Shown piece after piece: positions 1 to 64,000 of a stretch of 64,000 nucleotides of DNA (the first letter of the stretch is position 1; every line of letters begins with the position of its first letter). Position numbers and translations under genes: made by a program. This DNA is from a virus: positions 19,297 through 83,296 of the IMG/VR virus record IMGVR_UViG_3300023181_000004; one strand, written 5' to 3'. The notes below the pieces were generated by a model that was given only the letters and a program-made list of their open reading frames with translations, searched no databases and was not told the DNA's origin.

Positions 1-1
1 C

Positions 2-613
2 GGCGCGCCGTTCGAGAAGATCATCCTCGACGAGGATGAGGCATACAAGGACGGCTACCACTCGGGTCTTGCAATCGGATTGGGCATGGACGGCAAATCT
101 TTTTACCACGCTGGCGGACCTCACGTTGGTTCGGCACCAAGCCACGGTTGCCGCCATTTGCTGCAACACTACGAGTTCGCAGAACGCAACAACGCGGCAT
201 GGCGCAAGGGCTGGGCCGCAGGACAGGAGCGCGCCAAGATGGCGAAACCACTCGACTTCACCAAGCCGTTGCGCACCGTGAAAGACCACAAGCCGGTGCA
301 TTACGTCGGCCCGATCAATCCGGATGGTGATGACCATATGGTCAACATCGCCTACGACAACGGCCCGCCGCCGCGCTACGGACAGGTGCCGATCGCCATC
401 GACAAGTTCGGCTCGCAGGGCCACGGCCACTACGAGAACGTCGTCGAGAACGTGCCGGTGCCGCAGACACGGTACTATGCCTTCGACACCGAGACCCGCT
501 CGGTTATAATCGACCCCCGTGGTGTTCTCAACGTGCCGCGTAGTGATCGTCACTATCTGCGTGTCGTTTTCCTCGACGGCGTGCCGATCGAGAGCGAGCT
601 GGTGGCGCCATGA
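2..613 (+). CDS. Hypothetical phage protein, 5'-truncated. N-terminal part has a Rmf/CrpP-like motif; a likely internal start at 239 (MAKPLDFTKPL) begins a small phage repeat domain
   Basis: Frame is open from base 2 (..AYKDGYHSG..WRKGWAAGQ); AGGAG lies upstream of the in-frame ATG at 239. Confidence 0.5.
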   Translation, partial: GAPFEKIILDEDEAYKDGYHSGLAIGLGMDGKSFYHAGGPHVGSAPSHGCRHLLQHYEFAERNNAAWRKGWAAGQERAKMAKPLDFTKPLRTVKDHKPVHYVGPINPDGDDHMVNIAYDNGPPPRYGQVPIAIDKFGSQGHGHYENVVENVPVPQTRYYAFDTETRSVIIDPRGVLNVPRSDRHYLRVVFLDGVPIESELVAP

Positions 614-1338
614 GCAGCGACATGTGCCGCCGCGAGCGTATTCGCTACCAAGGTCAGCTGGGGTGGACCCATTATATCCACCACGATTACATTAACCTTC
701 GCCTTGACAGCGGTGTTAATCATAGCATCGTTCGTCCAGCAGACGTAGAGTTCGTCACGACGATCGACTGGACCCAGCCGATCGAGTTGGACGACGGCAC
801 CCCGCTGGTCATTCGTAATCCGAACCAAAACGAGCTGTTCGTTGATATTCGCTGCGGGGTCGCCCACGCGCATCCTGCCTTCCCGATCGGTAAGTTTGTC
901 GGGTCGGCACGGCGCGAAGACGGTCTCGTTATTTCCAACCACAAATATCATGTGAGGAACCGCATCATCATGGCCATTCCCATCAACACTGACGAGCCGC
1001 TTGAATACGTCTCGGGCACTGAGACGGCTGTTGCCTCGTTCATTACCATCACAAGTGAGGGTCACATCCTCGTCGGACGCGGTGTGGGCCTTGCTGAGAG
1101 CCTCGACTGGTGCATCTTCGACAAGGCCGGCAAGTTCGTTCGCAGCAGCAACGGCCAAGGCACTGGCCTGACTTTGCGCAACAAAATCAACAAGATCGTC
1201 CGCAAGTACAAGGTCGAGACCACGCCGCGCGGCAATTTGCAGTTCATCGAATGTCGGTCCTTCCCGGAAGGCGCCGATTTCGAAGTCGTAACGGAAGGCG
1301 ACCGCGTTGTGTCGATCACGCCGAGGGCCGGTCTGTGA
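610..1338 (+). CDS. Hypothetical phage protein with two copies of a small 'IDWTQP/INTDEP' domain
   Basis: ATGA overlap with upstream stop; internal similarity to the C-terminal half of the upstream ORF. Confidence 0.65.
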   Translation: MSSDMCRRERIRYQGQLGWTHYIHHDYINLRLDSGVNHSIVRPADVEFVTTIDWTQPIELDDGTPLVIRNPNQNELFVDIRCGVAHAHPAFPIGKFVGSARREDGLVISNHKYHVRNRIIMAIPINTDEPLEYVSGTETAVASFITITSEGHILVGRGVGLAESLDWCIFDKAGKFVRSSNGQGTGLTLRNKINKIVRKYKVETTPRGNLQFIECRSFPEGADFEVVTEGDRVVSITPRAGL

Positions 1339-1688
1339 CGGTCCTCACAACGGAAGGTCTGGCCGATGCGCTGGGATGCTTCTGGAACGCAGCGATTGGA
1401 GCTGCGCACACGCAGCAGGAGGGCATGGCGACCGCAGCGATCATGGCCGAAGGAATTGCTGCGGTGCAGCACAGGCTCGAAGAACAGAGCGCTGATGATC
1501 GCATTCAGAAGGCGATCGACATGGCTGTCCAGCACGGCGGCCACGACGGCGCGCACCACAAGGACTGGGTGATCGACCAGATGGTTCGCATCCTTGCAGG
1601 CGATCGCTACGATCAGATCGTGGCGGAAGCCCGCAGTGGTGAGGACGGCCCCGAAACCTATGATTGGGAGATAGGCATTGCCCCATAA
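1335..1688 (+). CDS. Hypothetical phage protein (GGHDGAHHKDWVIDQM motif)
   Basis: GTGA overlap with upstream stop; phage-like codon usage. Confidence 0.65.
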   Translation: MTVLTTEGLADALGCFWNAAIGAAHTQQEGMATAAIMAEGIAAVQHRLEEQSADDRIQKAIDMAVQHGGHDGAHHKDWVIDQMVRILAGDRYDQIVAEARSGEDGPETYDWEIGIAP

Positions 1689-2148
1689 CATTTTCCTGCC
1701 GCCGCTCGATAGCCAGTGGCGCTTCGGCGCCGACTGGACGCCGACTGGCGAGTTCCTCTCATCCTCCTACAACGAGGAGACCTTGTGGGGTTGGAGTGGG
1801 CGTTATTCCGGCTCGATCGAAGCATGGAAGAAGGCCACCGGCGACAACACCAACGACGATGCCCACGCGCCGGGCGGGTGGCTTGATCGGCTGCGGACGT
1901 GGGAGGCCAAGTTCAAGGAAGAATATGGCACGCCCGAGTTCGTCGCTGGGACCATCTTCCAGATGGAACGCTATCACATCAGCCGCTCGGGCGAGGATCA
2001 AATCACCGTCAAGGTGCTGTTGTCGCCCGACAAGCGGCTCACGCCCAAGAAGCAGGGCGGCATCATGCGCGGCGCCGGTCGGTTATATTTCAGCCTCGCG
2101 CAGTTCAACACGCTGCCAGATTTGGAGCAAGTCCATGACCTGTCTTGA
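1678..2148 (+). CDS. Hypothetical phage protein, paralog of 21992..22375
   Basis: Shared RYH[IV]S and LTPKK[QN]GG motifs. Confidence 0.65.
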   Translation: MPHNIFLPPLDSQWRFGADWTPTGEFLSSSYNEETLWGWSGRYSGSIEAWKKATGDNTNDDAHAPGGWLDRLRTWEAKFKEEYGTPEFVAGTIFQMERYHISRSGEDQITVKVLLSPDKRLTPKKQGGIMRGAGRLYFSLAQFNTLPDLEQVHDLS

Positions 2149-2797
2149 AGAAGTCACGGCGCTTTGCGTGACGCTCGGTCTTTCGACCGACTACGACGAG
2201 AAGCAGACAGCGCCGATCGGCAACGGAACGACGCAGTCTCAGACGATCGAGAGCCACGCTGGGCGGCTGACGCGCCGACTGGAAGAGCACCTCGGCCTGA
2301 TCCCGCAGGGGCAGCTCGGCGTGCGCGTTCGCGCTATCAAGACGATCCTTTCGTCGCCGCTTGGCAAGGCGGTAAAAAGCAAAGCGCGGATCATCCTGTT
2401 CACCGGCCATTACAGCCCCGCGCTGTGTCGTCTCCATCCCGATCTGCTGTTCGTCTTCGGCGACAACACGATCCGCGAGGGCTGCGGCGGGCAGGCGGCG
2501 ATCCGGCGCGAGCCGAACGCTGTCGGCGTGGCGACGAAATGTTTGCCATCGAGCAATCCCGACGCGTTTTTCAAGGACGGCTACCCCGCCGACATGGGCG
2601 TGGTCTGCGAAGATCTGATGCGTCTGGAGATGAAGATCAAGGACGGCAAGCGCGTCGTCCTGCCCATGACGCCTGAGGGTCGCATCAGCCTCGGATGCGG
2701 CCTCGCCAATCTGCCCTACCATGCACCGCTCATCTACATGATGATCGAACGCTGGTTTGGTCGGATGACCAAGATGTACCCCTCGACCGGAGCATAA
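2135..2797 (+). CDS. Phage protein with C-terminal FVFGDN domain (possibly macro/A1S_2505-related nucleotide-binding fold)
   Basis: LFVFGDNTIREGCGGQAAIRREPNAVGVATK motif; ATG 2135 after GGAG. Confidence 0.5.
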   Translation: MTCLEEVTALCVTLGLSTDYDEKQTAPIGNGTTQSQTIESHAGRLTRRLEEHLGLIPQGQLGVRVRAIKTILSSPLGKAVKSKARIILFTGHYSPALCRLHPDLLFVFGDNTIREGCGGQAAIRREPNAVGVATKCLPSSNPDAFFKDGYPADMGVVCEDLMRLEMKIKDGKRVVLPMTPEGRISLGCGLANLPYHAPLIYMMIERWFGRMTKMYPSTGA

Positions 2798-2801
2798 TCC
2801 C

Positions 2802-4772
2802 ATGACCTTCAAGACCTTCGCCGCCGCAGTCCACGCTCAGTACGAGCGCATGTCGAAGCACGAGCTGTTCGTGGTCGACACCGGCGATCTTTTCGAGACG
2901 TATCTCGCCGCCTTCCCCGAAGGCACGGACCCGATCTACCGCGTTCGCACCGTCCACGATTGCAACGCCGACAAGAACTTCATCCGCCGCCTTGGCAATC
3001 TGATCATGCTCGGTGACAACGGCGAGCGTATTTCGGTGTGGGACTGGGTCGGCGCTCTGCCTTATCCCTACGACCTCGTCGCAGTCCGCCTGTCGAACGT
3101 CGTTCAGCAGGCACCGATTAAGTCGGTCTTCCGCACCAAGGAGAAGCTGTTCGGCAGCGCGCCGAACCGCGACAACCACGACGAGTCGATCGTGTGGGAC
3201 CACTTCATGGGCAAGGTCGCCAGCCGTCACCACAGCACGACGCCAGACAAGCTGCGCGGCGAGCGCGACGCCATCGCGCAGGTGCTGCACCGCGGTCTCG
3301 ACGAGCTGAACGCCTCCGACATGGAGACCGTGCTCGACCTGATCGAGGCCAAGGCGTTGTACCGTGGTGAAGAGCACGTCGCGTCGATCAAGGGCTTCCG
3401 CCAGTTGCAGGCCGGCTACGTCACGGCAGCGGATCGCGATGCCTTCGTGTGGTCGCATCTGGATGACCGGAACGCGCGCTTCCGCAATACGGTGATCGGC
3501 ACGCTGCTGACCGACCTCGCCGAGGGCGTCGAGCTGGAGAAGGCCGTCAAGAAGTTCGAGGCGAAGGTGGCGCCCGAGAACTACAAGCGTCCCACCGCGC
3601 TCATCACGCCGAAGATGATCGAGCAGGCGGTCGAGACGCTCAACACGCTCGGCCTGACCGACGCCATCGAGCGCCGCTACGCGGTGATCGAGGATGTGGC
3701 CGTGGGCGACGTGCTGTTCGTCGACAACGAGGTGCGCGGCAAGATGAAGGGCGGCCTCGCCGATCTGCTGATGAGCAGCGCTAAGGTCAAGAGCTTGGCC
3801 TATGATCTTGCCTACAGCGCTCCGATCTCGATCGAGGACTTCATGGCGCTCGGCTCGAAGAAGATCGAGCTAGTGGTCGGCAACGACCAGCTGCGCAACT
3901 TCGTCAGCCTCACCGCACCGGTCCACGCCGACAGCGGCCTGTTGTTCAAGTGGAACAATGAGTTCGCATGGATGTACGACGGCGAGCTGGCCGACACTGG
4001 CATGCGTGAACGTGTCAAGGCGGCGGGCGGTAAGGTCGACGGTGAAATGCGCGTCAGCCTCGGGTGGTTCAACGGTGACGATCTCGATCTTCATTGTGAC
4101 CTGCCGAACCGTCAACATGTTTATTTCCACAATAAGATGGGCATTCTCGATATCGACATGAACGCCGGTGGTCCGCGCAATTCGGTTGATCCGGTCGAGA
4201 ACATGGCATGGGCGCGTGTGCCGGTGGATGGCGATTATAAATTCACCGTCAATCAGTACACACAGCGGACCCGTGACAAGGTCGGATTCAATCTGGAGAT
4301 CGAGGTGCTCGGCCAGCTGACCCAGCTGTCCTACGGCAAGAACATGCCGACCGGCACGAATATCACCGTGACCGTGACGATCAAGGACGGCAAGCTGGCC
4401 GGTATCAAGCATGGCTCGGATATAACCAGCACGAGCGCACCGACCGAGAAGTGGGGCGTCAAGACGCTCACGCCGATCCGCGTCGACACCATCATGCTGT
4501 CGCCCAACTATTGGGACGGCGCTGGCGGCATCGGCAATCGCCACTGGTTCTTCATGCTAGACGGCGTGAAGAACCCCGAGGCCACCCGTGGCTTCGTCAA
4601 CGAGTACCTGCGTGGGTCGCTTGACCCGCACCGGAAGGTCTTCGAGGTTCTGTCCTCCAAGACCAAGTGCCCGCCGTCCGACAGGCAGCTGTCTGGCGTC
4701 GGTTTTTCGTCAACCCGCGGTGACAAGGTGATCGCTATCGCCGATGGCCGCACGTATGAGGTGAAGTTCTGA
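2802..4772 (+). CDS. Large phage protein (656 aa) with a YfaP/DUF2135-like domain
   Basis: MRVSLGWFNGDDLDLH..LDIDMNAGG..VENM motif; strong codon bias. Confidence 0.65.
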   Translation: MTFKTFAAAVHAQYERMSKHELFVVDTGDLFETYLAAFPEGTDPIYRVRTVHDCNADKNFIRRLGNLIMLGDNGERISVWDWVGALPYPYDLVAVRLSNVVQQAPIKSVFRTKEKLFGSAPNRDNHDESIVWDHFMGKVASRHHSTTPDKLRGERDAIAQVLHRGLDELNASDMETVLDLIEAKALYRGEEHVASIKGFRQLQAGYVTAADRDAFVWSHLDDRNARFRNTVIGTLLTDLAEGVELEKAVKKFEAKVAPENYKRPTALITPKMIEQAVETLNTLGLTDAIERRYAVIEDVAVGDVLFVDNEVRGKMKGGLADLLMSSAKVKSLAYDLAYSAPISIEDFMALGSKKIELVVGNDQLRNFVSLTAPVHADSGLLFKWNNEFAWMYDGELADTGMRERVKAAGGKVDGEMRVSLGWFNGDDLDLHCDLPNRQHVYFHNKMGILDIDMNAGGPRNSVDPVENMAWARVPVDGDYKFTVNQYTQRTRDKVGFNLEIEVLGQLTQLSYGKNMPTGTNITVTVTIKDGKLAGIKHGSDITSTSAPTEKWGVKTLTPIRVDTIMLSPNYWDGAGGIGNRHWFFMLDGVKNPEATRGFVNEYLRGSLDPHRKVFEVLSSKTKCPPSDRQLSGVGFSSTRGDKVIAIADGRTYEVKF

Positions 4773-5182
4773 TGCCCAACATCTTCGAGACCGCCGCGCG
4801 CAAGCAGTTCCGCTTCCGCTCGGCCGCCGGCCTGCTCACGACCGAGCAGCTGTTCGGCCTGCCGCTGACCTCGACCACGGGGAAGGCCAACCTGAACGAC
4901 ATTGCCGTCGGCATCGCCGATGAACTCGACAAGACCGGCGCGCGCTCGTTCGTCACCACCGCCAAGACCGACCCGGCCAAGGTCGAGCTGAACGAGAAGC
5001 TGGAGGTGGTCAAGTTCGTGATCGCCGATCGCGAGGCGGCCAACGCGGACGCGGCCACGAAGGCCGAGAAGCGCCGCCAGCGCGACGTCCTGCTCGATGC
5101 GATCGCTGCGGCGGACGCCCGCGAACTGGGCGCCAAGTCCGGCGACGAGCTGCGCAAGCAGCTGGCCGCGCTGGACGACTAG
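4772..5182 (+). CDS. Phage coiled-coil protein, translationally coupled to the 656-aa gene
   Basis: TGATG overlap; IFETAARKQFRF..LFGLPLTS N-terminus. Confidence 0.7.
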   Translation: MPNIFETAARKQFRFRSAAGLLTTEQLFGLPLTSTTGKANLNDIAVGIADELDKTGARSFVTTAKTDPAKVELNEKLEVVKFVIADREAANADAATKAEKRRQRDVLLDAIAAADARELGAKSGDELRKQLAALDD

Positions 5183-5186
5183 GGTC

Positions 5187-5795
5187 ATGGACCCGAACAA
5201 TGGTCGCTACCTGATGGTGGGTAGCGACTGCGTCTACGAGGGAGGCCTTGCCTCCCTCGTCGGCAAGACCTGCACCATCACCAAGCTGACCTCGCCTCGG
5301 CGCGGTTCGGCGAACAAGCACCTCGTGCTTGCCCGTTTCGATTACGACGCTCGGGAGCGCGTCGTAGATATTCGCAACCTCGCTCCCAAGGGAAGTCCAA
5401 TGTCCAAGCTCGCAAACTTCAAGACCCTCGTCAGCACCGCCATCACGGCGCTGCTCAAGCCCCTCGACGCCGACAGCGCCAAGGAACAGGCCGTGCGCAA
5501 GCTCGGCGTCGCGGCGGAGATCGTCCGCATGGGCGAAGCCGCCAAGAAGAAGGCCAAGACCGAACTGACCACGCTCGGCATCATCACCGGTGACGTGCAG
5601 AACGGCGTGGTCTTCGACAGCCCTCGCTACGTCGTCACCGCGACGACCAAGGCGGCCAGCAGCCGCATCGACGCGGCGCTGATCGAAGATGCACTGGTGC
5701 GCGAAGGCGTCTCCGCCGCCGGCCGTCGGCGTTTCATCAGCGCCGTCACGGTCGAGAGCAAGGCTGCGACGTCGTTCGCAGTCGAGTCCAAGTAA
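5187..5795 (+). CDS. Hypothetical protein (alternative start at 5400, MSKLANFK)
   Basis: Open frame with good codon usage; purine-rich RBS-like run before 5400. Confidence 0.55.
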   Translation: MDPNNGRYLMVGSDCVYEGGLASLVGKTCTITKLTSPRRGSANKHLVLARFDYDARERVVDIRNLAPKGSPMSKLANFKTLVSTAITALLKPLDADSAKEQAVRKLGVAAEIVRMGEAAKKKAKTELTTLGIITGDVQNGVVFDSPRYVVTATTKAASSRIDAALIEDALVREGVSAAGRRRFISAVTVESKAATSFAVESK

Positions 5796-5848
5796 CCACC
5801 TAGGGTGACGCAGTATTCGCTGCGTCACCCAAAGTACAGGGTAGTGTC

Positions 5849-6052
5849 ATGCAACACAGCTATACCGCCTTTCACCGCCCTGTTATCCGAGCCGGCGTCA
5901 ACGGTCCGGACCCGCTGCCGCTGGCCGCTTGGACCCGCAGCTGGGCCGAGGCCCGTCAGATCCTCTTGAACGCGGGGCTTGCGTTCTATGTCTACGGCAT
6001 CTTGGTAATCCTGCCACATGCCGATATTGAAATGGAGATTACCTATGGGTAG
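5849..6052 (+). CDS. Small hypothetical protein with a hydrophobic segment
   Basis: Fits gene packing. Confidence 0.4.
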   Translation: MQHSYTAFHRPVIRAGVNGPDPLPLAAWTRSWAEARQILLNAGLAFYVYGILVILPHADIEMEITYG

Positions 6053-6362
6053 CAAACGCTTCCAGCACATCAAGACGCTGCAGGCCGCGGTCTTGGCCGG
6101 CGACAAGCTGGCCGCCAAGGCTCTCGAAGCACTCCTGTTCGTCCCGCATCATCTCCGCCGGGCGCGCGGCGGTCTGCGTCTCCGCTCGGGGTATAGCGGA
6201 CACGCTGATAATGCGTATCCGAAGCCTGCCTTCAAGCAAGGCTTGATGGTGACCGCCAAGACGTTGCAGGCGCGCAAGACCATCGACACCATCACGATCT
6301 CGCCGGACTACGGTCTCGATCGTCTGCAGATGCTCAAGACCCGACGGGAGGCGCGCGCATGA
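6045..6362 (+). CDS. Hypothetical basic protein
   Basis: GGAG RBS; ATGA overlap with next gene. Confidence 0.6.
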   Translation: MGSKRFQHIKTLQAAVLAGDKLAAKALEALLFVPHHLRRARGGLRLRSGYSGHADNAYPKPAFKQGLMVTAKTLQARKTIDTITISPDYGLDRLQMLKTRREARA

Positions 6363-6721
6363 TCGCCACAAACGAGCTTCACGCCGGCCTTCTCCTCGAA
6401 AAGGATCTGCCTCACCGGCAGATGGCGCTCGAACTTCTCGACGCTTTGCGCGCCGAGAAGACCGTCCACTTCATCTACGACCGCAAGATCCGCGTCGTCG
6501 AGGTTCACGCGCTCGGCACCAGCGTCAAGGACGCCTCGCTGGTGATGCGCGGCTATCAGGTGGCCGGTGTCGCCAGCCGCCCGCTGCCGCAGTGGACGTT
6601 GTTCTCGATCGCCAAGATCGACGCCATGACCGTCGGCCCCGAGGCCAGTCAGGCGCCGCGCGAGGGCTACAGCCAGGGTGATAAGCAGATGCAGATCATC
6701 CTCGCTGAACTGGCGCTGTGA
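6359..6721 (+). CDS. Stand-alone WYL-domain protein
   Basis: VHFIY..RVVEVHALG..MRGYQ..WTLFSIAKI..REGYSQGDKQM pattern. Confidence 0.7.
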   Translation: MIATNELHAGLLLEKDLPHRQMALELLDALRAEKTVHFIYDRKIRVVEVHALGTSVKDASLVMRGYQVAGVASRPLPQWTLFSIAKIDAMTVGPEASQAPREGYSQGDKQMQIILAELAL

Positions 6722-6874
6722 AACGCGACCACGGAAGCCCGCAGTGGCTGGCCTCCGTGGCACGCCTTGGTGTTGAGGTCGTGTTTTCTGGCCACGTCGA
6801 CCCGGATTTCGACGACGACAATGACAAGGCGCTCACCGGGGAGTGCCTTGACCATCTTCACAGAAGGATCCACC

Positions 6875-8983
6875 ATGCAGCTCGAACAAGTTCGCCGTGA
6901 CGTTAGCTCGGCCGGCACGATGCAGGTCGCCAAGGCGACCATCAAGGCCACCCCCAAGATCTTCGACATGTTCGCCAACGACACGTATGCGAACAAGCCG
7001 CTCGCGATCATGCGCGAGTTGGTTGCTAACGGCATCGACGCGATGCGAACGGTCAATCCCAATCGTCCTGTCGAGGTGAAGCTGCCGACGCCGCTCGATC
7101 CCACCTGCGTGATCCGCGACTTTGGCATCGGCATGTCCCACGATTTCGTCATGGGGCCGTTCATGGCCTACACCGATGGGTCGACCAAGGACAAGTCCGA
7201 CGACGATATTGGCGGGTTCGGTATCGGTTCCAAGTCGCCGTTCTCCTACGTCGATCAATACACGCTGCGCGTCGTTCATGAGAGCGTGCTGTCGGTCTAC
7301 ACCATGTTCAAGGACGAGGACGGTATCCCGGCCATCGGCCTGCAGGCGCAGACCACCACGGACGAGCCAAACGGCGTCGAGGTCAGCTTCCCCGTCGAGG
7401 ACGCGGACATGCAGACGTTCGCCGACGCTGCGCAGGAAGCGCTTCAATACTTTCGGCCGCTGCCGCTCGTCACCAACGGTACTTTGAACCCGCCCGACTA
7501 TACTTACGTCGGAAACAACTGGTCTATGCGTGCCAAGGCCGGTCCGCTCGGCATCATCATGGGCGGCGTGCGCTACCCGGCGGTGACGGCGAGCCTTGGC
7601 TATGAGCTGCGCAACGATCAGCGCCTCAAGCCGCTGCTGGAATATGGTCTCGACCTGATCCTGCCGCTCGGCTCGTGTGGCATCGCGATGAGCCGTGAGC
7701 AGCTGTCGTATATCCCGAAAACAACGGCCAACATCAGCAAGGCGCTGTCGGCGGTGATCGATGACGTGATCGCGACGTTCTCCAACTTCTTCGACAACGC
7801 GTCGTCGGAGTGGGAAGCGATGTCGCTTCTGGCGACCGAGACCGGCTACACGAACAGCGGCAGTCGTTCGGGTCGCGCACAGCTGTTGCTCTCGAACGCC
7901 AAATACAAGGGCGAGAAGCTGGAAACCAGCTTCCGCGTCGATGCGGGTGATTTCCGCCGGCTCGGCATCGCCGGTGACGAGATCAAGGCGTGGGCGATCG
8001 AACCGCAGCGTTCGCGTCGCACCAGCAACTGCCCGTCGCCGAAGTGGGGCACGCTCGTCGAGCTGTACGGCATCACTCCAGCCGAAATCGAGAAGGTCAT
8101 TATCGATGACCTGCCGCAGTCGCCCAAATCGAAGACCACGGCGCGTATCCGTGATTACGTCACTGTGCAGCCGCAAGCCAAGCGCATCCTCGTCATCCGT
8201 GGCAAGGATGAGAAGCAGGTCGAGGTGATTAAGAAGCTGCTGCGCGATCCCAGCGACGTCATCCTCACGTCGACGCTGCCCGAGCCGGTCAAGGCTGCAC
8301 CGAAGGTCAAGTCGGCGCGTCCCCGCGTTCGCATGTTCACCTTCAACGGATCGACCGATCGTTTCACGCATCAGCAGATCCGAAACCTCACGCCTGCTTC
8401 CAGTAAGCGTGACGCCGTGAAGGAGATCCCCTACGTCGATCAGCCGGCAGCGGGCATCATGGTCGTGATGAACAGCTTCGATCTGCCGAATGAGTTCCAT
8501 AAGCAAATGGCCACGGGTCTCGTCAAATACGATGAGCTGCACTTCGTCAACATCGCCGACGAGCCGAAGCTCAAGGCGACGTTCGAGAACTTTGACGTCG
8601 TGTTCGCGGAGCGTCTGGCCAAGGCGCTGGCCGTTTATCCCGAGCTTCCCCAGCGCCTCGCGCTGTCGAAGGACGAACATCTGCAGCGATTTGCCAACGT
8701 GTTCGAGAAGATCACGAACGATCGCCGCTATACCGATTTGCCTTCCGCAGCGAAGAGCCGGCCGTTCGGCAAGCTCTACGAGGCGTGGCGGCAATATGTG
8801 CGACCGCTGACGTCGGAGCAGCATCGTCTCGCTCCGTTCGTCAAGGCCGTGCTCCCCGCCGGTGTCGATCCCAAGGCCTTGGCCGAGGCGATCGACGTCA
8901 AGCAGCGCGAGGTTCGTATCCTCGTGAATGCGCTCAAATTGGAGGACGCGGAGCACCGCGCCATCTTGTTTAAGCACCTGTAA
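6875..8983 (+). CDS. rIIA: RIIA-like protein (GHKL/HATPase N-terminal domain)
   Basis: YANKPLAIMRELVANGIDA, IRDFGIGMS, STK..IGGFGIGSKSPFSY; adjacent to rIIB. Confidence 0.85.
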   Translation: MQLEQVRRDVSSAGTMQVAKATIKATPKIFDMFANDTYANKPLAIMRELVANGIDAMRTVNPNRPVEVKLPTPLDPTCVIRDFGIGMSHDFVMGPFMAYTDGSTKDKSDDDIGGFGIGSKSPFSYVDQYTLRVVHESVLSVYTMFKDEDGIPAIGLQAQTTTDEPNGVEVSFPVEDADMQTFADAAQEALQYFRPLPLVTNGTLNPPDYTYVGNNWSMRAKAGPLGIIMGGVRYPAVTASLGYELRNDQRLKPLLEYGLDLILPLGSCGIAMSREQLSYIPKTTANISKALSAVIDDVIATFSNFFDNASSEWEAMSLLATETGYTNSGSRSGRAQLLLSNAKYKGEKLETSFRVDAGDFRRLGIAGDEIKAWAIEPQRSRRTSNCPSPKWGTLVELYGITPAEIEKVIIDDLPQSPKSKTTARIRDYVTVQPQAKRILVIRGKDEKQVEVIKKLLRDPSDVILTSTLPEPVKAAPKVKSARPRVRMFTFNGSTDRFTHQQIRNLTPASSKRDAVKEIPYVDQPAAGIMVVMNSFDLPNEFHKQMATGLVKYDELHFVNIADEPKLKATFENFDVVFAERLAKALAVYPELPQRLALSKDEHLQRFANVFEKITNDRRYTDLPSAAKSRPFGKLYEAWRQYVRPLTSEQHRLAPFVKAVLPAGVDPKALAEAIDVKQREVRILVNALKLEDAEHRAILFKHL

Positions 8984-9051
8984 GCGTATATGTACCGAGC
9001 CGCGGCGGCTTCCGCGGCACTACCGATCTTGAACCAAAACTGGAGAATATC

Positions 9052-10071
9052 ATGGCTGTTCCATATACCCGCACGCCCACCTCGCTCACCGTGGTCGTGG
9101 ATTTCCGCCCGACGGTCATTCCGTCGAGCCACCCGAACTTCGTCCAGCTGTCCGAGCTGGTCGCGAAGCCGAACACCACCGAAGCTGACGTCAAGCCGCT
9201 CCTCGATATCCCGACTGCAATCACCACCTACACCGGCGGCGAGATCAACGTCGTCAACGGGCGGCTGTTCTATCGCGGCGTCGAGGTCAAGGACAACCTC
9301 GCGCAGGTCATCCTCGGGTTTGTCAAGTCGGGTGACCCGACCGCTGCCGAGCCGTTCAAGAAGTTCCTCGCGAACTGCCGGAACAACCCCGACCTCAACC
9401 TCGTCTCGACGATCTACGATTGGTGCGTGAAGGGGAATATGCCGATCACCCCCGATGGCGAGCTGATCGCTTGGAAGATCGTCGGTCCCGACTTCAAGTC
9501 GATCCACTCGGGCAAGCGCGGCCGGCTCGATCACTCGATCGGCGCGACGGTGACCGAACCGCGTGAGGAGTGCGATCCCAACCGGACGCAGACCTGCTCG
9601 ACCGGTATCCACTTCGCCAGTCTCGAATACATCGAGAAGGGCGGTTACGGGGGCGGTCTGTCGGGCAAGAACAAAATCGTCGCAGTCGTCGTCAACCCGG
9701 CCGATATCACGGCAATCCCGACCGACTACAATTTGTCGAAGGGTCGGTGCTGCCGTCTTCGCGTCGTCGGTGAGGTTGAGGCCCCCAAGGTCAAGACCTT
9801 CTACGAGAACACCGGCAAGGTCTATGGCGGCTGGTCGGCTGCGCCTGCGCCTGCGCCGACCCCGTGCACGCCCCGCAACGCGGCCGGCTTCGCCGTCGGT
9901 CAGCGCTGGGCGCGCCGCAACGGCTATGAAGTGACGATCACGTCGATCAACGGCTCGACCGACTATCCGGTCAAGGCCGGCTCGGACGTCTTCACGAAGA
10001 ACGGCCGGTTCAACAGCGATACCTCGGTGTCGCAGTTCGATCTCGTCCGTCTCGTCAAGGACGTCGCGTAA
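9052..10071 (+). CDS. rIIB: RIIB-like protein with an extra C-terminal small domain
   Basis: PITPDGELIAWK, CDPNRTQTCSTGIHFAS, VNPADITAIPTDYNLSKGRCC. Confidence 0.85.
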   Translation: MAVPYTRTPTSLTVVVDFRPTVIPSSHPNFVQLSELVAKPNTTEADVKPLLDIPTAITTYTGGEINVVNGRLFYRGVEVKDNLAQVILGFVKSGDPTAAEPFKKFLANCRNNPDLNLVSTIYDWCVKGNMPITPDGELIAWKIVGPDFKSIHSGKRGRLDHSIGATVTEPREECDPNRTQTCSTGIHFASLEYIEKGGYGGGLSGKNKIVAVVVNPADITAIPTDYNLSKGRCCRLRVVGEVEAPKVKTFYENTGKVYGGWSAAPAPAPTPCTPRNAAGFAVGQRWARRNGYEVTITSINGSTDYPVKAGSDVFTKNGRFNSDTSVSQFDLVRLVKDVA

Positions 10072-10083
10072 CCTTGTGACATT

Positions 10084-10118
10084 TCCTCGGTCTCTGGCAA
10101 CAGAGACCGAGGATTTGT
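10084..10118 (+). terminator. Probable intrinsic terminator after rIIB
   Basis: 13-bp stem TCCTCGGTCTCTG/CAGAGACCGAGGA, GCAA loop, followed by TTTGT. Confidence 0.6.
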
Positions 10119-10134
10119 ACCTCCGGAGATTAAG

Positions 10135-10470
10135 ATGAACGACGATCAGATGATCGACCTGCGTCTTTCGCGGCGTGATGCAGGCCGTCTGCTTGTCGGT
10201 GTGCGTGAACGCCGCCGCAAGCTCGAACGCGGCCTTGAGAAGTTCAAGGACAACTTCGACGAAGCGCTGGGTACCAATATGCGGGAGAGCTTCACCGCGT
10301 ATTCGGCCCTCGAACAAGTCCTCAAGGAGGCTATGGATGCGAACGATCATACATGTTGCGCAGGACGCGATCCGCGCGAATACGAAGGACGGCGGGATGC
10401 GCCCGGCGATTATCGTCCGACGGGGACGCAAACCCGAGCGCCACAGCACCGTCAACATCACAGCGCCTGA
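10135..10470 (+). CDS. Hypothetical protein
   Basis: GGAG RBS; 3' part overlaps the next gene. Confidence 0.5.
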   Translation: MNDDQMIDLRLSRRDAGRLLVGVRERRRKLERGLEKFKDNFDEALGTNMRESFTAYSALEQVLKEAMDANDHTCCAGRDPREYEGRRDAPGDYRPTGTQTRAPQHRQHHSA

Positions 10471-10582
10471 CGGCACGATCGTCGGCACGTTCCACTATCA
10501 GCCCCACCAGCCGCTCTCCTGCGGTGCCCGCGTGTGGCTCGAACTGGCGGAGGGCTACGATGCGACACCCGATACTGTGTGA
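10337..10582 (+). CDS. Small phage protein (IIHV..PLSCGARVWLE)
   Basis: AGGAGG RBS; motif resembles a small phage protein family. Confidence 0.65.
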   Translation: MRTIIHVAQDAIRANTKDGGMRPAIIVRRGRKPERHSTVNITAPDGTIVGTFHYQPHQPLSCGARVWLELAEGYDATPDTV

Positions 10583-10823
10583 CACCTGCGAAGGCCTCGG
10601 GCGCGTCAATCCCGATGCGTTCAGCGATCGCACCTTCCGCTGCCACAACGGATGCACGAATGGCTATTTCGAGGCGACCGCCGTCGATCTCGACGGCAAG
10701 CGCGCCCGCTATCGCTACGTCACCGGCTGGCTGTGGATCTGGAAGGGTGTCCTCTGTCTCGAAAACGACGAGGGCGATCTCATCGTGAACCTCCAGCCCG
10801 AGGACGTCGAGGTATTGCCATGA
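10560..10823 (+). CDS. Small zinc-finger-like protein (CDTCEGLG..CHNGCTNG)
   Basis: DnaJ-type CxxCxGxG motif; GGAGG upstream. Confidence 0.55.
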   Translation: MRHPILCDTCEGLGRVNPDAFSDRTFRCHNGCTNGYFEATAVDLDGKRARYRYVTGWLWIWKGVLCLENDEGDLIVNLQPEDVEVLP

Positions 10824-11032
10824 AGCTGCTCCCGATCATCGATGACACGCCCGTGCCGCACGATTATCCGCGGCGGCTCTGGCGCTATCGAGTGATGCAC
10901 ACCGGCCGCCGTGACGACGAGTTCGTGTGGGCACGATCGTCCGGCGCCGCCCGCTACGCCGCGGCCAAGCGCCATCACCCGCTGAACGCGATCTACTATG
11001 CGGGCGGCTATCGAGCATGGAGAGAACCATGA
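10820..11032 (+). CDS. Hypothetical protein
   Basis: ATGA overlaps at both ends. Confidence 0.55.
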   Translation: MKLLPIIDDTPVPHDYPRRLWRYRVMHTGRRDDEFVWARSSGAARYAAAKRHHPLNAIYYAGGYRAWREP

Positions 11033-11559
11033 AGACTTTCACGATCACCGTGGGCCTACCCGGCTCGGGCAAGTCGACCTACGCCGATAAGCATTTTCGT
11101 CACGCCTTGCGTCTTGAGCGCGATCGGATGCGTGAGTGCCTGTTTGGCGATCGCCAGCGCTATCACGGTGAGCTGGCCACCAAGCCTGATCTTGCACTTC
11201 TGGTTGGGCCGACGATGCACAAGGCGATGCTCACTGCGATGCAGCATCGCATCTACGACGACATCATCTTGTCGGATACCGGGTTGGCGTGGGCCGCCGT
11301 TGCGCAGTTCCATAAAGCCGCCCGCAGCTTCGACATGGCCGTGAATGTGGTCTATTTCGATCTGACGTGGGGCGAGATTGTCGATCGCAATGCGACGAGG
11401 CCGAAGGAGCATCAGGTGCCGATGACGGTGCTCGAACGCTTCTGGCGAATGCAGCACGCCATGCCGCTCGGCGACGAAGTCAACGAGCAGTGGTGGCTCA
11501 ACCCGCGCAAGGTCAATCACCTGATCCGGATCAATGCGAAGGGAGAGATCTGTGGCTAA
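11029..11559 (+). CDS. AAA_33 / polynucleotide kinase-like P-loop kinase (kinase domain only)
   Basis: TVGLPGSGKST Walker A, RDRMR, IILSDT, RNATR..VP lid. Confidence 0.75.
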   Translation: MKTFTITVGLPGSGKSTYADKHFRHALRLERDRMRECLFGDRQRYHGELATKPDLALLVGPTMHKAMLTAMQHRIYDDIILSDTGLAWAAVAQFHKAARSFDMAVNVVYFDLTWGEIVDRNATRPKEHQVPMTVLERFWRMQHAMPLGDEVNEQWWLNPRKVNHLIRINAKGEICG

Positions 11560-11716
11560 AGGCAAGAATGCGGCCAAGAACGGCCACCATCGCGAATATT
11601 GGAGCTGGCGACCATTCTCCGGTTGGGGGTGGTCGAAGTGGGTCAAGGTCATGACGCATCGGCAGGAACGCCGCGTCATTGCCAAGCGCGAAATCAAGGA
11701 GCAGCTCGATGGCTAG
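11552..11716 (+). CDS. Small basic hypothetical protein
   Basis: GGAGA RBS, GTG start. Confidence 0.45.
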   Translation: MAKGKNAAKNGHHREYWSWRPFSGWGWSKWVKVMTHRQERRVIAKREIKEQLDG

Positions 11717-12404
11717 AATTTTGATCGCCTGCGAATATAGCGGGCGCACCCGCGAGGCGTTCCGCAAGCGCGGTCACGATGCGTGGAGCGTAGATATTCT
11801 CCCCGCCGAGGACAACTCGCCGTGGCACATTATTGCCGACGTGTTCGATATGATCGCCAACACCGAGCCGTGGGATCTGATGATTGCCCACCCGCCCTGC
11901 ACCTATCTCGCCAACAGCGGCGCACGGTGGCTCTATCGTGACGTTCCCTGCTATGCGAGCCACGAAAGCACGCACCATGACGATGTGCGTAGCGAACCCG
12001 ATCCGGATCGCTTCCGAAAGATGGAGGCCGGTGCCAAGTTCTTCGCCGATCTGCTCCTCGCACCGATCCCCAAGATCGCCATCGAGAACCCAGTCATGCA
12101 TGGTACTGGCAAGCGCGCAATCGAGCGATATCTGGTCAACGCTGGTCGTGTCGGGATGCCAAAGACGCGTTTTGTTCAGCCGTGGTGGTTCGGCGACGAG
12201 GCATTTAAGGCGACGGGTTTTACTTTGAAAAACTTGCCGCCGCTGGTCAAGCCCAAGACCGCGCTGATCCCGCCCAAGCCCGGCACGCCCGAGCACAAGG
12301 CATGGTCGGTCATTCACAACGCCTCCCCCGGTCCCGACCGGTGGAAGGACCGTAGCCGGACGTTTCCCGGCATCGCCGCCGCGATGGTGGAAACATGGGG
12401 TTAA
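11709..12404 (+). CDS. Phage-type DNA cytosine-5 methyltransferase
   Basis: ILIACEYSG..DAWSVDILP, WDLMIAHPPC (catalytic PC), IAIENP, RSRTFPGIA. Confidence 0.8.
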   Translation: MARILIACEYSGRTREAFRKRGHDAWSVDILPAEDNSPWHIIADVFDMIANTEPWDLMIAHPPCTYLANSGARWLYRDVPCYASHESTHHDDVRSEPDPDRFRKMEAGAKFFADLLLAPIPKIAIENPVMHGTGKRAIERYLVNAGRVGMPKTRFVQPWWFGDEAFKATGFTLKNLPPLVKPKTALIPPKPGTPEHKAWSVIHNASPGPDRWKDRSRTFPGIAAAMVETWG

Positions 12405-12408
12405 GCTG

Positions 12409-12900
12409 ATGTTCCTCTACTGGCTTCCTTTCCAGCGTCGCTACGTGCATCGCCTCTCCGACATCCCCAAGGGCGTCGAGAGCGAACGCATCGACGTCCC
12501 CACGGACACCACCGGGCTGATGGCCTACCTCAACGACCTTACTCAACGGCAGGACGTTGCTCATGTCGATCCGCAACCCGATGGCACCGTTCGTGTCGTT
12601 GATGACGTCGGTGCCGAGTTTGTAGGCGACCGCAAGGCGGTTATCGAATGGCTGAACGCTGGATTGGACGAGGAAGACGTTCCCGATCGGGAACATTCCG
12701 ATCCTAAACCCCCGCCTCCGCCCCCGATTGTTCCCGATCGGGAACGTCCGATGGACGCAGGAGCGATCCTGTCCCGCATCGATAGCCCTGGCGTCAACGT
12801 CGAGGGCGTGGTCGAGGCGATCGGCAAGGCCAAGGGCTATGCACTGCGGCGCTATGCCGGCGCGGTCGCTGTCCGTTTTCAAGAACTCGAAAAGATCTAG
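12409..12900 (+). CDS. Hypothetical protein with a Pro-rich linker
   Basis: ORF fits packing. Confidence 0.6.
   Translation: MFLYWLPFQRRYVHRLSDIPKGVESERIDVPTDTTGLMAYLNDLTQRQDVAHVDPQPDGTVRVVDDVGAEFVGDRKAVIEWLNAGLDEEDVPDREHSDPKPPPPPPIVPDRERPMDAGAILSRIDSPGVNVEGVVEAIGKAKGYALRRYAGAVAVRFQELEKI
12679..12745. repeat. Two copies of the perfect 16-bp palindrome GTTCCCGATCGGGAAC (12679-12694, 12730-12745)
   Basis: Read directly from sequence. Confidence 0.9.
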
Positions 12901-12963
12901 AACTCCAAATTCCTCGAAAAAATTTTGCGGGGATTTTGGACTTTTTCAACAGGAGGGAAAGTT

Positions 12964-13218
12964 ATGCCGAACTTTAAGTTCAGTTTCGCGCGAGACTACA
13001 CCATCCGCGAAGGTTTCGAGCGTGTCATCGAAGCAGATACGCTTGAGAAAGCACAAGAGATCGCTAATCGCTTGGCCGAAGAGTTCAATCACGATTGTCC
13101 GGACGATTGTTCGGAGTCGGACGGTGGTGAAGGCGGGGATTTTGAAACGTCCTGTCCGCCGTCGTATCAAAATATCAACGAGAAGCCGGACTATAACTCC
13201 GAAGGAGAAGAGCTGTGA
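12964..13218 (+). CDS. Small acidic hypothetical protein
   Basis: AGGAGG RBS; lower GC. Confidence 0.6.
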   Translation: MPNFKFSFARDYTIREGFERVIEADTLEKAQEIANRLAEEFNHDCPDDCSESDGGEGGDFETSCPPSYQNINEKPDYNSEGEEL

Positions 13219-14363
13219 CCATCGCATTTGAACTCGTCCGCGACGACAGCGTGGATGTCTATGCCGGGCCAGTGCTTTACAAGCTCGACAGCCTTGGCAA
13301 GCTGCGGACGTGGCAAATGGAGCTGACAGGCCTCGGTCACTACCGCACCCTCGCCGGCCTCGCCGACGGCAAGCAGGCCACCAGCGGCTGGACGATCCCC
13401 ATCGCCAAGAGCTGCCCGACCGTGAAGGACCAGGGCGAGTTCGAGGTGCGCAGCCAGTACAAGCACCAGCTCGACCGCGAATATCATCTGACCGCCGACA
13501 CTGTCGGTACGCCCAAGATGATCGAGCCAATGCTCGCCAAGACCTACGACAAATTCCCCGGCCCCGGCACCCTCGATCCCAAGTTCGACGGCATCCGCTG
13601 CATCGCCGACGTGAACGGCCTGTGGACCCGTCAGGGGCAGCCAATCACCGCCGTGCCGCATCTACACGCCGTGCTGGCCGCCGCGTTCGAGAAATATCCG
13701 GACGCGATCTTCGACGGTGAGCTGTATAACCACGACCTGCGCGAGGACTTCGGCGCGATCAGCTCGATCGTCCGCAAGAAGAACCCGACGGTCGAGCAGC
13801 TGGAGCTGGCCGAGAAGGTCATGCAATACCACATCTACGATCTGGTGAGCGGCACGGGCGACCGTAGCGAACGCAAGCGGCAGGCGTGGGACATTCTGCA
13901 TGACACCGACGTGCCGCTCGGCTGGATCCACATCGTCATGGGCAAGCGGATCGAGAGCGAGGTACAGCTCAAGCAAGAATATGGCGAGGCGATCGGTAAC
14001 GGCTACGAGGGCGGCATTTTCGCGCCGGATGGCTACAAATATGAGCTGGGCCGGCGATCGAAGGGCCTGCTCAAGATGAAGGACTTCATCACCAAGGAGT
14101 TCAAGCTCCTACGTCTCGAAGAGGGCAAGGGCAACTGGGCCGGTGCGATCAAGCGTGCGATCCTGCAGAACGACGAGGGCGAGTGCGGTGAGTTCGGCGC
14201 CGGCATCCGCGGCAGCTATGCAGCGGGTGTGGCGCTGCTTGGTGAAACGGCTCGGATCAACGAGAAGTCCACGGCCACCGTGCGCTTCTTCATGCGGTCC
14301 CCGGATGGCGTGCCGCGGTTCCCCGTGGTGGTCGACATTCAGCTGGACGGACGGGTCGACTAA
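13215..14363 (+). CDS. lig: ATP-dependent DNA ligase
   Basis: PMLAK, KFDGIRC (KxDG), FDGELY, YHIYD, GYEGGI, LLKMK, PRFP. Confidence 0.9.
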   Translation: MTIAFELVRDDSVDVYAGPVLYKLDSLGKLRTWQMELTGLGHYRTLAGLADGKQATSGWTIPIAKSCPTVKDQGEFEVRSQYKHQLDREYHLTADTVGTPKMIEPMLAKTYDKFPGPGTLDPKFDGIRCIADVNGLWTRQGQPITAVPHLHAVLAAAFEKYPDAIFDGELYNHDLREDFGAISSIVRKKNPTVEQLELAEKVMQYHIYDLVSGTGDRSERKRQAWDILHDTDVPLGWIHIVMGKRIESEVQLKQEYGEAIGNGYEGGIFAPDGYKYELGRRSKGLLKMKDFITKEFKLLRLEEGKGNWAGAIKRAILQNDEGECGEFGAGIRGSYAAGVALLGETARINEKSTATVRFFMRSPDGVPRFPVVVDIQLDGRVD

Positions 14364-14407
14364 AGACTTCGAGCGTTGTATGGGGCAGGTATAACAGGAG
14401 AACTATT

Positions 14408-14635
14408 ATGGCTGATGCACCTGCCCCCGCCGCGCCGAAGGCGCAGTCCGAGTTCAAGGTGACCGATGTCGCCGACGGCAAGGCGTTCCTCGTGCTCGAT
14501 GACGGTCGTCATATCGTGGCGACGATCAAGGACGGCGTCGAGGGCGTGAAGCGCCACTCGAAGGTCGCGATTACGAGCGACGGCCTCGATAAGGAAGGCG
14601 CCCCCAAGGACGCCGTCGTGGTCAAGGTGCTGTGA
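14408..14635 (+). CDS. Small hypothetical protein
   Basis: AGGAGA RBS; strong codon bias. Confidence 0.65.
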   Translation: MADAPAPAAPKAQSEFKVTDVADGKAFLVLDDGRHIVATIKDGVEGVKRHSKVAITSDGLDKEGAPKDAVVVKVL

Positions 14636-14684
14636 AGCGCCTCCCCATCAAGGATGACTAGAAATCATCACCCAAGCTTCTAAC

Positions 14685-14712
14685 AAAAGACCTCCCGATT
14701 GGGAGGTCTTTC
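14685..14712. terminator. Intrinsic terminator, possibly bidirectional
   Basis: AAAAGACCTCCC-GATT-GGGAGGTCTTT. Confidence 0.7.
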
Positions 14713-14731
14713 ATGTCCAATGGAGATCCAG

Positions 14732-15709
14732 ATGAAACCCGTCCTGCAACTCGTGCGGATCAAGCACGGCTCCCACCTCTACGGCACCGCGACGCTCTCG
14801 TCCGATCAGGATTTCAAGGGCGTCCACCTGCCGTCCGGCGAGGCCATTCTCATGCAGCGCGCCGAGAACGTCATCAATACCGGCGTAGTTTCAAAGGAAG
14901 GGACAAAGAACACTGCGGACGCGATCGACAGCGACAGTTATTCGGTCCAGAAGTTCTACGAAATGCTTTGCAAGGGTGACACCGTCGCTACCGAGATCCT
15001 CTTTGCGCCACCCGAGGCGATCGTCGAGGAGCATCCGCTATGGGGTCAGGTGCAGGCCACCGGCAAGCTCCTGCTGAACCGCCAGTGCAAGGGCTTCGTC
15101 GGCTATTGCGTGCGGCAAGCCGCCAAGTACGGCATCAAGGGTTCGCGCATGTCCGCCGTCAAGGACGTGCTGACTGTCCTGAGCACGTTGCGGCTTGGGC
15201 GCGTCAACACCACCAAGCTGTCAGCAATCGAGCGCGAGCTGCACGACTGGTCCGCTGGCCGCGAGCACGTCGAATGGGAGAACATTCCCAACCCGAACGG
15301 CTCGGACAACTGGCATCTCAACGTCTGCGACCGCAAGATGCCCATGACGGTCACGATTGACGAGGCCTATAAGGTCTGGTCGAAGGTGTGGGAGAACTAC
15401 GGCGAACGTGCTCGGCAGGCGATGACCAATGAAGGGATAGATTGGAAGGCCGTGAGCCATGCCATGCGCGTCGCCGGGCAGGCGCAGGAGCTGCTCGTGT
15501 CGGGAAAAATCACCTTCCCCCGCCCCGACGCCGGCTATCTGCTCGCGATCAAGCAAGGCAAGCTCCCCTACGCCGACATTAGCGGTGAACTGGAGTGGGC
15601 GGTGCAGCATGTGCAGCGCCTGTCGGAGACCAGTTCCCTGCCCGAGAAGTCGGACCACAAGTTGGCTGATCGCTCGGTCCTCGACCTCCACTGGCTTCAA
15701 CTCAAATAG
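14732..15709 (+). CDS. Pol-beta-superfamily nucleotidyltransferase (RlaP/YcgL-like phage family)
   Basis: HGSHLYGTATLSSDQDFKGV; QAAKYGIKGSR; DWKAVSHAMR..FPRP..IKQG. Confidence 0.8.
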   Translation: MKPVLQLVRIKHGSHLYGTATLSSDQDFKGVHLPSGEAILMQRAENVINTGVVSKEGTKNTADAIDSDSYSVQKFYEMLCKGDTVATEILFAPPEAIVEEHPLWGQVQATGKLLLNRQCKGFVGYCVRQAAKYGIKGSRMSAVKDVLTVLSTLRLGRVNTTKLSAIERELHDWSAGREHVEWENIPNPNGSDNWHLNVCDRKMPMTVTIDEAYKVWSKVWENYGERARQAMTNEGIDWKAVSHAMRVAGQAQELLVSGKITFPRPDAGYLLAIKQGKLPYADISGELEWAVQHVQRLSETSSLPEKSDHKLADRSVLDLHWLQLK

Positions 15710-16122
15710 TTAATTGCTGCTTGAAGTCTAGCAACATCGTCTTTGAATAAACCCAAGGCGGTGTTGCAGTTGCTGCACAATAGCCCGCGAACTCGACCAG
15801 TGGTGTGGCAGTGATCGATGTGTGGAGTTTTGATAAACGGATCTAAACAGATGGAGCAGCAGCCTTTCTGCTTATCAAACATCTGTAGGTATGCAGCTTG
15901 CGTCCACCCATATAGGCGTCGCAGATCACCTTCACGTTGAAGCCGAACAACCTCACCGCTATTCAGTGATACATAGTTTCGACGATGATATTTGCTGCAG
16001 TCGCAGCACATCCGAGTCGAAACCAACCGAAGCGAAAGGTGACCATGACAGCATGGTTGGCCAGTGAAATAATGGCGAAGGCCCTTGGCCTTCGCGTCTT
16101 TGCGAGATATGATTTCATTCAT
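15697..16122 (-). mobile_element. Free-standing endonuclease VII-like HNH homing endonuclease
   Basis: QKGCCSIC..HIDHCHTTGRVRGLLCSNCN; antisense to neighbours; visibly lower GC. Confidence 0.8.
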
Positions 16123-16202
16123 CGGTCTGCCCAATCAGATCGTAGGTCGACGGACGCGCCAACGTCCGTCGACCACCTTATCCAAACATCAGGAGATCCA
16201 CA

Positions 16203-16955
16203 ATGTCTATCAATCCGAATGGACTAATTCTATGGGAAGGCCCCTCCGCTATCGACGACGCACCAATCGTTGTCATCGCCACCGGCATCAAGCAGGGGTC
16301 GACCAATGGCAAAACCGGCCAGATGATCCAGACATACATTCTTCGCCGTGATATGCCTCCGCAGGAGGCGATCAGCACCGGCGCCGATGCGTCGATCTGC
16401 GGAGGCTGCGCCCACCGCGGCGACGGCACGGGCAAGGAGCGCTCGTGCTATGTGGTCATCTTCCAGGGGCCGCGCGGCGTCTATATGGCGTACAAGCGCG
16501 GCAGCTACGCCAAGGCCGAGTTCAATATGGATCTTGTCGAGCTGGGCAAGGACCGGATGGTTCGCCTCGGTGCGTATGGCGACCCCGCCGCGGCCCCGGC
16601 CAGCGTGTGGCAGCACCTGCTCAAGTTCGCGAAGGGCAGCACCGGTTACACTCATCAATATCGCAACCCCGCGATCGACGCGACGGTGTGGGCACCGCTC
16701 GTGATGGCTTCGGCGGACAGCGAGCAGGACATGCACGACGCACATGGCATGGGCTACCGCACTTTCCGGGTTGCACCAATCGGCGCTGAGCCTATCAAGG
16801 GTCTTGAAATCCTCTGTCCGGCATCGGAGGAAGCAGGTCGCAAGACAACCTGCGAAGATTGCCGGGCGTGTGGCGGCACTCGTGCCAAAGCGCGTGTCTC
16901 GGTAATGATCCCGGCCCACGGGGTCGGAAAGCGATACGTCAGTGTCGACCAGTGA
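16203..16955 (+). CDS. Cys-rich phage protein (possible Fe-S / radical-SAM-like fold)
   Basis: NGKTG, ICGGC..SCYV, RLGAYGDP, GYTH, ASAD, CPAS..CEDCRAC. Confidence 0.55.
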   Translation: MSINPNGLILWEGPSAIDDAPIVVIATGIKQGSTNGKTGQMIQTYILRRDMPPQEAISTGADASICGGCAHRGDGTGKERSCYVVIFQGPRGVYMAYKRGSYAKAEFNMDLVELGKDRMVRLGAYGDPAAAPASVWQHLLKFAKGSTGYTHQYRNPAIDATVWAPLVMASADSEQDMHDAHGMGYRTFRVAPIGAEPIKGLEILCPASEEAGRKTTCEDCRACGGTRAKARVSVMIPAHGVGKRYVSVDQ

Positions 16956-17406
16956 GCGCGACGGCGCGATAGCACGCCGCACTGCCCGCATCAGCGAGCA
17001 CATCCGAAGCGGCAAGACGGTCGGTGAGATCTGCGATATCGAAGGTCTCGATCCTGCCAATGAACCGAAGCGGATGCGCCGGGAGGTGGCCGACCCGCAG
17101 GGGTTGGTCATCGTCTCTGGTCGCAACGAGGCACAGCCGGTCGGTCTCATGGACATCGACCGGCTGATCCGCGGCAATCTCAAGCGCAAACTCGTGCTCC
17201 TTCGCGATCGCCACCACTATGCCGACGTCGCGCAGATGGTGGGGCTGACCAACATCGAACAGAAACGAGCGATCGACCCGCCCTACACCCACAACTGGAC
17301 GCTCGCGCAGATCCAGCGGCTCGCGGTGGCGAGCAAGATGACCTTCGAGGAGATGTTGAGCTTCATGCAGACGCCCTACGCCGCAGATTTTAGGAAGAAG
17401 ATATGA
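16942..17406 (+). CDS. Hypothetical protein, possibly DNA-binding
   Basis: Overlap coupling with neighbours. Confidence 0.55.
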   Translation: MSTSERDGAIARRTARISEHIRSGKTVGEICDIEGLDPANEPKRMRREVADPQGLVIVSGRNEAQPVGLMDIDRLIRGNLKRKLVLLRDRHHYADVAQMVGLTNIEQKRAIDPPYTHNWTLAQIQRLAVASKMTFEEMLSFMQTPYAADFRKKI

Positions 17407-17636
17407 CCGCTGTAATTTTTGAAGTGGGAAAGCCGTATTGGGAGATCGCCAAGCGCTTCCACACCCATCGCGCCACGTCCAAGATGATCGGGCCAACGGC
17501 GGTGCGCGATATGGAACGTCTCCAAAACGAGACGCACTCCGATGCGGTGCGCAAACGGATCAGCGGATTTATCACGCGCAACCGCACGAAACCACCCGGT
17601 AGTCTTCCACCTAACGATGGACCACGATATGCCTGA
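17403..17636 (+). CDS. Hypothetical protein
   Basis: ATGA overlap. Confidence 0.45.
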   Translation: MTAVIFEVGKPYWEIAKRFHTHRATSKMIGPTAVRDMERLQNETHSDAVRKRISGFITRNRTKPPGSLPPNDGPRYA

Positions 17637-17674
17637 CGGGTAGCAAGGTCGTCCACTTTCTCTGGAGACCTTGC

Positions 17675-20053
17675 ATGATCACGACAGCCCGCGCGTTTCA
17701 CCCCGGCATGGGCCAGGCAGTTGCGGAGCGAACCATCCTGCGCCCCGGTGAGGGCTGGGCAGAAGTTGCCGATCGCGTTTCGCTCGGCAACACGCTGCTC
17801 CACCCCACCGGTGCCGCGGATAAGTTCGACTTCCGCAATCACCTGCGCAACGCTACGATCCTGATGAGCGGCCGGCACCTCCAGCACGGCGACGCCGATC
17901 AGCCCTCTCGCAACCTTGAAGTCTTCTCGAACTGCTCGACGTCAGCGCTGTCGATGTTGCTGTTCTATCTCCTGCTCAACGGCTCGGGCGTCGGCCGCTC
18001 CTACGACGACGATATGATGGTCGTCGACTGGGACGACTGCCCCAACGTCCGCTGCGTGCTCGACGAGAGCCACCCTGATTTCGTGTGGGGTCAGGACGAG
18101 AGCGTCAAGGACGCTCGCCACAAATACGCCAAGGGTTCGCGCGTCATCTGGTTCGAGGTGCCCGATAGCCGCGAGGGCTGGGCGCAGGCGATCGAGCAGA
18201 TGGAGACGCTCGCTTTCCAGAAGGCGTTCCGCGATCACATCCTGATCCTCGACTTCTCCAAGGTCCGTTGCAAGGGATCGCCGATCGTCGGCATGCAGAA
18301 CCGGCCGTCGTCCGGCCCGCGTCCGATGATGGATGCGCTGCACAAGATCGCCACGCTCAAGGGCGCCGGTCTGCCGAAGTGGCTGCAGGCGATGTACGTC
18401 GACCACTATCTCGCCGAGCCGGTGCTCGTCGGCGGCGCGCGCCGCGCGGCCCGCATGGCCGTGAAGATCTGGACCGACAAGACGGTCCTCGACTTCATCC
18501 GCGTCAAGCGCCCGACCGAGTACGAAGGCCTGTCGATGGACGAGGTCATCGAGAAGCGCGCGGCCTATTTCGCCGCCGGCCAGACGCCGCCCTTCCCGTT
18601 CCTGTGGTCGTCGAACAACTCGATCGGCGTCACCAAGGACTTCTGGCGCCGCCTCGCGCTGCAGCCCGGCGATCAGGGCTACAACAGCGAGATGACCCGC
18701 CATGCTCGTGAGGTCCACCGCGTGGCCAGCGAGTGCGCCTACGCTGACGGCACCGGTGAGCCGGGGTATCTGAACCTCGACGAGCTGACGCAGAAGGACA
18801 AGGGCCAGTCGTCGCTGCTCGACGGCAGCTTCGTGGGGTCGTCGCGCTTTCAGGTGACGGACGAGACCCGCATCCTGCTGGCCGCGGTGGCCAAGCGCGC
18901 GGCGAAGAAGCCGTTCTGGACCATCGTCAATCCCTGCGGTGAGATCCCGCTGGCAGTCTACGGCGGCTACTGCGTCATCGCCGACAACGTGCCGTTCCAT
19001 GCGGACACGTTCGAGGAAATCCTGTCGGCCGGCGAGCACTCGGCGCGTGCGCTGATCCGCGTCAACCTGATGGACAACCTCTACGCCAAGGAGACGGCTC
19101 GCACGAACCGGATCGGCGTGGGCCAGACGGGCGTTCACGAGTTCGCGTGGAAGTTCTTCAAGGTCGGCTTCAACGATCTGGTCAAGCCGGACTTCGCTGC
19201 CTACCAGCAGGCCTCCGAACTCTATTACTCAGCGTTCTCGCACCCGCTGAATGCGATCGAAGGTCTGGCCAAGCACGCCGACGCCGGCATTCGCGCCGCA
19301 GCCTTTTGGGAGTTCCAGGGGCACTACGCACGCAACACCATGCGTGCTGCGTTCGCCTATGCCGACAGCATTGGCGTCAACCGCCCGCACACGGTCACCA
19401 CGATCAAGCCGGCTGGCACCACGTCGAAGCTGTTCGGTCTGTCGGAAGGCTGGCATCTGCCGGCGCTCGCGTTCTACCTGCGCTGGGTCCAGTTCCGTTC
19501 GGACAGCCCGCAGGTCGCCGAGTACCGCGCCAAGGGCTACCAGACGCGCGAGCTGACCACCTATCAGGGCACGACCATCGTGGGCTTCCCGACGGAGCCG
19601 ACGATCGCCACGCTCGGCATGGGTGACGAGCTGGTGCTGGCCGGCGACGCCTCGCCGCAGGCGCAGTACGACTGGCTCAAGCTGGGTGAGTTCTTCTGGA
19701 TCGAGGGCGGCAGCGTCGCGGACTATCTGCGCGGCGACGGCGCGCGGCCCGGCGAGGAACGCCACGGCGGGCAGATCAGCTACACGCTCAAGTACAAGTT
19801 CGAGGACACGTCCTACGATCAGTTCCTTGAGACGCTGACGGCCAATCAGGGTCAGGTCCGTGCCTGCTCCGTGATGCCGCAGACGGACGCGGCGAACTCG
19901 GCATACGAATATCTGCCCGAGGAACCGGTGACCAAGGTCCAGTACGAGGAGATCACCCGTGCGATCTCCGAGGCGATGGCCGAGGACATTGGCCGTGAGC
20001 ACGTCGACTGCTCGTCCGGCGCCTGCCCGATCGACTTCAAGGCAGCTGCCTAA
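17675..20053 (+). CDS. nrdJ: Class II (adenosylcobalamin-dependent) ribonucleotide reductase, monomeric type
   Basis: FSNCS, GSGVG, DSREGW, SNNS, NPCGE, RIGVG, TTIKPAGTTSKL, C-terminal CSSGACP. Confidence 0.85.
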   Translation: MITTARAFHPGMGQAVAERTILRPGEGWAEVADRVSLGNTLLHPTGAADKFDFRNHLRNATILMSGRHLQHGDADQPSRNLEVFSNCSTSALSMLLFYLLLNGSGVGRSYDDDMMVVDWDDCPNVRCVLDESHPDFVWGQDESVKDARHKYAKGSRVIWFEVPDSREGWAQAIEQMETLAFQKAFRDHILILDFSKVRCKGSPIVGMQNRPSSGPRPMMDALHKIATLKGAGLPKWLQAMYVDHYLAEPVLVGGARRAARMAVKIWTDKTVLDFIRVKRPTEYEGLSMDEVIEKRAAYFAAGQTPPFPFLWSSNNSIGVTKDFWRRLALQPGDQGYNSEMTRHAREVHRVASECAYADGTGEPGYLNLDELTQKDKGQSSLLDGSFVGSSRFQVTDETRILLAAVAKRAAKKPFWTIVNPCGEIPLAVYGGYCVIADNVPFHADTFEEILSAGEHSARALIRVNLMDNLYAKETARTNRIGVGQTGVHEFAWKFFKVGFNDLVKPDFAAYQQASELYYSAFSHPLNAIEGLAKHADAGIRAAAFWEFQGHYARNTMRAAFAYADSIGVNRPHTVTTIKPAGTTSKLFGLSEGWHLPALAFYLRWVQFRSDSPQVAEYRAKGYQTRELTTYQGTTIVGFPTEPTIATLGMGDELVLAGDASPQAQYDWLKLGEFFWIEGGSVADYLRGDGARPGEERHGGQISYTLKYKFEDTSYDQFLETLTANQGQVRACSVMPQTDAANSAYEYLPEEPVTKVQYEEITRAISEAMAEDIGREHVDCSSGACPIDFKAAA

Positions 20054-20068
20054 ATTACCCGGTAGTTT
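20052..20068. promoter_or_regulatory. 17-bp palindromic operator-like motif AAANTACNNNGTANTTT; other copies at 5831, 17589, 27291, 28123, 38616, 40591
   Basis: AT-rich dyad recurring mainly at gene boundaries. Confidence 0.6.
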
Positions 20069-20091
20069 TAGAACTACCGCGTGACTTCTAC

Positions 20092-20128
20092 AACCCGGCC
20101 CGCAACATGCGGGTCGGGTTTTTCTTTG
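20092..20128 (+). terminator. Intrinsic terminator after nrdJ
   Basis: ACCCGGCCCGCA-ACA-TGCGGGTCGGGT followed by T tract. Confidence 0.75.
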
Positions 20129-20146
20129 CCCGAAAGGAAGCAGCCA

Positions 20147-21091
20147 ATGCGTAATCTTCTCCTCGCCGTCAGCGCCATAGCCCTCGTGGCCGCAACGCCC
20201 TACCCCGACCGCAATGGCAAGGGCGTGGTCGATGCGGCCAATGTCATCCCGGCAGCTGATGAGCTGGCGCTCAATGAGAAGATCGTTGCCTGGGACAAGG
20301 CAACCGGCCATCAGCTGGTCGTCGCCACTGTGCCGTCGCTGGGCGGGCAGAACATCGTCGACTACAGCGTCGGCCTGTTCCGGTCATGGCAGCTCGGCCG
20401 CAAGGGCGTGAACGACGGCGTTGTCCTGCTGCTGGCGCCGAACGAGCGCAAGGTGCGGATCGAGGTCGGCTACGGTTTGGAGCCGACGCTGACGGATGCG
20501 ACGACCAGTGTCATCATTCACGACACGATCGTGCCCGCTCTCAAGCAGCGTGACATCGTCACCGCGCTGAACAACGGCGTCGATAACATCATGGCGAACG
20601 CCAAGACCGACGAGCCGGCGCTGACGCCAGTCGATCACGAAAGCCACGGCGGCTGGATGTGGGTTGTCGCGGGGCTGCTCGGTCTCGGCGGTGTGGGCGG
20701 CACGTTGCTGGTGCGCCGCTCGGCGCGCAAGCGCCGCGAGGAAGAAGCGCAACGCGCCGAGGTGCGTCGTCGCTACACCGCCGATCGCATGAAGGACGTG
20801 CCACCCGGCGAGGCCCGCATGTTCGTGGTGCCCGATCGCCCGGCGCGCCCCCGCACCGAGACGTTCCGTAGTGGGGTCGACGATCCCTTCTTCGGTGCAG
20901 CTGGTGCGCGAGCAGCCGCCAAGCCATACATTCCTTCCGCACCTACTCCCGTGCGTCGCGACCCCGATCCGGTCTACGTGCCCACATCCAGCTCGTCCAG
21001 CTCGTCATCTTCATCGAGCAGCGACAGCTCGTCGTCGTTCGATAGCGGCGGCGGGTCATGCGGCGGTGGTGGGTCCGACAGCAGCTATTAA
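20147..21091 (+). CDS. TPM-domain (YgcG-like) membrane protein with Ser/Gly-rich tail
   Basis: Signal peptide; VVDAANVI, QLVVATVPSL, WQLGRKGVNDGVVLL, RIEVGYGLE; TM helix; SSSFDSGGGSCGGGG tail. Confidence 0.85.
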   Translation: MRNLLLAVSAIALVAATPYPDRNGKGVVDAANVIPAADELALNEKIVAWDKATGHQLVVATVPSLGGQNIVDYSVGLFRSWQLGRKGVNDGVVLLLAPNERKVRIEVGYGLEPTLTDATTSVIIHDTIVPALKQRDIVTALNNGVDNIMANAKTDEPALTPVDHESHGGWMWVVAGLLGLGGVGGTLLVRRSARKRREEEAQRAEVRRRYTADRMKDVPPGEARMFVVPDRPARPRTETFRSGVDDPFFGAAGARAAAKPYIPSAPTPVRRDPDPVYVPTSSSSSSSSSSSSDSSSSFDSGGGSCGGGGSDSSY

Positions 21092-21108
21092 TCCTTGGAG
21101 AATAAGAC

Positions 21109-21675
21109 ATGGCCATGATCCCCCTCACCGCAGGCATCACGCTGCTCTCGGGCAAGATGTTCGATTATCTCAACCCCGGTGCGACGCGGCTCGACGTTCA
21201 CGATCTCGTGACGCTTGCTAACATCTGTCGGTTTGCCGGGCACTTGCCGATCTTCTACTCGGTGGCACAACATCTGGTGAACACGAGCTATATTGTGCCA
21301 CCCGAGTTTGCCTATGAAGCTCTTCTTCACGATAGGTCGGAGGCGTTCACCAACGACATTCCGACGCCGCTCAAGGTGGCGCTGCCGGCGTTCAAGGCGC
21401 TGGAGATCACGATCGAGGATGCGACCGCGCCTATGTTTGGCGTGCCGCTGGTCATGTCCAAGAGCGTGAAGCTCGCCGATCGCCAGATGCTCGGGCTGGA
21501 GATGCGCTTCGTCAAGGGCGACTTCGAGGATCACGAGGTGCTGCAGGGCATCGAGTTCGAGCACCTCAAGGACATGCCTGGCGTCGATCTCACGTCGTGG
21601 ACACCGCGCCTCGCCAAGGCGAATTTCCTGCGCCGCTTCGAGGAACTCGGCGGCTTCGATCGGTGCGTGGCATGA
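21109..21675 (+). CDS. HD-domain phosphohydrolase (YfbR/YfdR-like 5'-deoxynucleotidase)
   Basis: LANICRFAGH..FYSVAQH..ALLHDRSEA..D..VKLAD. Confidence 0.8.
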   Translation: MAMIPLTAGITLLSGKMFDYLNPGATRLDVHDLVTLANICRFAGHLPIFYSVAQHLVNTSYIVPPEFAYEALLHDRSEAFTNDIPTPLKVALPAFKALEITIEDATAPMFGVPLVMSKSVKLADRQMLGLEMRFVKGDFEDHEVLQGIEFEHLKDMPGVDLTSWTPRLAKANFLRRFEELGGFDRCVA

Positions 21676-21992
21676 CCAAGGTGCGCCCCGGTGACATCGT
21701 CACCTTCAAAGCCGTCGTGACTCGCGCAGCCGACTACGATGGCGGCCAGCAGATCATGGCCAAGATCCTCCCGAAGGGTGAGGAGATTGGCTGGTGCCTG
21801 CCGAAGGAGAACGCCTTCGAGGTCCACGAGACGAAGCTCACGGTCGGCGACAGGGTCAAGATGATCGACCGGCCCGGCCACATCGACTCGTGGGAGGTCA
21901 AGGCGATCTTCGACAACGATCAGGTCGCGGTCCAGAAGGTCGGCAACTGGCCGGTCGAGATGGCCAACGCCAAGAACTTGAGGAGGCTCTGA
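21672..21992 (+). CDS. Hypothetical protein
   Basis: ATGA overlap. Confidence 0.6.
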   Translation: MTKVRPGDIVTFKAVVTRAADYDGGQQIMAKILPKGEEIGWCLPKENAFEVHETKLTVGDRVKMIDRPGHIDSWEVKAIFDNDQVAVQKVGNWPVEMANAKNLRRL

Positions 21993-22375
21993 TGACCCAG
22001 CTCTATATCCCGCAGATCGGCGATCTCATTCGCCTGACCGCGCCGCTGACGATCTCGATCGCCGAGACCAACAACGCGTGGGGCAACAACGTGAACGACA
22101 ATTCGTTCTGGCGTATCAACCACGCGGACCAGCCTTGGGACTACCAGCAGTCGCGGTTCATCACCGACGCCACGTTGGAGGTGGGGACGGTCCTCGCCTT
22201 CCGGCGCTACCATGTCAGCGTCCACGCCAAGACGAACGACGTCGAGGTGTCGATCTTCGCCGCTCCGCGCGCCGACCTGACGCCGAAAAAGAACGGCGGC
22301 AGGGGCTTGATGCTCAAGCTGGTTCTTCCCACCTCGGTCTTGAACCGCATCGAATATGAGAAAGTGGATCCCTGA
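21992..22375 (+). CDS. Hypothetical phage protein, paralog of 1678..2148
   Basis: TGATG coupling; GGAGG RBS. Confidence 0.65.
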   Translation: MTQLYIPQIGDLIRLTAPLTISIAETNNAWGNNVNDNSFWRINHADQPWDYQQSRFITDATLEVGTVLAFRRYHVSVHAKTNDVEVSIFAAPRADLTPKKNGGRGLMLKLVLPTSVLNRIEYEKVDP

Positions 22376-22962
22376 TGTTCAAGAAACTCGATAGCGCCAT
22401 CGCCTTCGCAGCGATCGCCCACGCCGGGCAGGTTCGGAAATTCACCGGCCTGCCCTACATCCTCCACCCGCTCGCGGTCATGGAAATCCTCCACGCTCAC
22501 GCTGCGATCGTCACCGAGGACGAGCTTATCGCCGCGGTGCTGCACGACGTGGTCGAGGACACGCAGGTCACCATCAAGGACGTCGAGCGCCGCTTCGGCA
22601 GCACGGTCGCCGGCTTGGTCTTCGACCTGACGGATCAGTTCATGGATCCGAAGCTCGGCAATCGGCGCGAGCGCAAGGAGAAGGAGCGCGCGCGGCTCGC
22701 GACGATCAGTCCGCAGGCGCAGTCGATCAAATACGCCGACCTGATCCACAACACCACCTCGATCGTCCCGAACGACCCCGACTTCGCTCGCGTCTATCTC
22801 AAAGAGAAGGCAGCGCTGCTGGAGGTTATGACGGAGGGCGACGAGATCCTCTACCGGCTGGTGCACGAGTCGCTCCAAGCCGGACAAGCCGCCCTCGTTC
22901 AACACGCACTGGAGAAAGCCGATGAGCACACCCCCTCCCGCTCCCCCGCCGCGGCGGCCTGA
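22375..22962 (+). CDS. Small alarmone hydrolase-like HD protein (SpoT-HD/Mesh1 family)
   Basis: AHAGQVRK..PYILHPLAV..AAVLHDVVEDT..FG..V..LTD..IKYADLIHN. Confidence 0.85.
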   Translation: MFKKLDSAIAFAAIAHAGQVRKFTGLPYILHPLAVMEILHAHAAIVTEDELIAAVLHDVVEDTQVTIKDVERRFGSTVAGLVFDLTDQFMDPKLGNRRERKEKERARLATISPQAQSIKYADLIHNTTSIVPNDPDFARVYLKEKAALLEVMTEGDEILYRLVHESLQAGQAALVQHALEKADEHTPSRSPAAAA

Positions 22963-23062
22963 ACCGCTGCCGGCCAAGATCGTCAGCCACATGACGCCGA
23001 CGCAGTACCGCGTGCTGCAGGCGTCGACGAAGTCGCTCGACAACCTGCTCAAGGGTCACTGA
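22922..23062 (+). CDS. Small Pro-rich hypothetical protein (46 aa)
   Basis: GGAGA RBS; fills the gap; below ORF-track cutoff. Confidence 0.4.
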   Translation: MSTPPPAPPPRRPEPLPAKIVSHMTPTQYRVLQASTKSLDNLLKGH

Positions 23063-23063
23063 T

Positions 23064-23792
23064 ATGGATTATATTCTCGCCTCCGATCTGCACATGGACA
23101 CCGGCCACGCCGGTGTCCCGTTGCGGACGATGGACTGGGGCAATGCGATCACGCCGATCCTGATCGCCGGCGACCTCGGCAATGGCCTCGGCAACTTCGG
23201 CTTCATCGAGAAGCTGCGACGCAAAGGCCACACCGTGTTCCTGACCGACGGCAACCACGAGCACTACGCCAACAAGGCGCAGAAGCGCTCGCTGATGGAA
23301 ACCGAGCTGGCCTTCCAGCGGCTCGCCGGTCACCCGTCGGTGGTTCAGCTGCGCAGCGGCCTCTACCTCATCATGTGCAACGGCTGGTACGTCGTCGAGG
23401 ACGAAGAGCACTGGCAGAACTACATGAACGACAGCCGCCACGGCGCACTGTCGGCCGAGGTGGTGAACGCCGCCGCTCGGCGCCACGCCGACTTCGTCGC
23501 GGCCTCGCTGATGCGCTTGCCGCACGACAGCAAGGCGATCGTGATGACGCACACGGTGCCGTGTGAGCAGAGCCTCGACCCGCGCTTCGTCGGCTCGGCC
23601 GGCAATCCGTATTATTGGAACCCGCACATGGAGCGGGTGCTGATCGCGGGGCGTGACTCGATCGCGGCGTGGCATCACGGCCACACCCATTTCCCGATGA
23701 ACATTGTCCACGAGGGCGTGAAGATCATCACGAACCCGCGCGGCTATCCTGGAGAGGTGCAATCATGGCGACCACTGGCCTTAACGATCTGA
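23064..23792 (+). CDS. Calcineurin-like metallophosphoesterase
   Basis: SDLH, AGD, GNHE, TH, HGHTH, NPRGY. Confidence 0.85.
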   Translation: MDYILASDLHMDTGHAGVPLRTMDWGNAITPILIAGDLGNGLGNFGFIEKLRRKGHTVFLTDGNHEHYANKAQKRSLMETELAFQRLAGHPSVVQLRSGLYLIMCNGWYVVEDEEHWQNYMNDSRHGALSAEVVNAAARRHADFVAASLMRLPHDSKAIVMTHTVPCEQSLDPRFVGSAGNPYYWNPHMERVLIAGRDSIAAWHHGHTHFPMNIVHEGVKIITNPRGYPGEVQSWRPLALTI

Positions 23793-24688
23793 ACGACATC
23801 CCGCGCGCATGGCGCTCGGCACTTGCGTCAATCCAGACGCTGGCGCCCGAGGCGGTCATCGCCGGCGGGTGTTTGCGGGACCGCGAGCACGGGGTGAAAG
23901 TCAAGGATATCGACATTTTCGTGCCATGCGAGAGCGTGGACAGCCATGAGGGCAAGCTGTTCGAGCAGCGGATGAAGAACGACGGGTGGCAGGACGTGCA
24001 GACCTTGCACGACGAGAGCTATAACGGCTCGCGTATCTCCCGCTCGATCGAGACGATGTTCCCCGGCTGTCCGCCGATCAATATCATCGTCATGCCCTAT
24101 GCATTGATCGAATTCGACTTCGGCATCTGTCAGATCGAGTTCAACGGCAAGCGTATCCTGCGCACCCGCGACTACAACATCGACTTCCGGGCCAAGCAGT
24201 TCCGACTGGTGCCCAAGGTCGGCGATGCCGAGTTCGTGCGGTCGCTGAACCGCTGGGCGCGGCTCAAGGAGAAGTACGAAGGATGGAAGCTCAACCTCGG
24301 AAGCCGGGCGGAGCAGCCGGGCACGATCACCGGTTACATCGATTACGCCTCGGGCGGTCCGCTCAACATGCCGGGGGTGCGCACCTTGGCACAAGCGATG
24401 ACGATGGCGAAAACAACGCAACTGGCGCCACCACGCACAGCCGACATGATCCACACTCTCAACGATCTGTCCGGTCACGGACCCGGCGAGTATATCGTGG
24501 ACCGAGCGATTGCGGAACGACTAGCCAGAGAGACGACGGCACAGATCATCGGCCAACACCGCAACAGCCACGGCGTTGTGGTCAAAGTGGACGACAAAGC
24601 GGTGATACCGATGCGGAAAATCGTCGAGGACATGCTGGTGGTGCGGGATCGGCTGTCGCGGAAGTACACGTCGCCCGGCCAACCCTAA
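23765..24688 (+). CDS. CCA-adding/poly(A) polymerase head-like nucleotidyltransferase
   Basis: VIAGGCLRD..KDIDIF; FDFGICQI. Confidence 0.7.
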   Translation: MATTGLNDLNDIPRAWRSALASIQTLAPEAVIAGGCLRDREHGVKVKDIDIFVPCESVDSHEGKLFEQRMKNDGWQDVQTLHDESYNGSRISRSIETMFPGCPPINIIVMPYALIEFDFGICQIEFNGKRILRTRDYNIDFRAKQFRLVPKVGDAEFVRSLNRWARLKEKYEGWKLNLGSRAEQPGTITGYIDYASGGPLNMPGVRTLAQAMTMAKTTQLAPPRTADMIHTLNDLSGHGPGEYIVDRAIAERLARETTAQIIGQHRNSHGVVVKVDDKAVIPMRKIVEDMLVVRDRLSRKYTSPGQP

Positions 24689-24788
24689 CGGAGTTAATGA
24701 AGGGGCCGCTTGTCGGCCCCTTCGACCGTCTCTATCTATTAGATCTGCTGCGCACCGCGCGTGCGCCGCGGCTGCGAAGGAAGATCCA

Positions 24789-25001
24789 ATGCCTGCTGAA
24801 CCAGACCTCATTGCCTGTGTAGACTATCGCACCATCGAGCTGCGCGTCATCGCCTTCATGATGGACGACAGCTTCGAACAGCAGCAGGCGATCAACCGGC
24901 GCGAGCGCACGGTCAAGCTGCTGTCGAGGTCACCGACCGGTTGTCGTTGCTCTGAACCGGAGATGCAGCGGTTGACATCGCGATCCGGGGTTCCTAAGTA
25001 A
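24789..25001 (+). CDS. 70-aa protein with PolA-like short motifs
   Basis: AAGGAAG RBS; VDYRTIELRVIA and TGCRCSEPEMQRL. Confidence 0.45.
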   Translation: MPAEPDLIACVDYRTIELRVIAFMMDDSFEQQQAINRRERTVKLLSRSPTGCRCSEPEMQRLTSRSGVPK

Positions 25002-25006
25002 CCCAA

Positions 25007-25612
25007 ATGACAATTGATCTTCTTGAAATAGTGGGTCGGTTCCTCGATGGGGCTGATAATCGAGACGAACTTCTGGTGGCACACGACGTGCTAACCAAGG
25101 GGTATCGTCTTGTTGATGATCATGCCGAGTTGCCACTGACGCGCGGACAATGGGCCAAGGTGTCTTTGGACGACCTTCCTCGCTTGTTGGAGCATAAGTG
25201 GTTCTGTATCGGCGACGGAAGTCGCGCTCATCCTTTTGTTGCCCGAGCAAAGATCAGTGGCGCAGGCGTGGCGATGGCTCGCTTCGTTCTTGAGATGACT
25301 GATCCAGATCTGATTGCCGACCATCGCGACTGGAACACGCTTAACAATCAACGTAATAATCTTCGAGCGGTGAATAAGCTGCAAAGCAGTCAATACCGTC
25401 GAGGTTGGAAACGAAAGAATACCACCAGCGGCTCTCCTTTCAAAGGGGTGTACGGAAAAGAAGGACGATGGCGTTCGGTAATAAAATACGAAGGTAAACC
25501 TATTCATTTAGGTTATTTCAAAACAGAAACAGAAGCTGCTCAAGCATACGATGCAGCTGTGGAGAAATATCATGGCGAATACGCCGCAAGAAACTATCCC
25601 GCAGCTTCGTGA
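25007..25612 (+). mobile_element. Free-standing HNH-AP2 homing endonuclease
   Basis: DHRDWNTLNNQRNNLR (HNH); SPFKGV..WRSVI..HLGYF..AAQAYDAA (AP2); low GC. Confidence 0.85.
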
Positions 25613-27272
25613 AAAACAAGTTGGGCAGCTGGCGTTCTACATAGGCCATCCGAAGTGCTTGGATCTTAGCGATCCAGGAACTGGAAAGACCGCTCCGTGT
25701 TGCGTGTATTCATATATGATGTGGAACCGTGGCCAGAAGAAAACTCTGTGGTCTATGCCGAAGAGCTTATTGAAAAAAAATCTGCGCGAGATGGTCCGCT
25801 TCACCGAGTTCAAGGTGGCCAATCCCAAGAAGTACACGCCAGGCGACGACGTGGTGATCCTCCACACCGACCGCGCCACGCTAACGCAGAACTGGACCGG
25901 TCCCACGATCGCTTCCGAGCGCAAGCGCAGCGGCTTCAAGTGCCGCCTGCCCGGCTCGACCACCGAGACCAGCTCGATCGAGCTGGCCGATATGGCCAAG
26001 GCACGTGGGCTAGGACCGATCAAGCTCGGCTACCTCGCCGAGGACGGCAAGTGGTATCTGCTGAATGGCAAGGGCGGGCACGATGAGAAGCCCGACGGCT
26101 GGGTGATCGTCGACCCTCTGCTCGGGCCGGACGGCAAGCCGCAGAAGGCGACGCGCGCCGACCCCGAGATGTTCAAGGATTTGATCGCCGCGGCGGCGCA
26201 GGACGGCGCCAAGGTGGTGATCTGCACCTTCGCATTCATGTCGGCGCACTGGAAGCGCGTGCTCGACGCGTTCCCCGACATCGATCTGTTGCTCGTCGAC
26301 GAGCTGCACATGGGCTACGGCGGGCTGGAGAGCAAGCAGACCGAGTCCTTCTACTTCGTCAACAAGCGCGTCAGCCGCTTCGTCGGCATGACCGGCACGC
26401 TCATCAACGGGCGGCTGGACACGGCCTTCCCGGCGATCCACGTCATCGAGCCGCGCTACTACGGCTCGCACATGGGCTTCTACTTCGAGCACGTTCAGGC
26501 GATGGACGACTATGGCCGCCCGATCCGCTGGAAGAACGAGGCTAAGCTCTCGGCGATCATCAACAAGCACTCCATCCGTCGGACCTTCGAGGAGGTCTAC
26601 GGCAAGGAGGACGTGGTGTTCTTCGTCGAAGAGATCGAGATGCACGAGAAGGTGCGCGAGGCCTACGACGTCTTCCACGAGACGGCCATCCTCGAACTGC
26701 AGGACGGCCGGGTGCTGGACGGCAGCATGGTTGGTGTAGCGCAGATGCGCGCACGTCAGATCATGGCGCATCCCGAGACGATGATCGCCGAGATCCCGAA
26801 ATGGACCGAGAAGGACGAGCGCCTGATGATCCACCTTGCCAAGGGCAAGCAGACCTTGGTGTTCGCTGCCCTGCAACCCGAGCAGGAGCGTCTACTGCGT
26901 CTGTGTGAGGAGCTTGGCCTCCGTGCTGCCCTGATCAACGCCAACGTGTCTGGTGCGGCTCGCAGCCGCATTGACGAGGCCGCGCAGCGCGGCGAGCTGG
27001 ATGTCATCGTGGCGTCGGGACCGACGACTGCCGTGGGGTACAACTGGGAGATGTTCGACCTCGTGATCTTCGTGTCCATCGATTTTATGGACGTGAATAT
27101 ATTACAGGCATATCGCCGGGCCAGCCGCGGCACGCGAACGAAGGCGCTCCACGTCGTGTTCTTCAAGTACGAGGACTCGATCGACGATCGCATGTACGAG
27201 ATCGTGAAAGAGAAATCGGCGCTGGCCAATCGGGTCGACAGCACGCGGCCGGTGCTCGACTTCACTTCCTAA
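25572..27272 (+). CDS. Superfamily 2 (SNF2-like) helicase
   Basis: DPGTGKT, VDELH, MTGT, GYN, QAYRRASR. Confidence 0.85.
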   Translation: MANTPQETIPQLREKQVGQLAFYIGHPKCLDLSDPGTGKTAPCCVYSYMMWNRGQKKTLWSMPKSLLKKNLREMVRFTEFKVANPKKYTPGDDVVILHTDRATLTQNWTGPTIASERKRSGFKCRLPGSTTETSSIELADMAKARGLGPIKLGYLAEDGKWYLLNGKGGHDEKPDGWVIVDPLLGPDGKPQKATRADPEMFKDLIAAAAQDGAKVVICTFAFMSAHWKRVLDAFPDIDLLLVDELHMGYGGLESKQTESFYFVNKRVSRFVGMTGTLINGRLDTAFPAIHVIEPRYYGSHMGFYFEHVQAMDDYGRPIRWKNEAKLSAIINKHSIRRTFEEVYGKEDVVFFVEEIEMHEKVREAYDVFHETAILELQDGRVLDGSMVGVAQMRARQIMAHPETMIAEIPKWTEKDERLMIHLAKGKQTLVFAALQPEQERLLRLCEELGLRAALINANVSGAARSRIDEAAQRGELDVIVASGPTTAVGYNWEMFDLVIFVSIDFMDVNILQAYRRASRGTRTKALHVVFFKYEDSIDDRMYEIVKEKSALANRVDSTRPVLDFTS

Positions 27273-27347
27273 CGTACCCTCCTTTCCTTCAAATTACCTA
27301 GTAGTTTAGAGAAAACGAGAGAAGAGTAACCAAGGAGTTTGATCACT

Positions 27348-27731
27348 ATGATGGATGTTCTAGATAAACCGCCGGGCACCGCCGGGCCTCCGACGCTCCC
27401 GCCCTTCCTACGCAAGCGCGGCGGAGGCGGCCGACCAAAGTGGGTGATCTTGCCGGATCTCATGCTTGCTGAGCAGGCCACGACCCTCTTGGATCGGGAA
27501 CATAACTGGATCACTCTGGCCTATCGCTGGATGATCCGGCTCAATACGGAGACGTGGGAGGGCGAGCGTGCCTTCGTCCACACTCGCGTCTACCGGCAGT
27601 GGCTGGAGACCTACGAGGCCAAGGATGGCCTGCCGCCGCACATCTGCTTCGGCGGTGCCATCGAGGCTCGCGATGCCGATTTAACGTTCTATCCACGGTG
27701 GGTAGAATATGCGAAGGAGACGTTCTGCTAA
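27348..27731 (+). CDS. Hypothetical protein
   Basis: AAGGAG RBS. Confidence 0.6.
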   Translation: MMDVLDKPPGTAGPPTLPPFLRKRGGGGRPKWVILPDLMLAEQATTLLDREHNWITLAYRWMIRLNTETWEGERAFVHTRVYRQWLETYEAKDGLPPHICFGGAIEARDADLTFYPRWVEYAKETFC

Positions 27732-27737
27732 TCGGCA

Positions 27738-27766
27738 TTGACAGGTTCGTTCGGAGTTCCTAGATC
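27738..27766 (+). promoter_or_regulatory. Sigma70-type promoter for the tmRNA locus
   Basis: TTGACA-17 bp-TAGATC immediately upstream of the acceptor piece. Confidence 0.7.
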
Positions 27767-27771
27767 ACGCA

Positions 27772-28038
27772 TCCGGCCTCGGCCGGGCTGCTGGAGAACA
27801 CGCGGGGGGCAGTACCTCGCCGCCTCCACCATAGCCAGTGCCTTGGCACCCCTGCTTTAACGTGACGTCCGAGGGGAGTTGAGGAGCGCACACTGGCTTT
27901 GATGGGGGCGAAATAGGATCGACTCTCCGTGCGGTAGAATGTAAATGCGAATGACAATGGTGAGGCCGTGAGCCTCCGACTGGCAGCGTAACTGCACAGG
28001 GGCCTGACCGAGAGCCTGGCAACATAATCTCGGTCACC
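27772..28038 (+). ncRNA. ssrA: Circularly permuted two-piece tmRNA: acceptor piece ~27772-27831, intervening segment 27832-27903, coding piece 27904-~28038; tag ANDNGEAVSLRLAA*
   Basis: GGCAGTA T-loop followed by CGCCTCC-A-CCA; GGGGGCGAAATAGGATCGAC 5' end; acceptor stem with G3:U70; tag frame 27947-27991; GAGCCTGGCAACA 3' motif. Confidence 0.9.
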
Positions 28039-28042
28039 TTAT

Positions 28043-28123
28043 GGGAGCGTAGCTCAGTTGGTAGAGCATGGCACGTCAAAAGGCTCTGGTCGAAGGTTCG
28101 AGTCCTTCCGCTCCCCGCAACCA
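28043..28123 (+). tRNA. tRNA-like element with intact acceptor, D and T arms but non-pairing anticodon arm (identity undetermined)
   Basis: GGGAGCG/CGCTCCC, GCTC/GAGC, GAAGG-TTCGAGT-CCTTC; anticodon stem TGGCA/AGGCT pairs poorly. Confidence 0.6.
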
Positions 28124-28217
28124 AGTTACCCGGTAGTTTTATAATGGAGGTTTGCATGAAGTGATCAGGTCTGTAGAAGGACCACTCTACCAACCCAAAA
28201 CGAACTGGAACTATAAC

Positions 28218-28871
28218 ATGGCAACTTCCTCCGCCCTCGACGCCGTCATGGATCAGGCCACCGCAGCTGCTGATGCTGCCGCCCCCTCGACCGCGATGAT
28301 CCCGCAGGACCAGAGCACCGCTCTTGCTGCAACCCCCGCCGCTTCGCTCAGCCTCGACGATCTCGCCGACAGCTCGGGCATGGTGGTCGACGCCTATCTC
28401 GGGGTGAAGGACGCGGGCCTTCGGATCGACACCAACGCCTACTTCCAGAAGGCCAAGGGCAAGATCAACATCGCCGAGGTGGCGGTCATCATGTCGGTGC
28501 GGGCGAACCGCGGCGGCTCGACGACCTTCATCAAGTCCTACGACGGTCGCATGACCTCGCAGGGCGAGAACTTCCAGCAGGCGACGCAGCGTCTGCAGGC
28601 GACCCACGACAAGGTCGACGGACCGTACCGCACGGTCGAGGTTCCCTTCCTGCTGGGCGAAGACGTCCCCGGCGCAAAGAAGGGCCAACGTCTCGGCATC
28701 ACCCCGGCGATCACCGGCGTGAAGTTCTGGAACGCGTTCTACGACGAGGTCCGCAAGGCCAACCTCGCCGGCTCGGTCGTCGATGTCGAGATCGAGTGCG
28801 TTCCCCAGCGCAACAAGAACGGCAACGAGTGGGGCGTGGTCGGCTTCAAGCTGATCGGCGCCGCCAAGTAA
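28218..28871 (+). CDS. Hypothetical protein in the replication cluster (possibly ssDNA-binding)
   Basis: Strong codon bias, own terminator, position between helicase and exonuclease; function inferred only. Confidence 0.55.
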   Translation: MATSSALDAVMDQATAAADAAAPSTAMIPQDQSTALAATPAASLSLDDLADSSGMVVDAYLGVKDAGLRIDTNAYFQKAKGKINIAEVAVIMSVRANRGGSTTFIKSYDGRMTSQGENFQQATQRLQATHDKVDGPYRTVEVPFLLGEDVPGAKKGQRLGITPAITGVKFWNAFYDEVRKANLAGSVVDVEIECVPQRNKNGNEWGVVGFKLIGAAK

Positions 28872-28893
28872 GCGACGCTTATCGTTCGACGGG

Positions 28894-28928
28894 AGGGCCG
28901 GGGAGAAAATCCTCGGCCCTTTTCGTTT
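28894..28928 (+). terminator. Intrinsic terminator
   Basis: AGGGCCGGGGA..TCCTCGGCCCT followed by T tract. Confidence 0.75.
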
Positions 28929-28941
28929 CAGGAGATCCGAC

Positions 28942-29106
28942 ATGCGACGCTTCTTTCTCAGCGAATATGACAAGGGCATGGCTTGGGGCGGAGCCGTTGC
29001 GTTTCTCGCGACTCACACCACGTGGGGCGGCTTAGTTGTAGCTCTCGCCATATGGCTAACGACCCGAGTGAGCTTCGCCACCATCAATTGGTTGTTAAAG
29101 AAATGA
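28942..29106 (+). CDS. Small membrane protein (54 aa)
   Basis: AGGAG RBS; ATGA overlap with exonuclease; hydrophobic. Confidence 0.5.
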   Translation: MRRFFLSEYDKGMAWGGAVAFLATHTTWGGLVVALAIWLTTRVSFATINWLLKK

Positions 29107-29873
29107 TCAATCTCTACGACGGCAACAACATCATGCGCCGCGCCTGCGAGCGGAAGTCCTACATGCCCGGCGAGACGCCGATGTCCATGAGGGTTCGCTT
29201 CGAGACGATGTGCGCCGCCACACCCGGCACGGAGATTTGGGTGTGGGATGGCCGCGACCACAACGAGCGGCGCCGCGAGGTCTATCCCCAGTACAAAACC
29301 AACCGCGAGCCGATGGGCGAGGACATCTTCTCGCAGATCCGCCTGTGGCGTGACGTGCTTAAGCACAGTCCCGCCGTCCAGATCGAGGTGCACGGCTGGG
29401 AAGCCGATGACGTGATCGGCACGCTTGTGCGGCGCAAGCCGCACCTGTTCACCGTGCACACCAACGACATGGACTACGGCCAGATCGCGCACATCTGCAC
29501 CCTCAAGGGCGTGAACATGAAGGGCGTGCCCGCGCACCGCGTACCGCTCTACAAGGCGATGGTCGGCGACACGAGCGACAACATCGACGGCATCCCAGGC
29601 TTTGGGCCGGGCCGCTGGCTGGAGATGGAGCCGCACTGGGACGCCATCCAGCGCGCGATCGTCGCGGGGAACGCAGCCGGTTTCGCTGACCTGCCCTTCA
29701 AGCCGAAGGTCAAGGCATGGCTGGCGGAGGACGCGAACATCAAGCTGCTCCAGCAGATGCTGCTCGTCACCCATTTCCAGAACGTCCCCGACGATGAGCT
29801 GAACGGTGGCATCGTGCAGGGCAAGCTCGACTTCACCGCCGGACATAACCTCTTGTCGGAGTTCTTCTTATGA
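29103..29873 (+). CDS. 5'-3' exonuclease / flap endonuclease
   Basis: DGNN, YPQYKTNR, EADDVIG, DMD, GDTSDNIDGIPGFG. Confidence 0.88.
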   Translation: MINLYDGNNIMRRACERKSYMPGETPMSMRVRFETMCAATPGTEIWVWDGRDHNERRREVYPQYKTNREPMGEDIFSQIRLWRDVLKHSPAVQIEVHGWEADDVIGTLVRRKPHLFTVHTNDMDYGQIAHICTLKGVNMKGVPAHRVPLYKAMVGDTSDNIDGIPGFGPGRWLEMEPHWDAIQRAIVAGNAAGFADLPFKPKVKAWLAEDANIKLLQQMLLVTHFQNVPDDELNGGIVQGKLDFTAGHNLLSEFFL

Positions 29874-30040
29874 CCGTCATCATGGCCCGAGCGATCCCCG
29901 TCGAAGCCGAGCATGGTGTGGCAATTGACGCAGCCGGGCGGTTCGCCGCCATCCGCCTTGACGGTCATGTTTATGACCTGCAGGCGTGGCGGTTCGGACG
30001 AGAGCATGCCCTGGACCTGCCCTTCGAGGTGCAGACGTGA
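29870..30040 (+). CDS. Small hypothetical protein
   Basis: ATGA/GTGA overlaps at both ends. Confidence 0.45.
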   Translation: MTVIMARAIPVEAEHGVAIDAAGRFAAIRLDGHVYDLQAWRFGREHALDLPFEVQT

Positions 30041-30258
30041 ACCGCTATGAGATGGCCGTCACCAGCTGCGTGCGGCAGGCCGTAGCGGAGAAGCTCTCCG
30101 CCGAGCAGATCAACACGCCGTTGGTTGAGCAGCTGGCGGTCATCCTTGCTGGTACGGCAGAAGCCACGGGCGCGCGTATCGACGATCTTGTAGAAATCGT
30201 CCGGCATCAGCTGGACCAAAGGGTAGCACATCATGTCAATCAAATCCGTTCTCGTTGA
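30037..30258 (+). CDS. Small hypothetical protein
   Basis: GAGG RBS, GTG start. Confidence 0.45.
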   Translation: MNRYEMAVTSCVRQAVAEKLSAEQINTPLVEQLAVILAGTAEATGARIDDLVEIVRHQLDQRVAHHVNQIRSR

Positions 30259-32851
30259 CAATCGCAACGTCAAGACCGTGCTGCCGGGCATCCTCGCGGA
30301 ACTGGCGGAGGCACGGCTGTATGGTCTCGACTGCGAGACCACCGACGTGGAGACGCGGCACGAGGGGCTGAACGTCTACAACAATGCCACGCGGCTGGTC
30401 TTCGACCACCGCCGCACGACGATGACGGGCTTCTCGACCTACGTCGAAGGCAGCGACACCGCCTATTATTTCAACCTCGCGCACGCGGACGTGGCCAACC
30501 GTCTTCATCCCGCGATCGTGAAGATCGTGCTGGACGCTGTCAGCGACAAGGCGATCGGCGTGGCCCACAACCTGCCGTTCGAGCTGGTCATGTTCAAGCA
30601 GTGCCACGACATCGACCTGCGCAACATGGTCTGCACCCTGCAGATGGCCGTGTCACACCACGGCCCTGACGAATATGACATCGGTGAGTTCTATCGTGCT
30701 GGCCTGCCGAAGGAGTTCCACAAGATCGCCGTGCAGGTCATCAAGGACGAGTGGGCCAACGGCAGCGGCGCTGATCGGGAGCTGCTTGGCAAGTTCATTG
30801 CCAAGGAAAGCAAGGCCGCTCACTCTTACAACGGCTTCACCAAGTCCATTTCGATGGGCTATTCGTTGAAGAACCTGACTAAGAGCCGCTTCAAGGTCGA
30901 GCAGACCACCTTCAAGGAGGTGCTCGGCGACAAGACGCACATGGGTCAACTCACCGGCGACGAGGTGGTCGTGTACGGTGCCGACGACGCCTATTGGGCG
31001 GTGAAGCATTACCGCTGGATGTTCGACGATCTCATCAAGAACAAGCCGCACGTCCTCAAGGCATTCTTCACGCAAGAGAACCCGATGGTCTATCTCTACG
31101 CCGACGCGTGGCGTGAGGGCATCCGGCTCGACCTCGATCAGGTGTTCAAGCGCCGTGACGTCGAGCGTAGCGACATGGCTAAGCTGCTGCGCGCGTTCAA
31201 GGCACGCGTGCGCGCGGCGTTGCCTTTCCCTGCGGAACCGCACCCCGACCTGCTGCGCAAGGAGCTGTCGTGGTATCCCAAGGGCTGGGAGAAGAAGCGC
31301 AAGCAGATCATCGATTGGGCCATGTCGGCCGATAGCGACGATGATTTCACACAGTGCTTTCAGGTCTCGAACCCAATCGGCAACGCGTGGGCCGAAGAAA
31401 AGAAGACCAAGGTGCCGGCGTCCGGCAAGCTCAACATCGTCTATTACCACGCCATGCGCACGATCATGTACGATCTGTTGCGCGTGCCGATGCAGTATGA
31501 CGAGGGCAGCGTCGCGTCCGACAAGGAAGCACGCGGTCGCATCCGTGAGAAACTCGACGGTGAGGTGCCGGACAGTGCCGAGCAGGCTGCAGAGCTGGAG
31601 AACACCAAGCAGATCATGCGTGACCTGCAGTCGATGGCCGATATCGAGCAGCGTGTGAAGCTGTATCTCACGCCGTACACCCAGCTCATGGATCCGGAGA
31701 CCAGTCGTGTATATCCCTCTCTTTCCTCACAACTTGCAACCCGCCGACTGGCTACTTCGTTTCCAAATCCTATGCAGCTTGCCAGATCGGGTGACAGCGC
31801 CTACATTCGATCCTTCTATCTTGGCGACGCCGACGACCATGTCGTTATCTCCGCAGACTGGTCGGCGATCGAGCTTGTCTTGATCGGTGATATGGCCGGC
31901 GGGCAGGGCGGCTTCAAGAAGATCTACGGCCAGCTCCCCTACGGCGATATGCACAGCGGCAGCGCGGTCGATGCGCTCTCGGTAAAGACGCTCGTCGGCC
32001 TCACCGAGGCCGAGTTCAAGGAATTCAAGTTCGGCAACAACCCGAACGGGCGCCCGCTCAAGGACTTCTCGGGCCGCGACCTGACGCCGCAGGACTTCCA
32101 CAAGTGGGCGCGCGGCACCGCGATCGGCAAAGGCATCAACTTCGGCTATTGGTATTCGGGTGCCTGCTCGACGGTCGCGAACAACCTCGGCCTGTCGGAC
32201 ACGGAGCACTGGGAGCTGGTCGATAAATACCGCGAGCGCTTCCCCGACGAGGAGCACTGGCGTGTCGCCTTACAGGACGAGGCCAGCATGAATGGCTTCA
32301 TCACCCTGCCGGACGGGCACCAGCGCAACCGCTTCGAGTGCACCTCGGCGTGGCGGCAGGCGATGCTCCGCAAGTTCTCGGACCTGTCGGCCAGTCCGTA
32401 TCTCGGCGACTATGCCGAGACGGCATGCAAGCGGATCCAAGCCCGCGGTCGCAATCAGGTCGTCAACGCCATGATCCAGGGGACGTGCGCGACGCTCGCC
32501 AAGCGCTCGCTGCTGAACCTGATCAAGACGGCGACCGGACTGCAGTATCGCCTGATGATGCCGATCCACGACGAGCTGGTGTTCAGCGTCCACAAGAGCG
32601 ACGTGATGGCCTTCATCCCGCTGCTGCGCGAGGCGATGCAGAGCCACCACGATATCGTGAAGCACTTCCCGCTGAACTGCACCGTGGCGATGGGCCGAAC
32701 CTTCCGTCCCTTCGACGAGAACAATCCTGCCATGTCGCAGATCGAGCTGGATGAAGCGCAGATCATCCCCGGTATCGTTGACAAAGAACTCAAGGGTTCT
32801 AAACTGTCGGATGATAAAGTCGCTGAACTCTTGGAGTATATGTTCGCATGA
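30233..32851 (+). CDS. Family A DNA polymerase with 3'-5' exonuclease domain
   Basis: DCET, AHNLPFE, YGADDA; ADWSAIEL (motif A), KGINFGYWY (B), NAMIQG, IHDEL (C). Confidence 0.9.
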   Translation: MSIKSVLVDNRNVKTVLPGILAELAEARLYGLDCETTDVETRHEGLNVYNNATRLVFDHRRTTMTGFSTYVEGSDTAYYFNLAHADVANRLHPAIVKIVLDAVSDKAIGVAHNLPFELVMFKQCHDIDLRNMVCTLQMAVSHHGPDEYDIGEFYRAGLPKEFHKIAVQVIKDEWANGSGADRELLGKFIAKESKAAHSYNGFTKSISMGYSLKNLTKSRFKVEQTTFKEVLGDKTHMGQLTGDEVVVYGADDAYWAVKHYRWMFDDLIKNKPHVLKAFFTQENPMVYLYADAWREGIRLDLDQVFKRRDVERSDMAKLLRAFKARVRAALPFPAEPHPDLLRKELSWYPKGWEKKRKQIIDWAMSADSDDDFTQCFQVSNPIGNAWAEEKKTKVPASGKLNIVYYHAMRTIMYDLLRVPMQYDEGSVASDKEARGRIREKLDGEVPDSAEQAAELENTKQIMRDLQSMADIEQRVKLYLTPYTQLMDPETSRVYPSLSSQLATRRLATSFPNPMQLARSGDSAYIRSFYLGDADDHVVISADWSAIELVLIGDMAGGQGGFKKIYGQLPYGDMHSGSAVDALSVKTLVGLTEAEFKEFKFGNNPNGRPLKDFSGRDLTPQDFHKWARGTAIGKGINFGYWYSGACSTVANNLGLSDTEHWELVDKYRERFPDEEHWRVALQDEASMNGFITLPDGHQRNRFECTSAWRQAMLRKFSDLSASPYLGDYAETACKRIQARGRNQVVNAMIQGTCATLAKRSLLNLIKTATGLQYRLMMPIHDELVFSVHKSDVMAFIPLLREAMQSHHDIVKHFPLNCTVAMGRTFRPFDENNPAMSQIELDEAQIIPGIVDKELKGSKLSDDKVAELLEYMFA

Positions 32852-33084
32852 AGATCGTCATCTCTCGTGACACGTTGGGCCGCGCGCTCGGTGTCCTCCT
32901 ACTCACCACCGCCGTGATGCTGCTGGCCTATTTGGCCACGGCGTTCGTCTGGTGGGAACTGAACCCCGGCCTGTGGTCGGCCGGCGCGCGCGGCACCGCG
33001 CTCGGGCTGTCGCTGTTCCTGCTCATCGCGCGCTGGCTGGCAGGCAGCATCACCATCGCCGCGCCGGTGGTCAATGAAGAATGA
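32848..33084 (+). CDS. Small two-TM membrane protein
   Basis: Two hydrophobic helices; ATGA overlap. Confidence 0.6.
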   Translation: MKIVISRDTLGRALGVLLLTTAVMLLAYLATAFVWWELNPGLWSAGARGTALGLSLFLLIARWLAGSITIAAPVVNEE

Positions 33085-33487
33085 CGGCAAGGACGCGGAG
33101 AGCGCGTTCGAGGAGCACTGGACCAAGGTTGGTCACTGCGAGCGCGTGCGCGACGCGCGCGATCTGATGGGCTTGAACGGCGGCAAGCGTGTTGCCGACT
33201 TCAAGAAGCCGTCGGACTTCCTCGTCTCCAGCCGCGTGCATCCGTTGCACTTCGCCGAGGTGAAGTCGACGGTGGATGCGAAGCGGTTCAGCTTCGACAA
33301 GATCCAGTCGGGGCAGGCCAACGCCGCGCAGCGCGAGTATCTGCAAGGCTCGGGCAGCTATATTTTCTACATCTTCTCCTATCCGCTCGGTCGATGGTTC
33401 ATCATGCCTTGTGCGGTCTATGCCCATCAGTTAAAGATGGGCCGCAAATCAATCTCTTTCGAGGAACTTGACCCGTGGATCAAATGA
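33074..33487 (+). CDS. PD-(D/E)xK nuclease, RecU-like Holliday junction resolvase candidate
   Basis: GKDAE..F, PSDF, AEVKST, Q. Confidence 0.65.
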   Translation: MKNDGKDAESAFEEHWTKVGHCERVRDARDLMGLNGGKRVADFKKPSDFLVSSRVHPLHFAEVKSTVDAKRFSFDKIQSGQANAAQREYLQGSGSYIFYIFSYPLGRWFIMPCAVYAHQLKMGRKSISFEELDPWIK

Positions 33488-34047
33488 CGCACATCATGGT
33501 GGACTCCGAGACCACCGACACGACCCCCGACATTGCCGGCGTCATTCAGCTCGCAGGGATCAAGTTCAATCCGGACACCCTCAAGGTCGGTGCCTCGTTC
33601 AATGGTTATCCCATGCTGCTGCCGCGGCGGCGCTGGAGCGAGAGCACCCGGCAGTTCTGGCGCGTCCAGAACCGCGAGGGCTACGCGGAGATCGTGCGGC
33701 AGGCGCAGCCGGCGCGCGAAGTGTTCCAAGCCTTTGCCGATTTCTGCGCGAAGGACGCGCCGTTCGGCGGCTTCGTCTTCGTCGCCAAGCCGGTGAAGTT
33801 CGACTGGCCGATCATCGAGAGCAACATGCTCGATCTCGATATTCCCTTCCCATTTGCCCATCACAAATATCTGGACATGCACAGCTGGATCAGCGGGCTG
33901 CGCGGGCAAGGGCAGCGCACGACGATCGAGGACGAGGTGCCGTTCCCGGTCGGCGGCATGAAGCACAACGCGCTGCACGACTGCGCGTGGCAGGTCGACT
34001 GCATGTTCCATGCGAAGCGCAACCACGTTACCGCGTCGATCGCATGA
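33484..34047 (+). CDS. DEDDh 3'-5' exonuclease
   Basis: IMVDSETT, FDWPII, HNALHDC. Confidence 0.8.
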   Translation: MTHIMVDSETTDTTPDIAGVIQLAGIKFNPDTLKVGASFNGYPMLLPRRRWSESTRQFWRVQNREGYAEIVRQAQPAREVFQAFADFCAKDAPFGGFVFVAKPVKFDWPIIESNMLDLDIPFPFAHHKYLDMHSWISGLRGQGQRTTIEDEVPFPVGGMKHNALHDCAWQVDCMFHAKRNHVTASIA

Positions 34048-34472
34048 GCCGGCTCGCCACTGACGCCCTCGACCTGCTGTGCGGCAAGAAGCTCGGCGAG
34101 GGCGTCTACCGCACGGTGTTCGAGTGCGCGCTGCGCAGCGACTGGGTGGTGAAGCTGGAGATCCACGACGATGCGAAGCGCACCTTCGCCAACGTCCATG
34201 AGTGGTCGTTCTGGGACGAGTACCAAAGCGAGGGCGCCATCACGCGCTGGCTGGCACCGTGCGAGAAGCTGTCGCCAGACGGTCGTATCCTGCTCCAGCA
34301 GCGCTGCGAGCCGATCCCGCTGGACTATCACCTGCCGCAGAAGCTCCCGGCCTTCCTGACGGACGTGAAGCGGTCGAACTTCGGCCTGCTCGATGGCAAA
34401 CTGGTGTGCGTCGACTACGCTTTTGTCGACGTGACGCCGAGCACGCGATTAAAAAACGCACATTGGGCTTGA
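34044..34472 (+). CDS. Minimal protein-kinase-fold protein
   Basis: LGEGVYRTVF (G-loop), VVK, E, DVKRSNFG (catalytic loop), VDY. Confidence 0.65.
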   Translation: MSRLATDALDLLCGKKLGEGVYRTVFECALRSDWVVKLEIHDDAKRTFANVHEWSFWDEYQSEGAITRWLAPCEKLSPDGRILLQQRCEPIPLDYHLPQKLPAFLTDVKRSNFGLLDGKLVCVDYAFVDVTPSTRLKNAHWA

Positions 34473-34530
34473 CCTATATGTTTCTTAAACTATGAAGACC
34501 TCAGCGCACCTCTGCGCAGGAGAAATGAAA

Positions 34531-34704
34531 ATGGCAAAGTCCCCCACCGAGTTCCCCGTTGGCACCAAGGTGTCGTTCCTCGCCGGCCCGACGCGCATCG
34601 CCGTGAGCGGTGCCGAAGTCACCGGCCATGACGGCCAGTTCGTCGTGACCAAGGACGCGGCCGGCAAGGTACGCAAGATCCGCCCCGGCGCCATCACGGC
34701 GTAA
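34531..34704 (+). CDS. Small hypothetical protein
   Basis: AGGAG RBS; strong codon bias. Confidence 0.55.
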   Translation: MAKSPTEFPVGTKVSFLAGPTRIAVSGAEVTGHDGQFVVTKDAAGKVRKIRPGAITA

Positions 34705-34711
34705 TGCTTCA

Positions 34712-34746
34712 TATACGAGTCACAAAGGGCCTTTGTGACTCGTATA
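34712..34746. repeat. 35-bp palindrome (17-bp perfect arms, 1-nt centre)
   Basis: TATACGAGTCACAAAGG-G-CCTTTGTGACTCGTATA. Confidence 0.9.
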
Positions 34747-34760
34747 CGCTACATTCGGAG

Positions 34761-35762
34761 ATGCGCGTGACGTTCAACGACTTCCAGCTCGCCAGTGGCG
34801 CGCGCGTCCACCTGATCGGCGATCCTCACCTCGGCAAGAAGTTCGAGGAGGGGGTGCCGCAGAACCGCCGCGGCGAGCGCGAGAGCCGACAAGCTGCGCA
34901 CTTCGCGAACGAGCTGGAAGCCACCGCCGACGTCATCGTGATGGTCGGTGACCTCTTCGATAATCCCTACGTCAGTGATGCCGTCATCGTTGCCGCCGCG
35001 CGCGCCATTCTCGGCGCCGCAGAGCGCAACCCCGACGTGCTCTACGTCATGATGGCAGGGAACCACGACAAGCCGCGCAACTTGACACTAGTCGGCGCGT
35101 GGCATGCCTTTCGCGAGATGACCCAGCATCGGCTGAGCAATCTCTTCATCCTCGACCGGCCGGCGCACCTCGGCGCTCTGGCCTTTTTTCCTTGGGAGTG
35201 GGACCGCCGTGCGGACGATCAAGTCAATGACCTTGCGGGCGCTGTCGGCGTTGAGCACGCCGTCGGACATTGGGATCTCTCCGTGTTCGACGGAAAGGAC
35301 GACCATCTCGCTCCCGTTGAAGCGCTCCACACCGCGTTTCCACAGCTCTATGGCATGTGGTCGGGCCACTACCACAAGCCGGGCGCCTACCGAGTAGGCG
35401 ACTGCTGGGTCCACTGCACCGGCTCGATGGAGCCATACGCGCACGGCGAGGGCGACCTGTACGTCACGCTGACGCGCGCCGAAGCGTTGCTGGCTACTGA
35501 CCTGCACGACAAGGTCGTGCGCGTGCTGCTGGCCCCCGGCGAGGACATGCCCGAGATCGATTGCCTCGCTCTTACGCACAAGCGCGTTCGCGTGGACGAA
35601 GAAGATGGCGTGCAAAGTACCGTGTCAGTTGACGATTTCGACTTCCATCGGATTGTCCGCGAGCGCATCCATGACCGAGACCCGCGCGTTCGTGGGTTCA
35701 TCGAAGAAAGGATGCATCTCGGTGGTGAAGAACAGCTCGGAAGTGGCAATCAAGCTGTATGA
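34761..35762 (+). CDS. SbcD/Mre11-like nuclease subunit
   Basis: GDPHLG, GDLFD, GNHD, GH, SGHYH; SbcC partner at 38679. Confidence 0.8.
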   Translation: MRVTFNDFQLASGARVHLIGDPHLGKKFEEGVPQNRRGERESRQAAHFANELEATADVIVMVGDLFDNPYVSDAVIVAAARAILGAAERNPDVLYVMMAGNHDKPRNLTLVGAWHAFREMTQHRLSNLFILDRPAHLGALAFFPWEWDRRADDQVNDLAGAVGVEHAVGHWDLSVFDGKDDHLAPVEALHTAFPQLYGMWSGHYHKPGAYRVGDCWVHCTGSMEPYAHGEGDLYVTLTRAEALLATDLHDKVVRVLLAPGEDMPEIDCLALTHKRVRVDEEDGVQSTVSVDDFDFHRIVRERIHDRDPRVRGFIEERMHLGGEEQLGSGNQAV

Positions 35763-35986
35763 CGTAGCGCGTGGGCTGGGAGTTCCAGCCACCATTCAGT
35801 GTAGCCTCGTGGCGCACTCGGACAGCCGCTACCTCAAGCTGCACCCAAATACTCCACAGGAGCAGGTGATCCGCATCAGCAGTCACCGCCCCTATGAACA
35901 CCGGTACGGCCTGTGCCTAGACGTACACCGGCCCGACCGCCTTGCCTCGGCGGTCTCTATAGGCACGCAATGGTTGGAGACGAACT

Positions 35987-36424
35987 ATGGAAGTGAAGTT
36001 CATGCGACTCCCGCACGGTGCGGGACTGGAGATGCCCCGCTACGAGACAGCGGATGCATCGGGGATGGACCTGCGATCGGCGGAGACATTCAAACTGTTC
36101 CACGGGCAGACAAAAATCTTCACCACCGGGTTCGCCGTGGAGGTGCCGCGCGGGTTCGAACTGCAGGTACGCAGTCGAAGTGGACTAGCAGCGAAGCACG
36201 GCGTGTTCGTGACCAATGGGATCGGGACGATTGATGCCGATTACCGCGGTGAGCTGATGGTTATCCTGTCGCACCTCGGCCGCAACGCCTATGAGATCGA
36301 GGTGGGCGAACGTATCGCGCAGCTCGTTTTATGCCCTGTCGTGCAGGCGACGCCGATTGAGGTGTCACTCCTTAGCGGCACCGCTCGGGGCAGCGGCGGG
36401 CTGGGCAGTACCGGGCGCCGGTAG
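35987..36424 (+). CDS. dut: Trimeric dUTPase
   Basis: ASGMDL, RSRSGLA, GTIDADYRGE, RIAQL, RGSGGLGSTG. Confidence 0.93.
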   Translation: MEVKFMRLPHGAGLEMPRYETADASGMDLRSAETFKLFHGQTKIFTTGFAVEVPRGFELQVRSRSGLAAKHGVFVTNGIGTIDADYRGELMVILSHLGRNAYEIEVGERIAQLVLCPVVQATPIEVSLLSGTARGSGGLGSTGRR

Positions 36425-36811
36425 CCGCGACAGGATATCAGCACGGCTGGCATTCCGCGCGCGCTCCTGTTCGCGCAGAATGTCCAGCTGCTGCTGCATA
36501 TCCTTCTTCTGCGACTCGTTCGCATTGTACTGCTGGGCGAGCGACCACGTCAGCGTGCTGATGAAGAGCATGACGACAAGGCCGCCCGCCCATTTCAGGA
36601 TCGACTTGAGTTCCCCGATCACGCCGAGGACCGCCTTGTGCTTCTCCTCGACCTTCGTGGCCAGCTCGTCGTTCTTCTCGTCGATCTTTTTCACCAGCTC
36701 ATCCGTCTTCTTCCCCAAGCCATCGAGCTTGTAGTCGGTGATTTGCATGTAATTCTTCAACTCGTGACGAGTCTCACGACTGTGGAGCATCGGATCAGTC
36801 TGGTCGGGCAT
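36365..36811 (-). CDS. Coiled-coil, single-TM protein at the end of the lysis cassette
   Basis: One TM segment; co-oriented with lysis genes. Confidence 0.6.
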   Translation of the reverse strand: MPDQTDPMLHSRETRHELKNYMQITDYKLDGLGKKTDELVKKIDEKNDELATKVEEKHKAVLGVIGELKSILKWAGGLVVMLFISTLTWSLAQQYNANESQKKDMQQQLDILREQERARNASRADILSRLPAPGTAQPAAAPSGAAKE

Positions 36812-36814
36812 GGC

Positions 36815-37105
36815 TTATCCCCGAGGACAGCCGGCAATCACCGGTTCAATTTCATTGAGGCGGGCCTCGCGCTGCGCGCGCCCGCCGTAGAGAAGCTGCA
36901 TCCGCTCGGCGGCGTCCGCTGCCGCCTTGAGCTTCGCCTTCGTATCGACATACTCGGGCGGACCGGCCAGCGTTTTGGGGACGCACGGCGCCGCGACCGG
37001 CACCTTGACGATCTGAGGGACCACGATAGGTTCGGGACGCGCGGGTACAGCCGCGCCGCACGCGGTGAGGATGCTCAGAAGTGGGATAAGATAAACGGCC
37101 TTCAC
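36815..37105 (-). CDS. Outer-membrane spanin (Rz1-like lipoprotein)
   Basis: Lipobox LTAC, Pro-rich; follows the Rz-like gene. Confidence 0.7.
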   Translation of the reverse strand: MKAVYLIPLLSILTACGAAVPARPEPIVVPQIVKVPVAAPCVPKTLAGPPEYVDTKAKLKAAADAAERMQLLYGGRAQREARLNEIEPVIAGCPRG

Positions 37106-37539
37106 TGCACCATCTCCTCCATGCCGCGATTGTCGATATCACGGACACGATCTTCAAGGGTAGCCCCCTGCGGCTTGGTTGCCAAGAAACCGTTCAGGCG
37201 AACGGTCATCAGCCGGGTTTGCTCCTGAGCCTTGGCCAGCTCGACCTGCTTGGCCGCCAGCAACGCTTTGCTCTCCGCCGACAGCTGGTCATAAGCCTTG
37301 TTCTGCACCTCGATCTCGTGCTTGAGCGTCGCCACGTTGGTGGTGGCCTGAGCCAGCCGCGCGACGTAGCCCGTCATTGGGTCGTTGATGCTGGTCTGCA
37401 GCTTGGTGGTCTGAACCATCAGCGACCGGTTCTCGAAGTAGCTTGCCAGAAGCAGCGCCGAGAGAACGATACCGATGAGAGCGGCCCCGCCGGTGGCGAC
37501 CTTCCAGAGGTTGCTGGTGATGACGCTTGGCAAGATCAT
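37102..37539 (-). CDS. Inner-membrane spanin (Rz-like)
   Basis: N-terminal TM plus coiled coil. Confidence 0.7.
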   Translation of the reverse strand: MILPSVITSNLWKVATGGAALIGIVLSALLLASYFENRSLMVQTTKLQTSINDPMTGYVARLAQATTNVATLKHEIEVQNKAYDQLSAESKALLAAKQVELAKAQEQTRLMTVRLNGFLATKPQGATLEDRVRDIDNRGMEEMVQ

Positions 37540-37844
37540 TCTTTGGACTCCGCAGGGGGAACCGCTGGGGCGGAAGTGCCCTCGCGTGTCTGGATCGCAG
37601 CAGCGACGCTACGGTCCTTGATGGCCGCCGAGCCTGCGACAGCGCCAATGGCGATGCCCAAACCAGTCGGGTACGCAGCACAGAACGCGACGGTGTCGAA
37701 GTGAGCACCGTTGCGGATCATATCCCACAGCACGAACATCGGGGCGCAAGCGATGTAGACACCCACGCCCACGCCGCCGAGCAGCCGGGTGATCTCGTAT
37801 TCGCCGCCGATGCCTTTCAGTGCGTTGAGCAGGTTCTTCATCAT
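37536..37844 (-). CDS. Holin candidate (2 TM)
   Basis: Two TM helices; between endolysin and spanins. Confidence 0.55.
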   Translation of the reverse strand: MMKNLLNALKGIGGEYEITRLLGGVGVGVYIACAPMFVLWDMIRNGAHFDTVAFCAAYPTGLGIAIGAVAGSAAIKDRSVAAAIQTREGTSAPAVPPAESKE

Positions 37845-38038
37845 AAACTTCCTCGTAGAATGAGAGCACCAACCCATGCGCTGATCAGGGACGAGATCAG
37901 CATGAAGGTCGCGAAGATGAATGTCATCTTCCGCAGGCGCTCGCAATTGGTATTAACAAATCCCAGCCAAAATAGAAATACGCAGAGTGCCGCAAGACGG
38001 CTGATGGTCATCCAGAAGAGGAAGACCGAAGAACTCAT
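37841..38038 (-). CDS. Small 2-TM membrane protein (holin/antiholin candidate)
   Basis: TAATG coupling to endolysin; hydrophobic. Confidence 0.45.
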   Translation of the reverse strand: MSSSVFLFWMTISRLAALCVFLFWLGFVNTNCERLRKMTFIFATFMLISSLISAWVGALILRGSL

Positions 38039-38598
38039 TATACATTCGCCTTCCACCACGCTGTGCCAGGCAAGAAACTATTGGCTCGATTGGTCCAGCC
38101 GTTGATATATTTCGGATTGTTGAGCGACTTGTAGAAGGCGATGCGCGCGGCGGTCCACGCCTTCATCGCCGTCTCATCGCTCTTGTCGCAGCGCCATTTC
38201 CGATACGCCTCGCGCGTGCCAGCGCCAGCGTCGCCGTCGTCGCCCGTGCCGCAGAGCCGCTGCAGCACCTTGACGGCGGCCTTCGGGCCGGCGTTGAACG
38301 AGAGATCGACCACCCCGGCGAGCACCACATCCCACGGCAGCAGGTCAATGCCGTTCTTGTGGTAGTAGCCCTTGAGGCCGAGATCGATCGCTTCGGCTTC
38401 GCCGAGCGCGGCCATGTCAGCCTTGGTGACCGACTTCACGCCGCGATAGGCCGCCAGGGCGTCGCCCGTGACACCGTACTTCGAACCGACCAGCTGGCCG
38501 TTGTGCCAATTGCCGCGATCGTCAGGGTCGAGCGAGTGCTTCGGACTCTCGTGCACGAGGATCGTGTTTTTGAAAAAGGCTTGGGGGGTCGCCTTCAT
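38038..38598 (-). CDS. Endolysin, GH108-type muramidase with C-terminal PG-binding domain
   Basis: HE..DPDDRGN..KYGVT..D.SFNAG..LQR..GWTNR. Confidence 0.85.
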   Translation of the reverse strand: MKATPQAFFKNTILVHESPKHSLDPDDRGNWHNGQLVGSKYGVTGDALAAYRGVKSVTKADMAALGEAEAIDLGLKGYYHKNGIDLLPWDVVLAGVVDLSFNAGPKAAVKVLQRLCGTGDDGDAGAGTREAYRKWRCDKSDETAMKAWTAARIAFYKSLNNPKYINGWTNRANSFLPGTAWWKANV

Positions 38599-38678
38599 AG
38601 CCTTCTCTTTCCTTAAAATTACCTTGTACTTTCAGGAAATCCAAATGTATTAATAAGAGGAACCTGTAGGGACAAAGC

Positions 38679-40604
38679 ATGATCGAACGACTCACATCAT
38701 CCGCATTCTTCCCTGTCAGCGGTGCTACGCTCCGGGCGGATTATCAACCCAAATCCGGCATCACCGCCGTGGTTGGCGAGAACGGGGCAGGCAAGACCTT
38801 CCTCTCGATCGAGACCGTGCGGTGGTTGCTCTACGGCAAGGCGGCGTTGCGCGGCGCGGCGGGCGACTACAAGGACGCTAACGCCAGCGGGTGCTTCCTC
38901 ATCCGCGGCGCGCGGTATGAAATCAGCCGCGGCAAGGCGGAGTGGGTCAAGGACGCGAGCGGCTCGATGGTCGCCAAAGGCGCGGAGAAGGTGACCGAGT
39001 TCGTCACAGAAGCAATGGGCTACGGCCTCGACGTCTTCGACCTGTGCAACGCGGCCACGCAGGGCAACGTCCAGAAGCTGGGCGACATGCGACCGGCCGA
39101 GCGCAAGGCGATCATCGACAAAGTGCTGCGCCTGACCGACGCCGAGAAGGCCGAGAAGGACTGCCGCACGGAGGCCACCGGCTACAAGCGCGAGGCCGAG
39201 GCACTGGCCAAGGCGCTGCGCGCGCCGGGCGACGAGCCGGTGACCCCGGCGGGCTACATGCCCTCGGAGAGCCTGCGCGGTGCCCTGACAGCCATGCGCG
39301 CCACGCGTGACGCACATGCGGCCCTCCGGGGCCAGCTGCGACTCGTAGACGCTCCTGTGCGGCCACTGGCGGCCGCATTCAGCGAGGACGCTATTGCGGA
39401 TCTGGAGCAGCACGAGCGGGACCGCGCTGTGGCTCAAGCGGAGCACCGTCGGTTGGACAGCATCACGCAACGATGCCGTCCTTATTCGCCAGATAAATAT
39501 AGCGAGGACCAGTTGCAGGTTGCCGAGCGCCGCAACCTTATTCGACATGCCCTCGACCAACGCGGCCCCGCACCACAGCTGACCGCGGCGGCCTCCGAGC
39601 GAATATGGGCGCAATGGGCTTTATTCGATGCTCATCAGCCGAGCGATGAAATCGAGTGTCCGAAGTGTGCACACAAATTTCGGACAACGGGCGAGCCACC
39701 GACACCTCCGCTAATGTCGAAGGAGCAACTGCGGGAAGATGACGCCCGCCGCTCGCGGCACTGCGCGCCAGCGCCTGTTCTTCCCGACGGACCAGATCTT
39801 ACTCCGCAGAAGATCAAACTGGTTCGCGACAGCGCGGCGGCGGATGCAGAGCATGACGCAGCCTATGCCGCATTGCGCCAGCTTGTTATTCCTGACGACC
39901 GCTCAGCCGAGCTGACGCGCATGCGCAATGACAAAGCCACAATGGATGCGTTCCTCGCCGAGCAGTTGCGTTACGAGCGCGTCCGCCAAAGCAACGCCGA
40001 GATCGAGGCGCAGATCGCCGCACTCGACCCCGACCTCGGACAGGACATCATCGACAACCAAGCCGAGGGCGTGCACCGCGCCGAGATGTACGAGGCGGCC
40101 TACGCGACATGGCAGCGCGACGACGCTGCGTTCAAGGCGGCACAGGCCAAGATCGCCGACGCCAGCTATCTTGCCGAGGAATATGCCCTTGGCGCCAAGG
40201 GCATCAGCGACGCGCGCGCCGTGGTCAAGGCGCTGATCGCGCCGAAGATCAGTCGCATTGCCACCGTCCTGATCCGCGACATGTCGATGGGCAAGCTCGA
40301 CAACCTGATCGTGGATGACGAGATGGAGATCACCGTCGGCGGCCAGCGCATCGAGACGCTGTCGGGCGCCGGCAAGACGGTCGCTAACCTCGCGCTGCGC
40401 GTGGCGATGGGGCAGGCGCTGGTTGGCCACGTCTTTCCGGTCTTCCTCGCCGATGAGATCGACGGTGATCTCTCTGCCACGCGCCGCGCGGCGACGCTGC
40501 AGGCGCTGGTCTCGCTCAAAAAGCATCTGTCGCAGATCATCCTCGTCACGCACCGTGGCGCGGAAATCGCAGATCATGTGTGGGACGTAGAAAGTACCGG
40601 GTAG
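38679..40604 (+). CDS. SbcC/Rad50-like ATPase
   Basis: GENGAGKT, coiled coils, CPKC zinc hook, LSGAG, FLADE, LVTH. Confidence 0.88.
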   Translation: MIERLTSSAFFPVSGATLRADYQPKSGITAVVGENGAGKTFLSIETVRWLLYGKAALRGAAGDYKDANASGCFLIRGARYEISRGKAEWVKDASGSMVAKGAEKVTEFVTEAMGYGLDVFDLCNAATQGNVQKLGDMRPAERKAIIDKVLRLTDAEKAEKDCRTEATGYKREAEALAKALRAPGDEPVTPAGYMPSESLRGALTAMRATRDAHAALRGQLRLVDAPVRPLAAAFSEDAIADLEQHERDRAVAQAEHRRLDSITQRCRPYSPDKYSEDQLQVAERRNLIRHALDQRGPAPQLTAAASERIWAQWALFDAHQPSDEIECPKCAHKFRTTGEPPTPPLMSKEQLREDDARRSRHCAPAPVLPDGPDLTPQKIKLVRDSAAADAEHDAAYAALRQLVIPDDRSAELTRMRNDKATMDAFLAEQLRYERVRQSNAEIEAQIAALDPDLGQDIIDNQAEGVHRAEMYEAAYATWQRDDAAFKAAQAKIADASYLAEEYALGAKGISDARAVVKALIAPKISRIATVLIRDMSMGKLDNLIVDDEMEITVGGQRIETLSGAGKTVANLALRVAMGQALVGHVFPVFLADEIDGDLSATRRAATLQALVSLKKHLSQIILVTHRGAEIADHVWDVESTG

Positions 40605-40673
40605 TTTACCGGATATAGATTTCCGTATAGCCACAATGCACTAAAGCGAGAACTCTTAAACCGGAGAACACCA

Positions 40674-41063
40674 GTGGCAGTTACCCCCGAGATCGAGGCC
40701 GACATCATGCGGGCCTACAACGCCAACCCGAAACGGTTTTCCCCGTTTCGGGTGGCCAAGTCGGTTGGCGCAACCATGAGCGAAGTGATCGCTGTGGTGA
40801 ACCGCAACAAGGACACCTGTCCTGAGACGGCAACTGGCGTCGCCCGCCGCGAGCTGGAACCATTCATCCTCGCCAGTCGGCGAATCATGGATGCAGGTTG
40901 GGACAACAAGAGCGAGGGCGTGCTGACTGCGCGCCGCCGCTTCGAAGCTGGCACGCATGATATGGCCACGCACCGCGACGGCGGGTGGATCCATCTGTGC
41001 AGCATTCCCCTCGCTCGCCCCCGCCGCGCGCGGCCGGGCTTTTTCACTGGAGTTGTACTCTGA
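40674..41063 (+). CDS. Hypothetical protein, possible N-terminal HTH
   Basis: GGAGA RBS, GTG start. Confidence 0.6.
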
Positions 41064-42070
41064 TGCTACATGATCTCATCCTCGGCCACGGCACGACCAT
41101 CGTCGATCCACGTGGCGGCCTTGTTACACCGACTGGCGGCAGCGCCGTCCTCAAGGTCGAACCGCAGATGTTGCGCAACGGCGACGGGCCGTATCATGGC
41201 GAGTTGCAATATCTTGGCCTGCTGCAAGAGCTGGTCAACAAGAGCGACGCGGCGCCGCGCGAGGACCGCACCGGGACCGGCACGTTCAGCGTGTTCGGCC
41301 GACAGATCCGCTTCGATCTATCGGTGGGCTTCCCGCTGCTGACGACGAAGAAGCTCTTCACCAAGGGCATCATCGCCGAGCTGCTATGGATGCTCGCGGG
41401 TGATACGAATGTGAAGACTCTGCAGGAGCAGGGCGTTCACATTTGGGACGAGTGGGCGAAGGAAGACGGCTCGCTCGGACCAGTCTACGGCGAGCAGTGG
41501 CGAGCATGGCCGATGACGCCGAACTATGAGGCCATGAAGCCTTATCTCAAGCGTCTGGCTGCTGATCCCGACGCCTATACCACGACGTTCGCCTCCGTCG
41601 ATCAGATCGCCGTGCTGTTGGAAAATCTGCGCCAGAAACCTAACGACCGCGGCCACGTCGTCAGCGCATGGAATGCGGCACAGCTCGATCAGATGGCACT
41701 GCGCCCGTGCCACTGCCTGTTCCAGTTCTACGTCGAGGACGGCAAGCTGTCGTGCCAGCTGTACCAGCGCAGCGCGGATATCTTCCTCGGTGTGCCGTTC
41801 AATATCGCAAGCTATGCGCTGTTGACGCACCTGATCGCTGCCGAGCTGGATCTCAATGTGGGTGACTTCGTTCACACGTTCGGCGACCTGCACCTCTATG
41901 CCAACCATGTCGAGCAGGCCAAGGAACAGCTCACTCGCTGTCCGCGTCCGTTCCCGACGGTGTTCATCAACACGCTGGGGTGGCCGGGCCTGTTCAATAT
42001 CACGCCCAGTCGTATCGCGATCAACGACTACAATCCCCACCCAGCAATCAAAGCGGAGGTTTCAATATGA
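41063..42070 (+). CDS. thyA: Thymidylate synthase
   Basis: [49 protein letters not shown]. Confidence 0.95.
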
Positions 42071-42684
42071 GCATTTCTTCCTTCTTCCATCGTGGTGCAG
42101 AAGCCGACAATGCCGAGCCGTTCGATCCGATCGCTGCGCTCGCGGCTGAAGGCCTTCCTGCGCCACAGCCGATTGAGCTGCCTCCGGCTAGTGAGATCGT
42201 TGCGGATGCTAATGGGAGCATCTTCGGCATTACTTATGACAACGGCGTCACCATTTCCAAGCTTCGTATGGACAGCATCAAGGTCGGCGATGTTGTCAAC
42301 CCGAAGGAGGCCGCCGGCTCCAAGAAGCCGGGCGTCTGGTCAGTGTTTCCACGTTGGGTCAGCCTGCTGGTTGGACGCGTGATGGAAACCGGTGCTTCGA
42401 AGTACGGGAAATTCAACTATCGCGACAGTGCTATTGCCGCATCGACCTATGAGGATGCGATGGAGCGTCATGCACAGCTGTGGTTCGACGGCGAGGATAA
42501 TGATCCTGAGAGTGGTGTGAGTCACCTTGCCCACGTCATTGCTTGTGCCACGCTTTTGCTCGACGCACAAGCCACCGGCAAGCTGGTAGACAACCGCCAG
42601 AAGACTGGTGTGGTCCGGCGAACACTGAATGAGTTGGAAGAGCTGCGGCGAACGCTACCACTCCCCGGCAACATCAAGGTGTAA
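42067..42684 (+). CDS. DUF5664-like dATP/dGTP diphosphohydrolase
   Basis: [39 protein letters not shown]. Confidence 0.75.
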
Positions 42685-42716
42685 AAGAAAGGGGGCCAGT
42701 TGGCCCCCTTTTTATT
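42684..42716. terminator. Bidirectional terminator between convergent early and late units
   Basis: AAAAGAAAGGGGGCCA-GT-TGGCCCCCTTTTT. Confidence 0.8.
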
Positions 42717-42990
42717 GTGCCGCAGCGATGCGCTGTCGGACCTGAGCTGGTAGGCTCTCGACTCCCTTCATCACGGTTGCCATGCCGTCAAGCTGTAGTT
42801 TTGCGAGAGGATCGTGACCGTAAAGTTCGCGCGCAGTTGCGATATCACTCTTTACCTTGAGCCACTCATCGCTGCCGACAAGGGCATTGAGTTGGTCAAG
42901 ACCCTCTTCAGAAGCTTTTCGATCAGCCTCTGCGACGAGCTTGCGCATGTCTTCAACGGAGGGAGTGGTGGTCTTAGTAGCCATGGTCAT
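42712..42990 (-). CDS. Small helical protein after the tail fiber (chaperone candidate)
   Basis: Directly downstream of the tail fiber; AAGGA RBS. Confidence 0.55.
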   Translation of the reverse strand: MTMATKTTTPSVEDMRKLVAEADRKASEEGLDQLNALVGSDEWLKVKSDIATARELYGHDPLAKLQLDGMATVMKGVESLPAQVRQRIAAAQ

Positions 42991-42993
42991 TCC

Positions 42994-45900
42994 TTATGAA
43001 ACAAGAGCTGTATTTTTAACTATTGTAGCGCCCCCGTCAAGACGTCGAGCGATACCAACAGTACCAGACCAGCCGCAGTCTCGCATTTCAGCGACATCGT
43101 AACCGTAAGCGCCTGTTTGATCATACACCTTACAATTGATGCAGACCGTGATGACGGTATTTGATGTCGAGCTGCGATCATCAGCAAAGCCGATGATGTC
43201 CCCAATTGAGATGCAGTTGATGAATACAACTCGGGTATCCACACCACCGTCGCCGCCAGAGGCTCCAGCCGTAGGGGCACCTGTGGCATACATGCCCGCT
43301 TTTTTGTACGTGCCGCGTTGTTGATTTTTTCGGCTGATCACATTGATGATGATATCGTCGCAACCGTAGGCGGGGGCACACCCAGTTCCACCGTTGTATT
43401 CAACGAGGCCACCGTGAAGGCGTGTTGAAGAACCTTCATGATCAGAATATCCGTCATCGCGACAATCGTGACCGTAGTAATCAGAGCCATCTGTAATTTT
43501 TGCACCGATATGGCCGTTTAACCCATCGCCGACCAACCCTGCCTGAGAACCAGAGCAAGCACACTCAAGTGTTCCAAAAGAAAGGACAGAATAGTAAACA
43601 CAATTTGTCGCTGCACCAAATACAAACACTTCGTCCAAGTGCGCTCGACGGAAGAAACTACAATCAATTCCGCCATAACGGACTTCAAGGCCCATGATCA
43701 GCAGCTCTGGTGCGCTTTCACGAAGGCTTCCAGTCGTACTAAACAAGCCTTGCGTGTTATCTAAATAGATATTCGCTGCCGACCCATCACCACCGCCGAC
43801 GATGCTGAAGTACATGATTCCAGTACTGTCATCAATAAACGCTTTCGGATCATTGTTATCAGATGCGTCGATCTCTGCCTGTGCAGCTGCAAGGGTTGAC
43901 GCTGTGGTCTTCACCAATTTGGTTGCCCAGTGCAAGCGGTTCGGACGACCACGATGCTGTGGACTGCGTTCTGCTGTGGGGATCACAGTACGCGGGTCTG
44001 CCACACCATCTTGATAGGCCCAATTGAAATTGGCCAACGTCGGCGGCGTAGTCAAATGCACCTGATATACTTTGGTGAAACCGGATGTCTTCGTGATACC
44101 TGTCAGCTTATCAGCACAATATACTACTGGATAATTATCGTATTCGGTGCTGCTGCTCGATCGACGACCGAGTATGGTCAACTTACCAGTGAGCGTCGAA
44201 GGTGCAATTCGCATTTGCGATTGAGAATAAGTGCCGAACAGTGCAATAATTGTACCCGCGCCGTTCATTTTGTTTACCGCTGCTTGTGCGGAAAACATTG
44301 GTGCTGTTTGGGTGCCCGCAGCAGTATCAACACCAGTCGGCGAGATAAACAATACCCCACCGCCCCCGCCGCTAGACGATTGACTGGAAGATACTGGCCG
44401 ACGAAATATTGCGTTCGATCCGGGAGCCAACAGCATATCACCAAATCGAAGCGCACGCGGTACGCTGCCACTCACATTATTGACAGCAATATAAAATACC
44501 ACAAAAGCAGTATCCGCATGTAGGGCAATACCAGCCTGTCGCAGCCAACCTGGTCCAGTAACCGAAGCCGATAAAGTTACCCGCGTTCCAGTAATTTCTA
44601 TCTGCGAACTATTACGTTGGATAACTAAAACACGACAGGTCTGTGCCGCAGCAGACCCTGTTCCGTTATAACTATCTAGCCCATAAATTTGGACCGCAGC
44701 AGAGAAAAATCCACTTCCATTAGATAGATCAGAACGAGGAATGGCTCCAAAGAAAGATCCAAACTCCGAAGGCAATCCTGTAGGAGCAACAACGGACCAG
44801 CACGGACGTTGATCAGCACCAGTAGTTGTTGCCGTCAAAGAATTAACATTGCCGCTGGCGTACCGCATGGTTTTAACATCCAGCTCGTCAGCCGTAAAGC
44901 GATTAGGCAGCTGTGCAGCAATGTCTGCGGCATCTTCTGGAGGCAAAGAGGCGATAGCAGCTGCATAATCTGCTACTTGTTTTGGTGAGATTTTCGGCGG
45001 GACATAGTGAGGGTCAGACCCGTTTCGCACAGTGATTTGTGCGAAGTCCATCGTCGCCGTGGTATCCAAGCGTACACCAATGCCAATCGTAGCAGTATTA
45101 GCTGGAAGTGCCACTGCCTTGGCAACAATAATTTCCGTTGGCTTCGTAATAGCAGCCGCTGGAATATACCGGCCCAATAAATTTTGACCGCTTTCATCCT
45201 GCCCAGCCACTGTAGGCCAGACAAGTTGTGTACCGCTTGCGTCATAAGCATACAGACGAAAACGAATATCTGTTGCCGCCGCACTGGCATCTTTACGAGC
45301 GACAATAATTGACGCCGAAACCAAACCGCTTGGGAAACTACTAATTGGAATGCGACGACTGACTAAATCAATCAAACCAGTGGGCGCGCTAACAGACGGA
45401 GTGCGCATCCGTTTTGCGCCTCCAGACAGAACCACAGGGAAGTTAGTTCCTCCAAACGATACGTTATCACCGACCGAATAATATTCAAGATCAGGATCAG
45501 TATAGAGATTGGGGTTGCTGTTGTCAGAACCAATGGCTGACGCCGTGTTTAGAGCAGCATTTGCCAACGTGAGGGCATCTGCTACCGATTTCGGCGAAAC
45601 CCGTACTGCACGATAGTGTGGGTCAGCACCATCTCGGATGGAGAGGTGTGAGAAATCCATAGTAGGTGTGCTATCAATGCGCACCATTACTTGAAGTGTA
45701 GCCGTATTAGTTGGCAACACTATATTTTCAGCGATAACCAATTCGGTCGGCACTGTAATAGCTGCTGTAGGTGCATACCGACTATAATAATTAGGGGTTG
45801 TTTCATCGCTCTTCGAAACATCCGGCCAAACTAATTGGTTTCCTGAACTGTCCTTAGCGATCAAACGAAAACGAAGATCAGAAGCTGCTCCAGAAATATC

Positions 45901-47343
45901 CTTTCGTGCGATTATTACAGACGCAGAAACTCGTCCGCTCGGAAAAGCACTTCCTGAAATAATTGTGCTGGTATCAAGAGCGCCTAAAGCAGACCCAGAG
46001 GCGGCAGGCGTCCGTAGACGTTTTGCTCCTCCCTGTGTTACGACAGTGAAACCGATACCAGACCAAGATTGCGCTGCCCCAACGGACAAATACTCATATT
46101 CTGGATCGCTATAAAGATTTGGACTATACGAAGCAGCGTCAATAAGACTCCGTGCTAGTGCCAAAGCTGATACAGAAGAAGATGCCGCTGCTGCCAAACT
46201 TACTGTGTCAGAGAGCGCCTTCGGCGATAGAGGGGGACTACGATAATGGGGGTCAGCACCATTACGGATAGTTAGGTGCGACACATCCATTTGGACTGTC
46301 GTCTCTACGCGAATGAACCAACCGATTTTGGCAGCACCTGCCGGAATAGCGACGTTCTGTGCGACGATCAGTTCTGTAGGGGTCGTAATTGCCGCAGTCG
46401 GCACTTTCCGAGTAAAGTAACCCGGTTCAGCCGGATAGTCTGAAGTTGAAACATCTGGCCAGTTTACAGCACCGCCATTTGCATCCAAGGCATACAGTCG
46501 AACACGAAGAGCACCATCGCTAGTTGCAGCCTTTTGCGATATAATAATCGAAGCTGAAACACGACCGTTTGGGAAGGCAGAGACTGGCACCATACGGGTC
46601 GGGCTATCAATCATAGCCAATGCTGAGGCTGACGACGGAGTCCGCAGGCGCTTTGCACCATTACTGACTACCACCGTCATGTTGGAGCCGCTCCAACTTT
46701 GAACGGCATCAACATTCAAATATTCAATTTCAGGATCGTTTGAAAGATTAGGGTTAGAATTATTGGCGGGAAGTTGCGAATTGGCAATTGCCAAATCACG
46801 TGCGGCAACTGCTAGATCGCGAGCATTAGTGGTTTGCAGCAATAGATCATTAAATGCGGTCGTTGCTGTGGAAATAACACTGCTAAGTGAGGTGGTACTT
46901 GCAGTAGTCGCGGCAGAAATTTGCGCCAAAGCTGAAGTTAAAGCGGTTCCAACTACTTGCGCAAGGGAGTCATAGAACCACTGAGCGTATTGCCAGCCAC
47001 TGCCGCCGACCCGAACATAAGGGCCGTTCTTGGCGGTATCCGGATCGGCATAGACCAGCACCATCGTGCCGGGAATAAAGCCGTTGGCATCAGCCCCGTC
47101 GAGGTCGGCCTTCGTGGCGAAGCGCGATGCGAAGCCGGTCGTGGCCATCGCCATGATCTTGGCCGGCGATTCCAGATAGCGGGTGAAACCGCTCAAATCC
47201 GTCAGCGGAAAGACACCATCGTGATTGACACCGCCGTCGGCGGCGCCGGTCATCCACGAATAGAACAGACCGTCGCGGACGGCCACCTTCGCGACATAGT
47301 CCGCAATCTGAGCTGCGAGATCTGAGGGAGTTACATCAACCAT
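42994..47343 (-). CDS. Tail fiber/tailspike with three tandem ~200-aa repeats and a probable C-terminal beta-helix
   Basis: 1449 aa after gpJ; NPNL..DP..EY / IR[ND]G[AS]DPHY repeats; GDGLNGH..DDGYSDH beta-helix-like motifs; low GC. Confidence 0.75.
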   Translation of the reverse strand: MVDVTPSDLAAQIADYVAKVAVRDGLFYSWMTGAADGGVNHDGVFPLTDLSGFTRYLESPAKIMAMATTGFASRFATKADLDGADANGFIPGTMVLVYADPDTAKNGPYVRVGGSGWQYAQWFYDSLAQVVGTALTSALAQISAATTASTTSLSSVISTATTAFNDLLLQTTNARDLAVAARDLAIANSQLPANNSNPNLSNDPEIEYLNVDAVQSWSGSNMTVVVSNGAKRLRTPSSASALAMIDSPTRMVPVSAFPNGRVSASIIISQKAATSDGALRVRLYALDANGGAVNWPDVSTSDYPAEPGYFTRKVPTAAITTPTELIVAQNVAIPAGAAKIGWFIRVETTVQMDVSHLTIRNGADPHYRSPPLSPKALSDTVSLAAAASSSVSALALARSLIDAASYSPNLYSDPEYEYLSVGAAQSWSGIGFTVVTQGGAKRLRTPAASGSALGALDTSTIISGSAFPSGRVSASVIIARKDISGAASDLRFRLIAKDSSGNQLVWPDVSKSDETTPNYYSRYAPTAAITVPTELVIAENIVLPTNTATLQVMVRIDSTPTMDFSHLSIRDGADPHYRAVRVSPKSVADALTLANAALNTASAIGSDNSNPNLYTDPDLEYYSVGDNVSFGGTNFPVVLSGGAKRMRTPSVSAPTGLIDLVSRRIPISSFPSGLVSASIIVARKDASAAATDIRFRLYAYDASGTQLVWPTVAGQDESGQNLLGRYIPAAAITKPTEIIVAKAVALPANTATIGIGVRLDTTATMDFAQITVRNGSDPHYVPPKISPKQVADYAAAIASLPPEDAADIAAQLPNRFTADELDVKTMRYASGNVNSLTATTTGADQRPCWSVVAPTGLPSEFGSFFGAIPRSDLSNGSGFFSAAVQIYGLDSYNGTGSAAAQTCRVLVIQRNSSQIEITGTRVTLSASVTGPGWLRQAGIALHADTAFVVFYIAVNNVSGSVPRALRFGDMLLAPGSNAIFRRPVSSSQSSSGGGGGVLFISPTGVDTAAGTQTAPMFSAQAAVNKMNGAGTIIALFGTYSQSQMRIAPSTLTGKLTILGRRSSSSTEYDNYPVVYCADKLTGITKTSGFTKVYQVHLTTPPTLANFNWAYQDGVADPRTVIPTAERSPQHRGRPNRLHWATKLVKTTASTLAAAQAEIDASDNNDPKAFIDDSTGIMYFSIVGGGDGSAANIYLDNTQGLFSTTGSLRESAPELLIMGLEVRYGGIDCSFFRRAHLDEVFVFGAATNCVYYSVLSFGTLECACSGSQAGLVGDGLNGHIGAKITDGSDYYGHDCRDDGYSDHEGSSTRLHGGLVEYNGGTGCAPAYGCDDIIINVISRKNQQRGTYKKAGMYATGAPTAGASGGDGGVDTRVVFINCISIGDIIGFADDRSSTSNTVITVCINCKVYDQTGAYGYDVAEMRDCGWSGTVGIARRLDGGATIVKNTALVS

Positions 47344-47399
47344 TCTGTCCGCGTACCGATCGTCTATTTGAGGGTCAACAGCTTTTCGCTCAACCGCCT

Positions 47400-50300
47400 T
47401 TACGGAATATCTGCCTTGAGATTGTGCGAGAGCAAACCGTTCGAGATATACGTGCGCGCTGCGGCCACCGAAATCTTGGCGATCATAGCCCGACCGTCAG
47501 GGATGCCTACATTTTGCGCAAGCATCCAGCGGTTGTGCATATAGATCTTATGATTCTTGGTGGCACGAAGGACATGGCCCTCATGCTTGATCAAGAACAC
47601 ATCTTCCTCACGGAACGACACCGCCTCGACTGGGAAGGTGCCCCACTGGAAGGTGGACTCATGCTGCGTCAGCACCATCTCATTTGGCTTGAGATCGCCC
47701 GCGCGCTTGAGACCGCCATCAGCCATGAGAATAAGGCTCTCCACATCCACGCAGTGATACGGCGGGTTGGGGTCATAACCGCCATCGCCCGGATCAGGCG
47801 GCGTCTCACTCGGAGCCGACGCGGTGCTGGTGAAACTATCAAAGAACACACGGCTCAGCTCTTCGACATACAGCGATCGTGAGGAGAAGCCGGCGCTCTC
47901 ACCACCCGATGTTCCCTGCTTCGAAGCCTGAACACGGTAGGTGGCTTGGGTGCCGGCCTCGCTCGCGTCCATCGAGAAGAAGGAGATAACACGACCTTCA
48001 TCTTCAAGACGCGTGCGCGACAAAGAGCCAGTTCCGCCCCAAATCACCGTGTCGATCCCGTAGGCTTGACGAAGGATACGAATGTTGACTGGCGTACTAT
48101 CATCGTCAGCAATCGCACGGGCAAAGCAACTGTAATTGATCTTAACCGGCTTGCTGTAGGCGGGGGTCATAGTAACTACCGCCAAATCATGCCAGTTATT
48201 ATCACTATTGATAACAAGTTCGGCGCTATTATAATAGAGACCCGCCTTACCCATTGCTCCATCAAGCAAGCTTTCACCAACCACGGCACCGATCTTGATA
48301 CGATCAACTTCAACGTTCGACATCTTGACGACACCATTCTCATAGGAGAACGGAATAATAGCGTTGCCGTTGTTTGGATCGATCAGACGAAACACATTCG
48401 TCAAAATCGAATAGGTCGACACTGCACCAGTGTTGGTGTTGTACGTGCCAGTGATATTGCCATTGATATCGAGCAACTGCATCGACTTGGCATAGCCACC
48501 CGACGGCCCAGCAAAGGCTTGCTGCAGACTCGTGAAACTTGCTTCGTTAGTTCCAAAGCGAGCGGTAATAGAACTGATCGACGTAGACAATGAAGAGTTG
48601 AGGTCAGACACACTAGTTTGGAGCGACGTGATATCCCCTTCGGCCACACCAACGCGCGTGCTGAGCGAACTAATTGACTGAGCAGTAGAGGTATTGAGAT
48701 CAGAATAAGCTTGCTGCAAGTTTGAAATACTTGTCTCGTTTAATCCAAAACGAGTAGCTACGCCTTCAAAACTTGAAGCAGTTGCTGAGGTTAGCGTCAC
48801 AACAGTAGTATCTAGGTCACGAACTGTTGCTTCATTTGTATCAAACCGAGATGATATTAAGGTAAAATTAGTACCTGTAGAGGAAGCCAAATCTGTAACA
48901 GCTTGACTAACATTTTGAATTTCAGTTTCGTTATCACCAACACTGGTGTCAATGGAACTAAACCGTTCACTCAAAGACATTGTTGGAGAGACACGTAAAG
49001 TATCAGTGTCGAGTATCCAAGCCATGCCATCGCCGGAACGTGCACCAAAGAACAAGAAATTCTGTGCGAAAACCGTGTCAGCAGCAATGCTGCGCTTATT
49101 GTTTTCGACAACTACTACACCAAGAGGTATGCCCTCAAGAAAGAGACGAGCGTCAGCATATTGACGTAGAGTCTCTCGATCGAGAATGTCTTTGATCTGA
49201 GTGTTAGCGAGCTTAGTCACCTCGCCGCGTGCGTCATCGAGGCTTTTATTGGCTGCAGCAAGATCAGCCAAGACCGCTGCTACGGTGCGCGTGCCGATCG
49301 GTGACGTCGGATTGGCAGAATTGGTCGCGCCCGGCTCCGCGGGCTGGAGCGACTCCATATCCTGCCCGTCGGTGTATTTGATATCCCCTGCGTCGAGGAT
49401 TTCCTGCGTCACCTCGTAGGTGTCGGTGAGCGGCACCGACACGCCGCCGCGGCGGTCGTTCGTCACCACCTCGACGTGATAGATGCCCGCAACCGGGTTG
49501 ACCCATTCGAACGTGGTCTCTTGAGTCTTTTCGACAGCAGTTTTCAGCGCACCGCCGTTGATCGAATACTTGACCGTGAAGCCGTTGATGAACGCCCCCG
49601 ACGGGCGCACCCACGTCGCAACGAGATTGACGCTGTTGCCCTGCTCCACTGGCACCTTGATCAGGCTCAGGACACGGCCTGACTGCGGCAGACGCGGCGG
49701 CGGCACGGCGCCACGCAGGTCTTGGAAGACCGTGTCCTCCTTGCTGACATTGTCGCTGGCGGCCCACTTGCCCGTGTCGATGTTGATAGCCGAGATCGAG
49801 ACACGTTCACCATCATCACCGGGCATAACGCTCGTGACGCGGAACAGACGAGGCATCGTTGGTAGATCGGTGGCTTCGAGCGCAATGGCAAGATTGTCGG
49901 CGATCGTATCGGGCAAGGCGGTGTCAAGATAAACGGTCGTCACCGAACCGCGCTGCCCCGACGTGTTGACCACGTTGCGGTAGATCGAGAGGGTGGGCTT
50001 GGTCCAGTTCGCGTCGCTCGGCTGACCGGCAACGTCGGGGTTGTAGCTCGGGTTCGGAACCGTGAACCACATCTTATAGGCGATGCCAGGGGCGAGGTAC
50101 ATCGGATCGCGCACGACGATCGACGTGCGATCTGGCGCGACCGCGACGGTGCGGCCGGTGGTGCGCTTGTCCTGATCGCCGAGATCGCCATCGGCGATCA
50201 GGATCGTCGACAGCTGTTCAATGTTCCGCCCGCGCCGGTTCGTCGTGAAGGTGACGATGCGGTTCTCATTGACCGTCGAACGAATGCGCAGCTTGACGCG

Positions 50301-51815
50301 ACGCATCGCTTCCTGTCGCGAAGTACAACCGACGAGAGCGATCGTCGTCGGCTTGCGGCCGAGCAGCGCGATCGACGCGTTGTCGTAGAGATGGACCGCG
50401 TCAGCGCGATAATCCATCTCGGCGTTTTTGAACTGGCCAATGATGTCGTTGAAACGCGTGTCCACGTCGGTGTGGGAATAGACAAACTCGCCTTCGATGT
50501 TATCGAGAGTGAAGATGTCCGAAGGCGCATCGGCCTTATCGACCTTGACGCGCCACTCGCCGTTGCCTTGATCCCACGCCAGCGCGCCGACCGCGCCCGC
50601 GAGATAGCGGATGAACTCCTCGGCCTTCTGAGGCTGGGAGATCGCGATGTTCATGTTGTAGCGCGGCTCGGTCCCACCGTTACCATCCGGCACGCGCTCG
50701 CAACAATGCTTCGACAGATCGAGCGCATCCCATTTGTTCAAATAGGAACCACGCGCGATCAGGCTGATGCCTGACAGCTCGTCAGAAATTGCATCGTTGA
50801 TGACCCACGCAGGGTCGTTCGTATAAGCCTTGACCCATGAGCCGTCCCACACACCCGGCGTATAGGTGCGGGTGTCGGGATTATAGACGTTGCTCGACGG
50901 CACGGCGATGATCTTGGTATCGTATTCGCCGGTGATCTCCGGGACGCCGGTCAACTGATCACTGGCCTTGCCGTAGAGCTGGAGCCACGCCACGCCGCGC
51001 CAGTCTTCGTGGTCGCCCATCACACCGGCATAGACCGCAGCGAGCGACTCCCACGAGATCGTGCGCTTCTCCTGATCGGAACCATCGGTGCCGCCCGTGT
51101 ACGTCTCACGCTCCAGCAGCCGGCAGCGGACGTCCCACGCCGTGTCGGCGTAGGCGCCCTCATTGGGAACGCCAATGCGCAGCTCATAGACCGCGGCGCT
51201 GCTGGTCTTGCCGGTGATCGCATAGTTCTGCGTGGTGTTCTGGTCGACCCCGTAGGCCGACGGCACATAGGTCTTCGTGCCATCCGCATTGAAGAAGTCG
51301 GTGCCGGTGTTGCCTGCCGTGATCGTTGGGTTGATCCATGTCGTCGACCCGACGGGCTTCATCTGGATTTCGATGGTCGCCGTCGCGGTATAGATGCCCT
51401 TGGCGTCCTGACGAAAAAGCTGCTGCACGATGAAGCGAAAGTCGAGGAAATCCGCACCCGTGTTCGCGATCGTCTTTGTGATCCAGACCGGATTGTTGCC
51501 GTTCTCGTTGGGCAGCGACAGCCCGATCTGCATCGGCGACGCCCCGGCGCCGAGCTTTAGCTGGACCTTCTGCGGGAATTTGAGAGGGTCACCATCGCCG
51601 AGCGTGGCGGTGAAGTCCTGCAAGTTCTGCTCGCCGGTTTCATTCTCAATGGCCGTGCCATCGACCTTGATCGATTTGAGGCCGCGCGTCGGCCCCTTGA
51701 TGCCACCGATGCAGAGGCCGAGCACACCTTCAAACGTGTCATTCGACCGCAAGTTGTCCGGGGTCTGTTTGAACGAAGAGCTGCTGCCCTTTGCGCCTGC
51801 GAACATCGATGTCAC
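47400..51815 (-). CDS. Tail tip / host-specificity protein J-like with C-terminal Hint domain
   Basis: WDGSWVKAYTNDPAW, PDGNGGTEPRY, GCTSRQEAMR, FN3-like segment; C-terminal CV..TKNH..SHN. Confidence 0.85.
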   Translation of the reverse strand: MTSMFAGAKGSSSSFKQTPDNLRSNDTFEGVLGLCIGGIKGPTRGLKSIKVDGTAIENETGEQNLQDFTATLGDGDPLKFPQKVQLKLGAGASPMQIGLSLPNENGNNPVWITKTIANTGADFLDFRFIVQQLFRQDAKGIYTATATIEIQMKPVGSTTWINPTITAGNTGTDFFNADGTKTYVPSAYGVDQNTTQNYAITGKTSSAAVYELRIGVPNEGAYADTAWDVRCRLLERETYTGGTDGSDQEKRTISWESLAAVYAGVMGDHEDWRGVAWLQLYGKASDQLTGVPEITGEYDTKIIAVPSSNVYNPDTRTYTPGVWDGSWVKAYTNDPAWVINDAISDELSGISLIARGSYLNKWDALDLSKHCCERVPDGNGGTEPRYNMNIAISQPQKAEEFIRYLAGAVGALAWDQGNGEWRVKVDKADAPSDIFTLDNIEGEFVYSHTDVDTRFNDIIGQFKNAEMDYRADAVHLYDNASIALLGRKPTTIALVGCTSRQEAMRRVKLRIRSTVNENRIVTFTTNRRGRNIEQLSTILIADGDLGDQDKRTTGRTVAVAPDRTSIVVRDPMYLAPGIAYKMWFTVPNPSYNPDVAGQPSDANWTKPTLSIYRNVVNTSGQRGSVTTVYLDTALPDTIADNLAIALEATDLPTMPRLFRVTSVMPGDDGERVSISAINIDTGKWAASDNVSKEDTVFQDLRGAVPPPRLPQSGRVLSLIKVPVEQGNSVNLVATWVRPSGAFINGFTVKYSINGGALKTAVEKTQETTFEWVNPVAGIYHVEVVTNDRRGGVSVPLTDTYEVTQEILDAGDIKYTDGQDMESLQPAEPGATNSANPTSPIGTRTVAAVLADLAAANKSLDDARGEVTKLANTQIKDILDRETLRQYADARLFLEGIPLGVVVVENNKRSIAADTVFAQNFLFFGARSGDGMAWILDTDTLRVSPTMSLSERFSSIDTSVGDNETEIQNVSQAVTDLASSTGTNFTLISSRFDTNEATVRDLDTTVVTLTSATASSFEGVATRFGLNETSISNLQQAYSDLNTSTAQSISSLSTRVGVAEGDITSLQTSVSDLNSSLSTSISSITARFGTNEASFTSLQQAFAGPSGGYAKSMQLLDINGNITGTYNTNTGAVSTYSILTNVFRLIDPNNGNAIIPFSYENGVVKMSNVEVDRIKIGAVVGESLLDGAMGKAGLYYNSAELVINSDNNWHDLAVVTMTPAYSKPVKINYSCFARAIADDDSTPVNIRILRQAYGIDTVIWGGTGSLSRTRLEDEGRVISFFSMDASEAGTQATYRVQASKQGTSGGESAGFSSRSLYVEELSRVFFDSFTSTASAPSETPPDPGDGGYDPNPPYHCVDVESLILMADGGLKRAGDLKPNEMVLTQHESTFQWGTFPVEAVSFREEDVFLIKHEGHVLRATKNHKIYMHNRWMLAQNVGIPDGRAMIAKISVAAARTYISNGLLSHNLKADIP

Positions 51816-51817
51816 CT

Positions 51818-52369
51818 CTACGTGAGGACGCCTATCGCAAGACCTAGCTGCCTGTCCACCTTCGTGACAGAGCGGTTGTCGATTAAATCACCAGGGGCAA
51901 CCGCCGAACCAGTGATAAACCGCATCTGCTCGAAGTTGATACGCATCTCGCGATCGGCCTGCTCACGATCCAGCGGTTCGAGCGCGGCCCAAATCAGCCC
52001 GATCTGCTGGACTGGACCTTCTTTATATTCACGAGCGATCGGGTCCATCACTTTGGTGCGACGCGAAAGCGAGTACCGACCAGTCGGTTCGAACAAACGG
52101 AAGCTGTCCCACAGCGTGCCCTCGCGCTGCTCCGACGGACCGTTCTCGCCCACGATGAACGGCGAACCGCCCGGCGATTGAATAACCATGCCAGCGCGCA
52201 GCGCCGTCGGAAAGGGCGTGCGCAGGACATGGCGGGGCTGCACGAACACGTAGCTGGGCTGCGAGTTCTGATCCGTCTCCGACAGAATGGCTTTGATCAC
52301 GCCGCGCCCACCCTCGATCACAAGGAACGGCAGCTCGAAGCGCCGGCTGACGGAGGCGAGGCTAACCAT
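51818..52369 (-). CDS. Virion structural protein (head-closure/adaptor-like candidate)
   Basis: TAATG coupling in the tail operon. Confidence 0.5.
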   Translation of the reverse strand: MVSLASVSRRFELPFLVIEGGRGVIKAILSETDQNSQPSYVFVQPRHVLRTPFPTALRAGMVIQSPGGSPFIVGENGPSEQREGTLWDSFRLFEPTGRYSLSRRTKVMDPIAREYKEGPVQQIGLIWAALEPLDREQADREMRINFEQMRFITGSAVAPGDLIDNRSVTKVDRQLGLAIGVLT

Positions 52370-52776
52370 TAGCTCGTGTATCCTGGGTTGTGATGGATGA
52401 AGTTCACCTCCACCGGCTTGATGAAGCCTCCGCTCATGGCCTCCGCAGCCGGCACCGTCAATGGCGCTGCGAAGCGCACGACCATATTGCCGAAGTGTTG
52501 GTGAGGCAATGTAAACGGATCCCACGTTTCATGCCGCTCATAGAATTTCTCCAGAGCGCGAGCGTTGAAATTCGTGTTCGTGGTATCGTCATACAGCCCG
52601 GTAGTGTCATCGATATACCAGCGAAGCCCATAGAGCGTCAGCTTGATCTTCTTCTGGTATGGCGTCGTCGGGCGCGAGCTGAACTGCCAGCCGCCCAACG
52701 ACATCGTGCTCTGCGGAGCATCGCGCGGCAACGTCTCGGGGACGTTTCGACTAGGGCAGAAGTTGAACGTGTCCAT
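52369..52776 (-). CDS. Minor tail / distal tail protein (lambda gpM-like)
   Basis: Directly after TMP; LEKFYERH..PF..VRF pattern. Confidence 0.65.
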   Translation of the reverse strand: MDTFNFCPSRNVPETLPRDAPQSTMSLGGWQFSSRPTTPYQKKIKLTLYGLRWYIDDTTGLYDDTTNTNFNARALEKFYERHETWDPFTLPHQHFGNMVVRFAAPLTVPAAEAMSGGFIKPVEVNFIHHNPGYTS

Positions 52777-55700
52777 TATCGATCACTCGCAATATGCTGC
52801 ACCAGCCGCTTGCCGTCGCCATTCATCAGCTCATCATTCAGAATGACGCGCACGTCATTCGGACCCAGCGTCGGCTGCTGTGCGGCGGGGACAACGTAGA
52901 CGTTCGTCTCGGTGTGGTTCTTCATATCAAGCTTCGGCACTGCCTGCAATGAGTCGAGCGCTTTGGCGCCGTGCTGGTTGAGACGCGCCATGAATTTGTT
53001 GCCGACGCTGTCCACCGACTTCTTCTGCACGACCCATTCGCCGCGCGCGAGGCGGGCGTCAACGCTATCAGCTGCCGTGCTGCCGTTCTCGACAGAGCCG
53101 CCCATCTTGCGATAGATCTTGCCGTCATCGCCGAGCGTGCCGCCCTTGAACGCCGGTGGTCCGACGAAGCCCTGCGTCCCGCCGCTGGCGGCCGGCGCTG
53201 CCTTGGAGCCAAGGAAGGATGCACCAAGATTGAGCAGCAGGTTCATGATCTGCGTGGCGACCGCCTTCGCCGCCAGCTGGACCATCCATTGCATGATGCC
53301 CTTGGCGAAGCTCGCGAAGGCACCGAGCGCGCTCTGCGACCCATCCATGATCGACGTGAACATGGTCGCCAGCCCAGTGTTCACCGTGTCCAGCGCGCCG
53401 CCGAGGTTCATGATCAGACTCTGCGAAAAAGTCTGGTTCATATTGTTGGCTTGGCGATATGCCTCGATTGCCTTATTGAGACCATCGCTGAACGAGGTCG
53501 GCAGCAGACCACCGGCATTCAGCTGCGCGCCGAGCGCCTCGCGGTTCGCCATGAGCTTCTGCAGCTCGACGTTCATCGTTGCGAGCTGGGCGTTGACCGT
53601 CTCCGGGTTGACGCCCGCTGAGCCGATCGTGCTCTGCAGCGTCGACATCGCCGTCTGCTGCGCGCTGATCTGCGCGGGCAACGCTGTATATTGCGCCTTG
53701 GTCACATTCTCCTGCGCCATCGCCACCCGGTCGTTGGCAAGGCTCTTGACATAGTCCGGCACCTTGTTGCGCAGCGAGTAGCTATCGAGACCAGTGACCT
53801 GTGCCTGTGCGGTCTGCAGTGATGCATTTGCGCTCTGCGTCGCTTGCTCAAACGCGGTCGCTGCCGCCTTGGTCTGCTTCTCGACGCTCTTTATGATCGC
53901 ATCGGTGACCTTCTGATTGAAGTCCTCGACGTTCTGGGCGATCGTCTGCTGAACCTGCAGCATGCGAGCATTGAACTGCGTCGACCCCGGCGCGATGCCG
54001 CTGGCGGCCAACTCGTTGAGTGCCTGATCCTTGAGCTGGCCGTTGACCTTGTCGAGCGCTGCCTTCGCCGCGGCGACCGACGTGTCGAAGGTTTCCTTGG
54101 TCGTCGCGCGCGCGACCTCCTTGAGCTGCGTGGCAAGGTTAGCCTGATCGAGCGCGAGCTGCGCCTGATCCAGCTTCACATCATACTTGTCCTCGTTCTC
54201 TTCCGTGCGATCGGCGCGGCGCGTCGTGCCCTTGCGAACGCCGACGTGAATGTGCCGACCAGTGCCTTGGTTCTTGCCCTTGCCGGTCTCGTACTGAACC
54301 TGCGCGTTGATGCCAGCGGCGCGGTATTGTGCCCGCATTGTGGCCGCGTAGCGTTCGGCTTCCGCGTCCGACAGACCGCCAACGCCGAAGTCACGCGCCA
54401 GTCCGACGACATGCGGACTGGTCTTGCCGGTGGCGGGCGTCTTGCCGGCCCGGTGCATCGCATCCTGCTCGGCCGCCGTGCGTGTGCCGCTGCCGAGCTT
54501 AAGGCCAAGCGCCTGCCCGATCCGGTCGATGTCGCTCTGATTGACCAGCTTCTCCTGCTTGTCCTTCTCGCGCTGCAGCCGCGCCGCCTCGCGCGCTTCG
54601 GCCTTGGTCGGCTCCAGCGTGGCGTTGATCTGATTGCGCAGGCTGGTGACATCGGTGAGGGCGTTCTGGAGGAAATTGCGGTTTGCCCCCTGGATGCTCT
54701 TGTTCGCCAGCAACCCGTTGATATATTTGTCGAGAGCGTTGACCTTGCCCAACCCCTCGGTGCCGAGCTTGGTCTGGTCGACGCCCGTTGCCGATCCCAG
54801 CCGCGTGATGAGGTTCTGGATATCGGCCTGATCGTTGGTGATCTTGCGACCCTCACCCGTCATCGCTGCCGTGTTATCGGCGACGCGCGTGGTGATGATG
54901 TTGGCCTGTGCCGTGTTGGTCGCGATCGTACCGGCGGCCTGCACCACCTGATTGAGGCGATCGGCGAGGTCACGGTTGAAGCCACCGTTGTTCGGATCGT
55001 TGTCGGTGAAGCGCTTGACCGCGTCACCGAGAATGCCTTGCGCGCGCTGCGACTGTGGCGAGCCGGTGCCGTACTTCTGCAGCGCCGAGAGCGCGCCGCG
55101 CTCCTGCGGCGACAGCTGCGCCATGAGGCTGCTATTGCCCTGAATGCCGCTGATTGCCGCGCTGCCCCGCTGCTTCGCGTCGGCCGTCTGGAGCGCGAGC
55201 GCCGAACCCTGCGCGGTGAGGTCGGTGTTCAAAAGCTGCATCTGCGCCTGACGATAGCGCTGCACGGCGTTCGTGAGATCGTCGTAGCGATTGCCGGTGT
55301 TCGTCAGGTAGACGGCCAGCCCTTCGAAGCGCGACGTCAGCGTGGCGATCTCGGCGCCCGAGCGAATGTCGTTGCCGCGCAGCGTATCCTTCTGGACCGC
55401 AAGCCGCGCCATTTCCTTGTCCAGCTCGGTGATCTTGCCGGTCTGCTTGTCGACGGTGTCACTAGTCTCGGAGACTTGCGTCTGCAGGCGCTCGGACGCG
55501 GCGGTGGCACCATCGGACTTCTTGGTCCAGCTGTCCAGCCAGTCGCCGAAACCGGTGCCTTGCCCGGTCAAAGGATTGACGCCACCGGCCTTCTGAAACG
55601 GCGAATTTAGTCCAAGCGACGCCGTGTTGCCGAGGATATTAAATGTGCGACGAATACCTTCCTCGCCAGCAGGGGCCAGATCGGTGTTGTACCACGCCTG

Positions 55701-58034
55701 CGTGCCCTCTGCGTTCTGCTTGCGGATGTCATCGGCGGCCTTCCGGCTCTCCTCGATCCGATCGCTGATCGCGGTCAACACGTTCTTGAGAATGTTAAGC
55801 GGTGTCTCCATGCTCTCGGAGAGGCCCTCGGCGAGGATGTTCTTGAAGCGCTGCCACTGCGCGGTCAGCGAGTTCATTGCGCGCTCGTTCGCGACCGCAG
55901 CCGCACCGCTCGTGGCGAACGACAGCTGCAGCTGATCCATCACATCGACGTTGTTCTTGGCGACGAGGTAGAACGCGGCGGCGCGCGTCTCCAGACCAGC
56001 ATACGCCTGCCCGGCGCCGAAGCCCGCCTTCTGCAGCGTCTCCAATACGGCGGGCAGACCGCGCACGCTGACGTCCACGTCGGCGGCGGTGAGCTTGAGC
56101 GCCTTGAGCTGTGTGTTCAGCTTCTCGCTGGGGTTTGACAGATCAACAAGGAACTGTCGAAAGCCGGTGCCGATCGTCGAGCCGCTGCGCACACCAGCCT
56201 GGGCCACGGCACCGACCGTGGCAAGCAGCGTTTCGAGGCTGATGTTCTGCTCGTAGGCGGTGGCGCCGACATACTGGATCGCCTGACCGGTCTGCTGCAC
56301 GGTCAACTTGGTGCGGTTCAGGGCCGAGGTCATGAGATCGGCGACGCGGCCGGCCTCGCTGGCCTGTAGCTGGAACGATCCGAGCGCGGACGTGACGAGG
56401 TTCACGGCCTCATCCGGCGTTGAACCGGACGCGGTGGCGAGCGTCGTCACCGACGCAAGCACGCTGCGCATATCGCTGGCCGTGACACCGGCCTGCGCCA
56501 GCGTCTGGCTGATCTTGGCAAGATCGATTACAGAGAACCGCGACGTCGAACCGATGTCGTAGATCGCCGCCTTGATCTTCTGGAGCTGCGGCTCAGTGGC
56601 GTTCGCAATGGCTTGCAGCTTGGCCAGCTCATCTTCCATTTGAACGACCTGTTCAAGGCCACCTTGGACGCCGTTGAACACGCCGTATGCTGCCCCTGCC
56701 GCCGCGCCGTAGATCGCCGTGCGTGCGAATGCCGTCGCCGCGTAACTGGCGGTCAGCAGGCTTTGAAGTGGGCCAGCCTTGCCCTGCTTCTCCGTGGCGG
56801 CCTGCTGCGCCTTGGCCAGCTCCAGCTCCATGCGTGCCGCAGCGACATGCTCCGTGGATGCCGCGGCCAGCCGCTGCTCGGCGATAGCGGTCGCCTCGAC
56901 GGCGCGGCGAATTGCCTCCTTCGGCCCGAGCGCATTGATCTGCTCACGTGCGTACTGACCGGCGAGTGCCAGTTGCGCCTTCTGCTGCTCAACACGCTGC
57001 GACGCCGCCAGCCGCCGGTCAATCTCGACGAGCTTCTGCTCCTCGCGAACGAGGCGCTCGGCGGCGGCGACGTTGGCATTGGCGAGTTCCAGCCGCTGCC
57101 GCGCGGCGGTGACCTGTTCCAGTGTGGCGTTGCGATCACCGATCGACGCCTGCAGCTGGCGGCGCGCGTTCTCCTGCTCGAACTGATAGCCGACGAGGGT
57201 CGAGCGCGCATCGCCGCTGCGGATCACTTCGTCACGGACGTTCCCCGGAGCAAGCAATTTGCCTGCGGCCGGCAACTGTCCAGTGAGGCGACGGGTGGCA
57301 GCGTCCTGCGCGCGCCGTTCTGCCTCCGCCTGCTGGTTCAGCTTGCGGATCGTGCCGTCCAGCGCCGTGCCCAACGCCTTCTCAACGGCGATGCGATTGG
57401 CGATGCCGCGCGCCGCGTTGGCGTCGTTCGCAGCAACCGTCTCGCGCTCGCGCCGCAGCTGGTTCAGGCGCGCGTCCGACGCGGCCTTGGCGGCCAACGC
57501 GTCGTCGGTGTTGGTGATGCCGCGCGCCTTGGCGGTGACAGCGGCAGTCGCCGCTTCGCGGCGCGCTGCAGCGACTTCCTTCGCCGACGCGATTGCCGCC
57601 CGATCCTGCGATTTCTCGAAGTCGGCGATCTCTTTCGCCAACTGCTTCTCGATGCTGGCTTCCTCGCGCGCGAGGCGGGCCTTTTCTCCGTAGGTGACCT
57701 TGGCCTCGATCACCTTCTGGCGATTGGCCTCCTTATCGGCACGCACCTCGATCTGCGCCGTCCGTTTCGCATTCGCCTCGGCGTCTTGAAAACCTTTGGT
57801 GCGATTGGACTTATCAGTCTGCAGGGTCTTGAGATCGCTCTCAGCCTGCTTGAGCATCTTTAGATTAAGCGACAGCGCCTGCTGCCACTTCTTCGCGTCA
57901 TCCAGCGTGGTGACGCCGATACCGGTGACAACCTTCTGGATCTGGTCCATGAAATTCCGGACGAGCGTGAGCGCATCCAGAACTGGCTTACCGTCTGCAT
58001 CCAGAATGATGTCTTGGGTATATGCGTTGGCCAT
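52776..58034 (-). CDS. Tape measure protein with an embedded M15-like peptidase domain
   Basis: 1752 aa, Ala-rich helical, TP901-type core (LAQAG, VADLM..ALN, GTGFR); SGTRT..Q..SPH..ARDF..HIHVG. Confidence 0.88.
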   Translation of the reverse strand: MANAYTQDIILDADGKPVLDALTLVRNFMDQIQKVVTGIGVTTLDDAKKWQQALSLNLKMLKQAESDLKTLQTDKSNRTKGFQDAEANAKRTAQIEVRADKEANRQKVIEAKVTYGEKARLAREEASIEKQLAKEIADFEKSQDRAAIASAKEVAAARREAATAAVTAKARGITNTDDALAAKAASDARLNQLRRERETVAANDANAARGIANRIAVEKALGTALDGTIRKLNQQAEAERRAQDAATRRLTGQLPAAGKLLAPGNVRDEVIRSGDARSTLVGYQFEQENARRQLQASIGDRNATLEQVTAARQRLELANANVAAAERLVREEQKLVEIDRRLAASQRVEQQKAQLALAGQYAREQINALGPKEAIRRAVEATAIAEQRLAAASTEHVAAARMELELAKAQQAATEKQGKAGPLQSLLTASYAATAFARTAIYGAAAGAAYGVFNGVQGGLEQVVQMEDELAKLQAIANATEPQLQKIKAAIYDIGSTSRFSVIDLAKISQTLAQAGVTASDMRSVLASVTTLATASGSTPDEAVNLVTSALGSFQLQASEAGRVADLMTSALNRTKLTVQQTGQAIQYVGATAYEQNISLETLLATVGAVAQAGVRSGSTIGTGFRQFLVDLSNPSEKLNTQLKALKLTAADVDVSVRGLPAVLETLQKAGFGAGQAYAGLETRAAAFYLVAKNNVDVMDQLQLSFATSGAAAVANERAMNSLTAQWQRFKNILAEGLSESMETPLNILKNVLTAISDRIEESRKAADDIRKQNAEGTQAWYNTDLAPAGEEGIRRTFNILGNTASLGLNSPFQKAGGVNPLTGQGTGFGDWLDSWTKKSDGATAASERLQTQVSETSDTVDKQTGKITELDKEMARLAVQKDTLRGNDIRSGAEIATLTSRFEGLAVYLTNTGNRYDDLTNAVQRYRQAQMQLLNTDLTAQGSALALQTADAKQRGSAAISGIQGNSSLMAQLSPQERGALSALQKYGTGSPQSQRAQGILGDAVKRFTDNDPNNGGFNRDLADRLNQVVQAAGTIATNTAQANIITTRVADNTAAMTGEGRKITNDQADIQNLITRLGSATGVDQTKLGTEGLGKVNALDKYINGLLANKSIQGANRNFLQNALTDVTSLRNQINATLEPTKAEAREAARLQREKDKQEKLVNQSDIDRIGQALGLKLGSGTRTAAEQDAMHRAGKTPATGKTSPHVVGLARDFGVGGLSDAEAERYAATMRAQYRAAGINAQVQYETGKGKNQGTGRHIHVGVRKGTTRRADRTEENEDKYDVKLDQAQLALDQANLATQLKEVARATTKETFDTSVAAAKAALDKVNGQLKDQALNELAASGIAPGSTQFNARMLQVQQTIAQNVEDFNQKVTDAIIKSVEKQTKAAATAFEQATQSANASLQTAQAQVTGLDSYSLRNKVPDYVKSLANDRVAMAQENVTKAQYTALPAQISAQQTAMSTLQSTIGSAGVNPETVNAQLATMNVELQKLMANREALGAQLNAGGLLPTSFSDGLNKAIEAYRQANNMNQTFSQSLIMNLGGALDTVNTGLATMFTSIMDGSQSALGAFASFAKGIMQWMVQLAAKAVATQIMNLLLNLGASFLGSKAAPAASGGTQGFVGPPAFKGGTLGDDGKIYRKMGGSVENGSTAADSVDARLARGEWVVQKKSVDSVGNKFMARLNQHGAKALDSLQAVPKLDMKNHTETNVYVVPAAQQPTLGPNDVRVILNDELMNGDGKRLVQHIASDR

Positions 58035-58091
58035 CCAGCACCTGTGGCTCTAGGGGGCGCACGAAGCAACCCCCTAGGTTGTCAACCGGCG

Positions 58092-59339
58092 TTAGACCGA
58101 GAAGGCGCGCTGAACAGGAGCAACGTAATGGTCGGGCATCAGGAGCCGGATCTTGTCCTGCACCTGCCGCAGCGGCAGCGCGCGGCGGCCAATGTCACCA
58201 TAGGCGCGACTGCGGAAGACCATGCTGATCGACTGACGTGCACGGTAGCCATTCTCGCTCGCCCACTTGTCCTTGGCGGCGAGCTGGTTCCAGCTCTCGA
58301 TCACGACGCCGGGGTGCTCCTTGAGCACCATGTTGTGGTGGATGTGGCCAATGTCGATGTAGCGATAATCGGCCTCGCCCCAATCCTGCGCAAAGTCAGT
58401 CGCCATGACCGAGGCCAGCCGCGCCGGCTTGCAGAGGTCGGAGTGGTGACACATGACGAACGTCTTGCCCATCCGGTAGCCGATGAAGGGCGTGTGGTTG
58501 TTGAGGACCGTGACGCGCCCGGTGTTCTCGTAGACGGAGCGGATCAGCGTCGCCATCCAGATGTCGTTGGTGCGGCTGTGATTGCCCTGATTGATGATGA
58601 CGTCGACATAGCGTGCCTTCGTCAGGCCCTTGTCGACGATCCGGCGCATGAGGCGCGCATAGACGTCGATCATCTTGGGGAAGCGCCCGTCGTAGTCGAG
58701 AGCGTGGCGGCTGGCTTCCGTGACGCCGCTCATGTTCTCGTAGTGGGTGAAATCGCCCATGTCCTGAATGACGAGGCGCTCGGTCGGCGGCAGCTCGTCG
58801 ATCAGCATCTCGATCGCGGTGCTCAGCTCTGCTTCGGCGATCTTGAGGTCGAAATTGGCACCGGTCTCGGCTTCGTGGGCAAGCATGCCGAGGTGGGCGT
58901 CGCCGATCTGGATCCACGGGATCACATCAGTGTCGAAGGTCTTGGGCGCGGAAGGGGCCTTGAGGCGAGGCTGCTCGGCGCAGAATGCCTCGACGCCCTG
59001 CTTGATCTGCTCGGCCCACTCCTGATCGTCGAGCCGTGTCTTCGTCCATTGCAGCACCTGCGTGCGTTCGCCGTTTGAGCCGACACGTTCGAGCGTCGAA
59101 TGCCCCTTGGCAATGAACGGATGCGGGACTGGAGAGTTGAGTCCTTGATCGGGAGCAAAGCCGTGAGCGGCAGCATTCGATCGGACCAAATTCATTGCGG
59201 CGCGCAGGCTGTTGTGGTGGCGGCCCAAATGCTTTGCCGCTTTCTTGATGTCGCCATCGGCGACGATGATCGCGTCAATATATGCTGATTGCACGGGCGT
59301 GGCCCACGCCTTCAATTCCTCGGTGACGGAGACGTTCAT
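58092..59339 (-). CDS. Metallophosphoesterase-fold protein with N-terminal HTH-like region
   Basis: GDAHLG, GDFTH, GNHS, HH, GHIHH. Confidence 0.7.
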   Translation of the reverse strand: MNVSVTEELKAWATPVQSAYIDAIIVADGDIKKAAKHLGRHHNSLRAAMNLVRSNAAAHGFAPDQGLNSPVPHPFIAKGHSTLERVGSNGERTQVLQWTKTRLDDQEWAEQIKQGVEAFCAEQPRLKAPSAPKTFDTDVIPWIQIGDAHLGMLAHEAETGANFDLKIAEAELSTAIEMLIDELPPTERLVIQDMGDFTHYENMSGVTEASRHALDYDGRFPKMIDVYARLMRRIVDKGLTKARYVDVIINQGNHSRTNDIWMATLIRSVYENTGRVTVLNNHTPFIGYRMGKTFVMCHHSDLCKPARLASVMATDFAQDWGEADYRYIDIGHIHHNMVLKEHPGVVIESWNQLAAKDKWASENGYRARQSISMVFRSRAYGDIGRRALPLRQVQDKIRLLMPDHYVAPVQRAFSV

Positions 59340-59349
59340 GCATAAGTCC

Positions 59350-59892
59350 TTACATTGGATTGGACGGGAAGACCCCGTAGGAGATATTGGTGCTGTCGGA
59401 TTGAAGGCTAAGCCACTGACCAGCAAGGTCAATCCGACCCCACGCCATTACGATTGGCGTGCCCACTGCCGTCGTGTTCTTATTGACTGGAAGATATTTC
59501 GAAGCATCCGGATCATTGACGCTTTTCATGGTCGGCGATTTGAGAAAGAGACCGATCACGCCTTGAAGGATCATGAGGCCGCCGCTGACCAGCAACGGAA
59601 CGAAAAAAGCACTGCCGGGTCCGAGCGCAAACGCCAAGCCGACGACCACGGCGCCGAGAATGATCTGTCCGAACTTGCCGCCGCCGCCATGCATGGCCGG
59701 CATGATATGGATTTCTTCGGCGAAGTCGTAGAGCTTCTCACGCGTATCGAAACCGACGACGTGCACGAGGGTGTCGCGGGGCCAATCAACCTGTCGCGAG
59801 AAGCCTTCGAGTGCGTCCGCTACGGTGTCCGCTTGCATGACCACTGATGGCCCGAACATCATCCGGAGATTTCCGTGGAAAATCATTCGCAT
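59350..59892 (-). CDS. Tail assembly protein I-like
   Basis: IFHGNL..FG, IHIMPAMHGGG, Gly-rich hydrophobic segment, GTPIVMAWG. Confidence 0.75.
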   Translation of the reverse strand: MRMIFHGNLRMMFGPSVVMQADTVADALEGFSRQVDWPRDTLVHVVGFDTREKLYDFAEEIHIMPAMHGGGGKFGQIILGAVVVGLAFALGPGSAFFVPLLVSGGLMILQGVIGLFLKSPTMKSVNDPDASKYLPVNKNTTAVGTPIVMAWGRIDLAGQWLSLQSDSTNISYGVFPSNPM

Positions 59893-60314
59893 GCGATCAC
59901 CAGACCTTTCTCGACCCGATAGCGCTGGACGAAAACCTGTCCGCTTCGATGTCCGATGATGCTATGCTCCAGATCGGGGTACGCAAGGAAGCCCAAATAG
60001 TCTTCACCGCTAAGATTAGGGTCGCCGCGCGGGTGCGTGTGCCACGTTCCAGCGATCAGGTCGGCTTCGAGAAACGGGAGCACCGCTACCGGGTTCATAT
60101 CATAGCTGTTGTTCTTCTCCTCGGCAACGTTCTCGATCTCGACGATCGAACCGTCCTTGAGGATCAGACCGCAGCGCTCCTCTTCGTCTTCATGACGGTA
60201 GAGCGTTTCGAGCGCGAAGCAGGGTTGCGATGTCGACGTCGGGGTAGACGGGTCGGAGATCTTCGACGTCAGGATGACGGAGGACAAAGCAGATGGAGTT
60301 TCGATAGAAGCCAC
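59883..60314 (-). CDS. JAB/MPN-domain tail protein (gpK N-terminal half); start uncertain
   Basis: ERCGLI..N..WHTHP..LSGED. Confidence 0.7.
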   Translation of the reverse strand: MASIETPSALSSVILTSKISDPSTPTSTSQPCFALETLYRHEDEEERCGLILKDGSIVEIENVAEEKNNSYDMNPVAVLPFLEADLIAGTWHTHPRGDPNLSGEDYLGFLAYPDLEHSIIGHRSGQVFVQRYRVEKGLVIACE

Positions 60315-60666
60315 GGAACGTCTCCAGCGTTGATGTTCGGCCGTACAGATGATGGATCAGCTGATCGTTGCCGATATAAATTGCGAAGTGGTTCGCATTC
60401 CGCTCGCCGATCGCCATACATAGAACATCACCCGGCCGCAAGTCCTTGACGCGCCACTCGGTGATCATCTCGAAACCCTCGCGCTCGTAGCAGAGGCGCA
60501 TGAGGTCGATCTGGTCCGATGACCAGTTGGTGGGTCGAGCGTAGTTGGTGATCGTGATCCCGAAATTCTCGATATAGAAATCCCGGAATAGCGAAAGGCA
60601 ATCGCTCGATCCCCAAATGAAGGGTCGGTCGATCAGGTGCTCATATTTGAGATCCTCAATCGTCAC
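60190..60666 (-). CDS. NlpC/P60 tail protein (gpK C-terminal half)
   Basis: FIWGSSDCLSL, PGDV, NHFAIYIG..IHH. Confidence 0.8.
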   Translation of the reverse strand: MTIEDLKYEHLIDRPFIWGSSDCLSLFRDFYIENFGITITNYARPTNWSSDQIDLMRLCYEREGFEMITEWRVKDLRPGDVLCMAIGERNANHFAIYIGNDQLIHHLYGRTSTLETFRGFYRNSICFVLRHPDVEDLRPVYPDVDIATLLRARNALPS

Positions 60667-61157
60667 ATTTGCACCGAGGGGAACGCCGGCGGCAGATATT
60701 GCCGATAGGGCAGAGAAAAACCCATGCTGTCAGACAGCGTGGCGAGCTGGAGACTGATCTGCGATCGACTATATTGCTCCACACGCTTCACACGATAGGT
60801 GTTGATTTCGCGGATCAGCCGATTGTTGATGAGATTGTCGAGCAACACGGTGATGCGAATGATCACGGCGTTGTCAAGATAACCGTCATAGACCAACGGC
60901 TTGAATTGGGAGAGATCAATATTCGGTTGACCGAGCTGGAGCTTTGGCATCGACAGCCCGGTATCGGCAGACTTCTTCTCGCCGCTCATGGCGACCGGCA
61001 ACCCGGTGTATGTATTACCTCGCCACGTGACATCATTATCGTTCTTGAACCGAACGACGCCGGTGCCGCCCGACGGTGTCAATTCAAACAGATCGACCCG
61101 GCCGTCCGACAACAGCTGGTGCGAGTCTTTAATATGTTCGAGTGGGATTTCAGCCAC
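60663..61157 (-). CDS. Minor tail protein (gpL-like, no Cys cluster)
   Basis: VDLFEL..VTWRGNTY..P..LP.R; precedes NlpC/P60. Confidence 0.65.
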   Translation of the reverse strand: MAEIPLEHIKDSHQLLSDGRVDLFELTPSGGTGVVRFKNDNDVTWRGNTYTGLPVAMSGEKKSADTGLSMPKLQLGQPNIDLSQFKPLVYDGYLDNAVIIRITVLLDNLINNRLIREINTYRVKRVEQYSRSQISLQLATLSDSMGFSLPYRQYLPPAFPSVQM

Positions 61158-61227
61158 GGTGGCTCCATACAAAACGGGCGGCCCAACGAATGGACCGCCC
61201 GATGTAGGACGTCAAGAGCGGTTGGGA

Positions 61228-62076
61228 TTAACCGCCGACGTAGAGCTTGCCCGGCGAGCGCGTGCCGATTTCCGACAGGCGCGGCGCGCCGGTCAGTTCG
61301 CCGCGCGAGAGCAGGAGCGGCTTCATCTCCCAGCTCATCGAGCTGTACTGGGTCTCGTTGAAGACGAGACCGAAGCCCTTGACCATGCGAATCTTCGGCG
61401 CGATGTAGACCATCGGGCGATCGAAGTTCGACAGGGTGCCGACGATCTTGGCGCAGAACAGATCGTCCGCATCGATGTCGCCGACGTTGACCGGCTGCAC
61501 GACCCAAACCCGCGCACCGACCGCGAAGGTCATATCGGTCGGGATGCCGTGCGCGGCGTCGAGCGCCACGACGTAAGGGCCGCTGCCCGTCGCTGCCGCC
61601 GACGTGACGGTCGGGAAGACATAATCGGTTTCACCGCTGCCGCGCTGGATCAGGATCGTCGAGCCGGCGGGGATGTCACCGATGGCGGTAATCGCCGAGG
61701 TGATTTCGCCAGGGATCGGGTCAGAGGCAATCGACAGACTGACAGCGCCGCCAGCCACCGCCGCCGTGAGCCGGCCGCGCTTCACAGGCGTCGCGGCGCC
61801 GGACATGGCGTGCGAGCGCATGAAGTTCTGCGCGGTCATTTCGAAGACGTTGCCGGTGATGCTCGACGTCACGCCGGTGCGCTTGGCGTCGACCTCGGTC
61901 TGAGCCACGCCATTGAGCAGCGAATTGATCGAGCTGTCGAGGCCGACGTTGACCTCGGACACCATGCCGATCGAATGCAGCTCGGGGCGAAGGGAAAAGA
62001 CATCGTCCACGAACGCTCGACCAAGCATGATCGTGGCCGAGGACAGGGCGAATGCGGACTTCTGAACGTCGGCCAT
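61228..62076 (-). CDS. Major tail (tube) protein candidate
   Basis: AGGAG RBS, strong codon bias, 282 aa beta-rich, followed by a hairpin; position in tail module. Confidence 0.6.
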   Translation of the reverse strand: MADVQKSAFALSSATIMLGRAFVDDVFSLRPELHSIGMVSEVNVGLDSSINSLLNGVAQTEVDAKRTGVTSSITGNVFEMTAQNFMRSHAMSGAATPVKRGRLTAAVAGGAVSLSIASDPIPGEITSAITAIGDIPAGSTILIQRGSGETDYVFPTVTSAAATGSGPYVVALDAAHGIPTDMTFAVGARVWVVQPVNVGDIDADDLFCAKIVGTLSNFDRPMVYIAPKIRMVKGFGLVFNETQYSSMSWEMKPLLLSRGELTGAPRLSEIGTRSPGKLYVGG

Positions 62077-62173
62077 TGAGGCAACTCCTGCTTGAAACTC
62101 AGAAAGGCTCTTGCCTTCTTTTCGCTTTAGCTCAATAGGAAAGATTGCAACCGCCGATCACCACCGGAGATTT

Positions 62174-62392
62174 ATGCCCAAACCCTCTGCCCCGAAGGAG
62201 GATCACCGCAGCTTCACGGTGCGGATCCCCGAGACCCTCTACAACACGATCGGCGATCTCGCCAACGCCGAAGGCGTTTTCGTGAATGTAAAAGTCAACC
62301 AACTGTTGCGACTTGGACTTGGCGAACACGTCAGTCTCGATGCCGCGCTGGCCCGCCTCCTCAAGAAAGAAGTGACCGTTGATGTCGGATGA
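62174..62392 (+). CDS. Arc/ribbon-helix-helix DNA-binding protein
   Basis: RSFTVRIPETLY..I..LA....VN.LL pattern; GGAG RBS. Confidence 0.65.
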   Translation: MPKPSAPKEDHRSFTVRIPETLYNTIGDLANAEGVFVNVKVNQLLRLGLGEHVSLDAALARLLKKEVTVDVG

Positions 62393-62810
62393 TCCCCTTC
62401 CCCCGCGTCCGGACCTGACGATCGACATCGCCGGCCAGACCATCAAGATGACCTACGGTCTGGAGATGGATATTCGCCGCATGTTGCCGGACCCGATGTC
62501 GGCGCTCCAGCTCATCCGCGATGATGTCTACACGCAGGACTATATCGTTCGCCGCGTGCTGACCCCCGTCAAGAAGATCATCACCGATCCGGCGCAGTTG
62601 ATCGACATGGAAGAGACCGACGTCTCCTCGGAGGATGTCGAGAACATCCTGACGTGGGCGACGGAGCACGCGCTCTATTTTTTCGTGAAACGGACCGTGG
62701 AGATGGCCAAGCTGGGGGTCCGTTACAATCAGGCCCTTCCGAAGCCCTCCACGGATGGTTCCGAGACCTCAGCTACGACGACGCCGTCTGCTGGGCCTTC
62801 GGATGCGTAG
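62379..62810 (+). CDS. Tail assembly chaperone (gpG-like) candidate
   Basis: Acidic ~140 aa; in-frame slippery T-TTT-TTC at 62678-62684 with an open -1 frame. Confidence 0.5.
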   Translation: MMSDDPLPPRPDLTIDIAGQTIKMTYGLEMDIRRMLPDPMSALQLIRDDVYTQDYIVRRVLTPVKKIITDPAQLIDMEETDVSSEDVENILTWATEHALYFFVKRTVEMAKLGVRYNQALPKPSTDGSETSATTTPSAGPSDA

Positions 62811-63076
62811 AGGGCGACCTCGAAACTGACATATACTGGCGGTACGCACGACGCGAGATTTCGCAGAAGATCCAGCTGCGCCTCGGCGAGCAAAATGCCG
62901 TTCTGCTCTCGCACCACAACTCGTTCGTCATGGTCGTGAACGCGGCACTCGGCGGCGGGGACAAGAGCGGTGCACCGCCGCCACGCCGTGGTGATCCGGG
63001 CGTGAAAGACCTTGGCGCCGGACATTCCACTCCCGAAGCCGCCGCCGCCGCCATTAACGCGGCTATGACTTTCTGA
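62684..63076 (+). CDS. Putative -1 frameshift extension (gpGT-like) of the preceding ORF
   Basis: Open -1 frame lacking a convincing RBS/start. Confidence 0.45.
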   Translation, partial: RETDRGDGQAGGPLQSGPSEALHGWFRDLSYDDAVCWAFGCVEGDLETDIYWRYARREISQKIQLRLGEQNAVLLSHHNSFVMVVNAALGGGDKSGAPPPRRGDPGVKDLGAGHSTPEAAAAAINAAMTF

Positions 63077-63950
63077 ACAAACGCCCGCTGGCGGTGCCCT
63101 TGGCAATGCGCTGAGACACCGCCTGCGGGATAGCTCGTTCAAGGAAGAAGCGCAGATAGGGTTCGAGGGTCGGACGATATCGACCGCGCCCACCGCGCAG
63201 ATGCAGCGCTACGACAGGATCTTCGCGGCCAATCGCCCCCAGCAGCGCCGCGTTGGGCTGATCCGAAATTCGCGTCATGGACTGGGTCACCTTACCCAGC
63301 GCGCGCACCCGGATCGTAGCCAGTTGCAGTTCGACTTTGGTGCCATCACGGCTGAGTTTCATGGTGCCCTGATTGACGCCCCAGCCGCGGTTGTTGCGCT
63401 GGACCTGCACGCTGATCCCTCCGAAGATATCTTCAAGAATACCGCCGCTACCGACATTCACTTCGCCGCCGCCCGCCGTGCCGACTTTATCGCTGGAGAA
63501 GAAGCCGGCGAGGGTGCCGCCGTCCGGCTCCCAGCCACTGTTGTCGAACCAGTTTTGGTGGCCGGTAAAGACCTTCTTCTCTTCAAGGTAACGCGCGCCG
63601 CGCGGCGCCCATCGCGGCAACGACCCAAGGCTCTCGCGCGGCTGGGCGCCGCCCTTCGAAACAGTGGTGAGCGTGCCAACCAATCCGCGCTGATTACCCG
63701 GCGCGCCAATGACGTTGCGCCGGAAGTCGCCGGCCACATGCGCCAGCTCGGCGCGGACATCACGCTCAACGGCGATCTGGAGTTCTCGCTTGGATTGCTC
63801 CCAGTTCTGCTCAGCATAGGAAAGAGTGACTTGCTCGACAACAGCGCGCGTCGTATCCTCGGACTCTCGACGACGCTTGACTTGGCCCTTGCCGAAGACG
63901 AAGCGGAACGTAATCGGCCGTTTAGGAGCTTGTGCCATGTCCTCACCCAT
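63063..63950 (-). CDS. Hypothetical late protein (neck/tail completion candidate)
   Basis: Long basic ORF co-oriented with the tail genes. Confidence 0.5.
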   Translation of the reverse strand: MGEDMAQAPKRPITFRFVFGKGQVKRRRESEDTTRAVVEQVTLSYAEQNWEQSKRELQIAVERDVRAELAHVAGDFRRNVIGAPGNQRGLVGTLTTVSKGGAQPRESLGSLPRWAPRGARYLEEKKVFTGHQNWFDNSGWEPDGGTLAGFFSSDKVGTAGGGEVNVGSGGILEDIFGGISVQVQRNNRGWGVNQGTMKLSRDGTKVELQLATIRVRALGKVTQSMTRISDQPNAALLGAIGREDPVVALHLRGGRGRYRPTLEPYLRFFLERAIPQAVSQRIAKGTASGRLFRKS

Positions 63951-64000
63951 TCCAGCAGTATATAAATCAATCGTGCGTGCAACGAGCGATTTGATCAAAA

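What the first reader, a model, noticed from the sequence alone, without database searches (positions are those of the whole stretch)
27904..28038. The tmRNA is radically miniaturised: no room for pseudoknot 1
Seen: only 43 nt separate G1 (27904) from the resume codon (27947). After the short helix CTCTCC/GGAGA only about 18 nt (GTGCGGTAGAATGTAAAT) precede the tag. The two pieces total about 195 nt. Established: cellular tmRNAs normally carry pk1 here and have roughly twice this distance to the resume codon. Inference: either a natural minimal tmRNA that is still functional, or a dominant-negative decoy that sequesters SmpB/AlaRS and blocks host trans-translation.
Basis: partly seen in the sequence, partly recalled or inferred. 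Interest (0 to 1): 0.75.

Follow-up and report, generated by a model that had tools for sequence, protein, structure and literature searches.

The report
Phage tmRNA without any pseudoknot
A soil phage carries a half-size, two-piece version of the ribosome-rescue RNA (tmRNA) that lacks the pseudoknot found in sampled bacterial versions yet keeps an intact degradation-tag message, so it is probably a natural minimal working tmRNA.

Summary
Window 27734-28036 is a circularly permuted alpha-type tmRNA gene (Rfam RF01849, 53 bits, cut-off 50) in the replication module of a complete 83-kb phage genome. G1 (27904) lies 43 nt from the resume codon (27947). The Rfam consensus distance is 84 nt, and three bacterial genes gave 84-86 nt.

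There is no room for pk1. Helix P2 is cut to about 11 bp, and an 11-nt A-rich linker runs straight into the tag. After the tag come only helix 5 and one hairpin.

This is not a recent deletion. Five related viral or metagenomic sequences have the same 43-46 nt layout, with compensatory changes in P1, P2, the T arm and the terminal hairpin. All six have a 14-codon tag in which ANDN and the final AA change only synonymously. G3-U70, CCA and the A at -4 are kept in all six.

No sampled Alphaproteobacteria genome had so short a form: 9 of 401 matched the pattern, all by chance, while 245 of 401 matched the longer-range pattern. A separate class at 46-49 nt is common in marine T4-like viral contigs.

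A functional minimal tmRNA is most likely; a decoy is unlikely. No RNA or tagging data exist. I class it as a new variant of a known kind.

The parts
27738..27766 (+). Promoter-like TTGACA (27738-43), 17-nt spacer, TAGATC (27761-66)
   Evidence: Read. TTGAC...CCTAGAT is conserved in 5 of 6 family members; L125 has TTGCGC. The E. coli-type scan did NOT call it, because that scan requires T at the last -10 position. It called 27681-27708 instead. The transcription start is inferred.
27773..27786 (+). 5' hairpin of the acceptor piece (CCGGC-CUCG-GCCGG)
   Evidence: Predicted in 6 of 6 RNAcofold runs. The stem sequence differs between members but stays paired (by eye). It is not in the pair count because MAFFT misaligned it.
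27787..27797 (+). Acceptor-piece strand of helix P2 (GCUGC + UGGAGA)
   Evidence: Pairs with 27924-27935. Of the 11 pairs, 3 change on both sides, and 93.9% of cells are paired.
27802..27820 (+). T arm: 6-bp stem (5 bp in the five relatives), loop GGCAGUA
   Evidence: 5 pairs counted, 100% paired, 1 pair with a change on both sides.
27821..27831 (+). 3' strand of the acceptor stem (CGCCUCC) plus encoded ACCA
   Evidence: Seven pairs with 27904-27910. The G-U pair at position 3 is present in 6 of 6.
27832..27903 (+). Intervening sequence, 72 nt, removed from the mature RNA
   Evidence: Its length is 45-140 nt in the family and it cannot be aligned, unlike the mature parts.
27904..27923 (+). 5' strand of the acceptor stem (GGGGGCG) and D-loop analogue AAAUAGGAUCGAC
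   Evidence: Matches the Rfam consensus at posterior probability '*'.
27924..27935 (+). Coding-piece strand of P2 (UCUCCG, bulged U, GCGGU)
27936..27946 (+). 11-nt purine-rich linker AGAAUGUAAAU, with U at -5 and A at -4; this occupies the place where pk1 normally sits
   Evidence: A at -4 is present in 6 of 6. The 18-nt stretch 27929-46 folds alone at only -0.8 kcal/mol, z = -1.24.
27947..27991 (+). Tag reading frame ANDNGEAVSLRLAA plus TAA stop
27980..27999 (+). Helix 5 (CUGGCAG / CUGC-A-CAG) with the stop codon in its loop
   Evidence: Predicted in the MFE folds of L125 and L372, which share this sequence. There is no covariation: it is identical in 3 of 6, and the other 3 have a different helix.
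28006..28035 (+). Terminal hairpin (GACCGAGA / UCUCGGUC) with the conserved loop GCCUGGCAACAUAA
   Evidence: 8 pairs, 6 of them with changes on both sides. The loop motif matches the Rfam consensus CCuGGCAACAGAA.

Best explanation
This is a working, phage-encoded, two-piece (circularly permuted) tmRNA of the alphaproteobacterial type that has been stripped to its essentials.

Anatomy, shown by sequence and comparison: a complete tRNA-like domain; helix P2 cut from about 18 bp to about 11 bp; no pk1; an 11-nt A-rich linker with A at -4; a 14-codon tag, ANDN...LAA; helix 5 with the stop codon in its loop; and one terminal hairpin. No other pseudoknot is evident.

Mechanism, inferred:
- Host RNA polymerase transcribes the gene from its own promoter, inside the phage replication module.
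- Host tRNA-processing enzymes cut out the 72-nt intervening sequence.
- The two pieces stay together through P1 and P2.
- Host AlaRS charges the RNA through the G3-U70 pair.
- Host SmpB and EF-Tu deliver it to stalled ribosomes. The phage has no SmpB of its own.
- SmpB sets the frame through the A at -4.
- The nascent chain receives a ClpXP-type degron ending in LAA.

The likely benefit to the phage is extra ribosome-rescue capacity during infection, for example when host mRNA decay or RNA-cleaving defences strand ribosomes.
For: The gene is a tmRNA.
- RF01849 scores 53 bits against a cut-off of 50, E = 6.5e-12.
- It lies in a complete 83,296-bp phage genome with terminal repeats, between a helicase, an exonuclease and a DNA polymerase.

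The layout is conserved in a family.
- There are six distinct members: the window, L124, L125 and L126, and L371 and L372.
- Their G1-to-resume distances are 43, 45, 43, 44, 46 and 44 nt.

The structure is under selection.
- Of 183 cells in 31 pairs, 95.1% form standard pairs, against 80.5 +/- 1.9% in shuffles; 0 of 500 shuffles reach the observed value.
- 11 pairs change on both sides, against 6.1 +/- 1.4 in shuffles (0 of 500).
- Sliding the 3' partners by 1-3 columns gives only 40-49% pairing.

The message is under selection.
- All six tags are 14 codons long.
- Codons 1-4 (ANDN) and 13-14 (AA) vary only synonymously.
- Codons 5-11 vary freely, and the stop codon is TAA or TGA.

Functional determinants are kept in 6 of 6 members: the G-U pair at acceptor position 3, the encoded CCA, and A at -4.
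- In E. coli the equivalent A86 is the main determinant of the reading frame, and 11 nt separate pk1 from the resume codon (PMC2481249, passages read).

pk1 is absent.
- The Rfam alignment deletes the pk1 positions.
- The spacer has no fold of its own.

Precedent exists. In E. coli, pk1 can be replaced by a hairpin (Tanner 2006), and a tmRNA lacking pk1 still tags (Wower 2009). Both are as cited in the review PMC3968760 (passages read).
Against: - There is no expression, processing, charging or tagging data. Only one DNA run holds the sequence.
- ARAGORN does not call the gene. The general permuted-tmRNA model RF04321 gives only 35.3 bits against a cut-off of 47.
- The window's T stem has 6 bp rather than 5, which would shift the tRNA elbow. 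The five relatives have 5 bp.
- The inner part of P2 (GCUGC/GCGGU) shows no change on both sides, and 2 of 6 members have a mismatch there.
- The structure was drawn by me from the same six related sequences, so the shuffle control overstates the support.
- The E. coli-type promoter scan did not call the proposed promoter.
- E. coli work found PK1 necessary for tagging (Nameki 2000, as cited in PMC3968760). A 2026 simulation preprint proposes that PK1 anchors the message to the A-site finger (PMC13692277, passages read).
- The host and its tmRNA are unknown.
Confidence: 0.62

Rival explanations
1. Dominant-negative decoy. The RNA binds host SmpB, AlaRS or EF-Tu, or enters stalled ribosomes, but cannot load its message without pk1. 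It would thereby block host trans-translation.
For: - A tRNA-like-domain-only tmRNA exists in mycobacteriophage DS6A, and a similar molecule strongly inhibits tmRNA in E. coli (PMC4131195 and PMC11915505, passages read).
- The phage has no SmpB of its own, so it must draw on the host's.
- PK1 has been reported as necessary in E. coli (PMC3968760).
Against: - A decoy needs only the tRNA-like domain. Here the tag frame, its length (14 codons in 6 of 6), its ANDN start and AA end (synonymous changes only), the A at -4 and the terminal hairpin are all conserved.
- The DS6A form has lost its reading frame; this one has not.
Confidence: 0.13
2. Functional only with a phage helper. The pk1-less RNA would need a phage protein to fold or to load its message. 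One candidate is the conserved 127-aa protein just upstream (27348-27731). Another is the nearby nucleotidyltransferase/phosphoesterase genes.
For: - Homologues of the 127-aa protein lie just upstream of the tmRNA in the window, L125, L126 and L372.
- It has a basic Gly/Arg-rich N-terminus.
- A nucleotidyltransferase and a metallophosphoesterase lie 3-4 kb upstream.
Against: - tblastn found no homologue in L124 or L371, which carry the same tmRNA layout.
- There is no Pfam match.
- The AlphaFold model is of low confidence (pLDDT 60.7).
- No meaningful fold match was found: best Foldseek E = 0.22, best Z = 3.2.
- The link rests on gene neighbourhood alone.
Confidence: 0.12
3. Decaying gene or captured host fragment. 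It would be either a recently deleted, inactive copy of a host ssrA, or an attachment-site remnant left by integration into ssrA.
For: - ssrA is a common integration site, and fragments of it occur in prophages (PMC9004378, passage read).
- Rfam scores are low: 53 bits against 224-312 for three bacterial genes.
Against: - Both pieces, the promoter-like site and the CCA are present.
- Six diverged members keep the same short layout with compensatory changes and an intact tag, while the intervening sequence has diverged beyond alignment.
- The gene sits in the replication module of a genome with terminal repeats, not at a contig or prophage end.
Confidence: 0.04

Closest known systems
Bacterial two-piece tmRNA of Alphaproteobacteria (Rfam RF01849; Caulobacter type, Keiler et al. 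2000, cited in PMC9004378 and PMC11915505)
   Same: Both have the permuted gene order (acceptor piece, intervening sequence, coding piece). Both have the G3-U70 acceptor stem, the GGCxGUA T loop and the AAAUAGGAUCGAC D-loop analogue. Both encode an ANDN...LAA tag and have the CCUGGCAACAGAA terminal loop.
   Different: The phage form has no pk1, a P2 of about 11 bp rather than about 18 bp, and about 47 nt rather than about 82 nt after the stop codon. The mature RNA is about 196 nt against about 290 nt for the consensus, counted from model positions. It scores 53 bits against 224-312.
Two-piece tmRNAs of cultured phages (Melnitz, DSS3P8, RcXuper, RcSimone-Hastad, RcRudolph, Mesorhizobium phage Cp1R7A-A1, Erythrobacter phage XM05, Sinorhizobium phage Phosso)
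   Same: These are also phage-borne, alpha-type, permuted tmRNA genes (PMC9004378).
   Different: All eight examined have a longer spacing. G1 to resume is 82-89 nt, or 68-70 nt under an alternative start of the tag in three of them. The Melnitz value of 82 nt was worked out by hand. None has the 43-46 nt form.
Engineered E. coli tmRNAs with pk1 replaced by a hairpin (Tanner 2006) or removed (Wower 2009), as cited in PMC3968760, PMC2481249 and PMC13692277
   Same: They have no pk1 fold upstream of the tag, yet still tag.
   Different: They are laboratory constructs in a one-piece tmRNA that keeps the full H2 and pk2-pk4. The authors concluded that some stable structure is needed at that position. 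The phage RNA is natural and has only a single-stranded linker there. I saw only what other papers say about these two studies; Wower 2009 is not held in the library.
tRNA-like-domain-only tmRNA of mycobacteriophage DS6A, and jakobid mitochondrial tmRNA
   Same: They are strongly reduced and lack pseudoknots (PMC4131195, PMC11915505, PMC1168896).
   Different: They have no tag reading frame. The phage RNA here keeps a canonical one.
Short alpha-type tmRNAs of low-GC marine T4-like viral contigs (found here; not seen in print)
   Same: They share the plan of P2, then an A-rich linker of about 12 nt with A at -4, then an ANDN tag. G1 to resume is 46-49 nt.
   Different: They occur in unrelated phages: UvsX, a DnaB/gp41-like helicase and thymidylate synthase flank the gene in L253. 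Their GC content is 0.32-0.43, P2 is longer (about 15 bp in L051), and the spacer sequence differs. Whether the shortening is shared or independent was not tested.

Membership tests
Two-piece (permuted) alpha-type tmRNA, Rfam RF01849 | Covariance-model score at or above the curated cut-off | tested here: met
   53 bits against 50 for the window. The relatives score 57-73 bits. The general model RF04321 gives only 35.3 bits against 47 for the window.
Two-piece (permuted) alpha-type tmRNA, Rfam RF01849 | Permuted gene order: acceptor piece ending in CCA, then an intervening sequence, then a coding piece starting at G1 | tested here: met
   CCA ends at 27831, the intervening sequence is 72 nt, and G1 is at 27904.
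Two-piece (permuted) alpha-type tmRNA, Rfam RF01849 | 7-bp acceptor stem with the G3-U70 alanine identity pair, and a T arm with a 7-nt loop | tested here: met
   Seven pairs are present in 6 of 6 members, and the G-U pair at position 3 is present in 6 of 6. The window's T stem has 6 bp instead of 5.
Two-piece (permuted) alpha-type tmRNA, Rfam RF01849 | Helix P2 joining the two pieces | tested here: met
   11 pairs, 3 of them with changes on both sides. It is shorter than the three-segment consensus P2 of 18 pairs shown in the structure line.
Two-piece (permuted) alpha-type tmRNA, Rfam RF01849 | Pseudoknot 1 between P2 and the resume codon | tested here: not met
   Only 11-18 nt are available. 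The Rfam alignment deletes the pk1 positions. The spacer has no fold of its own. The same holds in 6 of 6 family members.
Two-piece (permuted) alpha-type tmRNA, Rfam RF01849 | Tag reading frame starting at an Ala resume codon, ending in a hydrophobic AA degron, with A at -4 | tested here: met
   The tag is ANDNGEAVSLRLAA. All six members have 14 codons, and A at -4 is present in 6 of 6.
Two-piece (permuted) alpha-type tmRNA, Rfam RF01849 | Pseudoknot(s) downstream of the tag | tested here: inconclusive
   Only helix 5 and one hairpin fit into the 47 nt after the stop codon. The folding tools used cannot predict pseudoknots. Candidate loop pairings that I tried by eye were not consistent across members.
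Two-piece (permuted) alpha-type tmRNA, Rfam RF01849 | Alanine charging, SmpB binding and trans-translation activity | not testable with these tools
   This needs experiments. No RNA run is listed for this sequence.
tRNA-like-domain-only decoy tmRNA (phage DS6A type) | No tag reading frame | tested here: not met
   A conserved 14-codon frame is present in 6 of 6 members.

The most novel reading that the evidence does not exclude
Phages of at least two unrelated lineages carry tag-encoding tmRNAs of under 200 nt with no pseudoknot at all. One lineage is high-GC and Seuss-like, from leaf litter. The other is low-GC, T4-like and marine.

These RNAs may be 'open' two-piece molecules whose message hangs from a short P2, instead of closing a pseudoknot ring around the head of the small subunit.

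If they tag proteins, nature has already shown that neither pk1 nor the ring is needed for trans-translation. This family would then be the smallest message-bearing tmRNA known to me.
Probability: 0.45. Interest if true: 0.75.

Novelty: new variant of a known kind. Interest (0 to 1): 0.62.

Why it matters
pk1 is the one pseudoknot long held to matter for tmRNA function. A 274-sequence survey found it lacking only in Oenococcus oeni and one partial chloroplast sequence (PMC1168896, passage read), and current simulations give it an anchoring role (PMC13692277).

A naturally selected tmRNA that keeps the tag but drops pk1, shortens H2 and has no evident pseudoknot ring would be useful in three ways:
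- It is a ready-made minimal system for asking what the ribosome, SmpB and the A-site finger really need.
- It is a compact scaffold for structural work.
- It shows that routine annotation misses such genes. ARAGORN called none of the six correctly, and RF04321 scores the window copy below its cut-off. Phage-borne ribosome-rescue genes are therefore probably under-counted.

Tried and rejected
Searches that gave nothing useful
- The whole-collection genome scan used too loose a pattern. I replaced it with a sample of 401 Alphaproteobacteria.
- blastn against cultured phages found nothing like this tmRNA (tRNA hits only) and nothing like the marine short form. A relaxed search on the 5' end found only phages with longer spacing.
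- Expression: no RNA holder is listed. One DNA run, from a leaf litter metagenome, is probably the source.
- SmpB (PF01668) was not found in the phage genome.

The upstream 127-aa protein
- It has no Pfam family.
- Eight homologues were found, all unnamed.
- The AlphaFold model has pLDDT 60.7.
- Foldseek's best E-value was 0.22 and VIA-align's best Z was 3.2. No function can be claimed.

Structural ideas tried by eye and dropped
- I looked for a pk1 substitute or a ring-closing pairing: the terminal-hairpin loop against the acceptor 5' hairpin, and against the CUG(C/U)UG stretch of P2. The candidate pairings differ from member to member, so I dropped them as unsupported.

Other points
- The E. 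coli-type promoter scan called 27681-27708 and not the conserved TTGACA-N17-TAGATC. I keep the latter on conservation alone.
- I did not use complex prediction, build_rna_model, the search of protein representatives or the protein-atlas search.
- Literature searches for a natural pk1-less or minimal phage tmRNA found none in the held library. Supplements are closed. Table S1 of PMC9004378 and Table S2 and File S1 of PMC11915505 list phage tmRNAs and could include short forms that I could not see.

Full report
WHAT IS THERE

The window is bases 19297-83296 of an 83,296-bp IMG/VR virus record with direct terminal repeats, rated 100% complete. Rfam's alpha_tmRNA model (RF01849) matches 27734-28036 on the + strand at 53 bits against a cut-off of 50, E = 6.5e-12. 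ARAGORN reports only a tRNA at 28043-28116 and no tmRNA. The general permuted-tmRNA model RF04321 gives 35.3 bits against a cut-off of 47.

The gene lies between a helicase (25551-27272), a small protein of unknown function (27348-27731), an exonuclease (28983-29873) and a family-A DNA polymerase (30233-32851). The nearest cultured phage by polymerase is Caulobacter phage Seuss at 41% identity. Seuss has the same gene order but no tmRNA at that spot.

ANATOMY (letters read directly)

- Promoter-like site: TTGACA (27738), 17-nt spacer, TAGATC (27766).
- Hairpin: CCGGC-CUCG-GCCGG (27773-86).
- P2 strand of the acceptor piece: GCUGC-UGGAGA (27787-97).
- T arm: 27802-20.
- Acceptor 3' strand CGCCUCC, then ACCA ending at 27831.
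- Intervening sequence of 72 nt.
- G1 at 27904, in GGGGGCG AAAUAGGAUCGAC.
- P2 strand of the coding piece: UCUCCG-U-GCGGU (27924-35).
- Linker: AGAAUGUAAAU (27936-46).
- Tag: GCG AAU GAC AAU ... GCA GCG UAA, which reads ANDNGEAVSLRLAA (27947-91).
- Helix 5, with the stop codon in its loop (27980-99).
- Terminal hairpin (28006-35), whose loop GCCUGGCAACAUAA matches the consensus of bacterial alpha tmRNAs.

The total depends on unmapped ends.

IS THE SHORT FORM REAL AND OLD?

Searching viral contigs with the protein encoded just downstream gave four syntenic loci. Three of them, L124, L125 and L126, carry alpha_tmRNA at the same position at 67-73 bits. The fourth, L123, starts inside the region and shows only a tRNA-Ile. 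A family-specific pattern scan of metagenome contigs added L371 and L372 (L370 is the L126 contig again).

The six distinct genes have G1-to-resume distances of 43, 45, 46, 43, 44 and 44 nt. Their intervening sequences are 72, 82, 121, 140, 111 and 45 nt long and cannot be aligned.

RNAcofold of the two pieces gives the same structure as the minimum-energy fold for L125 and L372: 5' hairpin, P2 of 11 bp with one bulge, T arm and P1. The other four give variants of it.

I drew a five-helix model on alignment A2, which the tool counted as four helices because P2a and P2b merge. On it:
- 95.1% of 183 cells form standard pairs, against 80.5 +/- 1.9% in shuffles (0 of 500 reach the observed value).
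- 11 of 31 pairs change on both sides, against 6.1 +/- 1.4 in shuffles (0 of 500).
- Sliding the partners by 1-3 columns drops pairing to 40-49%.
- Per helix, the number of pairs with changes on both sides is 3 of 11 in P2, 1 of 5 in the T arm, 1 of 7 in P1, and 6 of 8 in the terminal hairpin.

Two caveats apply. I derived the structure from these same six related sequences. The inner five pairs of P2 show only a one-sided change, and 2 of 6 members have a mismatch there.

IS THERE A pk1 EQUIVALENT?

[quoted passage not shown] All of these linkers are purine-rich. Even without the inner P2 pairs only 17-20 nt remain. The conserved bacterial pk1 core is about 28 nt (rows) and is followed by its own linker. 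The window's 18-nt stretch folds alone at -0.8 kcal/mol, z = -1.24, with 20 of 200 shuffles doing as well. Adding the flanks gives z-scores near 0. Rfam's alignment deletes the pk1 positions. After the stop codon only about 47 nt remain, enough for helix 5 and one hairpin. I found no consistent pairing that would make another pseudoknot, but the tools used cannot predict pseudoknots, so this point is inconclusive.

IS THE MESSAGE UNDER SELECTION?

All six tags are 14 codons long:
- ANDNGEAVSLRLAA (window)
- ANDNDSQVAYALAA (L124 and L371)
- ANDNSEVYHLRLAA (L125)
- ANDNDGVYDARLAA (L372)
- ANDNDTSEVYARAA (L126)

Codons 1, 2, 4, 13 and 14 each use two codons for a single amino acid. Codon 3 is invariant. 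Codons 5-11 vary in amino acid. Codon 12 is Leu in five members and Arg in one. The stop is TAA or TGA. This is the pattern expected if the peptide is made and its ends matter.

The A at -4 is present in 6 of 6 members. In E. coli the equivalent A86 is the main frame determinant, and 11 nt lie between pk1 and the resume codon (PMC2481249, passages read). The G-U pair at acceptor position 3 and the encoded CCA are also present in 6 of 6.

DO BACTERIA HAVE THIS FORM?

I sampled 401 Alphaproteobacteria genomes. A pattern allowing 15-32 nt between GGATCGAC and GCN-AAY-GAY matched 9 genomes. All 9 matches are chance hits with no tmRNA 5' end and no tag. On the same sample, the same pattern with a 33-75 nt gap matched 245 of 401 genomes. 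Most of the 150 rows printed span 79-86 nt and share the conserved pk1 sequence; by eye, about a dozen are chance matches. The remaining 156 genomes matched neither pattern and are uninformative. Two genomes in these tallies, G243 and G043, are unpublished. Three bacterial genes examined in full gave 84, 86 and 84 nt and 224-312 bits. The actual host is unknown.

OTHER PHAGES

Among 120 viral contigs that hold the canonical 20-base 5' end (a capped scan), G1 to the first ANDN-type codon run was distributed as follows:
- 52 nt or less: 10 contigs
- 53-70 nt: 20 contigs
- 71-95 nt: 72 contigs
- more than 95 nt: 2 contigs
- not callable: 16 contigs

A direct scan for short forms (capped), pooled with the viral loci already held, gave 123 pattern matches. 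Of these, 90 had a tmRNA-like 5' end. Five rows are the high-GC family, two of whose contigs were fetched twice. The other 85 are low-GC (0.32-0.43) contigs at 46-49 nt. One of these, L253, is flanked by a UvsX-like recombinase, a DnaB/gp41-like helicase and thymidylate synthase, so it is a T4-like phage. In L051 the fold gives a P2 of about 15 bp followed by a 12-nt A-rich linker.

Eight cultured phages with alpha-type tmRNA all have the longer spacing. So the short plan recurs in uncultured phages and was not seen in the bacteria sampled.

HOW IT MOST LIKELY WORKS

Shown: the anatomy, its conservation, and selection on both the structure and the tag.

Inferred: transcription by host polymerase, excision of the intervening sequence by host tRNA-processing enzymes, alanine charging, and delivery by host SmpB and EF-Tu (no SmpB gene is in the phage). 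Also inferred are frame setting through the A at -4, and tagging with an LAA-type degron.

In reviews, H2 is described as leaning along the small subunit towards the beak, with pk1 next to the A-site finger (PMC3968760). An 11-bp P2 plus an 11-nt linker could plausibly still reach the decoding centre, but this is my geometric guess and not a result.

Engineered E. coli tmRNAs with pk1 replaced by a hairpin or removed still tag (Tanner 2006 and Wower 2009, as cited in PMC3968760 and PMC13692277). That makes a natural pk1-less form credible.

RIVALS

A decoy like the DS6A tRNA-like-domain-only RNA (PMC4131195) does not explain the conserved tag. A helper-dependent RNA is possible but rests on gene neighbourhood only. 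A pseudogene or an attachment-site fragment is contradicted by the six-member conservation.

NOVELTY

Four literature searches and the passages read report no natural phage or bacterial tmRNA that keeps a tag while lacking pk1 altogether. The 2005 survey lists only Oenococcus oeni and a partial Pavlova chloroplast sequence as lacking helix 4 (PMC1168896). Supplementary lists of phage tmRNAs could not be opened. I rate this a new variant of a known kind.

The scan's first readers noted this same stretch twice before (e1-6132261 and e1-6132263), without follow-up.

Noticed in passing
window 28043-28116: A tRNA-like gene lies 6 nt after the tmRNA hairpin. Its acceptor, D and T arms are perfect, but the anticodon stem forms only 3 of 5 pairs. 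ARAGORN calls it Leu-CAA, and Rfam tRNA gives 52 bits with two non-standard pairs. The same slot holds tRNA-Ile(GAT) in L123 and tRNA-Cys(GCA) in L372, and nothing in L124-L126.
   Followed up: partly
window 27802-27820: The T stem of the window's tmRNA has 6 bp, because a G-U pair is inserted on both strands. The five relatives have 5 bp. The effect on the tRNA elbow is unknown.
   Followed up: partly
window 28119-28217: A conserved element of about 90 nt lies between the tmRNA/tRNA and the next gene in all five loci of alignment A1. It has a Shine-Dalgarno-like GGAGG, an ATG that opens a tiny frame, and a hairpin with the loop UGUAGAA. It may be a leader or a regulatory element.
   Followed up: no
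window 27348-27731: A 127-aa protein with a Gly/Arg-rich N-terminus has homologues just upstream of the tmRNA in L125, L126 and L372, but not in L124 or L371. It has no Pfam family. The AlphaFold model is of low confidence and no fold match was found.
   Followed up: yes
L042, L050, L051, L253 and about 80 other viral contigs: Low-GC marine T4-like viral contigs carry alpha-type two-piece tmRNAs with only 46-49 nt from G1 to the resume codon. This is a much larger pk1-less class than the window's family.
   Followed up: partly
L250, L286, L294, L300, L335, L353: Another tmRNA-like form has a different 5' region (..GCCGCCAAGC before GGATCGAC), a 27-nt spacer and short tags such as ANDNHAQHEAA. 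Rfam gave no hit at gathering threshold for L250 or L286.
   Followed up: no
L125 2535-3026; L124, L126, L371, L372: ARAGORN calls a tmRNA in only one of the six family members, and there with a wrong tag (AQGLTREPG...). This family therefore escapes routine annotation.
   Followed up: yes
window 22375-24688: A metallophosphoesterase (PHROG 1649) and a nucleotidyltransferase (PHROG 1614, with a faint PolyA_pol head-domain match) lie 3-5 kb upstream of the tmRNA. I did not test whether they are linked to the tmRNA.
   Followed up: partly
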